In this document: positions 1-10,873 of the stretch, piece after piece
Position numbering within the stretch: position 1 is the stretch's first letter
Layout of the letters: every line of letters begins with the position of its first letter
Virus record (IMG/VR): IMGVR_UViG_2529292887_000009
Direction: 5' to 3' (one strand)
DNA from: a virus
Lineage: Duplodnaviria > Heunggongvirae > Uroviricota > Caudoviricetes
DNA length: 10,873 nucleotides
Position numbers and translations under genes: made by a program
Notes under the pieces: generated by a model
What the model saw: only the letters and a program-made list of their open reading frames with translations
Database searches by the model: none
What the model was told of the DNA's origin: nothing

Positions 1-249
1 ATGCGAATTGAGATCTGTATCGCTAAAGAAAAAATCAGCAAAATGCCAAAAGGTTCTGTTCCTGCCCTACAGCAAGAAATGCTGCGACAAATCAGTAAGC
101 GTTATGACGATGTAGAAGTGATCGTTAAATCTGCCAGCAATGATGGACTCACTATTTTAAGAGCCGTGGATAAAGAATCCGCGCAAGAGTTTGTACAAGA
201 AACGCTTCAAAATGTCTGGGAAACAGCGGACGACTGGTTTATTCACTGA
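1..249 (+). CDS. DinI-like protein (SOS-response modulator family), 82 aa
   Basis: ATG at base 1, stop at 247-249. Translation MRIEICIAK...[17 protein letters not shown] matches the DinI family in length (about 81 aa), N-terminal MRIE.IAK motif and C-terminal W-E-[ST]-A-D-D-W-F motif. Promoter and any LexA box would lie outside the window. Confidence 0.75.
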
Positions 250-485
250 CTAAAATCCTGTCCACATACAGGGAATTCACAATGCCCGGAGAAAATGGCA
301 TCGCGAATGAAGCATGCAACCGCGCCCGGGCAAAATACGGACTTCCGGAAATCTGAAAAATCATCCATATCAACAGGATGCACGAAAAATGAGAGCTCCG
401 TCACTTCCGGAATTAACTTTTCCGTGGCATTCTTTATCTGTGTAGGTAAGGTCTCTTCACAATAATGACATAATCAACGCAGTTC

Positions 486-516
486 ATGGGGGAGGTGATG
501 GTCCCCCATCTTTTTG
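486..516 (+). terminator. candidate intrinsic terminator (plus-strand orientation) between the convergent dinI-like and tfa genes
   Basis: 8-bp GC-rich inverted repeat ATGGGGGA (486-493) / TCCCCCAT (502-509), 8-nt loop, followed by CTTTTTG on the plus strand. The minus-strand side has no T-run. It abuts the tfa stop codon (521-523). Confidence 0.4.
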
Positions 517-520
517 TCTG

Positions 521-1192
521 TCATTCCTGTGCCCAGCCAACCCTGTATGCCAGTATCTCATCCGCACTGGTCAGCTTTTCCAGCTCTTTCTTCATGGTGC
601 GCTGGCGAACGTGGATTTCCATCCCTTTGGTGAACATCGCCTGCTCTGCCGCTTCACTCAGCGCAATAAGCTCTTCTGCTGTCACCGACACATCATTGTT
701 TTCCGCATCCGTCCAGAAAAACGCCTCCGGCAGTTTCCCCGCTTTCGCTGCCGCCACCGATGGCTCAAGACGCGTCTGCGTTGACTTCCCGTAGTCCCAT
801 TTACGCCCATTGTGCTCAAACGTGTAGTTCGCCGCTTCCATCGCATTACGCCAGGCGTTAATTTCATCGCCCTTCATCCCTCGCGCTTTCTCCGCGGTCA
901 GCAGGTCCGTGATTTTCTCCCCGTCAAAACCCCAGCGCCCCGAGATGTCAGCTTTGCGGTTTTCTTCCGTATCCGCCACCTCCACCACACTCTGGTTCAC
1001 AGGCCACAGAACTGATGCCACCCTGCCGATGCCGGTAATGACCCCGGCACTGTTATAAACCACCTTCAGCGTCTCTGCTGAAAATAACGACTGACACTCA
1101 TACCAGTCCTGACCATCCTCTGATTTCAGGTACATCGCACCCGGCACATCCGGATTTTCCGGCGTGTATTGTCTGAAATTCTTTATGTGCAT
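521..1192 (-). CDS. tfa: tail fiber assembly protein (Tfa chaperone), 223 aa
   Basis: N-terminus MHIKNFRQY...SEDGQDWYE...VVEVADTEENRKADISGRW resembles the P2 gpG / Tfa N-domain family. It lies directly downstream of stf, as in lambdoid and P2-like phages. RBS GGGAGGA lies 7 nt upstream of the ATG at 1192. Confidence 0.8.
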   Translation of the reverse strand: MHIKNFRQYTPENPDVPGAMYLKSEDGQDWYECQSLFSAETLKVVYNSAGVITGIGRVASVLWPVNQSVVEVADTEENRKADISGRWGFDGEKITDLLTAEKARGMKGDEINAWRNAMEAANYTFEHNGRKWDYGKSTQTRLEPSVAAAKAGKLPEAFFWTDAENNDVSVTAEELIALSEAAEQAMFTKGMEIHVRQRTMKKELEKLTSADEILAYRVGWAQE

Positions 1193-1233
1193 CTGTAAGT
1201 CCTCCCGGTTACATGTCTGAAAGATGATGCGCT

Positions 1234-2961
1234 TTATAATGGAAAATACTCAAACCCCGAAGCTCCTGACGACACATACTCACCCACGCTGACTGTACGC
1301 CACTGAGAACCATCAAATGTCACCTGAAGCGGCCTGTAAGATACCCTGTCAATAAGGGTTTTGTTTCCGTCGTTGTAACCGCCAATCCCCGTAATCATCG
1401 CACCAATATCCAAATCCACTACCCATGTAGTGCCGTCTGTTTGCGGCGCATAAGTCTGTTTATTACCCAGCCTGATACCCACAACCCGGCTCTTCCCGTC
1501 TGATGCCCCGGGCGGTCCCATCGGCCCGGTTTCTCCACGCTCACCTCTGGGACCGGGGTCGCCTTTCTCCCCTTTCGGTCCCTGCGCTCCCCGCGGACCA
1601 GCGGGGCCTGTTGCTCCCGTTTCACCTTTCGGACCCTGTGCTCCGGGGTCGCCTTTCTCTCCTTTCGGACCGGGAACACCACCTCCTGCTGCAGCCTCTT
1701 CTGCCTTTGTTTTCGCTTCATTTGCCACATCCATTGCCGCCTTCACGGCCTTCGGCGTGGCTGCCTTTGTTTCGTCATTACTGCCAGTATCACTGCTTAA
1801 CTGCACCACACCTTTCTGCGTCGTGCTGGCATCCCGCTGGCTGACCGTATCCGGTTTGTTCTTTGTGCTGTAATCCACCCGCCAGTGGAAATACTGTGTG
1901 TCGCCGTAAACCGTACAGGTACAGACCGTGCCATTAATAAACCCCGTTGCACCGTATTCGCCAATGGTGACCCGGACTATGGCTGCCTCATACTTCCCCA
2001 TCACCTCAATGACACAGCCACCCAGATTAAGTTTTCCCGGTCCGACATCCGTGATGACCTTATTGAATCCCGCATGCAGTGATGCCTTCATCATCCAGTA
2101 AGGCTGGTCAAATGCCCCTTTTTCTTTCAGCCAGGCGACAAACTCGCGAGTTTTCCATTCACCGGACCCCGTATGAATGTCCCGCCCGTATACTCTGGCA
2201 GCTCCCACGGTGTTCAGAAACTTCACCTTATCCGGGATATCGTCACCGTTTTTCGCTTTCTCAAGGCATCCGTCCGCTTTGTCCATTGCCGCTTTCACCG
2301 CTTTCGGGGTGGCTGCCTTCGTTTCATCATCACTGTCCGTTGCGCTGCTTAACTGCACAATTCCCTTCTGTGCCGTCGTCGCATCCGGCCCTCCCGGCTC
2401 GCCTTTTTCGCCCTTCTCTCCCCGTTCACCTTTCACACCCTGAAGCCCCTGTGGTCCTGTCTCACCACGCTCACCCTTTGGCCCACGCTCGCCGGTATCG
2501 CCTTTTGGCCCGGGAATACCCTGCGGCCCGGTGTCCCCCTTATCCCCCTTCGGTCCCCGCGCATTCTCTGCCCGTTTTTTTGCCTCCTCCGCACTGGCTG
2601 CGGACGCTTCCGCACGTTTCAGGATTTCCGCTGCCACCGCTTCCAGCTCTGCAAGGGCTTTCGGGTAATACTGTGCGTCTTCCAGGTCCATCAGAAATTT
2701 ATTCAGCGTTCCCGGTGCAGAATCCGCCTTCACCAGAATGTCACCCACATATGACGGCGCGTACCCTTCCGTGTTCAGCGTCACCCGGTATAACCCGGGC
2801 TCAACATCCATACTGTAACTGCCGGTTTCCCCCGGCTGACCATACGCCACCGTGGTGACAATCACCGTCTCCGTTGTGCGGCGCGCTTTCAGCTCTATCG
2901 TGCATCCCGGTACCGCTTTTCCCGTACCATCCTTCAGCACACCCGATATTCTGACTGTCAT
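1234..2961 (-). CDS. stf: side tail fiber protein with two collagen-like Gly-X-Y blocks, 575 aa
   Basis: N-terminus [28 protein letters not shown] resembles the lambda Stf N-terminus. Two long G-X-Y runs ([25 protein letters not shown]... and [28 protein letters not shown]...). Two copies of the phage tail-fibre repeat motif QKG[IV][30 protein letters not shown] upstream of the ATG at 2961. Confidence 0.85.
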
Positions 2962-2974
2962 GGATTTCCCCCAT

Positions 2975-3008
2975 AAAAAAACCGCAGTACCGGTTTCCCG
3001 GCCTGCGG
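2975..3008 (-). terminator. intrinsic terminator downstream of the hok-like gene, overlapping the stf ribosome binding region
   Basis: Minus-strand reading: CCGCAG-G-CCGG-GAAA-CCGG-TA-CTGCGG followed by TTTTTTT (plus-strand A-run 2975-2981). Stem CCGCAG/CTGCGG with an inner CCGG/CCGG pair. The T-run runs directly into the stf SD/ATG. Confidence 0.5.
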
Positions 3009-3103
3009 TAATATTTGTGGTTTGTTGGTGTTAAAACGGTGCCATCCGGCTGACCACCCTCAGCAACCGGTCGGCGGGGGATATTCTCCCCCGCCACGGT
3101 TTC

Positions 3104-3244
3104 TTACTGCTTACACTGTAAGAACGCCGCAATCTCCGCGCCCGCTATCCGGAACCGGAACTCGCACAGTGAAGTGTGGGTGATCCAGATAATGAGCACT
3201 ACCGTGATACACATCACGGTGGTTTTTAACGGTTTTTGCGACAT
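3104..3244 (-). CDS. Hok/Gef-family type I toxin (46 aa membrane peptide)
   Basis: Below the 60-aa cutoff of the ORF track; found by manual translation: MSQKPLKTTVMCITVVLIIWITHTSLCEFRFRIAGAEIAAFLQCKQ. Near-match to the Hok/Gef signature (C-I-T-VV-x4-I-x-[RG->H]-x2-L-C), with E[FIL]R[FY]R and E[IVL]AAF[LM]xC motifs as in HokA/HokB/Hok. Strong SD AAGGAG 8 nt upstream of the ATG (3244); TAA stop at 3104-3106. Confidence 0.7.
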   Translation of the reverse strand: MSQKPLKTTVMCITVVLIIWITHTSLCEFRFRIAGAEIAAFLQCKQ

Positions 3245-3397
3245 AACGCTTGCTCCTTTTACGGAGAGGCGCTAACCTTTCACTTGCTTAGGATGAATGG
3301 TCAGGCCTCGGGTTAAACATGAATGTTTTGTCCGGGGCCTTTTCACATCCGGCCTTCAGGTGTTCCCTCCGGCCATCAGCCAAAGGCACCCGCGCAT

Positions 3398-3426
3398 ACT
3401 GTACGGTTTTTGTCTCCTTCCGGCAA
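3398..3426 (-). promoter_or_regulatory. candidate sigma70 promoter for the hok-like gene
   Basis: Minus strand: -35 TTGCCG (plus 3421-3426), 17-bp spacer, -10 TACAGT (plus 3398-3403). Lies 17 nt after the J stop and would give a leader of about 145 nt, similar to known hok mRNAs. Hexamer matches are only 4/6 each. Confidence 0.2.
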
Positions 3427-3442
3427 TCCCGGGGCGCGATGT

Positions 3443-6400
3443 TCAGCGGATGCTGATCCCCGCGCTGTTTTTCTTCACCACTATCGCCTGAAGGTTACTG
3501 ATTCGTGAACTGCCCCAACTGTTATTCTGACGCCGTGAGCTCACGGTAAAACTCAGGGTGATATGACCACCGCCAGCTGGCATATCGATGATCCCGCTGA
3601 AAATTCCCGGCTCTGTCACTGACCTGCCTGAATAAATCCGGCGTCCATTCTGATCAACATGCAGGAAGCACTCTGTCCAGATGTCATTACTGGTGCGGGA
3701 TTCCTGTTTTGACCCGACATAGATTATCGGCGGGATTATAATCTGCCGGTCAAAGCGGTGATCGTCATACACCGTCAGCGTTCGTGTACCGTTCGCAAGG
3801 TGACTACCATCCACCGGAAAAGCCACCCCTGCACATTTCACAAGATCACCAATAATGTTCTCCGCTTTCAGCGTGCCATTTATCGTACAGTTCTCCGCTA
3901 TCACGACATTATTGAGCGTGCCCGAGTTCGCACTGATATGTCCGCTGATGTCCGCATTGCGGGCCGTCAGCCTGCCCTCCGGCGTCAGGGAGAACGTCGG
4001 GGGATTGCCGGACGAGGTGATGCTCACTGCAAACAGTCGCTTCAGGAACACATCGTTCATGAACAGCTGATTCCCCTGCGCCACAAACAGCGGCGTGGTG
4101 TTGCCGTTCTCCGGGTTAATCATCGCGATACGGTCCGCCTGCAGCAGAATATTGCTCAGGGGCTGGCCATCAGCATCCTCAATCCCCGCACCAATACCGG
4201 CAACATACGGAATGCCGTTTTTCGTTTTCTGCACCTTCAGCATGTACAGCGCTGCCAGCTCATCATTCGTGTCTGACTGGACCTGCTGTATCTGCTGTAT
4301 GGTCGCGCTCTGGTCTTCCAGGGTTTTACTGACCGTCTGTGTGATTTCATTGCGGGTTTCGGTGATGGTGGTCTTCATCTCCGCCATCTCATCATCAAGC
4401 TGGCTGTTATCAATCAGCTCCCACATCCCCTGTGCCAGATGTGTCTTCCCGATTTCTCCTCTGAAAAAGTCCAGATACCCTTCCGCATCATTGCTCGCCC
4501 GGCCACTGGCTTCCACAAACGCAGATTTCCCCACCAGATTGACGCTGCGCACATAAAACCAGAAATCCTTCCCCGGCCTGATGTGCGGGCCGGAGACGCT
4601 CCACTGGCTGCCGGTACCCAGATAACGGGCTGAGGTTTCCACCTGTGCCGTGTCCGTGATGCGTTTTTCTGAGAACCAGAATTCATACTGTACCGTCGGG
4701 TCATACACCGCCAGCACCGGTACTGCTGTTATCTGAAAATACCCCGGCGTCAGTTCAATGCTGGCCGGTGCCGCCGGTGCATTAATCCGGAATGTGGTGG
4801 TGGCAGGTTCGCCCTGCTGGCCGTAGCTGTTTATCGCCCTGACCGTCAGGGTGTATTCCCCGAGCGGCAGGCCACTGAAACGGTGCTCCGTGTCGGCAGT
4901 GATGGCGCTGGTCACCAGGCGGCTGTTTTCACCGTTTCCGCTGGTCAGGCGCAGACTGAAGCGCACGCCCTTCACCACCCGCGGCGTGTCCCATTTCGCC
5001 AGCGCCAGATACTGGCCGTCTGAGGCACTCACCTCCACCGTGAGGTGCTGCACTGCCGGCGGGATGACGCTGTTCAGTGAGCCGGACATCGGCTCAAAGC
5101 GGGCTCCGTTATCCACAATGGCTTCTTTTTCCGGTACGTGCTGCACTGCCGTGATGGCAAAGGTGCCGTCCGTGTTTTCCCGGATGGAAACACAGCGGAA
5201 CAGGCGACGACGCAGTGACGGCAGGGAGAGTCCCCACACACCGTATGTTGCCACGCCATCAGGCAGGACGCTGACCTGTATCCGGTCCGGGGCGGGGTGT
5301 GCAGTGATGTCCACGCGCACCGGCTTACCGCTGCCGTTAATCAGGTTCACCGTCGATGTCCCTGTCTCCGGCAGTGTCACCTCACGGTCCAGCGTCAGTG
5401 TGCGGCTGGCGGCATCGATGGACAGGATGCGTCCGCCGGTCAGGGTCCCGGCATAGTCGTTATCACAGATTTCAATGATGTCACCGGGTGTGTGCCGCAG
5501 CCCCTGAGACCCGAGCGTGAAATCCACCGTCTGCGTTTCCAGCAGTTCTGTCTTTATCACCCACAGTCCGGCACGGTGAGCCTGACCGCGGCTGGTACAG
5601 CCGAACGCGTCCATCTTCAGCAGGTTGCGCCCGTAGCGCAGGATGGCGTCCGGGTCTTCCACCAGTTCCGTGGACGTCTGCCAGCCGTTCTGCGGGTCAG
5701 TGTAATTCACCTCCACCGCCGTGTGCCGGTCCTTCAGGGCACTGAAGCTGTAGCGGAACCCCACGCCGTTATCATCCACCACCACATCGCTGTTGGTGTA
5801 CGGCCACACCACATCCGACGGACGGTCCTGAACGAACGTCAGCGTCTGGCCGTTCCATACCGGCATACAGCGCATCGCCGAGCAAAAATCCCCCAGGACA
5901 TCCCACACCTTACGCTGCTGTGACAGGTACGCATTAAAGGTCATCCGCGGCTCTGTGCCCCCGAAACCATCCGGGACCGTCTGGTCGCAGTACTGCCCGA
6001 TGGCATACAGCGCCCACTTGTCCACATCCGCGGCCCCCAGGCGTTTTCCCATCCCGTAGCGCGGGTGAGTCAGCATGTCCCACAGGCACCAGGCCGGGTT
6101 ATTGCTGTATGCCGGTTTCAGACTCCCGTCCCAGATACCGCTGTAGGTGCGTTTTTCCGGGTCATAGTTTGACGGCACCTGAATGATGCGGCCGCGGATA
6201 TGGTAGTTCACCACCATCTGCTGGCCACCGAACTGCTCCGCATCCACCTGCAGCCCCACAATGGCCGTGTTCGGGTAGCACTGTTTCACATCGATGATTT
6301 CGGTGTATGACGACCACAGCGTTCTGTTCTGCAGCTGGTCCGTGGTACTGTCCGCCGTCACCCTGACCACCCGGATGTTAAAGGGGCGCTCAGGGAGATT

Positions 6401-6910
6401 ATTCAGAATCACCGACGTCAGGTACTGCGAGGTGGTCTTGCCGTTAATGGTGACATCCTTCTCCGTCACCCAGTTACCGTTACGCTCAAGCTGAATCAGC
6501 AGGCGGACAGAAGAGGGATTACGGTCACCCTTTGAGGTGGTCTCCACCAGTGACTGCACCCCGAAGGTGACCCGCAGACGGTCAATGTTCGCTGACGTGA
6601 TGGTGCGCGTCACCGGCTTTGCCTTCGTCACCTCCACGCCCAGTGCGGTTTCTGCCCCGGAGGACTCAAAGCCTTCAGGTGGTGTCTGCTCCTGCTCCCC
6701 GGCACGCCAGACGGCGGTCACACCGTGTATCACGGGATTACCGTCCGTGTCCGTCAGCGGGGTTTTGTTCACCAGAATACTCTGCAGTCCCTTCACCGGA
6801 CCTTCCACCGGTCCCTCACCAATGGCATCAATCACGCTCATCATCTGCGTGGATTTGAGATTGTCCTTCGCCTCACGCGGTGTGTGCCCCTTGCCGCCCC
6901 CTTTACCCAC
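3443..6910 (-). CDS. J: tail tip / host specificity protein J (central tail fiber), about 1155 aa
   Basis: Long collinear similarity to lambda gpJ ([17 protein letters not shown]..., [104 protein letters not shown]). Start placed at GTG 6908-6910 (aligns with the lambda N-terminal MGKGSSKGHTP; preceded by AAAGGGGGA), not at the TTG at 6961 used by the ORF track. Confidence 0.9.
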
Positions 6911-6948
6911 TCTGTCCCCCTTTCCTGTCTGATGTCTGAATCTGTTTA

Positions 6949-6983
6949 TGCCCAAAAACAACAGGCACCCCGGAGGGTGCCTG
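6949..6983 (-). terminator. terminator-like hairpin (minus-strand orientation) just upstream of the J ribosome binding site
   Basis: 9-bp stem CAGGCACCC (6962-6970) / GGGTGCCTG (6975-6983) with a 4-nt loop; on the minus strand it is followed by TTGTTTTTGGG (plus 6949-6960). Confidence 0.35.
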
Positions 6984-6992
6984 TGTCATGAC

Positions 6993-7219
6993 GGAATAAA
7001 ATTTCTGAAATTCTTCACATTTCCGGCAATTGCCTGTAGCCGCAATAATGACGCTGCGTTACATTTTTGATGCCTGAAAAATAACTCCATAACGTTAATC
7101 TTCATCGTTCTCTCCCGCAGCTCCGCTGATTCTGCGGGATTTTTTTATCCCTTAAACCCGGCACGATGTTATCTGTCTTCTTCCACAGATACCCGCCTGG
7201 CTTCCGCTCCCCCGCTACC
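6993..7219. repeat. tandem repeat unit A (about 227 bp) of the I-J intergenic array
   Basis: Contains conserved block GGAATAAAATTTCTGAAATTCTTCACATTTCCGGCAATTGCCTGTAGCCGCAATAATGACGCTGCGTTACA, a variable segment, the hairpin CCCGCAG/CTGCGGG plus T7, and a 3' segment weakly resembling the 3' end of gene I. Confidence 0.8.
7113..7146 (+). terminator. plus-strand intrinsic-terminator-like hairpin, repeat unit A
   Basis: TCCCGCAG (7113-7120), loop CTCCGCTGATT, CTGCGGGA (7132-7139), then TTTTTTT (7140-7146). Orientation is antisense to the tail operon. Confidence 0.5.
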
Positions 7220-7441
7220 GGATAAAAAGTCTGAATTTATTCACATTTCTGCAAATTACCTGTAGCCACAATAATGACGCTGCGTTACATTTTTTGCGGG
7301 TAAATAAAAATAAAACGCCAACAGGTTAGTCAACATCGTTCTCTTCCCGCAGCACGGAGTACTGCGGGATTTTTTTATCCCCTGAACCCGGCATGATGCC
7401 TTCTGTCCTCTGCCACCGATATCCGGCCCCTCCCTTCCCGT
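7220..7441. repeat. tandem repeat unit B (about 222 bp)
   Basis: Same block order as unit A, with point substitutions and small indels (e.g. ...TTCACATTTCTGCAAATTACCTGTAGCCACAATAATGACGCTGCGTTACA...). Anchor TTCACAT recurs at 7014, 7240 and 7462 (periods 226 and 222 bp). Confidence 0.8.
7345..7376 (+). terminator. plus-strand intrinsic-terminator-like hairpin, repeat unit B
   Basis: TCCCGCAG (7345-7352), loop CACGGAGTA, CTGCGGGA (7362-7369), then T7 (7370-7376). Stem identical to unit A, loop different. Confidence 0.5.
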
Positions 7442-7665
7442 GAATAAAAATTCTGAGTTTATTCACATTTCCGCACACTGACTGTAGTGCTCATAATCAC
7501 GCTGCGTTACAGTTCATCTGCCAGAATAATGAAAAATTCCTTAAAGTTAATCTTCGTATCTCTTCCCGCAGGCGCCGAACACTGCGGGATTTTTTTTCAT
7601 CCCCGCCCGATAACCACCACTTTCCCGTCACCGCCCTCATCACGGGTGCTGATGTCCTGGGATAT
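7442..7665. repeat. tandem repeat unit C; its 3' segment is the real 3' end of gene I
   Basis: Block TGAATAAAAATTCTGAGTTTATTCACATTTCCGCACACTGACTGTAGTGCTCATAATCACGCTGCGTTACA followed by the same hairpin plus T8; the T-run abuts the I stop codon (7597-7599). Confidence 0.75.
7564..7597 (+). terminator. plus-strand intrinsic-terminator-like hairpin, repeat unit C (abuts the I stop codon)
   Basis: TCCCGCAG (7564-7571), loop GCGCCGAACA, CTGCGGGA (7582-7589), then T8 (7590-7597). Stem identical to units A and B, loop different. Confidence 0.5.
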
Positions 7666-8277
7666 CCGTCGTGAACCAACCAGCATTTCACCGTAAGGCA
7701 CCGGCATCGGATTCCCCTGAGCAATCATGTTGTCCAGTGACGAAAAATACGTGTTCTGTTTACCGTTATCCGTACTTTTGTATTCCGGCGTCTTTGCCTT
7801 CGGGGCCAGCATCTGGGCCACACCACCCAGTATCATGCTGGCACCCAGTGAGAACAGCATCGTGGTGGCAGTCAGCCCTCCGGCACTCAGGGCTGCGCCC
7901 CACAACGCCATCGTTGCACCGGCGGTGAAGAAAGAGCCCACGATGGCTGCAGCCCCCAGCACCACCTGAAAAACACCATTTCCCCCGGCCCCTGCCAGCC
8001 TCGGTACAATATGAATCACGGCTCTCCCGCTCAGCGGTTCATGAAGACGGGCATACACCGCCTCCGGCGCGGTATCCTCACCGGCAATACGTATCTGGTA
8101 CCAGCCTTCGTTCATCTGACCGCGGAATCCCGGCACCTGCAGCGACAGGGCACGGATGGCCTCCGCTGCCGTGTTCACATACAGGCTGATGCGGCGACCA
8201 AATCGTTGTAAATCCCCGTGAAGGCAGATGCGGACCAGTGGCGGTGACGCCAGACAGAATGCGTTCGTCGTTGCCAT
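7597..8277 (-). CDS. I: tail assembly protein I, 226 aa
   Basis: Collinear similarity to lambda gpI (ICLHGDLQRFGRRI, GAVIHIVPR.AGA, TDNGKQNTYFSSLDNM.AQGN, YGEM.VGSR). ATG at 8275-8277; overlaps the 3' end of K by about 100 nt, as in lambda. Confidence 0.9.
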   Translation of the reverse strand: MATTNAFCLASPPLVRICLHGDLQRFGRRISLYVNTAAEAIRALSLQVPGFRGQMNEGWYQIRIAGEDTAPEAVYARLHEPLSGRAVIHIVPRLAGAGGNGVFQVVLGAAAIVGSFFTAGATMALWGAALSAGGLTATTMLFSLGASMILGGVAQMLAPKAKTPEYKSTDNGKQNTYFSSLDNMIAQGNPMPVPYGEMLVGSRRISQDISTRDEGGDGKVVVIGRG

Positions 8278-8918
8278 TTCTCTGAATACCTCTCCCGTTT
8301 ACTCAGTTGTTCAGGTATATGGTGAAGCAGCTCACCGTTGCCACAGTAAATGGCGGCATGATTCGGCACCGATGCGCCAAAGCAGCACAGCAGGATATCG
8401 CCTGCCTGTGCAGAGGACAGGGACACCCGGCAAAAGCCGGTGGCCTCCATATTGTCCAGGTACAGGTTCTGGCCGTTGCGCCACCAGTCATCCTCGCGGT
8501 GAAAATCCGGCAGCGTTATCCCCGCCAGATGGTATGCATCCCGGAACAGGGTGTAACAGTCCGTCACACCGTGTTCAAAGCGCCGTCCGGTCAGGTGCGG
8601 CACACAGCGGAACCGGTGAATTTCACCCCGGCAGACCAGCCACCAGGGCAGGGCACTCTTTATCTGCAGCCGCCGGTCCGCCTCGCTCAGCCAGGGCAGA
8701 CCACCGGGATGACTGTGGACCAGCGCCACAATCTCCCCCTGCATCTGTGCCTGCAGCCAGTCCTCCGGCGCAATACGAAAATACGCCTCCGGCTCTGCGG
8801 AGATATTCACGCAGGGCTGGTACCGTTCGCCCTCCGGGGTGCTTATCACGAAGCCGCACGACTCCGCTGGCGCACACCGCCGGGCATGCGCCAGAATCGC
8901 TGATTCAGTCTGTGTCAT
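8175..8918 (-). CDS. K: tail assembly protein K (JAMM/MPN metalloprotease-like plus NlpC/P60-like domains), 247 aa
   Basis: Translation from the ATG at 8916-8918: MTQTESAILAHARRCAPAESCGFV... with JAMM motif HSHPGGLPWLSEAD and the K-like segment HLTGRRFEHGVTDCYTLFRDAYHLAG. The track ORF (start 9179) overlaps L and is too long; start chosen 10 nt after the L stop. A later start, as in some lambda K annotations, cannot be excluded. Confidence 0.85.
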   Translation of the reverse strand: MTQTESAILAHARRCAPAESCGFVISTPEGERYQPCVNISAEPEAYFRIAPEDWLQAQMQGEIVALVHSHPGGLPWLSEADRRLQIKSALPWWLVCRGEIHRFRCVPHLTGRRFEHGVTDCYTLFRDAYHLAGITLPDFHREDDWWRNGQNLYLDNMEATGFCRVSLSSAQAGDILLCCFGASVPNHAAIYCGNGELLHHIPEQLSKRERYSEKWQRRTHSVWRHRHWSASAFTGIYNDLVAASACM

Positions 8919-8928
8919 AAAACGGGAT

Positions 8929-9627
8929 TTACTGCGAAAGTTTATTAATGGAAAGGAAACCGCCGAAATTAGCCACCATGCCGCGCATCTCACACCCGCG
9001 CATGCATTTACTGCATCTGTCCTTCCGGATATCCGTGGTGGGGTTGTCGAACTCATCCGCCACTGCCGGACCGTTATACCCGCATTCATCGCCCCGGTAA
9101 TCCCACATACAGGTGTTCGCCAGCATGATGCGACCGGGAAACAGCGCACCGTCCGTCTCCGTCGGTGTCGCCAGCACAAACGAGGCCGTCATGGCCGTCA
9201 GCGCTGACATCTGCTCCACCACCCACCGGTCCGTCAGCTCCTGCTCCGGGTCGGCCTCCGGATTGCCTGCCACAAAGTTCACCGCATCCAGAAAACGCGC
9301 ATACACCCGGCGACGGACCACCGTGGCACCCACCAGGCTCTGCAAATCCTCCGCCATCCCGGTGACAAGGCCGAAAAGATTGGACACTGTCAGCGACGGG
9401 CGGGCACTGCTGCCCTTTCCGTTCATCTCAAAGCCACTCCCCTCAATCGGGTACGCCTGATATTCACGCCCCTGCCAGGTCACCGGCTCCCCTTTTTCAT
9501 TCAGCTCATTGCAGAAAAAATACCGCTCACCGCCCTGCACCGTCAGGTCGATTTCCCAGAGCACCACCCGCGGTGACTGCTCTGACTTAACCGACTCGTT
9601 CAGGCTTGCTTCGTGAATATCCTGCAT
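8929..9627 (-). CDS. L: minor tail protein L, 232 aa
   Basis: Same length as lambda gpL; C-terminal Cys cluster (C-x8-C ... C-x2-C-x3-C) consistent with the Fe-S binding region of gpL. Its ATG (9625-9627) overlaps the M stop in a TGATG arrangement. Confidence 0.9.
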   Translation of the reverse strand: MQDIHEASLNESVKSEQSPRVVLWEIDLTVQGGERYFFCNELNEKGEPVTWQGREYQAYPIEGSGFEMNGKGSSARPSLTVSNLFGLVTGMAEDLQSLVGATVVRRRVYARFLDAVNFVAGNPEADPEQELTDRWVVEQMSALTAMTASFVLATPTETDGALFPGRIMLANTCMWDYRGDECGYNGPAVADEFDNPTTDIRKDRCSKCMRGCEMRGMVANFGGFLSINKLSQ

Positions 9628-9956
9628 CAGTTCACCACCTGCTTAAACTCCGCGCTGAACTCAACGCGCAACATCCCGACCCGCGCAGACCACCCGGCAC
9701 AGGTCACCTTTATCTGCCGGTATGCATAGGGTGGCTTCCACAAAAATGCCTTCCAGCCCCCGTGCTCTGCCAGGAACGCTTCCAGATGCCGGGCCTCCTC
9801 CCGGCTCACGGAAAGCATCACCCGGTATGTTTTCAGGTCAGCATTCAGCCCTGCCGCCATACGCTGTGAGTACCCGTCACCAAAACGCACTTCACGCACC
9901 GACGGCTGCGAGTTCACCTCCATATCCGGCTTCACTTTCCAGCGAAAGGTTTTCAT
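9627..9956 (-). CDS. M: minor tail protein M, 109 aa
   Basis: MKTFRWKVKP...VRFGDGYSQR...LKTY.V.LSV.REEA..LE.FL.EHGGWK.FLW.PPY..RQIKVTCA.WS.RV.MLRVEFSAEF.QVVN: same length and near-identical pattern to lambda gpM. Its ATG overlaps the H stop (ATGA). Confidence 0.9.
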   Translation of the reverse strand: MKTFRWKVKPDMEVNSQPSVREVRFGDGYSQRMAAGLNADLKTYRVMLSVSREEARHLEAFLAEHGGWKAFLWKPPYAYRQIKVTCAGWSARVGMLRVEFSAEFKQVVN

Positions 9957-10873
9957 CGCCCGCTCCCTGATAACATACCGCCATCACGCAACTGCAGCCG
10001 GAGCTCATCCTGCGCCCCCTTGCGGGCCATGTCATACACCGCCTTCATCAGCTGCGGCCCCGCCTGTCCGTTGATACCGTCGTTCTGAATCACCACGTGA
10101 TTGTTCTGATTAAAATTAATACCTTCCGCCCGCCGCATCTGCGCCGGACTTCCGGCACCACCCACATAACCCCCTTCCGCATAGCCGCGCATCAGACGGT
10201 AAAGATTCCCCACGCCTATCCGGCTGGTTGCCTCCTTCGTGAAGACAAACTCCCCGCGGTGAACTATCCCCGCAGGCTCATATTTGCCGCCCGTGCCCGT
10301 AAATCCGCCGGTCGCAAAATGAAAGTTCGCCGCCGCAGCCTGAATGGCTGTCCCCGTGGAAGCGGATGCGCCAGCACCACCAATGGCTCCCCCGATGGCG
10401 CTGCCGATACGCCCGACAATGCCCACCATGGCCTGTTTAAGCAGAATTTCTGTCATCATGGACAGCACCGAACGGGTGAATCCCCGCCAGTTCTGTTCGC
10501 TGCCGGTCAGCATCGCCGCCATATTCTGTGCAATACCATCAAAGGTCTGCGTGGCCACACTTTTAACCTGCGAAAAACTGTCCGTCGCACTTTCCGCCCA
10601 CTCGCCCCAGCCGGACTTCAGCCCGGCCAGCCAGTCACCGCGCAGCATGTCTTCATCCGCCCATGTCTGTTTCAGTGCCCCGGTGACCCGGGCCAGCGCC
10701 TGCGGATTACCGCCATACATGTCACGAAGACGCTGCGCTTCAGACTCCCGCTGCGCCTGACGGTCAGTGAGACCGCGGGCTTTTGCGCTGATGGCGGCCT
10801 GCTTCGCGCTCTGTTGCTCTTCAAACCGTGCTGCCTGCTGTGCAAGTTCATTCAGGCGTTTCTGGTGCTCCAC
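9953..10873 (-). CDS. H: tail length tape measure protein H, C-terminal about 306 aa (5' end lies beyond the window)
   Basis: The ORF runs to the window edge with no true start; Gly/Ala-rich segment (GRIGSAIGGAIGGAGASASTG...) and C-terminal region typical of the lambda gpH C-terminus; followed by M, L, K, I, J in lambda order. Confidence 0.85.
   Translation of the reverse strand: MEHQKRLNELAQQAARFEEQQSAKQAAISAKARGLTDRQAQRESEAQRLRDMYGGNPQALARVTGALKQTWADEDMLRGDWLAGLKSGWGEWAESATDSFSQVKSVATQTFDGIAQNMAAMLTGSEQNWRGFTRSVLSMMTEILLKQAMVGIVGRIGSAIGGAIGGAGASASTGTAIQAAAANFHFATGGFTGTGGKYEPAGIVHRGEFVFTKEATSRIGVGNLYRLMRGYAEGGYVGGAGSPAQMRRAEGINFNQNNHVVIQNDGINGQAGPQLMKAVYDMARKGAQDELRLQLRDGGMLSGSGR

Follow-up and report, generated by a model that had tools for sequence, protein, structure and literature searches.

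A predicted hok/sok-type toxin-antitoxin cassette between the J and side tail fibre genes of a lambda-type tail module

What occupies the gap between the tail tip gene J and the side tail fibre gene in this phage DNA, and is the short reading frame in it a real gene? The stretch that we analysed (the window, 10,873 nucleotides) carries every one of its genes on the minus strand, and together they make up a lambda-type tail module:

9953-10873, minus strand: C-terminus of the tape-measure protein
9627-9956, minus strand: M
8929-9627, minus strand: L
within 8175-9179, minus strand: K (JAB and NlpC/P60)
7597-8277, minus strand: I
3443..6961, minus strand: tail tip attachment protein J, the upstream neighbour of the gap (six GpJ Pfam domains; RefSeq annotation)
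1234..2961, minus strand: side tail fibre protein (stf-like), the downstream neighbour (phage_tail_N, collagen repeats and Phage_fiber_2 repeats)
521-1192, minus strand: DUF4376 protein

The RefSeq start of J is equivalent to position 6910, and a tRNA scan of the window found none. The stop codon of J (3445-3443) and the ATG of stf (2961) leave a gap of 481 nt. The initial annotation had described a Hok/Gef toxin gene here as a moron in the slot where lambda carries lom, and the Pfam assignments of the two neighbours and the lambda gene order in the matching slot (J-lom-orf401) bear out that placement. Very probably a self-contained hok/sok-type type I toxin-antitoxin cassette takes up the whole of the gap: its predicted hok promoter begins 16 nt past the J stop codon, and its predicted terminator ends 13 nt before the stf ATG. 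An extra gene in the J-stf slot with its own predicted promoter and terminator is a moron in the sense of Hendrix and Juhala; the designation is further based on the presence of lom in the lambda slot, on the occurrence of the cassette in other slots of other prophage types and on the category of its PHROG family ('moron, auxiliary metabolic gene and host takeover').

The toxin gene itself has the following position:

3104..3244, minus strand: hok coding sequence, 46 aa plus TAA (ATG 3244-3242, TAA 3106-3104)

Its translation, MSQKPLKTTVMCITVVLIIWITHTSLCEFRFRIAGAEIAAFLQCKQ (46 aa), is exactly the peptide quoted in the initial annotation, from which the strand was absent. The near-consensus Shine-Dalgarno (SD) sequence claimed for it is AAGGAG at 3258-3253, spaced 8 nt from the ATG. 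The hydrophobic helix and Hok core that had been proposed can also be recognized in the peptide, which has the Hok layout of polar N-terminus, single hydrophobic helix and polar C-terminal part: C12 is followed after 14 residues by L26-C27-E28-x-R30-x-R32 and then by E37-I-A-A-F41, and the Kyte-Doolittle hydropathy (11-residue window) reaches its maximum of ~3.0 at residues 9-21, a profile consistent with one membrane helix. The suggested HMM check against Pfam HOK_GEF (PF01848) gave 39.6 bits (E = 3.8e-10), well over the gathering cut-off of 22 bits, and PHROG 251 ('MokW-like host killing') matches the peptide over its full length (E = 1.2e-20). The NCBIfam Hok models (HokA, PRK09738) match with E ~ 1e-8, all under their own cut-offs, which places the peptide outside the named HokA-E types. 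Seven residues are conserved in >80% of 1264 catalogued Hok peptides (M1, C16, T18, L30, C31, E32 and E41 in R1 numbering; Escalera-Maurer et al. 2026, bioRxiv 10.1101/2025.08.07.668861), and an alignment with HokC and HokW shows that all seven are present here, as M1, C12, T14, L26, C27, E28 and E37. The median pairwise dN/dS within the 46-aa Hok subfamily is 0.37.

The peptide belongs to the Hok/Gef family, and on sequence grounds the ORF at 3104..3244 is confirmed as a genuine type I membrane-toxin gene of that family; a coarse ORF track had passed over a real toxin gene of less than 60 aa. In favour of a chance ORF in ordinary intergenic spacer, frames of 46 codons occur often, and 2800-3600 is overlapped by 19 ORFs of 20 aa or more. 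That explanation is almost certainly wrong, given the significant Pfam and PHROG profile matches, an RNA family match and cross-genus conservation with purifying selection; the matches to PF01848, PHROG 251 and, below its gathering score, RF01794 refute it.

All RNA elements of the cassette are in-silico predictions from sequence, folding and homology. Those of the hok mRNA are, from 5´ to 3´:

3398..3426, minus strand: predicted hok promoter, -35 TTGCCG (3426-3421), 17-nt spacer, -10 TACAGT (3403-3398)
2975..3391, minus strand: predicted complete hok mRNA of ~417 nt, with GGGUGCC at the 5´ end and the terminator T-run at the 3´ end
3371..3391, minus strand: 5´ element, equivalent of 'tac', GGGUGCCUUUGGCUGAUGGCC, which pairs with fbi and is predicted to refold locally once fbi is removed
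3244..3274, minus strand: hairpin hiding the hok SD, UAGCGC (3274-3269) with GCGUUA (3249-3244) and CUCC (3266-3263) with GGAG (3256-3253)
3073..3095, minus strand: GC-rich hairpin GGCGGGGGAGAAUAUCCCCCGCC just 3´ of the hok stop codon, with compensatory changes at 4 pairs (alignment A4)
3038..3055, minus strand: fbi-type 3´ element, GGUCAGCCGGAUGGCACC, with complementarity to the 5´ end of the mRNA
2975..3008, minus strand: predicted intrinsic terminator, bulged stem CCGCAGGCCGG/CCGGUACUGCGG followed by U7

The hok promoter and the Sok promoter were assigned by homology with sokW and sokC together with alignment. The former has 8/12 consensus positions, and its predicted transcription start is G3391, seven nt beyond the -10. 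A generic sigma-70 scan of 2900-3500 found no promoter at a 9-of-12 threshold, under which both the hok and the Sok promoters fall. A TAnAnT -10 is placed 6-7 nt ahead of GGGTGCC in all seven loci of alignment A2. Beginning exactly at this predicted start, the Rfam family RF01794 ("sok") matches the minus strand from 3391 to 3233 over the full model with E = 3e-9 and 51.1 bits, compared with a gathering score of 59; the same model scores 118.3 bits at K-12 hokC and 33.1 bits at the Stx-phage relative. At K-12 hokC the match (754..602 of L004) follows the sense strand and encloses the annotated sokC (653-711), which is antisense to it; the model therefore describes the hok mRNA leader.

The RNA from 3391 to 2972 folds with an MFE of -184.3 kcal/mol (z = -7.5 relative to shuffles), and both the MFE and the centroid folds are closed by a 5´-3´ pairing of the 5´ end, GGUGCCUUUGGCUGAUGGCC, with GGUCAGCCGGAUGGCACC (3055-3038). 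All 11 loci compared, which come from Escherichia, Salmonella, Serratia, Yersinia and a marine metagenome, have an invariant GGGUGCC. They likewise all keep the core GGGUGCC/GGCACC(C) pairing, and the window loses only the outermost pair. The 5´-fbi duplex of the window has a predicted energy of -36.1 kcal/mol; shuffling of the 3´ partner gave a mean of -17.9 kcal/mol (sd 3.1), and none of 1000 shuffles reaches the observed value. Cognate 5´/3´ duplexes have no clear advantage over non-cognate ones (-28.1 vs -26.6 kcal/mol), a comparison that is uninformative as a covariation test because the tac/fbi core is invariant. The folds predict a tac/fbi lock whose support comes from conservation, with little covariation.

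The SD hairpin, which in the predicted fold also sequesters the first base of the hok start codon, recurs in the consensus fold of the 11 loci, mostly via invariant positions or one-sided changes, and its local z is only -2.0. The terminator has a fold of -21.6 kcal/mol with z = -4.05. When fbi is deleted in silico, the 5´ end re-pairs with AAAAGGCCCC beside the mok-type start and the strong stem of the SD hairpin dissolves, a predicted refolding that is compatible with the R1 model of activation by 3´ trimming.

The opposite strand holds the predicted antitoxin:

3250..3278, plus strand: predicted Sok promoter, -35 TTGCTC (3250-3255), 17-nt spacer, -10 TAACCT (3273-3278)
about 3285..3347, plus strand: predicted Sok-like antisense RNA (~58-62 nt), projected from the annotated K-12 sokC through RF01794

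The -35 of this promoter overlaps the complement of the hok SD. Its layout and -10 are identical to those of sokW of 933W (TTGCCT, 17 nt, TAACCT, 6 nt, +1), and the TAACCT -10 of sokW is the site mutated in the 'pro-less' construct, which abolished antitoxin activity (primers; Takada et al. 2021, PMC8621323). AGGTTA, the sense-strand complement of the Sok -10, is invariant in 11/11 loci. The projection puts its start at about 3286/3290 and its end at about 3343/3347. The predicted RNA has a free 5´ tail of ~17 nt, followed by a GC-rich hairpin of 10 bp (3303-3340) and a U-run (3340-3343), which is the architecture of SokC and SokW. In silico, the locus has the features of a ~60-nt cis antisense RNA gene with an intrinsic terminator and a promoter overlapping the hok ribosome-binding site (RBS). 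The predicted Sok RNA, the 5´-3´ lock of the mRNA, the RBS-hiding hairpin and the existing annotation and catalogue entries described below go beyond the initial annotation.

In the classical systems a mok frame overlaps hok, and in R1 it links hok translation to control by Sok. Here the corresponding region consists of two elements:

3343..3357, minus strand: mok-type start region, SD GAAGG (3357-3353), AUG (3348-3346) followed by UGA (3345-3343), with an overlapping GUG at 3346-3344
3272..3346, minus strand: 24-codon upstream ORF, a candidate mok surrogate, from GUG 3346 to UAG 3274-3272

In the window, as in its close relatives, UGA directly follows the AUG and makes this frame a start-stop (3348-3343); other relatives have the SD GAAGG and then AUG-UGG, ~103 nt ahead of hok. 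The length of mok varies from 1 codon here to 8, 14, 19, 24, 61 and 79 codons in relatives, the two longest of which, in an ST131 P2-like prophage (61) and in E. albertii (79), overlap hok like classical mok. The 24-codon GUG ORF ends at an invariant UAG at the base of the SD hairpin, 27 nt ahead of the hok ATG and with no overlap. Frames opened by GUG in 933W and by AUG in L024 and Salmonella s1 stop at the identical UAG; conservation of the ORF does not extend to all relatives, and 4/11 loci have no start codon there at all. A conserved mok ORF was sought in 11-13 related loci, among which neither frame nor length is conserved. A canonical mok was rejected for this locus on these grounds, namely the AUG-UGA start-stop, the lack of overlap between the 24-codon GUG ORF and hok, and the absence of a conserved frame or length. 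Judged from the sequence, the locus appears to have no overlapping frame on which hok translation would depend, and the invariant AGGTTAG may be explained at least as well by the opposite-strand Sok -10. The missing mok weakens the label 'canonical hok/mok/sok', not that of a Hok toxin under antisense control. Because the mok frame is not intact, the textbook mok coupling step may differ here, or the locus may be translationally silent. A locus in which the highly variable mok has shrunk to a start-stop also offers a convenient natural experiment on how far hok depends on mok coupling.

An unlikely refinement is that the 46-aa subfamily is controlled via a minimal leader ORF, either the start-stop or the 24-codon frame, and that late antitermination also induces the cassette. 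A ribosome terminating at the invariant UAG would then melt the SD hairpin, and late antiterminated transcription could switch the cassette on at induction because it is sense-oriented inside the late tail operon. If true, this would be a variation on the hok paradigm and no new kind of system.

The gene is already known: it is annotated and catalogued, and a 93%-identical copy is reported toxic. A 601-nt stretch that runs from the end of J across hok into the start of stf is present at a coverage of at least 80% in 119/5426 complete E. coli genomes, with 97-99.7% DNA identity among the matches listed, in every one of which RefSeq annotates a 'Hok/Gef family protein' (WP_000078857.1) between gpJ and the tail fibre. 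Phage 1720a-02 (KF030445) carries the same stretch at 98.3% identity, with the product labelled 'hypothetical protein' (AGR48336.1). The catalogue of 1264 Hok peptides, which reports a four-fold enrichment of hok in prophages, lists a peptide one residue from that of the window as entry 1570; the window gene falls in its cluster 79, and mok, Sok and position within prophages were not analysed in that work (Escalera-Maurer et al. 2026, bioRxiv 10.1101/2025.08.07.668861). The public E. coli copies (WP_000078857.1, AGR48336.1 and entry 1570) have the same J-hok-stf arrangement and a peptide that is one residue off (T24S); there is essentially no difference from the window, and what is unannotated in those records and in the preprint is Sok, the mRNA elements and the position in the tail operon. 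A literature search combining hok, lom and tail fibre found no paper. In the same preprint, 79_1563 and the subfamily members 72_1589 (the Stx-phage variant) and 72_1621 are in the set of 45 homologs expressed in E. coli (Table S2), and the only non-toxic clones of the 45 are 19_179, 60_1482 and 69_1540 (bioRxiv 10.1101/2025.08.07.668861). 79_1563 is identical to the window peptide at 43/46 residues (93%) and is counted among the clones reported toxic.

Related cassettes with about 78-80% nt identity are found in 1530/5426 complete E. coli genomes (~28%). In Stx phages of the 933W and Sp5 types they directly follow lom, with no annotation in the 933W record, and in P2-like prophages of E. coli and Serratia they directly follow ogr at the prophage end; a Salmonella prophage end has one beside HicAB, and Yersinia has one beside a com/methyltransferase pair. 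The cassette travels as one unit among lambdoid, Stx and P2-like prophages and invariably sits in an accessory slot. A scan of genome contigs contributed 5 loci only, one of which is N-masked in the leader and two of which apparently come from contaminated assemblies. The significance of the locus is mainly one of correct annotation; what remains of interest is its degenerate mok, along with the repeated occupation of accessory slots in three prophage types. On this analysis the J-stf gap appears to be a complete type I toxin-antitoxin cassette rather than spacer, and annotation of this prophage family should add Sok and the hok mRNA elements.

Among the characterised systems, hok/sok of plasmid R1 and K-12 hokC(gef)/mokC/sokC share the peptide architecture, the conserved residues and, by prediction, the tac/fbi lock with the window; they also share a ~60-nt antisense RNA (5´ tail, hairpin and U-run) from a promoter overlapping the hok RBS, which in the window is predicted. 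In contrast, their Hok peptides have 50-52 aa rather than 46 aa, are only 33-41% identical to that of the window and end in AYESxK, whereas the window peptide ends in FLQCKQ with a second periplasmic cysteine. The mok-type start of the window, a start-stop, is ~46 nt further upstream of hok than in R1 and K-12 and lies at the 3´ edge of the Sok-complementary region, whereas in R1 and K-12 it lies at the 5´ edge. The hokW-mokW-sokW locus of 933W/Sp5, for which toxin and antitoxin activity have been demonstrated (Takada et al. 2021, PMC8621323), shares with the window the prophage location, the Sok -10 TAACCT, the promoter spacing and, on a match below the gathering score, the RF01794 leader family. 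However, hokW belongs to a different Hok subfamily (HokD/Gef-like, 51 aa) and has 38% identity over 34 residues to the window peptide; its locus has an in-frame annotated mokW, lies at 58.4 kb and is on the strand opposite to its large neighbour L0134. The characterised hokW was considered as the Stx-phage homologue and rejected, as the primers and the 933W annotation identify it as another gene, of 51 aa, at 58.4 kb.

By homology with R1 hok/sok, K-12 hokC/sokC and 933W hokW/sokW, a weak promoter would produce a stable ~417-nt hok mRNA, with its 5´ GGGUGCC paired with the 3´ fbi GGCACC, which at full length would be translationally inert since its RBS is buried in a hairpin. A short, presumably unstable Sok-like RNA, made on the plus strand (~3285-3347) from a promoter overlapping the hok RBS, would pair with leader sequence immediately 3´ of the mok-type start and keep the toxin off. 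If the Sok supply stops, 3´-trimmed hok mRNA would refold and be translated, and the 46-aa single-helix peptide would insert in the inner membrane and collapse the membrane potential. Possible triggers are prophage loss, transcription shut-off by an infecting lytic phage and post-induction events. From the same homology we infer the expression of Sok, its trigger and a benefit to the prophage.

As to what that benefit may be, help with lysis, abortive infection and prophage addiction are plausible and mutually compatible roles. It is possible, though doubtful, that the main job of the cassette is lysis help. Late transcription from J would cross the cassette in the hok sense and run head-on into the Sok promoter: hok is co-oriented with J and stf and fills the gap between them, and therefore Q-antiterminated transcription would pass through it. 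Induction would then lower Sok and allow Hok synthesis, leading to a weakened inner membrane and faster or greater phage release. Such an aid to phage release is reported for hokW-sokW of Sp5, so far the only prophage hok locus to have been studied, where sokW vanishes after mitomycin C, HokW appears RecA-dependently and phage release drops by half when the locus is deleted (Takada et al. 2021, PMC8621323). However, the precedent is a gene of a different subfamily, as given above, and 933W hokW is opposite in strand to L0134 and the flanking ORF, and therefore the geometry argument does not transfer; moreover, the copies in P2-like and other prophages are located at prophage ends, not within a tail operon.

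It is also possible, though doubtful as the main job, that the cassette serves lysogen defence or addiction through post-segregational killing of cells without the prophage and/or abortive infection, in which a lytic phage would shut off host transcription and Sok would decay. R1 hok/sok stabilises plasmids and lowers T4 plating, as cited in PMC8621323; by analogy, superinfection exclusion and lysogen maintenance, the roles put forward in the initial annotation, would be reasonable here. The cassette has its own predicted promoters and so could act in a repressed prophage, and the reported four-fold enrichment of hok in prophages points in the same direction. On the other hand, no PADLOC defence model matches the locus, and loss of a chromosomal prophage is rare and, in contrast to plasmid loss, gives rise to no line of daughter cells with hok mRNA persisting after Sok. 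The cut of the mok frame to AUG-UGA, the highly variable mok length among relatives and the truncated or frameshifted hok ORFs among database relatives (for example P0016, P0027 and P0042) would all fit a decaying, translationally silent relic, as several K-12 chromosomal hok loci are, passively carried with the tail region. Yet no conserved residue is missing from the intact hok ORF, the predicted promoters, fbi, SD hairpin and terminator all appear intact, the median dN/dS of 0.37 is that of a constrained gene, the arrangement recurs at high identity in the 119 genomes (97-99.7% among the matches listed), and near-identical peptides are reported toxic. A relic is improbable, and less likely than lysis help, abortive infection or prophage addiction.

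Stx phages carry a 46-aa hok locus of the same subfamily (63% aa identity), located between lom and L0129 in 933W and also present in Sp5/VT2-Sakai. It shares the MSQK N-terminus and the AAFLQCKQ C-terminus with the window peptide, ~78% nt identity from the promoter through fbi, the same-strand orientation with late or accessory neighbours and the 24-codon GUG upstream ORF. The locus differs in that a 1-nt insertion makes its Sok -35 TTGACT, its sequence 3´ of fbi is unrelated to that of the window, and it follows lom in short-tailed Stx phages rather than replacing it. Lom is an outer-membrane beta-barrel protein. In lambda, lom occupies the same slot between J and the tail fibre and, like hok, is accessory and dispensable for tail assembly, without any sequence or functional relationship to hok. 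The Stx-phage 46-aa locus is annotated 'MokW-like host killing' in phage 75/02 Stx and belongs to PHROG 251 and to cluster 72 of the peptide catalogue (72_1589).

The 46–49-aa Hok subfamily (MSQK...AAFLQCK) occupies accessory slots in unrelated prophage types (comparison loci L024, L025, L008, L005 and L011). Its members were found in the following settings:

P2-like prophages of E. coli ST131, a chicken isolate and Serratia: hok after ogr, at the prophage end
Salmonella: hok adjoining hicAB
Yersinia: hok adjoining com and an N6-methyltransferase gene

Besides C27, the LCE cysteine found throughout the family, the window peptide contains a second cysteine, C44, near the C-terminus (FLQCKQ), which is invariant in the eight aligned members of the subfamily and may have a role in a disulfide. 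In the logo of the whole Hok family, 34% of the peptides have C at position 48 and 62% have Y (bioRxiv 10.1101/2025.08.07.668861). Enterobacterial-type subfamily hok loci are also present in two assemblies labelled as Firmicutes, a Planococcaceae MAG contig (L016) and Vagococcus sp. (L017). The probable cause is contamination or mis-binning, and the labelled taxa are probably not the actual hosts.

The studied hokW locus was considered as a close relative of the window's hok and rejected; the close relative is a second locus of the same phages, which carries no annotation in the 933W record:

AF125520.1 45428–45856 (933W, L021) and L003 3070–3210: second hok locus, between lom and L0129

Stx phages of the 933W and Sp5 type carry this locus as well as hokW/mokW/sokW (58.4–58.7 kb).

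In the window's lineage, the conserved mok start site (3343–3348) is a start-stop (AUG-UGA). In contrast, a mok ORF that overlaps hok is retained both in E. albertii (79 codons) and in the ST131 P2-like prophage (61 codons), as revealed by comparison with loci L019 and L025. A 24-codon ORF ends at an invariant UAG (3274–3272), and its start codon differs between lineages. RF01794, the Rfam family named sok antitoxin, was compared between K-12 hokC/sokC (L004 602–754) and the window (3233–3391). It matches the hok mRNA leader in the sense orientation, from the 5´ terminus as far as the hok ATG, and gives no match on the strand to which sokC RNA is annotated in K-12. Because the model fits the sense strand of the leader, an RF01794 match marks hok leaders and gives the strand opposite to Sok.

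Two further parts of the window are of note. One is the gap that separates J from tail assembly gene I:

6962–7596, minus strand: stretch of ~640 nt between I and J
6984–6961, minus strand: strong terminator-like hairpin directly before J

The I–J junction of lambda is only 60 nt long. The stretch in the window is common to 94 complete E. coli genomes. Its GC content is ~0.46 compared with ~0.6 in the flanks; it contains no ORF of at least 60 aa on the gene strand, no RefSeq annotation and no match in the Rfam search. This stretch could be a second moron slot or an sRNA slot.

The other is the first ~500 nt of the window, with a GC content of 0.42–0.48. The regions concerned are window 1–520 and L001 4917–5622. 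The prophage of strain JNEC-KY203 stops shortly past the DUF4376 gene and adjoins host yfhH (purL-mltF-tadA-yfhH region). In phage 1720a-02, the tail-fibre genes are followed at this same end, after ~600 nt, by the integrase gene. The attachment junction is probably located within these first ~500 nt.

What the first reader, a model, noticed from the sequence alone, without database searches (positions are those of the whole stretch)
3245..3442. Hok-like gene lacks a mok-type overlapping frame and has no recognisable Sok antitoxin
Canonical hok loci are translated by coupling to an overlapping mok frame and are repressed by an antisense Sok RNA made from the leader. Here the hok frame closes at a TAG ten codons upstream, and the other two frames have no start codon plus RBS overlapping the toxin start. 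The toxin instead carries its own strong SD, which may be partly sequestered by an upstream CUCC anti-SD stretch (CCUCUCC-GUAAAA-GGAG). I could not find a convincing plus-strand promoter and terminator pair in the roughly 200-nt leader. The control logic of this toxin therefore appears to differ from the textbook hok/sok arrangement.
Basis: inference. Interest (0 to 1): 0.55.

Follow-up and report, generated by a model that had tools for sequence, protein, structure and literature searches.

The report
Prophage hok/sok toxin locus lacking mok
This is a hok/sok-type toxin-antitoxin cassette in a lambda-like prophage that does carry a recognisable Sok antisense RNA gene, but it belongs to a widespread phage-borne branch that has lost the mok leader frame thought to be needed to translate the toxin.

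Summary
The finding is half right. The 198-nt leader (3245-3442) upstream of a 46-aa Hok/Gef gene (3104-3244, minus strand) is homologous along its whole length to the canonical hok/sok leader (Rfam sok, E=1.8e-10, though below the gathering score). It has a conserved hok promoter, tac/fbi 5'-3' pairing with compensatory changes, the ucb hairpin and the Sok-target hairpin. On the plus strand there is a Sok gene: promoter TTGCTC-N17-TAACCT, with the same -10 hexamer as I read upstream of the annotated sokW of phage 933W, then a GC hairpin and UUUU. So 'no recognisable Sok' is wrong.

'No mok' is right, and it holds for the whole branch. None of 52 distinct relatives has a start codon behind the conserved GAGG that reads into the hok ribosome site; 49 of 51 canonical loci do. 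The relatives come from J-stf, lom-adjacent (Stx phage) and P2-like prophage sites. Hok in this branch is under purifying selection (median dN/dS 0.28), and a 2026 preprint lists branch representatives among its toxic constructs. In plasmid R1, loss of the mok start abolishes toxicity, so this branch probably translates hok directly from its own SD. Control would come from mRNA folding and Sok. That mechanism is inferred, not shown. Verdict: a new variant of a known kind, of moderate interest.

The parts
3104..3244 (-). hok toxin gene, 46 aa (MSQKPLKTTVMCITVVLIIWITHTSLCEFRFRIAGAEIAAFLQCKQ)
   Evidence: Pfam HOK_GEF E=3.8e-10. RefSeq relatives are annotated 'Hok/Gef family protein'. Median dN/dS in the branch is 0.28. 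Branch representatives are listed among the tested constructs and not among the three reported as non-toxic in preprint 10.1101/2025.08.07.668861.
3398..3426 (-). hok promoter: -35 TTGCCG (3426-3421), 17-nt spacer, -10 TACAGT (3403-3398); predicted start at G3391
   Evidence: Homology among 64 relatives begins exactly here, with -35 TTGCCx and -10 TAnAnT (TACAGT/TAAATT/TAGATT/TAGAAT) conserved. The Rfam sok model, whose first position I take to match the hok mRNA 5' end, starts at 3391. Transcription itself was not tested.
3376..3391 (-). tac element: GGGUGCC (3391-3385) plus GGCUGA (3381-3376), the 5' partner of the 5'-3' fold-back
   Evidence: Pairs with 3043-3038 and 3053-3048. Helix 1 is 99.5% paired. 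In helix 2, 4 of 6 pairs change on both sides across 64 sequences.
3304..3339 (-). ucb (GGCCCCGG 3339-3332) / former mok SD box (CCGAGGCC 3311-3304) hairpin; its complement is the Sok terminator stem
   Evidence: Rfam alignment, conservation, fold.
3275..3301 (-). Sok-target (sokT) hairpin: ACCAUUCAU / loop CCUAAGCAA (contains a YUNR motif, CUAA) / GUGAAAGGU. The position where canonical loci have the mok AUG is AUU (3298-3296).
   Evidence: 5 of 9 stem pairs change on both sides. Comparison with mokB/mokC/mokW positions.
3250..3278 (+). Sok promoter: -35 TTGCTC (3250-3255), 17-nt spacer, -10 TAACCT (3273-3278)
   Evidence: TAACCT and the TTG of the -35 are invariant or nearly so in 64 relatives. 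The same -10 and spacing lie upstream of the annotated sokW of 933W (TTGCCT-N17-TAACCT, my reading), and the same layout upstream of the annotated sokB (TTGCCG-N17-TAAGAT, my reading).
3286..3343 (+). predicted Sok antisense RNA, ~58 nt: single-stranded 5' tail GCUUAGGAUGA..., hairpin 3303-3340, UUUU
   Evidence: The fold has the same shape as annotated SokB and SokC (-22 kcal/mol, z=-2.7). The 5' end is placed by analogy with SokB/SokW (6-7 nt after the -10). Rfam sok hit over 3233-3391. Expression was not tested.
3247..3270 (-). hok translation initiation region: anti-SD GCGCCUCUCC, loop GUAAAA, SD AAGGAG (3258-3253), CAAGCGUU before the AUG
   Evidence: Sequence. Local hairpin in the predicted folds. 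Helices 5 and 6 are 100% and 82% paired.
3073..3095 (-). 3' stem-loop just after the hok stop (GGCGGGGGA/UCCCCCGCC)
   Evidence: 95.7% paired, with 2 pairs changed on both sides.
3038..3053 (-). fbi (fold-back inhibition) element: UCAGCC (3053-3048) and GGCACC (3043-3038). Homology among relatives ends here.
2974..3009 (-). intrinsic terminator of the hok transcript (CCGCAGGCCGG...CCGGUACUGCGG + U7), immediately before the tail-fibre start codon at 2961
   Evidence: Fold -21.6 kcal/mol, z=-5.6.

Best explanation
[quoted passage not shown] A weak promoter just after J gives a ~415-nt hok mRNA starting near 3391. Its 5' end (tac) pairs with a 3' element (fbi), which locks the full-length RNA. 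On the other strand, a promoter inside the hok ribosome-site region (TTGCTC-N17-TAACCT) gives a ~58-nt Sok RNA (about 3286-3343). Sok is complementary to the target hairpin and to the GAGGCC box. Up to here the locus is canonical, as shown by homology, conservation and covariation; transcription itself was not measured. The deviation is that this locus, like its whole branch of 46-aa Hok genes, has no mok reading frame. Inferred: Hok is therefore translated directly from its own SD (AAGGAG, 8 nt before the AUG) once the mRNA is processed and refolds. The SD is masked by the adjacent CCUCUCC anti-SD in the locked form. Sok then represses by triggering duplex cleavage and decay, and/or by capturing GAGGCC so that the anti-SD closes on the hok SD again, rather than by blocking a leader ORF.
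For: Toxin identity. Leader homology: Rfam sok covers model positions 1-157 at 3233-3391, E=1.8e-10. Nucleotide relatives: ~77% identity to an unannotated hok locus next to lom in 933W and other Stx phages and to loci in P2-like prophages, and 99.4% identity to Stx phage 1720a-02. The conserved block runs from the hok promoter to fbi and stops there. Covariation: 85.9% of cells paired against 33-51% when partners are slid, and compensatory changes in the tac/fbi extension (4/6 pairs), sokT (5/9) and the 3' stem (2/9). Sok: the fold matches annotated SokB/SokC, and the -10 TAACCT and spacing match what I read upstream of the annotated sokW. Takada 2021 (PMC8621323) reports that mutating the sokW promoter removes antitoxin activity. 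No mok: 0/50 and 0/52 unique leaders against 3/3 and 49/51 canonical loci. One-nucleotide indels between near-identical members shift every frame. Toxin kept by selection: 22 protein variants, almost all intact; median dN/dS 0.28 with dS up to ~1; cluster 72 and 79 peptides are listed among the tested constructs and not among the three non-toxic ones. In three full-length branch mRNAs with defined ends (window, 933W-type, P2-type), the predicted hok TIR opening energy falls after 3' truncation and rises when the Sok target is blocked.
Against: No transcript, 5' end, processing site or protein was observed; everything on expression is inference. In R1, mok start-codon mutations and early mok stops abolish Hok toxicity (PMC9841398), so a mok-less locus could be silent. 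The thermodynamic support for direct initiation is weak. With fixed windows, the TIR opening energy is only ~2 kcal/mol lower than in canonical phage loci, and the distributions overlap. The predicted FL/Tr/Sok-blocked shifts (medians 1.4 and 1.9 kcal/mol, seen in about 70-75% of members) are also seen in mok-containing hokW. Conservation of the Sok promoter hexamers cannot be separated from conservation of the overlapping hok SD and sokT elements. 20 of 50 relatives (none in the window's lineage) have some other ORF that reads into hok from starts at -103, -76, -46 or -28.
Confidence: 0.6

Rival explanations
1. Silent or decaying locus. Loss of the mok start (AUG to AUU at 3298-3296) switched hok off, as single mutations do in R1. 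The cassette is then a hitch-hiking remnant whose Sok and RNA structures no longer matter.
For: In R1, G118T (AUG to AUU) and other mok start mutations are loss-of-function. Fozo 2010 notes that in some strains chromosomal hok-sok sequences have degenerated and appear non-functional. In K-12, IS elements sit beside hokA, hokC and hokE.
Against: mok is absent from every lineage of a branch that has diverged to dS ~1, yet Hok stays intact with median dN/dS 0.28. Stems are maintained by compensatory changes. The hok SD and AUG are conserved. The peptides are listed among the toxic constructs. The cassette has been moved intact into three different phage contexts.
Confidence: 0.12
2. A cryptic coupling ORF replaces mok. 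A near-cognate start (AUU 3298, exactly where mokB/mokC/mokW have AUG, 7 nt after GAGG) opens an 8-codon leader ORF. It ends at UAG 3274-3272, and a terminating ribosome there would melt the anti-SD and hand over to the hok SD.
For: The AUU is positioned like the canonical mok AUG. The UAG lies 10 nt before the SD, inside the strictly conserved GGUUAGCGCC.
Against: AUU is specific to the window's sub-lineage. Other members have ACU, UUC or GUU at that place, and no canonical or near-cognate start in any frame. The conserved UAG is also explained as the complement of the Sok -10 hexamer. Stem positions covary as RNA, not as codons.
Confidence: 0.1
3. Standby-type control, as in tisB/IstR-1. The structured hok ribosome site needs a 30S subunit to load first on the single-stranded sokT loop/GAGG region of the processed mRNA, and Sok competes for that standby site about 40-100 nt upstream.
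For: The predicted Sok duplex (about -42 to -100) does not overlap the hok SD or AUG, so direct occlusion is unlikely. The GAGG box is kept without a start codon. The mechanism is known for another type I system (review PMC4147584).
Against: Conservation of GAGGCC is fully explained by its role as the Sok terminator stem and ucb partner. There is no direct evidence for standby binding. The hok TIR is only weakly structured in the predicted processed form.
Confidence: 0.15
4. Hok is made mainly from phage late read-through transcripts (J-hok-stf are co-oriented), not from its own promoter, and serves lysis or release on induction. Sok only silences leaky expression in lysogens.
For: Gene order and strand. 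The hokW-sokW locus of Sp5 assists lysis and phage release after induction (PMC8621323).
Against: The cassette keeps its own conserved promoter and a terminator, and it occurs in non-late contexts such as after ogr in P2-like prophages. This reading is compatible with the best explanation rather than exclusive of it.
Confidence: 0.1

Closest known systems
hokW-mokW-sokW of phage 933W / Sakai prophage Sp5 (annotated in AF125520; studied by Takada et al. 2021)
   Same: Prophage-borne hok/sok. Same mRNA plan (tac, ucb, GAGG box, target hairpin, anti-SD/SD). By my reading of the annotated coordinates and the sequence, the Sok promoter has the same -10 TAACCT, a 17-nt spacer and a TTGCxx -35. Sok 5' ends are at -49 (sokW) and about -42 (window).
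   Different: hokW has a 70-codon mokW starting at ATG -57, just behind GAGG; the window locus has none. HokW is 51 aa, the window Hok 46 aa. Rfam sok scores 113.5 bits for hokW against 51.1 here. The same phages carry both loci at different places.
hok/mok/sok (parB) of plasmid R1 and K-12 hokB/mokB/sokB, hokC/mokC/sokC
   Same: Hok/Gef toxin, cis-antisense Sok over the leader, 5'-3' fold-back, SD AAGGAG for hok, and the GCCUC box downstream of the target hairpin.
   Different: These all have a mok ATG 5-7 nt after GAGGC that reads through the hok start. [quoted passage not shown] Here no such frame exists.
Unannotated hok locus downstream of lom in 933W, VT2-Sakai and other Stx phages, and hok after ogr in P2-like prophages
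   Same: Same branch: 46-aa Hok (63-67% identical), ~77-79% nucleotide identity across the whole mRNA, same conserved elements, same lack of mok.
   Different: Different insertion sites and different terminators after fbi. Some P2-type members have a 78-codon ORF from an ATG at -103.
tisB/IstR-1 (type I system with upstream standby-site control)
   Same: The antitoxin RNA pairs well upstream of the toxin ribosome site, and no leader ORF is involved.
   Different: Unrelated toxin and RNAs, and a trans-encoded antitoxin. The resemblance is functional speculation only.

Membership tests
[quoted passage not shown] | Small Hok/Gef membrane toxin ORF | tested here: met
   PF01848 E=3.8e-10, 39.6 bits against a cut-off of 22.
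[quoted passage not shown] | cis-encoded antisense Sok gene (promoter, 5' tail, terminator hairpin) within the hok leader | tested here: met
   TTGCTC-N17-TAACCT plus hairpin/UUUU at 3250-3343 (+). Homologous to annotated sokB/sokC/sokW. Met at sequence level only; the transcript was not observed.
[quoted passage not shown] | Rfam sok covariance model at gathering score | tested here: not met
   51.1 bits against a gathering score of 59 (E=1.8e-10, full-length match). The whole branch scores 35-55 bits and canonical loci 87-118.
[quoted passage not shown] | mok: leader ORF with its own SD that overlaps or reads into the hok start and is the target of Sok | tested here: not met
   No ATG/GTG/TTG or near-cognate start reads into the hok TIR in the window. 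0/52 in the branch against 49/51 canonical loci.
[quoted passage not shown] | Long-range 5'-3' pairing (tac/fbi) locking the full-length mRNA | tested here: met
   GGUGCC/GGCACC is 99.5% paired. In the adjacent helix, 4/6 pairs are compensatory.
[quoted passage not shown] | Sok-target hairpin with a YUNR loop, and the ucb/GAGG hairpin | tested here: met
   sokT stem has 5/9 compensatory pairs. Loops read CUAA/UUAA/UUCA/UUCG/UUGA. ucb GGCCCCGG / CCGAGGCC are conserved.
[quoted passage not shown] | Slow 3' processing to an active mRNA; RNase III cleavage of the Sok-hok duplex; killing on loss of Sok | not testable with these tools
   Needs Northern/RACE analysis and genetics.
Standby-site type I control (tisB/IstR-1-like) | 30S pre-binding at an upstream single-stranded site that the antitoxin RNA occludes | not testable with these tools
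   Only the geometry is compatible: the Sok duplex ends ~25 nt before the SD.

The most novel reading that the evidence does not exclude
A natural, abundant hok/sok lineage has dispensed with the mok leader ORF. The former mok SD box (GAGGCC) now acts purely as an RNA switch element. In the processed mRNA it pairs with the GCCUC/anti-SD box and frees the hok SD for direct initiation. Sok re-captures GAGGCC (and recruits RNase III), so that the anti-SD closes again. Under this reading, Sok represses a toxin without blocking any ribosome directly.
Probability: 0.3. Interest if true: 0.65.

Novelty: new variant of a known kind. Interest (0 to 1): 0.5.

Why it matters
hok/sok is the textbook model for antisense control through a leader ORF, and the mok step is treated as obligatory. 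A deep branch that lacks mok would show that the coupling step is dispensable, and it gives a natural system for asking how Sok can silence hok without it. This branch matches about a third of complete E. coli genomes and includes Stx-converting phages. Its toxin is kept under selection and is toxic according to a 2026 preprint. On the practical side, these loci fall below Rfam's gathering score, so their Sok genes are systematically unannotated. The most recent survey of Hok diversity explicitly left Mok and Sok unanalysed.

Tried and rejected
(1) Generic sigma-70 and terminator scans found nothing on the plus strand. I set this aside because the scan's thresholds would, by my reading, also exclude the -35 hexamers upstream of annotated Sok genes.

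(2) Rfam at gathering score gave no hit. The E-value search recovered a full-length sok match.

(3) I first assumed the locus was hokW. It is not: hokW/mokW/sokW lies elsewhere in 933W.

(4) Search for a trans-acting complement to the hok SD region in the window found only the site itself. The one long inverted match (82-109 against 3239-3266, 75%) lies inside an unrelated 82-aa ORF and was judged a chance match.

(5) Thermodynamic tests of a 'free hok SD' gave a clear difference only against R1 and hokB. Against the larger canonical phage set the difference was small and the distributions overlapped, and hokW shows similar shifts. I treat this as inconclusive.

(6) Candidate surrogate leader ORFs were rejected because none is conserved across the branch. 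These were GUG-AAA-GGU-UAG at 3283-3272, AUG-UGA at about 3347, ATG 3320 and GTG 3389.

One mistaken call used a non-existent RNA model. The R1-like row of alignment A3 used wrong coordinates and was ignored.

(8) Steif & Meyer 2012, 'The hok mRNA family', is not held in the library. I could not check whether it already notes mok-less members.

Full report
WHAT IS THERE. The window carries lambda-type tail genes on the minus strand: J (3443-6961) and a side tail fibre with collagen-like repeats (1234-2961). Between them lies a 46-codon ORF (3104-3244, minus strand) that matches Pfam Hok/Gef (E=3.8e-10). The flagged interval 3245-3442 is exactly the spacer between the J stop codon and the hok ATG.

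CHECK OF THE OBSERVATION. Reading the minus strand, the hok frame is closed by TAG at -30 (3274-3272). The frame used by R1 mok (one base upstream) is closed by TAA at -46 (3290-3288). The third frame is closed at -17. None of them has a canonical or near-cognate start that reads into the hok start. The SD AAGGAG sits 8 nt before the ATG, and CUCC-GUAAAA-GGAG can form a hairpin. These parts of the observation are correct. The strong SD and the CUCC box are not unusual, because R1-like hok, hokB, hokC and hokW all have AAGGAG and an upstream GCCUCU box.

THE LEADER IS A CANONICAL hok/sok LEADER. No Rfam family reached its gathering score. An E-value search, however, aligned the sok model (RF01794) from end to end (positions 1-157) to 3233-3391 at 51.1 bits, E=1.8e-10, against a gathering score of 59. 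The model is written in the sense of the hok mRNA, and I take its first position to be the mRNA 5' end. The DNA is 99.4% identical to Stx phage 1720a-02. It is ~77-79% identical, across almost the whole predicted mRNA, to a hok locus just downstream of lom in 933W, VT2-Sakai and many Stx phages, and to hok loci after ogr in P2-like prophages. About 1750 of 5426 complete E. coli genomes have a match. In RefSeq these loci carry only 'Hok/Gef family protein' and no sok.

I collected 85 further loci and aligned 64 distinct sequences. Homology starts at a promoter-like pair: -35 TTGCCx, 17 nt, -10 TAnAnT. In the window these are 3426-3421 and 3403-3398. Homology then runs through GGGUGCC at 3391 and stops right after GGCACC(C) at 3043-3038, beyond which each context has its own terminator. 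That is the extent expected for a hok transcription unit with tac at the 5' end and fbi at the 3' end.

Pair counting on a structure drawn from the window sequence gave 85.9% paired cells, against 33-51% when partners are slid. Changes on both sides occur in 4 of 6 pairs of the tac/fbi extension, 5 of 9 pairs of the Sok-target hairpin and 2 of 9 pairs of the 3' stem. The structure was derived from one of the aligned sequences, which favours it somewhat. The compensatory pair types (GC/CG 33:30, CG/GC 29:21, UA/CG/GU in sokT) do not depend on that.

Sok IS PRESENT. On the plus strand, TTGCTC (3250-3255), 17 nt and TAACCT (3273-3278) are followed by a GC-rich hairpin (3303-3340) and UUUU. The 62-nt stretch folds into a single-stranded 5' tail plus terminator hairpin (-22 kcal/mol). 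The annotated SokB and SokC of K-12 fold into the same shape. I read the promoters of the annotated Sok genes from their annotated 5' ends and the sequence upstream. This gives TTGCCG-N17-TAAGAT for sokB, and TTGCCT-N17-TAACCT for the sokW of 933W, which has the same -10 hexamer as here. Takada et al. report that mutating the sokW promoter abolishes its antitoxin effect (PMC8621323). In the 64-sequence alignment, the complement of TAACCT and the TTG of the -35 are invariant or nearly so; one member has TATCCT instead. By analogy with SokB/SokW, Sok starts at 3285-3286, and its first ~11 nt pair with the loop and upper 5' arm of the target hairpin. That loop keeps a YUNR motif in all lineages. 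The simple promoter/terminator scan missed the site for reasons that, by my reading, would also exclude the promoters of annotated Sok genes.

mok IS ABSENT, THROUGHOUT THE BRANCH. In hokB, hokC, an R1-like plasmid hok and hokW, an ATG lies at -57/-58, 5-7 nt after GAGGC, and its frame reads through the hok start. At that position the window has AUU, which opens only an 8-codon frame ending at UAG -30. Among the branch's distinct leaders, 0 of 50 and 0 of 52 have a canonical start 4-13 nt behind GAGG that reads into the hok SD. This compares with 3 of 3 and 49 of 51 canonical loci, the latter mostly hokW/hokC-type phage loci plus K-12 and R1-like loci.

Twenty of 50 branch members have some other read-through ORF, from ATG -103, ATG -76, TTG -46 or GTG -28. 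These are lineage-specific and absent from the window's lineage. Near-identical members differ by a 1-nt indel just before the ATG (GCGTTATG or GCGTTTATG), and the 933W type has another indel. These shift every upstream frame relative to hok. The stem positions where canonical loci hold the mok AUG covary here as RNA pairs: CAU/GUG, GAU/AUU, UUC/GAA, GUA/UAG. The sequences are related, so these counts are not independent events. Still, the branch contains several deep lineages (dS ~1), and all of them lack mok.

IS THE TOXIN STILL IN USE? The branch has 22 Hok variants, almost all with an intact ORF. Pairwise dN/dS has a median of 0.28 over 264 pairs with dS>0.15. The preprint 10.1101/2025.08.07.668861 lists three peptides among its tested constructs. 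They are cluster 72_1589 (identical to the 933W-type Hok), 72_1621, and 79_1563 (three residues different from the window's Hok). The preprint reports that only 19_179, 60_1482 and 69_1540 of 45 constructs were non-toxic. It also states that Mok and Sok were not analysed because Mok is hard to predict. None of the papers I could search mentions a mok-less hok/sok lineage.

HOW IT PROBABLY WORKS. In R1, mok start-codon mutations, including the AUG-to-AUU change, and early mok stops abolish Hok toxicity (PMC9841398). So the branch must either be silent or translate hok another way. Selection on the coding sequence, and the maintained RNA architecture, argue against silence. The simplest alternative is direct initiation at the hok SD.

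Folding predictions for the window, a 933W-type and a P2-type mRNA show three states. In the full-length form, the anti-SD pairs with the SD. In the 3'-shortened form, tac pairs with ucb and GAGGC pairs with GCCUC, leaving only a 3-bp SD hairpin. When the Sok target is blocked, the closed form returns. In those three RNAs the opening energies were 11.9-15.1, 9.6-11.2 and 12.4-13.4 kcal/mol respectively, against 17-20 kcal/mol in all states for hokB and R1-like hok.

On larger sets the effect is small. The median fixed-window opening energy is 11.3 against 13.6 kcal/mol, with overlap. The median shifts are 1.4 and 1.9 kcal/mol, and hokW behaves similarly. I therefore treat the switch model as a hypothesis, not a result. 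Sok could equally act through RNase III-mediated decay alone, or by competing with ribosome standby binding. A near-cognate AUU leader ORF is possible in the window's sub-lineage but is not conserved. Because J, hok and stf are co-oriented, late read-through transcription may also deliver hok mRNA during lytic growth, as proposed for hokW in phage release.

COMPARISON AND VERDICT. The locus works like hok/sok and passes every sequence-level membership test except two: the mok frame (tested, not met) and the Rfam gathering score (not met). It is best described as a member of a distinct, phage-borne, mok-less branch of the hok/sok family. The nearest studied relative is hokW-mokW-sokW, which sits at a different place in the same Stx phages. 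Novelty: a new variant of a known kind. Interest is moderate (0.5): a specialist would be surprised that mok is dispensable in a selected, abundant lineage, and the question is directly testable, but no expression data exist yet.

Noticed in passing
L004/L095 (AF125520.1 45,490-45,869 and 58,460-58,734): Phage 933W (and VT2-Sakai/Sp5) carries two hok loci. One is the annotated and studied hokW/mokW/sokW. The other is an unannotated 46-aa hok with a Sok-like gene but no mok, just downstream of lom. In the original record only a neighbouring hypothetical gene (L0129) is annotated there.
   Followed up: yes
L004, L007, L008, L013, L017, L036, L047, L054 against L001, L002, L094, L095: The Rfam sok model scores 35-55 bits on every member of this branch (gathering score 59), but 87-118 bits on canonical loci. 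Annotation pipelines will therefore never call Sok at these loci.
   Followed up: yes
L047:362-519, 856-1013, 1361-1489: Three sok/hok-leader matches about 500 nt apart on one IMG/VR contig: apparently a tandem array of three hok/sok cassettes.
   Followed up: no
L007, L056, L063 (ATG at -103 relative to hok; also L013, L079, L082, L087, L089): In P2-like prophage members, a 78-codon ORF starts at an ATG 103 nt upstream and runs in the mok-type frame across nearly all of hok. In the window the same ATG is followed at once by TGA. This may be a lineage-specific substitute for mok, or chance.
   Followed up: partly
L009, L010, L012 (GTDB contigs titled Planococcaceae MAG, Vagococcus sp., Xanthomonas pisi): E. 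coli-type hok loci of this branch appear on contigs assigned to Gram-positive genera and to Xanthomonas; one of these contigs is only 857 bp. This looks like contamination of those assemblies rather than real host range.
   Followed up: no
window 1-249 (+): An 82-aa ORF ([14 protein letters not shown]...[10 protein letters not shown]) resembles DinI-family proteins from memory. It was not run against Pfam. A 28-nt, 75% inverted match between 82-109 and the hok start region lies inside it and looks like chance.
   Followed up: partly
window 3245-3250 and relatives L015-L032: One-nucleotide length polymorphism between the hok SD and the ATG (GCGTTATG or GCGTTTATG) among members with 96-98% identical Hok. 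It changes SD-AUG spacing from 8 to 9 nt and shifts all upstream frames.
   Followed up: partly
L014:1809-1995 (-): A strong STnc540 sRNA match (185.7 bits) lies next to the hok locus in Salmonella enterica subsp. diarizonae.
   Followed up: no
window 1234-2961 (-): The side tail fibre downstream of hok has collagen triple-helix repeats and phage-fibre repeats. Its start codon (2961) follows the hok terminator U-run by only about 12 nt, so it must be expressed by read-through.
   Followed up: no

Follow-up and report, generated by a model that had tools for sequence, protein, structure and literature searches.

Three probable small RNA genes of the EcOnc22/PasB type stand in tandem between the tail genes I and J of an E. 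coli lambdoid prophage

Results

The I-J junction and its three tandem units

The window, which here means the whole 10,873-nt stretch of DNA analysed (IMG/VR record IMGVR_UViG_2529292887_000009), contains the tail tip gene J (3443..6910, minus strand, GTG start at 6908-6910), recognised by Pfam GpJ domains (E = 1e-42 to 1e-24) and a relative annotated gpJ in RefSeq, and the tail assembly gene I (7597..8178, minus strand), which matched Pfam Lambda_tail_I and has a RefSeq relative annotated as a tail assembly protein. In the direction of the late operon, I is the upstream and J the downstream flank of the DNA described below. The two genes are 688 bp apart, compared to 57 bp in 27 lambda-type loci, which bears out the widened gap that an earlier reading of the sequence alone had reported. 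About 40 nt upstream of the J start, a terminator scan found a terminator-like hairpin on the minus strand (6951..6984) with a 10-pair stem, seven of them GC pairs, followed by the U-run TGTTTTTGGG. This hairpin occurs once per locus and lies outside the repeat; it precedes the first unit in all multi-unit loci listed and likewise the unit in E2348/69 and Sakai, whose loci have only one. On the J-distal side lie a hok/sok-like locus and further cargo, and a sok-like region downstream of J was the sole notable match in an Rfam search of the window.

The I-J gap is filled by a tandem repeat, which Tandem Repeats Finder placed at 6994-7511 with a score of 529 (2.3 copies, period 226, matches 76%). 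Self-comparison confirmed three head-to-tail units of roughly the ~225 bp that had been proposed, starting at ~6994, ~7220, and ~7442 with periods of 226 and 222 bp, and the TTCACAT anchors at 7014, 7240, and 7462 were correctly placed. A repeat search located a 78-nt block in three in-register copies at 6991, 7217, and 7439 (86% and 73% identity), and the hairpin block likewise in three copies. Unit A (6994..7219, plus strand) comprises a putative promoter block, the predicted sRNA A, a terminator and spacer 1, unit B (7220..7441, plus strand) follows, and unit C (7442..7597, plus strand) lacks a spacer and abuts gene I. Block-wise alignment against shuffled sequences showed that the units resemble each other in the promoter block (z = 18-22), the body (z = 4-9) and the terminator (z = 8-11). 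Of the shared block order that had been claimed for the units, the fourth element, a segment said to resemble the tail of gene I, was unsupported. The tail genes are all on the minus strand, but the hairpin and T-run of all three units are on the plus strand, so that each unit looks like a transcription unit of its own, antisense to the tail operon.

Putative promoters

Every unit carries an invariant TCTGA-N6-TCACATTT element (plus strand; 7004..7019 in A, 7230..7245 in B, and 7452..7467 in C), followed by a -10-like hexamer, which is AATAAT in A (7044..7049) and B (7270..7275) and CATAAT in C (7492..7497), all on the plus strand and each matching the consensus at 5/6 positions. The upstream element was present in 50/50 distinct units having a 5' block, or, counted by context, in all 38 array units and all 55 single units, and a -10-like hexamer in 47 of the same 50. 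Aligned across the family, these hexamers were TATAAT (19 units), AATAAT (17), TATCAT (8), and CATAAT (2). The -35 regions are weak (TTCCGG, TTCTGC, and TTCCGC), and a simple sigma-70 consensus scan called no promoter. A second -10 candidate of the form TAnnnT lies at 7060-7065 on the plus strand of unit A; in the family, T5, A6, and T10 of GCGTTAnnnT are invariant. A start set by the AATAAT box would give RNAs of 91-95 nt, and the two -10 candidates together a range of 79 to 95 nt; the reported 5' end of PasB (83 nt) fits the second TAnnnT box better.

The upstream element resembles a CRP half-site, and its core agrees with TGTGA-N6-TCACA at nine of ten positions, invariantly across the family. 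Depending on the -10 chosen, however, this core is centred near -44.5 or -57, whereas the canonical positions are -41.5 or -61.5. PasB was more abundant in overnight LB than in DMEM and Spf showed the reverse, which is compatible with CRP control without being specific to it. CRP may control the units, but with a convincing motif at a non-canonical spacing this is a lead only.

The promoter block of unit B is a mosaic, its 5' end being like that of unit U2 and its -10 surroundings like those of unit A, and in four-unit arrays the B-type body stands behind a degenerate GTGCAT.

Predicted sRNA bodies, terminators and spacers

In each unit the promoter block is followed by a body of ~50-60 nt, rich in A and U and with little structure, and then by a strong intrinsic terminator with an 8-bp GC stem and a run of seven or eight U residues. 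The predicted sRNA A (7056..7146, plus strand) is of the EcOnc22 type, would be ~79-91 nt long depending on its 5' end, and is identical at 87/91 nt to the EcOnc22 locus of Sakai Sp15. Its terminator (7113..7146, plus strand) pairs UCCCGCAG with CUGCGGGA, followed by U7, at -13.9 kcal/mol. The predicted sRNAs B (7282..7376) and C (7504..7597) end, likewise on the plus strand, in terminators at 7345-7376 (U7, -14.9 kcal/mol) and 7564-7597 (U8, -15.3 kcal/mol), and the U8 tail of unit C overlaps the stop codon of I (7597-7599) by 1 nt. The family core AACUCC/AAUUCC...GUUAAUCUUC, with its anti-Shine-Dalgarno-like CUCC or UUCC, is retained in bodies A and C, whereas B has the most divergent core (AAACGCCAACAGGUUAGUCAACAUC). 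This difference suggests three partly different target specificities and not just three doses of the same RNA.

Per-sequence folds showed a terminator stem that is retained across the family, with loops of 9 to 18 nt, and compensating changes in a second type of stem. RNAalifold on the MAFFT alignment gave an empty consensus structure, probably as an artefact of four misaligned rows with the alternative stem.

The spacers after terminators A and B (spacer 1, 7147..7229; spacer 2, 7377..7450; both plus strand) resemble each other (77%, z = 10.8) and belong to one family, which is common to other arrays. Spacer 1 gave no match in phage records. The idea that the spacers are remnants of the end of I was rejected, since they showed no nucleotide-level similarity to the true 3' end of I (z about 0), no sampled I allele ends alike, and the reading frame is not conserved between arrays.

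Coding potential

The sequence-only reading had taken the array to be non-coding and conserved at the nucleotide or RNA level, and this was upheld: the units are alike in promoter block, body and terminator, and no frame is conserved. The 39-codon ORF that it pointed to in unit A, frameshifted in B, is real, and moreover lies on the minus strand and is missing its start codon in C. Among 54 distinct variants, a search for a conserved start codon and frame found neither. The ORF on the tail-operon strand starts with ATG in 27 of them and has ACG or ACA in the other 27, including unit C, it ranges from 7 to 39 codons in length, and its frames are inconsistent between variants. Variation at codon positions 1, 2, and 3 amounted to 48, 86, and 60, without enrichment at the third position.

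Family membership and validated relatives

A family profile search with nhmmer assigned 136.8 bits to unit A (match 7004-7146), 135.6 bits to unit B (7230-7376) and 127.6 bits to unit C (7451-7596). Unit A was identical to the Sakai Sp15 unit at 138 of 143 positions (96%) across promoter, body and terminator. Blastn against PasB aligned A at 82% identity over 72 nt and C at 77% over 69 nt, and B in the terminator only. Judged by these alignments, all three units belong to the EcOnc22/PasB family, with body B as its weakest member. The family is without an Rfam model, and the covariance models of Rfam found no AgvB/AsxR or other family match in the array at E up to 1, although the same search recovered AgvB in Sakai Sp10 at 96.5 bits. 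An identity with AgvB was also rejected on position, as AgvB and AsxR sit downstream of PR', outside the tail genes.

For close relatives of the units, others have shown that the RNA is expressed, how long it is and that it depends on Hfq; the U-tail and A/U-rich body that usually go with Hfq binding are present in the three units as well. EcOnc22 of E. coli O157:H7 Sakai gave a ~85-nt Northern band, was destabilised in an hfq mutant, and was Hfq-bound in CRAC (Tree et al., 2014, PMC4104026, Table S2); to equate the CRAC peak with the sRNA body, one must assume that the coordinates of the Sakai genome versions differ by ~128 bp, an offset that was inferred. In the Sakai prophages Sp15, Sp14, and Sp11, EcOnc22, EcOnc23, and EcOnc24 occupy the plus strand of the J-I gap, J and I themselves being on the minus strand. 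The literature examined gives no target or function for EcOnc22. PasB of EPEC E2348/69 was decreased in an hfq mutant (log2 -6.8 and -2.4) and took part in 37 RIL-seq interactions (Pearl Mizrahi et al., 2021, PMC8550237; Zhu, Shabalina and Storz, 2026, preprint, 10.64898/2026.05.13.724894). Both its Northern probe AATCCCGCAGTGATCGCGGAGCT and its coordinates (1466343..1466261, 83 nt) place it between I and J of E2348/69, where the locus is antisense to I and J and its terminator adjoins the I stop codon. E2348/69 and the Sakai prophages Sp11, Sp14, and Sp15 share with the array the position within I-J on the strand opposite to the tail genes.

Distribution and array composition

A module match was found in 1700 of 5426 complete E. 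coli genomes. Single-copy relatives are common, while a stack of two to four units is a rarity, present in about 84-94 genomes. The number of units varies from zero to four between relatives, and the I-J gap grows with it, from 57 bp without a unit to ~240 bp with one, ~424 bp with two, 688-715 bp with three, and 932 bp with four. In 13 related loci the same slot is occupied, on the same strand, by sodC.

The family spans at least 16 body clusters in what was a modest sample. Arrays always combine different body clusters and never hold two units of the same type; body type B was present in 84 of the 5426 genomes, and in the loci examined only inside arrays. None of the 38 distinct array units lacks the upstream element, the hairpin or the T-run, and 29 have a -10 as well; its loss in the other 9 indicates that array members can decay. 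Copies of the three-unit array are 99.5-99.9% identical; strains with this exact array include 2013C-3181 (NZ_CP027312) and STEC17-190 (NZ_CP075649), and it is also present in NZ_AP024130, NZ_AP045171, and NZ_CP042350. None of the INPHARED phage records contained an array, and searches of the literature on EcOnc22, PasB and tandem tail-region sRNAs gave no description of one. The array is absent from lambda, as had been stated, but its novelty is narrower than was then supposed: the single unit is already published and well known, being found in the I-J gap of many Stx-type lambdoid prophages, and the stacking alone is unusual.

Discussion

Three probable sRNA genes in a moron slot

The explanation I consider probable is that the array consists of three separate sRNA genes of the EcOnc22/PasB family, which follow each other on the plus strand, against the late operon, in the moron slot that the I-J junction of this Stx-type lambdoid prophage offers. 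An sRNA array was one of three options raised from the sequence alone, and it is the best supported of them. The build of each unit is, as far as the sequence tells, the standard one for an Hfq-dependent trans-acting sRNA, and the array fits a phage moron in being a putative promoter-to-terminator cassette between conserved genes that is missing from close relatives. In a lysogen, host RNA polymerase would make three RNAs of ~80-95 nt each, with units B and C presumably expressed as well and the exact 5' ends depending on the predicted -10 boxes. Hfq would bind the U-tail and the A/U-rich body of each RNA, and each would pair via its single-stranded body with host or prophage mRNAs as its presumed targets. 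The array itself would have arisen by recombination between alleles of the same slot, and not by recent duplication.

More tentatively, the I-J junction may be a cassette slot in which unit-level recombination reshuffles EcOnc22/PasB-type sRNA genes that differ in their pairing regions and lines them up in arrays. The two to four genes of an array would then be co-regulated through a common upstream operator (TCTGA-N6-TCACA, to which CRP may bind), and the presumed benefit would be several specificities per lysogen, a phage-borne library of sRNA seeds.

Alternative explanations

It is considerably less likely that the array is a neutral by-product of prophage recombination. In that case a single unit (A, and perhaps also C) would work as an sRNA gene, next to passengers that are redundant or in decay and have no function of their own. 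The rarity of arrays among the module-carrying genomes would fit such an origin, as would the mosaic promoter of unit B, the degenerate -10 before its counterpart in four-unit arrays, and the restriction of body type B to arrays; furthermore, the near identity of the three-unit copies leaves little time for selection to show. On the other hand, all three units keep the upstream element, a 5/6 match to the -10, a strong hairpin and U7-8, most of the distinct array units are intact (the 29 of 38 noted above), and the lack of any array with two units of the same type is unexpected under simple slippage.

An action in cis on the late tail operon is unlikely. Here, antisense RNAs, or the complements and hairpins of the units within the late mRNA, would alter the processing, stability or read-through of I-J and hence the amount of J, or head-on transcription would interfere with the operon. 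In favour of this, the I-J spacer of the late transcript is the perfect complement of every sRNA, the U-run that ends unit C reaches into the I stop codon, and shortly before J the sense strand has a terminator-like hairpin of its own. The OOP RNA of lambda is an earlier example of a short antisense RNA with an action in cis. Against this, the validated relatives are abundant in uninduced lysogens, where late transcription is off, and interact on Hfq with many partners in trans, the terminators of the units are wrongly oriented to stop late transcription, and the slot also takes sodC, an ordinary cargo gene. The complementarity of the three RNAs to the start regions of J, I, K, L, and M was nowhere above shuffled controls (z -1.3 to 1.6). 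With no special complementarity to the translation start of J, the role in J dosage that had been suggested would be possible only via perfect cis-antisense pairing with the I-J spacer of the late mRNA.

The suggestion of a transcriptional insulator was not supported, as terminators that face against the tail operon cannot terminate or insulate late transcription and would end antisense transcripts instead. A variant that respects this orientation, in which the units are repeated terminators or insulators shielding I-K-L-M from antisense transcription out of downstream morons or host DNA, is very improbable: three strong plus-strand terminators do stand in a row, with the hok/sok-like locus and other cargo beyond J, but a single terminator would suffice, and the conserved promoter block, the single-stranded core and the discrete ~85-nt Hfq-bound RNAs of the relatives would be left unexplained. 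Hardly credible, and largely refuted, is a small tail-strand protein (MKINV(K/M)EL...) encoded by the conserved core and translated from late mRNA between I and J, for although the 39-codon ORF of unit A has a GGGAG-like sequence upstream, some phage records annotate a hypothetical protein in the region, and a few differences between PasB-type variants are synonymous in this frame, the start codon is replaced in half of the variants, lengths and frames disagree, variation peaks at codon position 2 and not 3, and a Pfam search was without a match.

Significance

The array of three probable sRNA genes is not a new kind of element, and even the single-copy gene is without a known function. Prophage sRNAs do, however, rewire host regulation in pathogenic E. 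coli, with AgvB and AsxR as the established examples. The latest survey describes PasB as nearly invariant and single-copy, whereas the family defined here is far more diverse, with its bodies falling into at least 16 clusters, and for the most part escapes BLAST searches that use a long word size. Among bovine and human STEC-type strains, a minority carries two to four different members side by side. The family may serve as a natural system for following how the pairing regions of sRNAs diverge between a constant promoter and a constant terminator.

Comparison with known systems

EcOnc22, EcOnc23, and EcOnc24 of Sakai are the closest known elements; they share the I-J slot and the antisense orientation to the tail genes with the array, and unit A is 96% identical. 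They differ in that each prophage has one unit in a 240-bp gap, as opposed to three different units in 688 bp here, and the EcOnc22 body differs from those of units B and C. PasB of E2348/69 agrees with the array in slot, orientation, upstream element, terminator stem, and the core AACUCCUU..UUAAUCUUCAU, but its identity is limited to 82% with unit A and 77% with C, and to the terminator with B. In the PasB survey, variants are a few nucleotides apart, usually one per genome, with copies at least 28 kb apart and stated not to be tandem (10.64898/2026.05.13.724894). No exact 28-nt word is common to PasB and the units, so that none of the three would be picked up with the settings of the published survey, which describes neither tandem arrays nor the wider family with its at least 16 body clusters.

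The anti-sRNAs AgvB and AsxR (RF02702, RF02703) are likewise short, Hfq-binding and found at conserved moron positions in the same prophage group, and their relatives have a conserved 3' part and a variable 5' part. Their slot lies downstream of PR'/stx, however, their sequences are different, and they are 51-60 nt long. The self-contained promoter-to-terminator cassettes known as phage morons (cited to Juhala et al., 2000) are similar to the array in lying between late genes and being expressed from the prophage, the Cu/Zn sodC of prophages being an example; the array differs from sodC-type morons in that its cargo is RNA only, and repeated.

Adjacent or multiple sRNA genes with a shared promoter logic and terminator and a partly different body are also seen in OmrA/OmrB, PrrF1/PrrF2, and Qrr1-5. 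Those are genes of the core genome that arose by duplication, whereas the array described here lies in a phage tail operon and was apparently built by recombination from alleles of one slot.

The I-J gap holds a tandem array of three units

The sequence-only reading had proposed that a non-coding module of ~225 bp lies in triplicate between tail genes I and J, and this was borne out: Tandem Repeats Finder returned one array at 6994-7511 (period 226, 2.3 copies, 76% matches, score 529), and a repeat search of the window found a 78-nt block in three in-register copies (6991, 7217, and 7439) and a hairpin block likewise present in three copies. The anchor TTCACAT was correctly placed at 7014, 7240, and 7462. 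Alignment of the units (A, B, and C) with each other against shuffled controls gave z = 18-22 for the 5' block, 4-9 for the body, and 8-11 for the terminator, hence significant tandem similarity in all three parts. By Pfam, tail genes M, L, K, and I lie upstream and J downstream of the array, all on the minus strand. The gap between the J start (GTG, 6910) and the I end (7597) is 688 bp; where the I gene is of the lambda type (27 loci), it measures 57 bp, in agreement with the ~60 bp assumed earlier for lambda.

The spacers following units A and B are members of a single family, which is also present in other arrays, without a reading frame that is kept between arrays. They had been described as resembling the tail of I, which was not supported at the nucleotide level: similarity to the true I 3' end was not significant (z ~0), and none of the sampled I alleles ended like the spacers. 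Spacer 1 (query 7140-7240) had no match in phage records.

Each unit resembles a known sRNA gene opposing the late operon

Read 5' to 3' on the plus strand, a unit consists of an AT-rich stretch, an invariant element TCTGA-N6-TCACATTT, a -10-like hexamer (AATAAT in A and B, CATAAT in C), a conserved GCTGCGTTA followed by a T-run, an A-rich stretch that varies, a core (in unit A, AACTCCATAACGTTAATCTTCAT), and a hairpin UCCCGCAG/CUGCGGGA with a U-tail. Upstream element, -10-like hexamer, hairpin, and T-run are intact in A, B, and C. The GC hairpin and the T7-8 behind it read as a terminator on the plus strand, whereas the tail genes are on the minus strand, a strand assignment absent from the sequence-only reading. 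Since the two are opposed, each unit appears to be built as a small transcription unit directed against the late operon. The predicted RNAs measure 79-95 nt; in their folds the body is weakly structured and the hairpin reaches -14 to -15 kcal/mol.

Judged by sequence and placement, the repeat unit is a gene of the EcOnc22/PasB sRNA family. An EPEC RIL-seq study places PasB in prophage PP6 (NC_011601.1, minus strand, 1466343..1466261, 83 nt) and gives AATCCCGCAGTGATCGCGGAGCT as its Northern probe; PasB has 37 RIL-seq interactions and is strongly reduced in an hfq mutant (PMC8550237). In the RefSeq record this interval falls within the 240-bp gap that separates a tail assembly gene from gpJ and is oriented opposite to both, with its terminator six bases away from the I stop codon. 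The probe is complementary to the hairpin recurring in all units of the window. EcOnc22, EcOnc23, and EcOnc24 were listed independently of PasB, from Sakai prophages Sp15, Sp14, and Sp11, respectively, and EcOnc22 gives a Northern band of ~85 nt and is destabilised without Hfq (Tree et al., PMC4104026). The EcOnc22, EcOnc23, and EcOnc24 peaks all map to the plus strand, in gaps flanked by J and I genes of the minus strand. Their coordinates were published on an older Sakai genome version, and the shift of ~128 bp was obtained by locating AgvB with Rfam; once it is applied, I infer that the CRAC peak of EcOnc22 covers the sRNA body. Unit A and the Sp15 unit are identical at 138/143 positions, and at 87/91 over the predicted RNA. 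Rfam, which has no model for this family, matched neither the array nor the loci of PasB and EcOnc22.

The array is, on the evidence of its variation, not protein-coding. The 39-codon ORF pointed out earlier is on the minus strand and starts inside the conserved core (MKINVMEL...). When 54 distinct units are aligned, 27 have ATG at the start-codon position and the other 27, unit C among them, have ACG or ACA; the ORFs are 7 to 39 codons long, in frames that disagree. Core variation by codon position 1/2/3 is 48/86/60, without excess at third positions, and Pfam gave no match. A small-protein reading was consequently rejected, and no conserved coding frame runs across the units. Conservation was rightly placed at the nucleotide or RNA level: the terminator stem is kept, and the ORF start and frames are not. 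The loop is free to vary in sequence and length (9-18 nt), and paired changes occur in a second type of stem, CUCCCGU...ACGGGAG. No structure was obtained when RNAalifold was applied to a MAFFT alignment, which was attributed to misaligned rows.

Copy number varies and arrays combine different bodies

The region was matched by 1700 of 5426 complete E. coli genomes, mostly over ~315 bp of record, equivalent to one unit. The exact three-unit array occurs in five genomes at 99.5-99.9% identity, and most other places covering at least 80% of the query span ~984 bp, or four units. No record in the phage collection carries an array. For the window and a set of 121 loci (80 IMG/VR loci whose I proteins were closest, 34 from the genome collection, and 7 from annotated records), a unit profile found 33 without a unit and 81 with a single one, while two, three, and four units were counted in 3, 4, and 1, respectively, so copy number does differ among relatives, and the I-J gap grows with it (57, ~240, ~424, 688-715, and 932 bp). 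A pattern scan of IMG/VR (at least 120 loci) gave more than one hairpin match in three of the ~80 matches listed. Lambda-type or E. coli prophage I genes were also seen in assemblies of unrelated species (Pseudomonas, Shewanella, Streptomyces, Bacillus relatives, and others; loci L009-L024 and L031-L040), on contigs that are short or have low coverage; this is most simply explained as lambda or E. coli contamination of those assemblies.

Unit bodies from 251 loci fell into 16 clusters at 85% identity, and every array combines different clusters: A-U2-B-C (U2 being the second unit of four-unit arrays), A-B-C in the window, A-B, 7-8, 7-11, 9-0-11, and 9-0-8. The type B body occurs at 127 places in 84 of the 5426 genomes and, in the loci examined, was seen solely within arrays. 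In four-unit arrays it stands behind a degenerate -10, GTGCAT. In the window, the promoter block of unit B (7230-7290) is a mosaic whose first ~35 nt match U2 and whose -10 region is like that of unit A, as compared with 3281-3345 and 3065-3125 of the strain OkiPb01697 locus (L002). Taken together, this composition suggests that units, and also prophages, have recombined with each other, more than that a unit was recently duplicated. Upstream element, hairpin, and T-run are present in 38/38 distinct array units, and a -10-like hexamer in 29/38.

The I-J junction as a moron slot

In thirteen related IMG/VR loci the I-J gap is 851 or 854 bp long. On the sRNA strand it carries a gene for Cu/Zn superoxide dismutase (L066 3273-3800, minus strand; Pfam Sod_Cu, 111.9 bits) and a terminator belonging to that gene; behind these stands a unit truncated at its 5' end, the promoter block of which is replaced. 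Given this cargo, the I-J junction appears to be a moron slot of this phage group, with cargo opposed to the late operon.

Four loci (L063, L065, L071, and L073) have a gap of 343-345 bp with one unit and ~100 extra bases upstream of it, among which is a further hairpin with a T-run, on the sRNA strand (AAACCCCGGTATCAGCAGATACCGGGGTTTTCTTT), that may mark a second small transcript. On the minus strand, some 40 nt ahead of the J start, there is a strong terminator-like hairpin of 10 pairs with a U-run (6951-6984). Each locus has it a single time, separate from the repeat; it precedes the first unit in every multi-unit locus printed as well as in the single-unit loci of E2348/69 and Sakai, and could reduce read-through into J without full antitermination. 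Between this hairpin and the ribosome-binding site, the J leader holds a 7-nt tandem repeat, GTCTGAT, of varying copy number (2 in the window, 6927-6941; 5 in OkiPb01697, L002 2968-3003). Directly downstream of J, in the position of lom in lambda, is a hok/sok-like type I toxin-antitoxin locus (3104-3391, minus strand), with a 46-aa Hok/Gef ORF (3104-3244, minus, Pfam 39.6 bits) and a sok-like match (3233-3391, minus) whose 51.1 bits are under the Rfam gathering score of 59.

Possible function and relation to known sRNAs

The window holds three intact cassettes of promoter-like region, body, and terminator, and relatives are expressed as Hfq-dependent RNAs of ~83-85 nt in two pathotypes. In a lysogen, each unit would yield a separate Hfq-bound RNA, pairing in trans via its single-stranded body. 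The PasB seed was proposed to lie just upstream of the terminator (2026 preprint, 10.64898/2026.05.13.724894), and this region is the most conserved stretch of the family (UUAAUCUUC), adjoining an anti-Shine-Dalgarno-like CUCCUU. Because the conserved core is retained in A and C but not in B, the array probably serves to broaden target range and not merely to increase dose. The sRNAs may also act in cis on the late mRNA, as they are perfectly antisense to its I-J spacer; however, neither J nor its neighbours showed added complementarity in their start regions, and the validated relatives are expressed while the late operon is off. As to control of the predicted RNAs, the invariant TCTGA-N6-TCACATTT matches CRP half-sites at 9/10 core positions. 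Its spacing is non-canonical for CRP, and the higher PasB level in overnight LB than in DMEM is a condition not specific to CRP, so CRP binding is a candidate to be taken as a lead only.

The sequence-only reading had offered an sRNA array among its options, which stands in so far as there are three cassettes of a validated sRNA family; the single unit is not unknown but already published (Tree et al. 2014; Pearl Mizrahi et al. 2021; 2026 preprint). Among the papers searched, none was found to describe tandem arrays of these genes. The preprint surveyed PasB by blastn with word size 28 and query coverage >75%, and reported variants differing by few nucleotides, usually one per genome, with a minimum distance of 28 kb between copies (10.64898/2026.05.13.724894). 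The longest exact word common to PasB and any window unit is at most 17 nt, and a word-28 search of PasB against the window units found nothing; such a survey would therefore have overlooked most of the family as well as its tandem arrays. EcOnc22, EcOnc23, and EcOnc24 share the placement of the window units, on the opposite strand to J and I, and PasB in E2348/69 is one unit in a 240-bp gap, whereas the window stacks three units in 688 bp.

What the first reader, a model, noticed from the sequence alone, without database searches (positions are those of the whole stretch)
7113..7597. Three hairpins with identical stems and different loops, each followed by a T-run, oriented antisense to the tail operon
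Each unit contains TCCCGCAG-loop-CTGCGGGA followed by 7-8 T on the plus strand. The stems are identical in all three copies while the loops (CTCCGCTGATT, CACGGAGTA, GCGCCGAACA) differ in sequence and length. This pattern is expected when the structure, not the sequence, is under selection. As written they are intrinsic terminators for plus-strand transcripts; on the minus-strand operon transcript the A-run precedes the hairpin, so they should not terminate late transcription. Either each unit ends a short plus-strand RNA antisense to the I-J junction, or the array blocks antisense transcription from entering I.
Basis: partly seen in the sequence, partly recalled or inferred. Interest (0 to 1): 0.7.

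Follow-up and report, generated by a model that had tools for sequence, protein, structure and literature searches.

The report
Three tandem prophage small-RNA genes
The three hairpins are the transcription terminators of three back-to-back, diverged copies of a known prophage small regulatory RNA gene (PasB/EcOnc22 family) that sits backwards between two phage tail genes. The RNA family is already known, but stacking it in a tandem array has not been described.

Summary
TCCCGCAG-loop-CTGCGGGA plus T7-8 occurs three times on the + strand (7113-7146, 7345-7376, 7564-7597), against 0 expected by chance. The hairpins are not free-standing. Each is the 3' end of a ~155-nt unit inside a ~226-nt tandem repeat (6994-7597) that fills the gap between tail genes I and J of a lambdoid prophage.

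Each unit has:
- an invariant CRP-like box (TCTGA-N6-TCACATTT);
- -10-like hexamers;
- an A-rich, mostly unpaired body;
- the hairpin and U-tail.

The units are homologues of PasB, an 83-nt Hfq-dependent sRNA of EPEC E2348/69. They also match EcOnc22/23/24 of O157 Sakai (~85 nt, destabilised without Hfq). Both lie in the same I-J gap in the same antisense orientation. Unit 1 is 97% identical to the Sakai Sp15 copy.

Across relatives the loop changes at the synonymous-site rate, while stems, T-tract and box half-sites are essentially frozen.

The functional reading holds: these are terminators of short plus-strand RNAs. What is new is the tandem 2-4-unit array of diverged paralogues. It is rare, and the latest survey of Pas sRNAs reports no tandem copies. 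Expression of units 2 and 3 is untested.

The parts
6994..7597 (+). Tandem array of three PasB/EcOnc22-family sRNA gene units (about 226-nt period) filling the I-J intergenic region
   Evidence: TRF period 226; the repeat finder D1-D4; nhmmer with the unit profile finds exactly three full-length units, E 4e-44 to 9e-46.
6994..7146 (+). Unit 1 (J-proximal): CRP-like box 7004-7019(-7022); -10 candidates AATAAT 7044-7049 and TACATT 7060-7065; predicted RNA from about 7056 or 7072 to 7146
   Evidence: The RNA region is 97.4% identical to the Sakai Sp15 copy (EcOnc22 locus) and 75.6% to PasB. Box search; hexamer statistics.
7113..7146 (+). Terminator 1: stem TCCCGCAG/CTGCGGGA, loop CTCCGCTGATT, T7
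   Evidence: -13.1 kcal/mol; present in the MFE and centroid folds.
7147..7219 (.). Inter-unit spacer 1 (origin unknown)
   Evidence: In the loci held here it is found only in multi-unit arrays. No match in the phage collection.
7220..7376 (+). Unit 2: CRP-like box 7230-7245; -10 candidates AATAAT 7270-7275 and TACATT 7286-7291; predicted RNA from about 7282 or 7298 to 7376
   Evidence: nhmmer E 8.7e-46. The RNA region is 66-72% identical to PasB and to units 1 and 3. In the sampled contigs this unit type occurs only inside arrays. Its promoter half matches the class-B unit of 4-unit arrays.
7345..7376 (+). Terminator 2: same stem, loop CACGGAGTA, T7
   Evidence: -14.1 kcal/mol.
7377..7441 (.). 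Inter-unit spacer 2 (related to spacer 1)
   Evidence: the repeat finder D3: the 64-nt family that runs from each terminator's right arm into the spacer (7132-7195 vs 7362-7425) is 84% identical. Found only in arrays.
7442..7597 (+). Unit 3 (I-proximal): CRP-like box 7452-7467; -10 candidates CATAAT 7492-7497 and TACAGT 7508-7513; predicted RNA from about 7503 or 7520 to 7597
   Evidence: nhmmer E 2.3e-45; RNA region 74.1% identical to PasB.
7564..7597 (+). Terminator 3: same stem, loop GCGCCGAACA, T8. The last T overlaps the stop codon of gene I by 1 nt
   Evidence: -14.5 kcal/mol.
7597..8277 (-). Tail assembly gene I, upstream flank of the array in operon direction
   Evidence: ORF; Pfam Lambda_tail_I 2.5e-14; RefSeq 'tail assembly protein' in the 99.9% identical record.
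3443..6910 (-). Tail tip gene J. The real start is GTG at 6910 ([20 protein letters not shown]...), downstream flank of the array
   Evidence: Translation; Pfam GpJ domains; RefSeq gpJ.
6961..6984 (-). Sense-strand (operon-strand) terminator-like hairpin just upstream of the J ribosome-binding site. It borders the array but is not part of the repeat
   Evidence: Terminator scan hit with a 10-bp stem followed by TGTTTTTGGG; -20.8 kcal/mol; conserved at 0.62 changes/site. An analogous hairpin lies in lambda's 60-nt I-J gap.

Best explanation
The three hairpin+T-run elements are the Rho-independent terminators, and at the same time the 3' Hfq-binding modules, of three tandem, diverged paralogues of the prophage sRNA gene family known as PasB (EPEC) and EcOnc22/23/24 (EHEC). 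The genes are inserted as autonomous 'moron'-like cassettes in the I-J gap of a lambdoid prophage and are transcribed against the tail operon.

Each ~155-nt unit carries:
- an invariant CRP-like box (TCTGA-N6-TCACATTT);
- one or two -10-like hexamers with no recognisable -35;
- a ~75-95-nt transcript with an A-rich tract, a CUCCUU/GUUAAUCUUCAU-type single-stranded region (the probable seed), the 8-bp GC-rich hairpin and a U7-8 tail.

Shown here: the anatomy, the homology and synteny to the experimentally detected RNAs, the pattern of constraint, and the existence and rarity of the arrays.

Inferred:
- all three copies are transcribed in the lysogen and act in trans, through Hfq, on different mRNA sets, because their bodies differ by 26-30%;
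- cAMP-CRP activates them;
- arrays arise and shrink by recombination between units.

Because the late tail transcript must cross the array, the RNAs are also perfect cis-antisense partners of the I-J spacer. Whether that matters is unknown.
For: **Homology and synteny**
- The PasB Northern probe (reverse complement AGCTCCGCGATCACTGCGGGATT) lies on the equivalent hairpin. PasB is 83 nt, on the strand opposite to its flanking genes E2348C_1436/1437, which are tail assembly protein I and gpJ.
- The E2348/69 unit has the same box, -10, body, CCCCGCAG..CTGCGGGA stem and T7. It matches the window-unit profile at E 8e-29.
- EcOnc22/23/24 peaks (+ strand; ~85 nt; destabilised in delta-hfq) all fall in the I-J gaps of Sp15, Sp14 and Sp11. 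After the +137..146 coordinate shift calibrated on AgvB they land on the unit.
- The Sp15 unit is 97.4% identical to unit 1.

**Expression of homologues**
- PasB drops with log2FC -6.8 and -2.4 in delta-hfq. Its baseMean is 482-1082, against 5-15 for the flanking tail genes.

**Constraint**
- On 78 distinct single-unit I-J segments, parsimony changes per site are: stems 0.12 and 0.00; first six T 0; box half-sites 0; loop 4.40. Third codon positions of I and J give 4.24 and 3.70.
- A sample chosen by I-protein similarity, so unbiased for the stem, gives 26 distinct I-proximal terminators. All have (T/C)CCCGCAG..CTGCGGGA, at -12 to -15 kcal/mol.
- All 110 distinct units carry TCTGA-N6-TCACA.
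- In the window itself, 36 module positions are identical in all three units while the rest is 61-72% identical (Fisher p = 9e-5 for units 1 vs 2).

**Structure**
- The hairpins form in the MFE and centroid folds with largely unpaired upstream bodies.
- Class-B units keep a hairpin+T-run with a different stem. Their inner-helix G.U wobbles pair only on the + strand.

**No competing coding signal**.

**Arrays are real and recurrent**
- 1-4 units per locus.
- 74 of 5426 complete E. coli genomes hold at least 80% of this array. Five of them hold this exact 3-unit version.
Against: - No transcript data exist for this array. Units 2 and 3 are known only from sequence and could be silent duplicates.
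- The consensus promoter scan finds no sigma-70 promoter in 6700-7900, so expression would depend on an activator or on weak promoters.
- The transcription start is ambiguous. Two -10 candidates lie 16 nt apart. The CRP-like centre would sit at -44.5 for one (non-canonical) and at about -60.5/-61.5 for the other.
- No Rfam family covers these RNAs, so membership rests on direct comparison.
- There is no compensatory covariation in the class-A stem, and RNAalifold gave no consensus on the mixed alignment.
- The loops of 9-11 nt are longer than in typical terminators.
- The minus-strand complement folds at least as stably (z = -3.8, -5.4, -1.4). Hairpin 2 forms a longer stem on that strand.
- The assignment of EcOnc22-24 depends on an inferred coordinate shift between genome versions.
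Confidence: 0.8

Rival explanations
1. Only the J-proximal unit (unit 1, the EcOnc22 orthologue) is a working sRNA gene. Units 2 and 3 are decaying by-products of unequal recombination between prophages, so their hairpins are relics.
For: - Arrays are rare. Only 14 IMG/VR contigs have adjacent class-A units, and 74 of 5426 genomes hold the array.
- Units are gained, lost and hybridised by recombination.
- There is no expression evidence for units 2 and 3.
- Unit 2 has lost the CUCCUU motif seen in most relatives.
Against: Every promoter and terminator module (box half-sites, TAAT and TAnnnT hexamers, both stem arms, T7-8) is intact in units 2 and 3, although 28-39% of the other positions have changed. 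The same unit types recur unchanged in independent genomes and contigs.
Confidence: 0.12
2. The elements work purely as insulators. They are plus-strand terminators that stop antisense transcription from running into gene I, and the RNAs that end there have no role of their own.
For: - The orientation and T-runs fit a terminator.
- In other prophages the same terminator closes a plus-strand sodC moron in the same gap, so it does serve as a general stop signal there.
Against: - One terminator would suffice, yet each hairpin is preceded by its own conserved promoter-like module and a body under intermediate constraint.
- The homologous RNAs accumulate, bind Hfq and form 37 RIL-seq interactions.
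Confidence: 0.04
3. The functional strand is the minus strand. The hairpins act inside the late tail mRNA as processing sites, stabilisers or translational-coupling elements between I and J, or each unit encodes a small protein in operon direction.
For: - Minus-strand folds are very stable (z = -3.8 and -5.4 for units 1 and 2).
- The complement of the seed region reads like a ribosome-binding site plus AUG (GGGAGAGAACGAUGAAGAUUAAC). Some units have a 25-44-codon ORF beginning MKIN.
Against: - 58 of 77 distinct units have no ORF of at least 25 codons. Where present, frames and sequences differ. Unit 3 has ACG in place of AUG, and units differ by non-triplet indels.
- The frozen run of at least six T directly 3' of the stem is a plus-strand terminator signature.
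- Wobble pairs in class-B hairpins pair only on the + strand.
- Lambda does without any unit in its 60-nt I-J gap.
- No above-chance pairing of the RNA bodies with the J translation-initiation region.
Confidence: 0.04

Closest known systems
PasB (pathogenicity-associated sRNA B) of EPEC E2348/69 (Pearl Mizrahi et al. 2021, PMC8550237; Zhu, Shabalina and Storz 2026, bioRxiv 10.64898/2026.05.13.724894)
   Same: - Same location (I-J gap of a lambdoid prophage) and same antisense orientation.
- Same unit architecture: TCTGA-N6-TCACATTT box, -10, A-rich body, CCCGCAG/CTGCGGG stem, U7.
- RNA region 66-76% identical; the whole unit matches at E 8e-29.
   Different: - PasB is a single copy per prophage. 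The survey reports a minimum distance of 28,355 bp between pasB copies and contrasts Pas sRNAs with tandem duplicates. Here three diverged copies sit 226 nt apart.
- The bodies (probable seeds) and loops differ.
EcOnc22 / EcOnc23 / EcOnc24 of E. coli O157:H7 Sakai prophages Sp15, Sp14, Sp11 (Tree et al. 2014, PMC4104026, Table S2)
   Same: - Plus-strand Hfq-crosslinked RNAs in the I-J gaps, ~85 nt, destabilised without Hfq.
- The Sp15 unit is 97.4% identical to unit 1.
   Different: - One unit per prophage, with targets listed as unknown.
- Neither Pearl Mizrahi et al. nor the review that lists EcOnc22 links EcOnc22-24 to PasB. The link here rests on sequence plus a calibrated coordinate shift.
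Tandemly duplicated trans-acting sRNAs: OmrA/OmrB (E. coli) and PrrF1/PrrF2 (Pseudomonas)
   Same: Adjacent paralogous Hfq-type sRNA genes. Each has its own promoter and terminator. Regulatory and terminator modules are conserved while parts of the body diverge.
   Different: Those are chromosomal core-genome pairs. This is a 2-4-unit array inside a prophage structural operon, antisense to it, with copy number varying between strains.
AgvB / AsxR prophage 'anti-sRNAs' at the PR' moron site (Tree et al. 2014; Rfam RF02702, RF02703)
   Same: Short Hfq-dependent sRNAs carried at fixed, insertion-tolerant positions of lambdoid prophages of pathogenic E. coli. They form families with a conserved 3' part and a variable 5' part.
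   Different: Different locus (downstream of Q/PR'), different sequence, and no Rfam match in this window. No evidence that the present RNAs sponge other sRNAs.
sodC moron in the I-J gap of related prophages
   Same: Same insertion point and same antisense orientation. It ends with a PasB-like body plus the same CCCGCAG/CTGCGGG terminator.
   Different: It is protein-coding (Cu/Zn superoxide dismutase, Pfam Sod_Cu 3.9e-32) and lacks the CRP-like box. The unit profile matches only from position 61 on.

Membership tests
PasB / EcOnc22-24 prophage sRNA family | Sequence homology to the experimentally defined PasB gene | tested here: met
   The E2348/69 unit matches the profile of the three window units at E 8.4e-29. 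RNA-region identities are 75.6%, 65.9% and 74.1%. The PasB probe sequence maps onto the hairpin.
PasB / EcOnc22-24 prophage sRNA family | Location between tail genes I and J of a lambdoid prophage, on the strand opposite to them | tested here: met
   Window. E2348/69. Sakai Sp15, Sp14 and Sp11. All 77 I-selected IMG/VR loci in which both the I stop and the J start could be placed have at least one unit in the gap.
PasB / EcOnc22-24 prophage sRNA family | [quoted passage not shown] | tested here: met
   Zhu et al. describe this for all Pas sRNAs.
PasB / EcOnc22-24 prophage sRNA family | A discrete ~80-90-nt transcript that is Hfq-bound and Hfq-stabilised | not testable with these tools
   Shown for PasB and EcOnc22 only. 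There are no data for this array. Unit 1 is near-identical to the EcOnc22 locus, but units 2 and 3 have no tested orthologue.
Rho-independent (intrinsic) terminator | GC-rich stem immediately followed by a U-tract on the transcribed strand | tested here: met
   The stem has 8 bp, 6 of them G-C, at -13 to -14.5 kcal/mol, with T7, T7 and T8 directly after it. The generic scan missed the 8-bp stems only because the loops exceed its 8-nt limit.
Rho-independent (intrinsic) terminator | RNA 3' ends at the U-tract in vivo | not testable with these tools
   The annotated PasB 3' end (1466261) lies at the end of the T-run in E2348/69. Nothing is known for this locus.
Hfq-binding module of sRNAs (terminator hairpin + at least 7 U + U-rich stretch upstream; established knowledge from work of the Aiba laboratory) | Terminal U-tract of 7 or more, preceded by a hairpin and a U-rich single strand | tested here: met
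   The sequence shows U7, U7 and U8 tails and ..CAUCGUUCUCU.. / ..CGUAUCUCUU.. upstream of the stem. Binding itself is untested.
cAMP-CRP-dependent promoter | Match to TGTGA-N6-TCACA | tested here: met
   TCTGA-N6-TCACATTT (one mismatch, perfect right half) occurs once per unit and nowhere else in the window, against 0.00 expected and 0.45 expected at one mismatch or fewer. It is invariant in 110 distinct units, with 0 changes in the half-sites.
cAMP-CRP-dependent promoter | Site centred at a canonical activating position (-41.5 or -61.5 and so on) relative to a mapped start | tested here: inconclusive
   The centre is 32.5 nt upstream of xxTAAT, which puts it at about -44.5. It is 48.5 nt upstream of TAnnnT, which puts it at about -60.5/-61.5. 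The annotated PasB 5' end fits the second option. No start-site mapping is available.
cAMP-CRP-dependent promoter | CRP binding and glucose/crp dependence of transcription | not testable with these tools
   The only hint is that PasB is higher under the non-activating condition than the activating one. My recollection that these are LB and glucose-containing DMEM was not checked in the paper.
cis-antisense RNA regulator of the overlapping mRNA | Full complementarity to a transcript from the opposite strand | tested here: met
   The array lies wholly between the I stop (7597-7599) and the J start (6910), inside the tail operon.
cis-antisense RNA regulator of the overlapping mRNA | Demonstrated effect on the sense transcript | not tested
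   The held part of the RIL-seq table has no chimeras with E2348C_1436/1437, but tail genes are barely expressed in those cultures and the table was cut when stored. There is no above-chance pairing to the J initiation region in trans.

The most novel reading that the evidence does not exclude
The I-J junction of lambdoid prophages is a cassette site where CRP-controlled sRNA genes are stacked and reshuffled by recombination at their invariant promoter and terminator modules. This would give some Shiga-toxin-producing E. coli a tandem battery of 2-4 sRNAs with different seeds. Because the late tail transcript must cross the array, the same RNAs would also act in cis, through RNase III-sensitive duplexes in the I-J spacer. 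That would tie production of the host-range protein J, or competition between co-resident and superinfecting phages that share a unit, to the host's carbon status.
Probability: 0.12. Interest if true: 0.65.

Novelty: new variant of a known kind. Interest (0 to 1): 0.4.

Why it matters
Prophage sRNAs rewire core and virulence gene expression in EPEC and EHEC, and PasB/EcOnc22 still has no assigned function.

Three points follow from this analysis.
1. PasB and EcOnc22-24 appear to be one family with a fixed address, the I-J gap.
2. The family's most conserved feature is a CRP-like box, which gives a testable regulatory input.
3. Some strains carry tandem arrays of diverged paralogues. This is an exception to the published conclusion that Pas sRNA copy number grows only by acquiring more prophages.

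In practice, the neutral loops provide ready-made paralogue-specific probe sites. No Rfam model exists, and RefSeq leaves the gap unannotated in the one record inspected, so these genes are likely invisible to standard annotation. The biology is incremental rather than surprising: the hairpins themselves are ordinary sRNA terminators.

Tried and rejected
- **Rfam.** The gathering search of the whole window and the permissive search of 6800-7800 found nothing relevant. PasB is not in Rfam 15.
- **AgvB/AsxR/Esr41 identity.** This was my first guess from memory. It was rejected because there is no Rfam hit and the locus is different.
- **Genome-contig scan with the stem+T pattern.** It returned more than 120 generic terminators from unrelated phyla, and none carries the unit. 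The 8-bp stem+T-run alone is not diagnostic, and the scan was wasted for taxonomic range.
- **Small protein on the minus strand.** Rejected.
- **Loop hypervariability as diversifying selection.** Rejected. The loop rate of 4.40 per site equals the synonymous-site rate of 3.7-4.2.
- **Covariation.** RNAalifold gave no consensus on a mixed class-A/class-B alignment. Pair counting shows the class-A stem never varies, and the departures are misaligned class-B rows.
- **Spacers as relics of the 3' end of an I allele.** The weak peptide resemblance (RRIS..G*) is matched by no I allele in 80 loci, nor by lambda I. There is no hit in the phage collection.
- **Trans pairing of the RNA bodies with the J initiation region.** Not better than shuffles.
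- **Consensus sigma-70 promoter scan.** No hit.
- **Literature search for sRNAs described between the I and J tail genes.** Nothing relevant was found. The only other paper that names EcOnc22 lists its target as unknown.
Full report
**1. The observation.** The sequence contains TCCCGCAG-loop-CTGCGGGA followed by T7, T7 and T8 at 7113-7146, 7345-7376 and 7564-7597 on the + strand. The loops are CTCCGCTGATT, CACGGAGTA and GCGCCGAACA. An exact pattern search finds these three sites and no others, against 0.00 expected in 200 dinucleotide-preserving shuffles. The hairpins alone fold at -13.1, -14.1 and -14.5 kcal/mol. They appear in the MFE and centroid structures of the surrounding 76-96 nt. The flanking ORFs on the minus strand are tail assembly protein I (7597..8277; Pfam Lambda_tail_I) and tip protein J (GpJ domains). 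The real J start is GTG at 6910. A RefSeq chromosome (E. coli 2013C-3181) is 99.9% identical over the 681-nt query spanning the array (6940-7620).

**2. What the hairpins belong to.** They are not isolated. Tandem Repeats Finder reports a 226-nt period from 6994, and the repeat finder gives three copies of several long families. A profile built from the three ~155-nt units finds exactly three full-length copies, at 6994-7146, 7220-7376 and 7442-7597. They are separated by two related spacers. Read 5' to 3' on the + strand, each unit has:
- GAATAAAA;
- TCTGA-N6-TCACATTT;
- about 24 nt, then AATAAT or CATAAT;
- ACGCTGCGT, then TACATT or TACAGT;
- a T-run;
- an A-rich tract;
- a CUCCUU-like motif (lost in unit 2);
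- GUUAAUCUUC(A/G)U (GUUAGUCAACAU in unit 2);
- a U/C-rich stretch;
- the hairpin and the T-run.

**3. Identification.** Rfam has no match, so I turned to the literature. Pearl Mizrahi et al. (PMC8550237, Table S6) define PasB in EPEC E2348/69. It is 83 nt, at NC_011601 1466343..1466261, on the strand opposite to its neighbours E2348C_1436/1437. Its Northern probe is AATCCCGCAGTGATCGCGGAGCT. The reverse complement of that probe is the loop and right arm of a hairpin of exactly this kind. The locus lies between 'tail assembly protein' and 'gpJ' and has the same box, -10, body, CCCCGCAG/CTGCGGGA stem and T7. It matches the window-unit profile at E 8e-29.

Tree et al. (PMC4104026, Table S2) list EcOnc22 (Sp15), EcOnc23 (Sp14) and EcOnc24 (Sp11) as homologous plus-strand Hfq-crosslinked RNAs. 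EcOnc22 is ~85 nt on a Northern blot and is destabilised in delta-hfq. In the current Sakai record all three positions fall in I-J gaps. The old coordinates are offset, and AgvB calibrates the shift at +137..146 nt. That shift puts the three peaks on the unit. This step is an inference. The Sp15 unit is 97.4% identical to unit 1 over the RNA region. Units 2 and 3 are 66-76% identical to PasB, to the Sp15 copy and to each other.

The three hairpins are therefore the terminators of three PasB/EcOnc22-family genes. In neither Pearl Mizrahi et al. nor the review that lists EcOnc22 did I find PasB linked to EcOnc22-24.

**4. Constraint.** I collected relatives in two ways. One used the stem pattern in IMG/VR, which is biased for the stem. 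The other used similarity to protein I, which is not. On 78 distinct single-unit I-J segments, Fitch parsimony on an NJ tree gives the following changes per site:

| Region | Changes per site |
|---|---|
| Loop | 4.40 |
| Third codon positions of I | 4.24 |
| Third codon positions of J | 3.70 |
| Stem arms | 0.12 and 0.00 |
| Box half-sites | 0 |
| First six T of the tail | 0 |
| RNA body | 2.39 |

In the I-selected sample all 26 distinct I-proximal terminators have (T/C)CCCGCAG..CTGCGGGA. The loop is therefore neutral, not hypervariable. The stem is frozen at the sequence level, with no compensatory change inside this class, so covariation evidence is absent.

Structural conservation is nevertheless supported by a second unit class, class B. 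It keeps the promoter module but ends in TCTCCCGT..ACGGGAGA plus T5-7. Its inner helix contains G.U wobbles that pair only on the + strand. Within the window, the 36 module positions are identical in all three units by direct reading, while the remainder is 61-72% identical.

**5. Promoter.** The most conserved element of the unit is TCTGA-N6-TCACATTT. It occurs once per unit, against 0 expected, and is invariant in 110 distinct units. It differs from the CRP consensus TGTGA-N6-TCACA at one position, and its right half with flank is perfect. Because it is identical across prophages, a host factor seems more likely to me than a phage repressor. I did not compare the immunity regions.

Two -10 candidates sit at fixed distances from the box centre. 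The first is xxTAAT at 32.5 nt (TATAAT in E2348/69). The second is TAnnnT at 48.5 nt. The annotated PasB 5' end lies 7 nt after the second, which would put the box centre near -60.5/-61.5, a class-I-like position. The first gives -44.5. No -35 is recognisable, and the consensus scan finds no promoter, as expected for an activator-dependent promoter. PasB is reported as higher under the non-activating condition than under the activating one. From memory, unchecked in the paper, these are LB and glucose-containing DMEM, which would fit CRP. CRP control is a hypothesis, not a finding.

**6. Rivals.**
- A small ORF on the operon strand is not conserved. Of 77 distinct units, 58 lack any ORF of 25 codons or more, frames differ, unit 3 has ACG for AUG, and indels are not in triplets.
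- An insulator-only role does not explain three complete promoter+body+terminator modules, or the Hfq-bound RNAs of the homologues.
- A sense-strand structural role cannot be excluded. The complement folds very stably. However, it does not explain the frozen T-tract or the + strand wobbles, and lambda has no unit in its 60-nt gap.
- Silent duplicates remain the main residual doubt for units 2 and 3.

**7. The array.** Among loci sampled, units occur singly in most cases and as arrays of 2, 3 or 4. A complete IMG/VR scan for two adjacent class-A units gives only 14 contigs. Two layouts recur: [unit 1]-[class B]-[unit 2]-[unit 3], which is the commonest, and [class B']-[A]-[A].

The window lacks the class-B unit, and its unit 2 carries the class-B type promoter half. 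It therefore looks like a 4-unit array shortened by recombination between neighbouring units. L115 has a unit with the unit-2 body and a unit-3-type loop, a junction inside the shared stem.

In complete E. coli genomes:
- 753 of 5426 carry at least one matching place;
- 74 carry at least 80% of this array;
- 5 carry this exact 3-unit form at 99.4% identity or more.

The best-matching array-bearing records are largely human STEC and bovine isolates. Phage records match only unit 1. Zhu, Shabalina and Storz (2026) report a minimum distance of 28,355 bp between pasB copies. They contrast Pas sRNAs with tandem duplicates such as OmrA/B and PrrF1/2. The tandem arrays are therefore not covered by that survey, probably because the paralogues are too diverged for their BLAST settings. 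That explanation is an inference.

**8. Mechanism.** The best-supported model is this. Each unit is an autonomous sRNA gene expressed in the lysogen. PasB is 30-200 times more abundant than its flanking tail-gene mRNAs. The hairpin plus U7-8 terminates transcription and provides the Hfq proximal-face site. The A-rich tract and the single-stranded region upstream of the stem pair with mRNAs in trans. PasB has 37 RIL-seq interactions, and the PasB side of the one chimera row shown maps to its 3' 45 nt. Zhu et al. place the seed just upstream of the terminator. Because the three bodies differ, the array would widen the target range.

The RNAs are also perfect antisense partners of the I-J spacer of the late transcript. 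No evidence bears on whether this matters. No I or J chimeras appear in the held part of the RIL-seq table, and trans pairing with the J start region is no better than chance.

**9. Verdict.** The hairpins are ordinary sRNA terminators of a known, though functionally uncharacterised, prophage sRNA family. Unit 1 is essentially the known EcOnc22 gene. The tandem array of diverged paralogues, the unification of PasB with EcOnc22-24, and the invariant CRP-like box are new but incremental. Novelty: new variant of a known kind. Interest: 0.4.

Noticed in passing
window 6961-6984 (minus strand), followed by TGTTTTTGGG at 6960-6951: A strong terminator-like hairpin (10-bp stem, -20.8 kcal/mol) lies on the operon strand, between the array and the J ribosome-binding site. 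It is conserved in relatives (0.62 changes/site). Lambda has an analogous hairpin (AAACCGCCTGCGGGCGGTTTTGTC) in its 60-nt I-J gap. It would stop non-antiterminated transcription before J. Its role is unknown to me.
   Followed up: partly
L133 (IMG/VR), I-J gap of about 857 nt; the same layout in 11 of the 80 I-selected loci: In other prophages the same gap holds a plus-strand (antisense) sodC gene (Cu/Zn superoxide dismutase, Pfam Sod_Cu 3.9e-32). It is followed by a PasB-like body and the same CCCGCAG/CTGCGGG terminator with a long loop, but without the CRP-like box. The sRNA part may be a sodC 3'-UTR product there.
   Followed up: partly
L148 (IMG/VR), I-J gap of about 348 nt; 15 loci: A further gap variant has one PasB-type unit plus an extra ~100-nt module. 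The module contains a bidirectional-terminator-like hairpin (AAACCCCGGTATCAGCAGATACCGGGGTTTTCTTT) where the window has the sense-strand hairpin.
   Followed up: no
L115 4149-4306; window 7220-7300 compared with class-B units of L055 and L028: There are hybrid units. L115 joins a unit-2 body to a unit-3-type loop, so the junction lies in the shared stem. The window's unit 2 has the promoter half of the class-B unit found in 4-unit arrays. The invariant modules seem to act as recombination points.
   Followed up: partly
window 7084-7116, 7322-7348 and 7539-7567 (+), and the complement: The single-stranded region upstream of each stem resembles the 16S anti-Shine-Dalgarno end (AACUCCUUAA in most relatives). 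Its complement reads like a ribosome-binding site plus AUG (GGGAGAGAACGAUGAAGAUUAAC, 'MKIN'). The resulting minus-strand mini-ORF is not conserved.
   Followed up: yes
window 7147-7219 and 7377-7441: In the loci held here the inter-unit spacers occur only inside arrays, and spacer 1 has no match in the 50,697-record phage collection. On the minus strand they end ..AGFKG* and ..AGFRG* just before the A-run, faintly like the end of gene I. No I allele with that end was found.
   Followed up: yes
window 3443-6961 (-): The longest-ORF call for J (TTG at 6961) is over-extended by 17 codons. It would swallow the sense-strand hairpin. The lambda-like start [20 protein letters not shown] is GTG at 6910.
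   Followed up: yes
L002, L003, L004, L005 (E. coli O157:H7 Sakai, NC_002695.2): Coordinates in Tree et al. 2014 Table S2 are offset from the current Sakai record by about +137..146 nt at 1.94 Mb, as calibrated on AgvB. Anyone mapping EcOnc RNAs onto NC_002695.2 needs this correction.
   Followed up: partly
L207-L326 (genome contigs): The bare motif TCCCGCAG-N7-13-CTGCGGGA-T6 occurs in more than 120 unrelated bacterial genomes (Firmicutes, Bacteroidota, Chloroflexota and others) as generic terminators. This is far more than the roughly 0.5 expected from uniform base composition.
   Followed up: yes
window 6790-6820 and 4283-4300: Two short tandem repeats lie inside the J coding region: a 12-nt period with 2.7 copies, and a 9-nt period with 2 copies. 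They are probably trivial.
   Followed up: no
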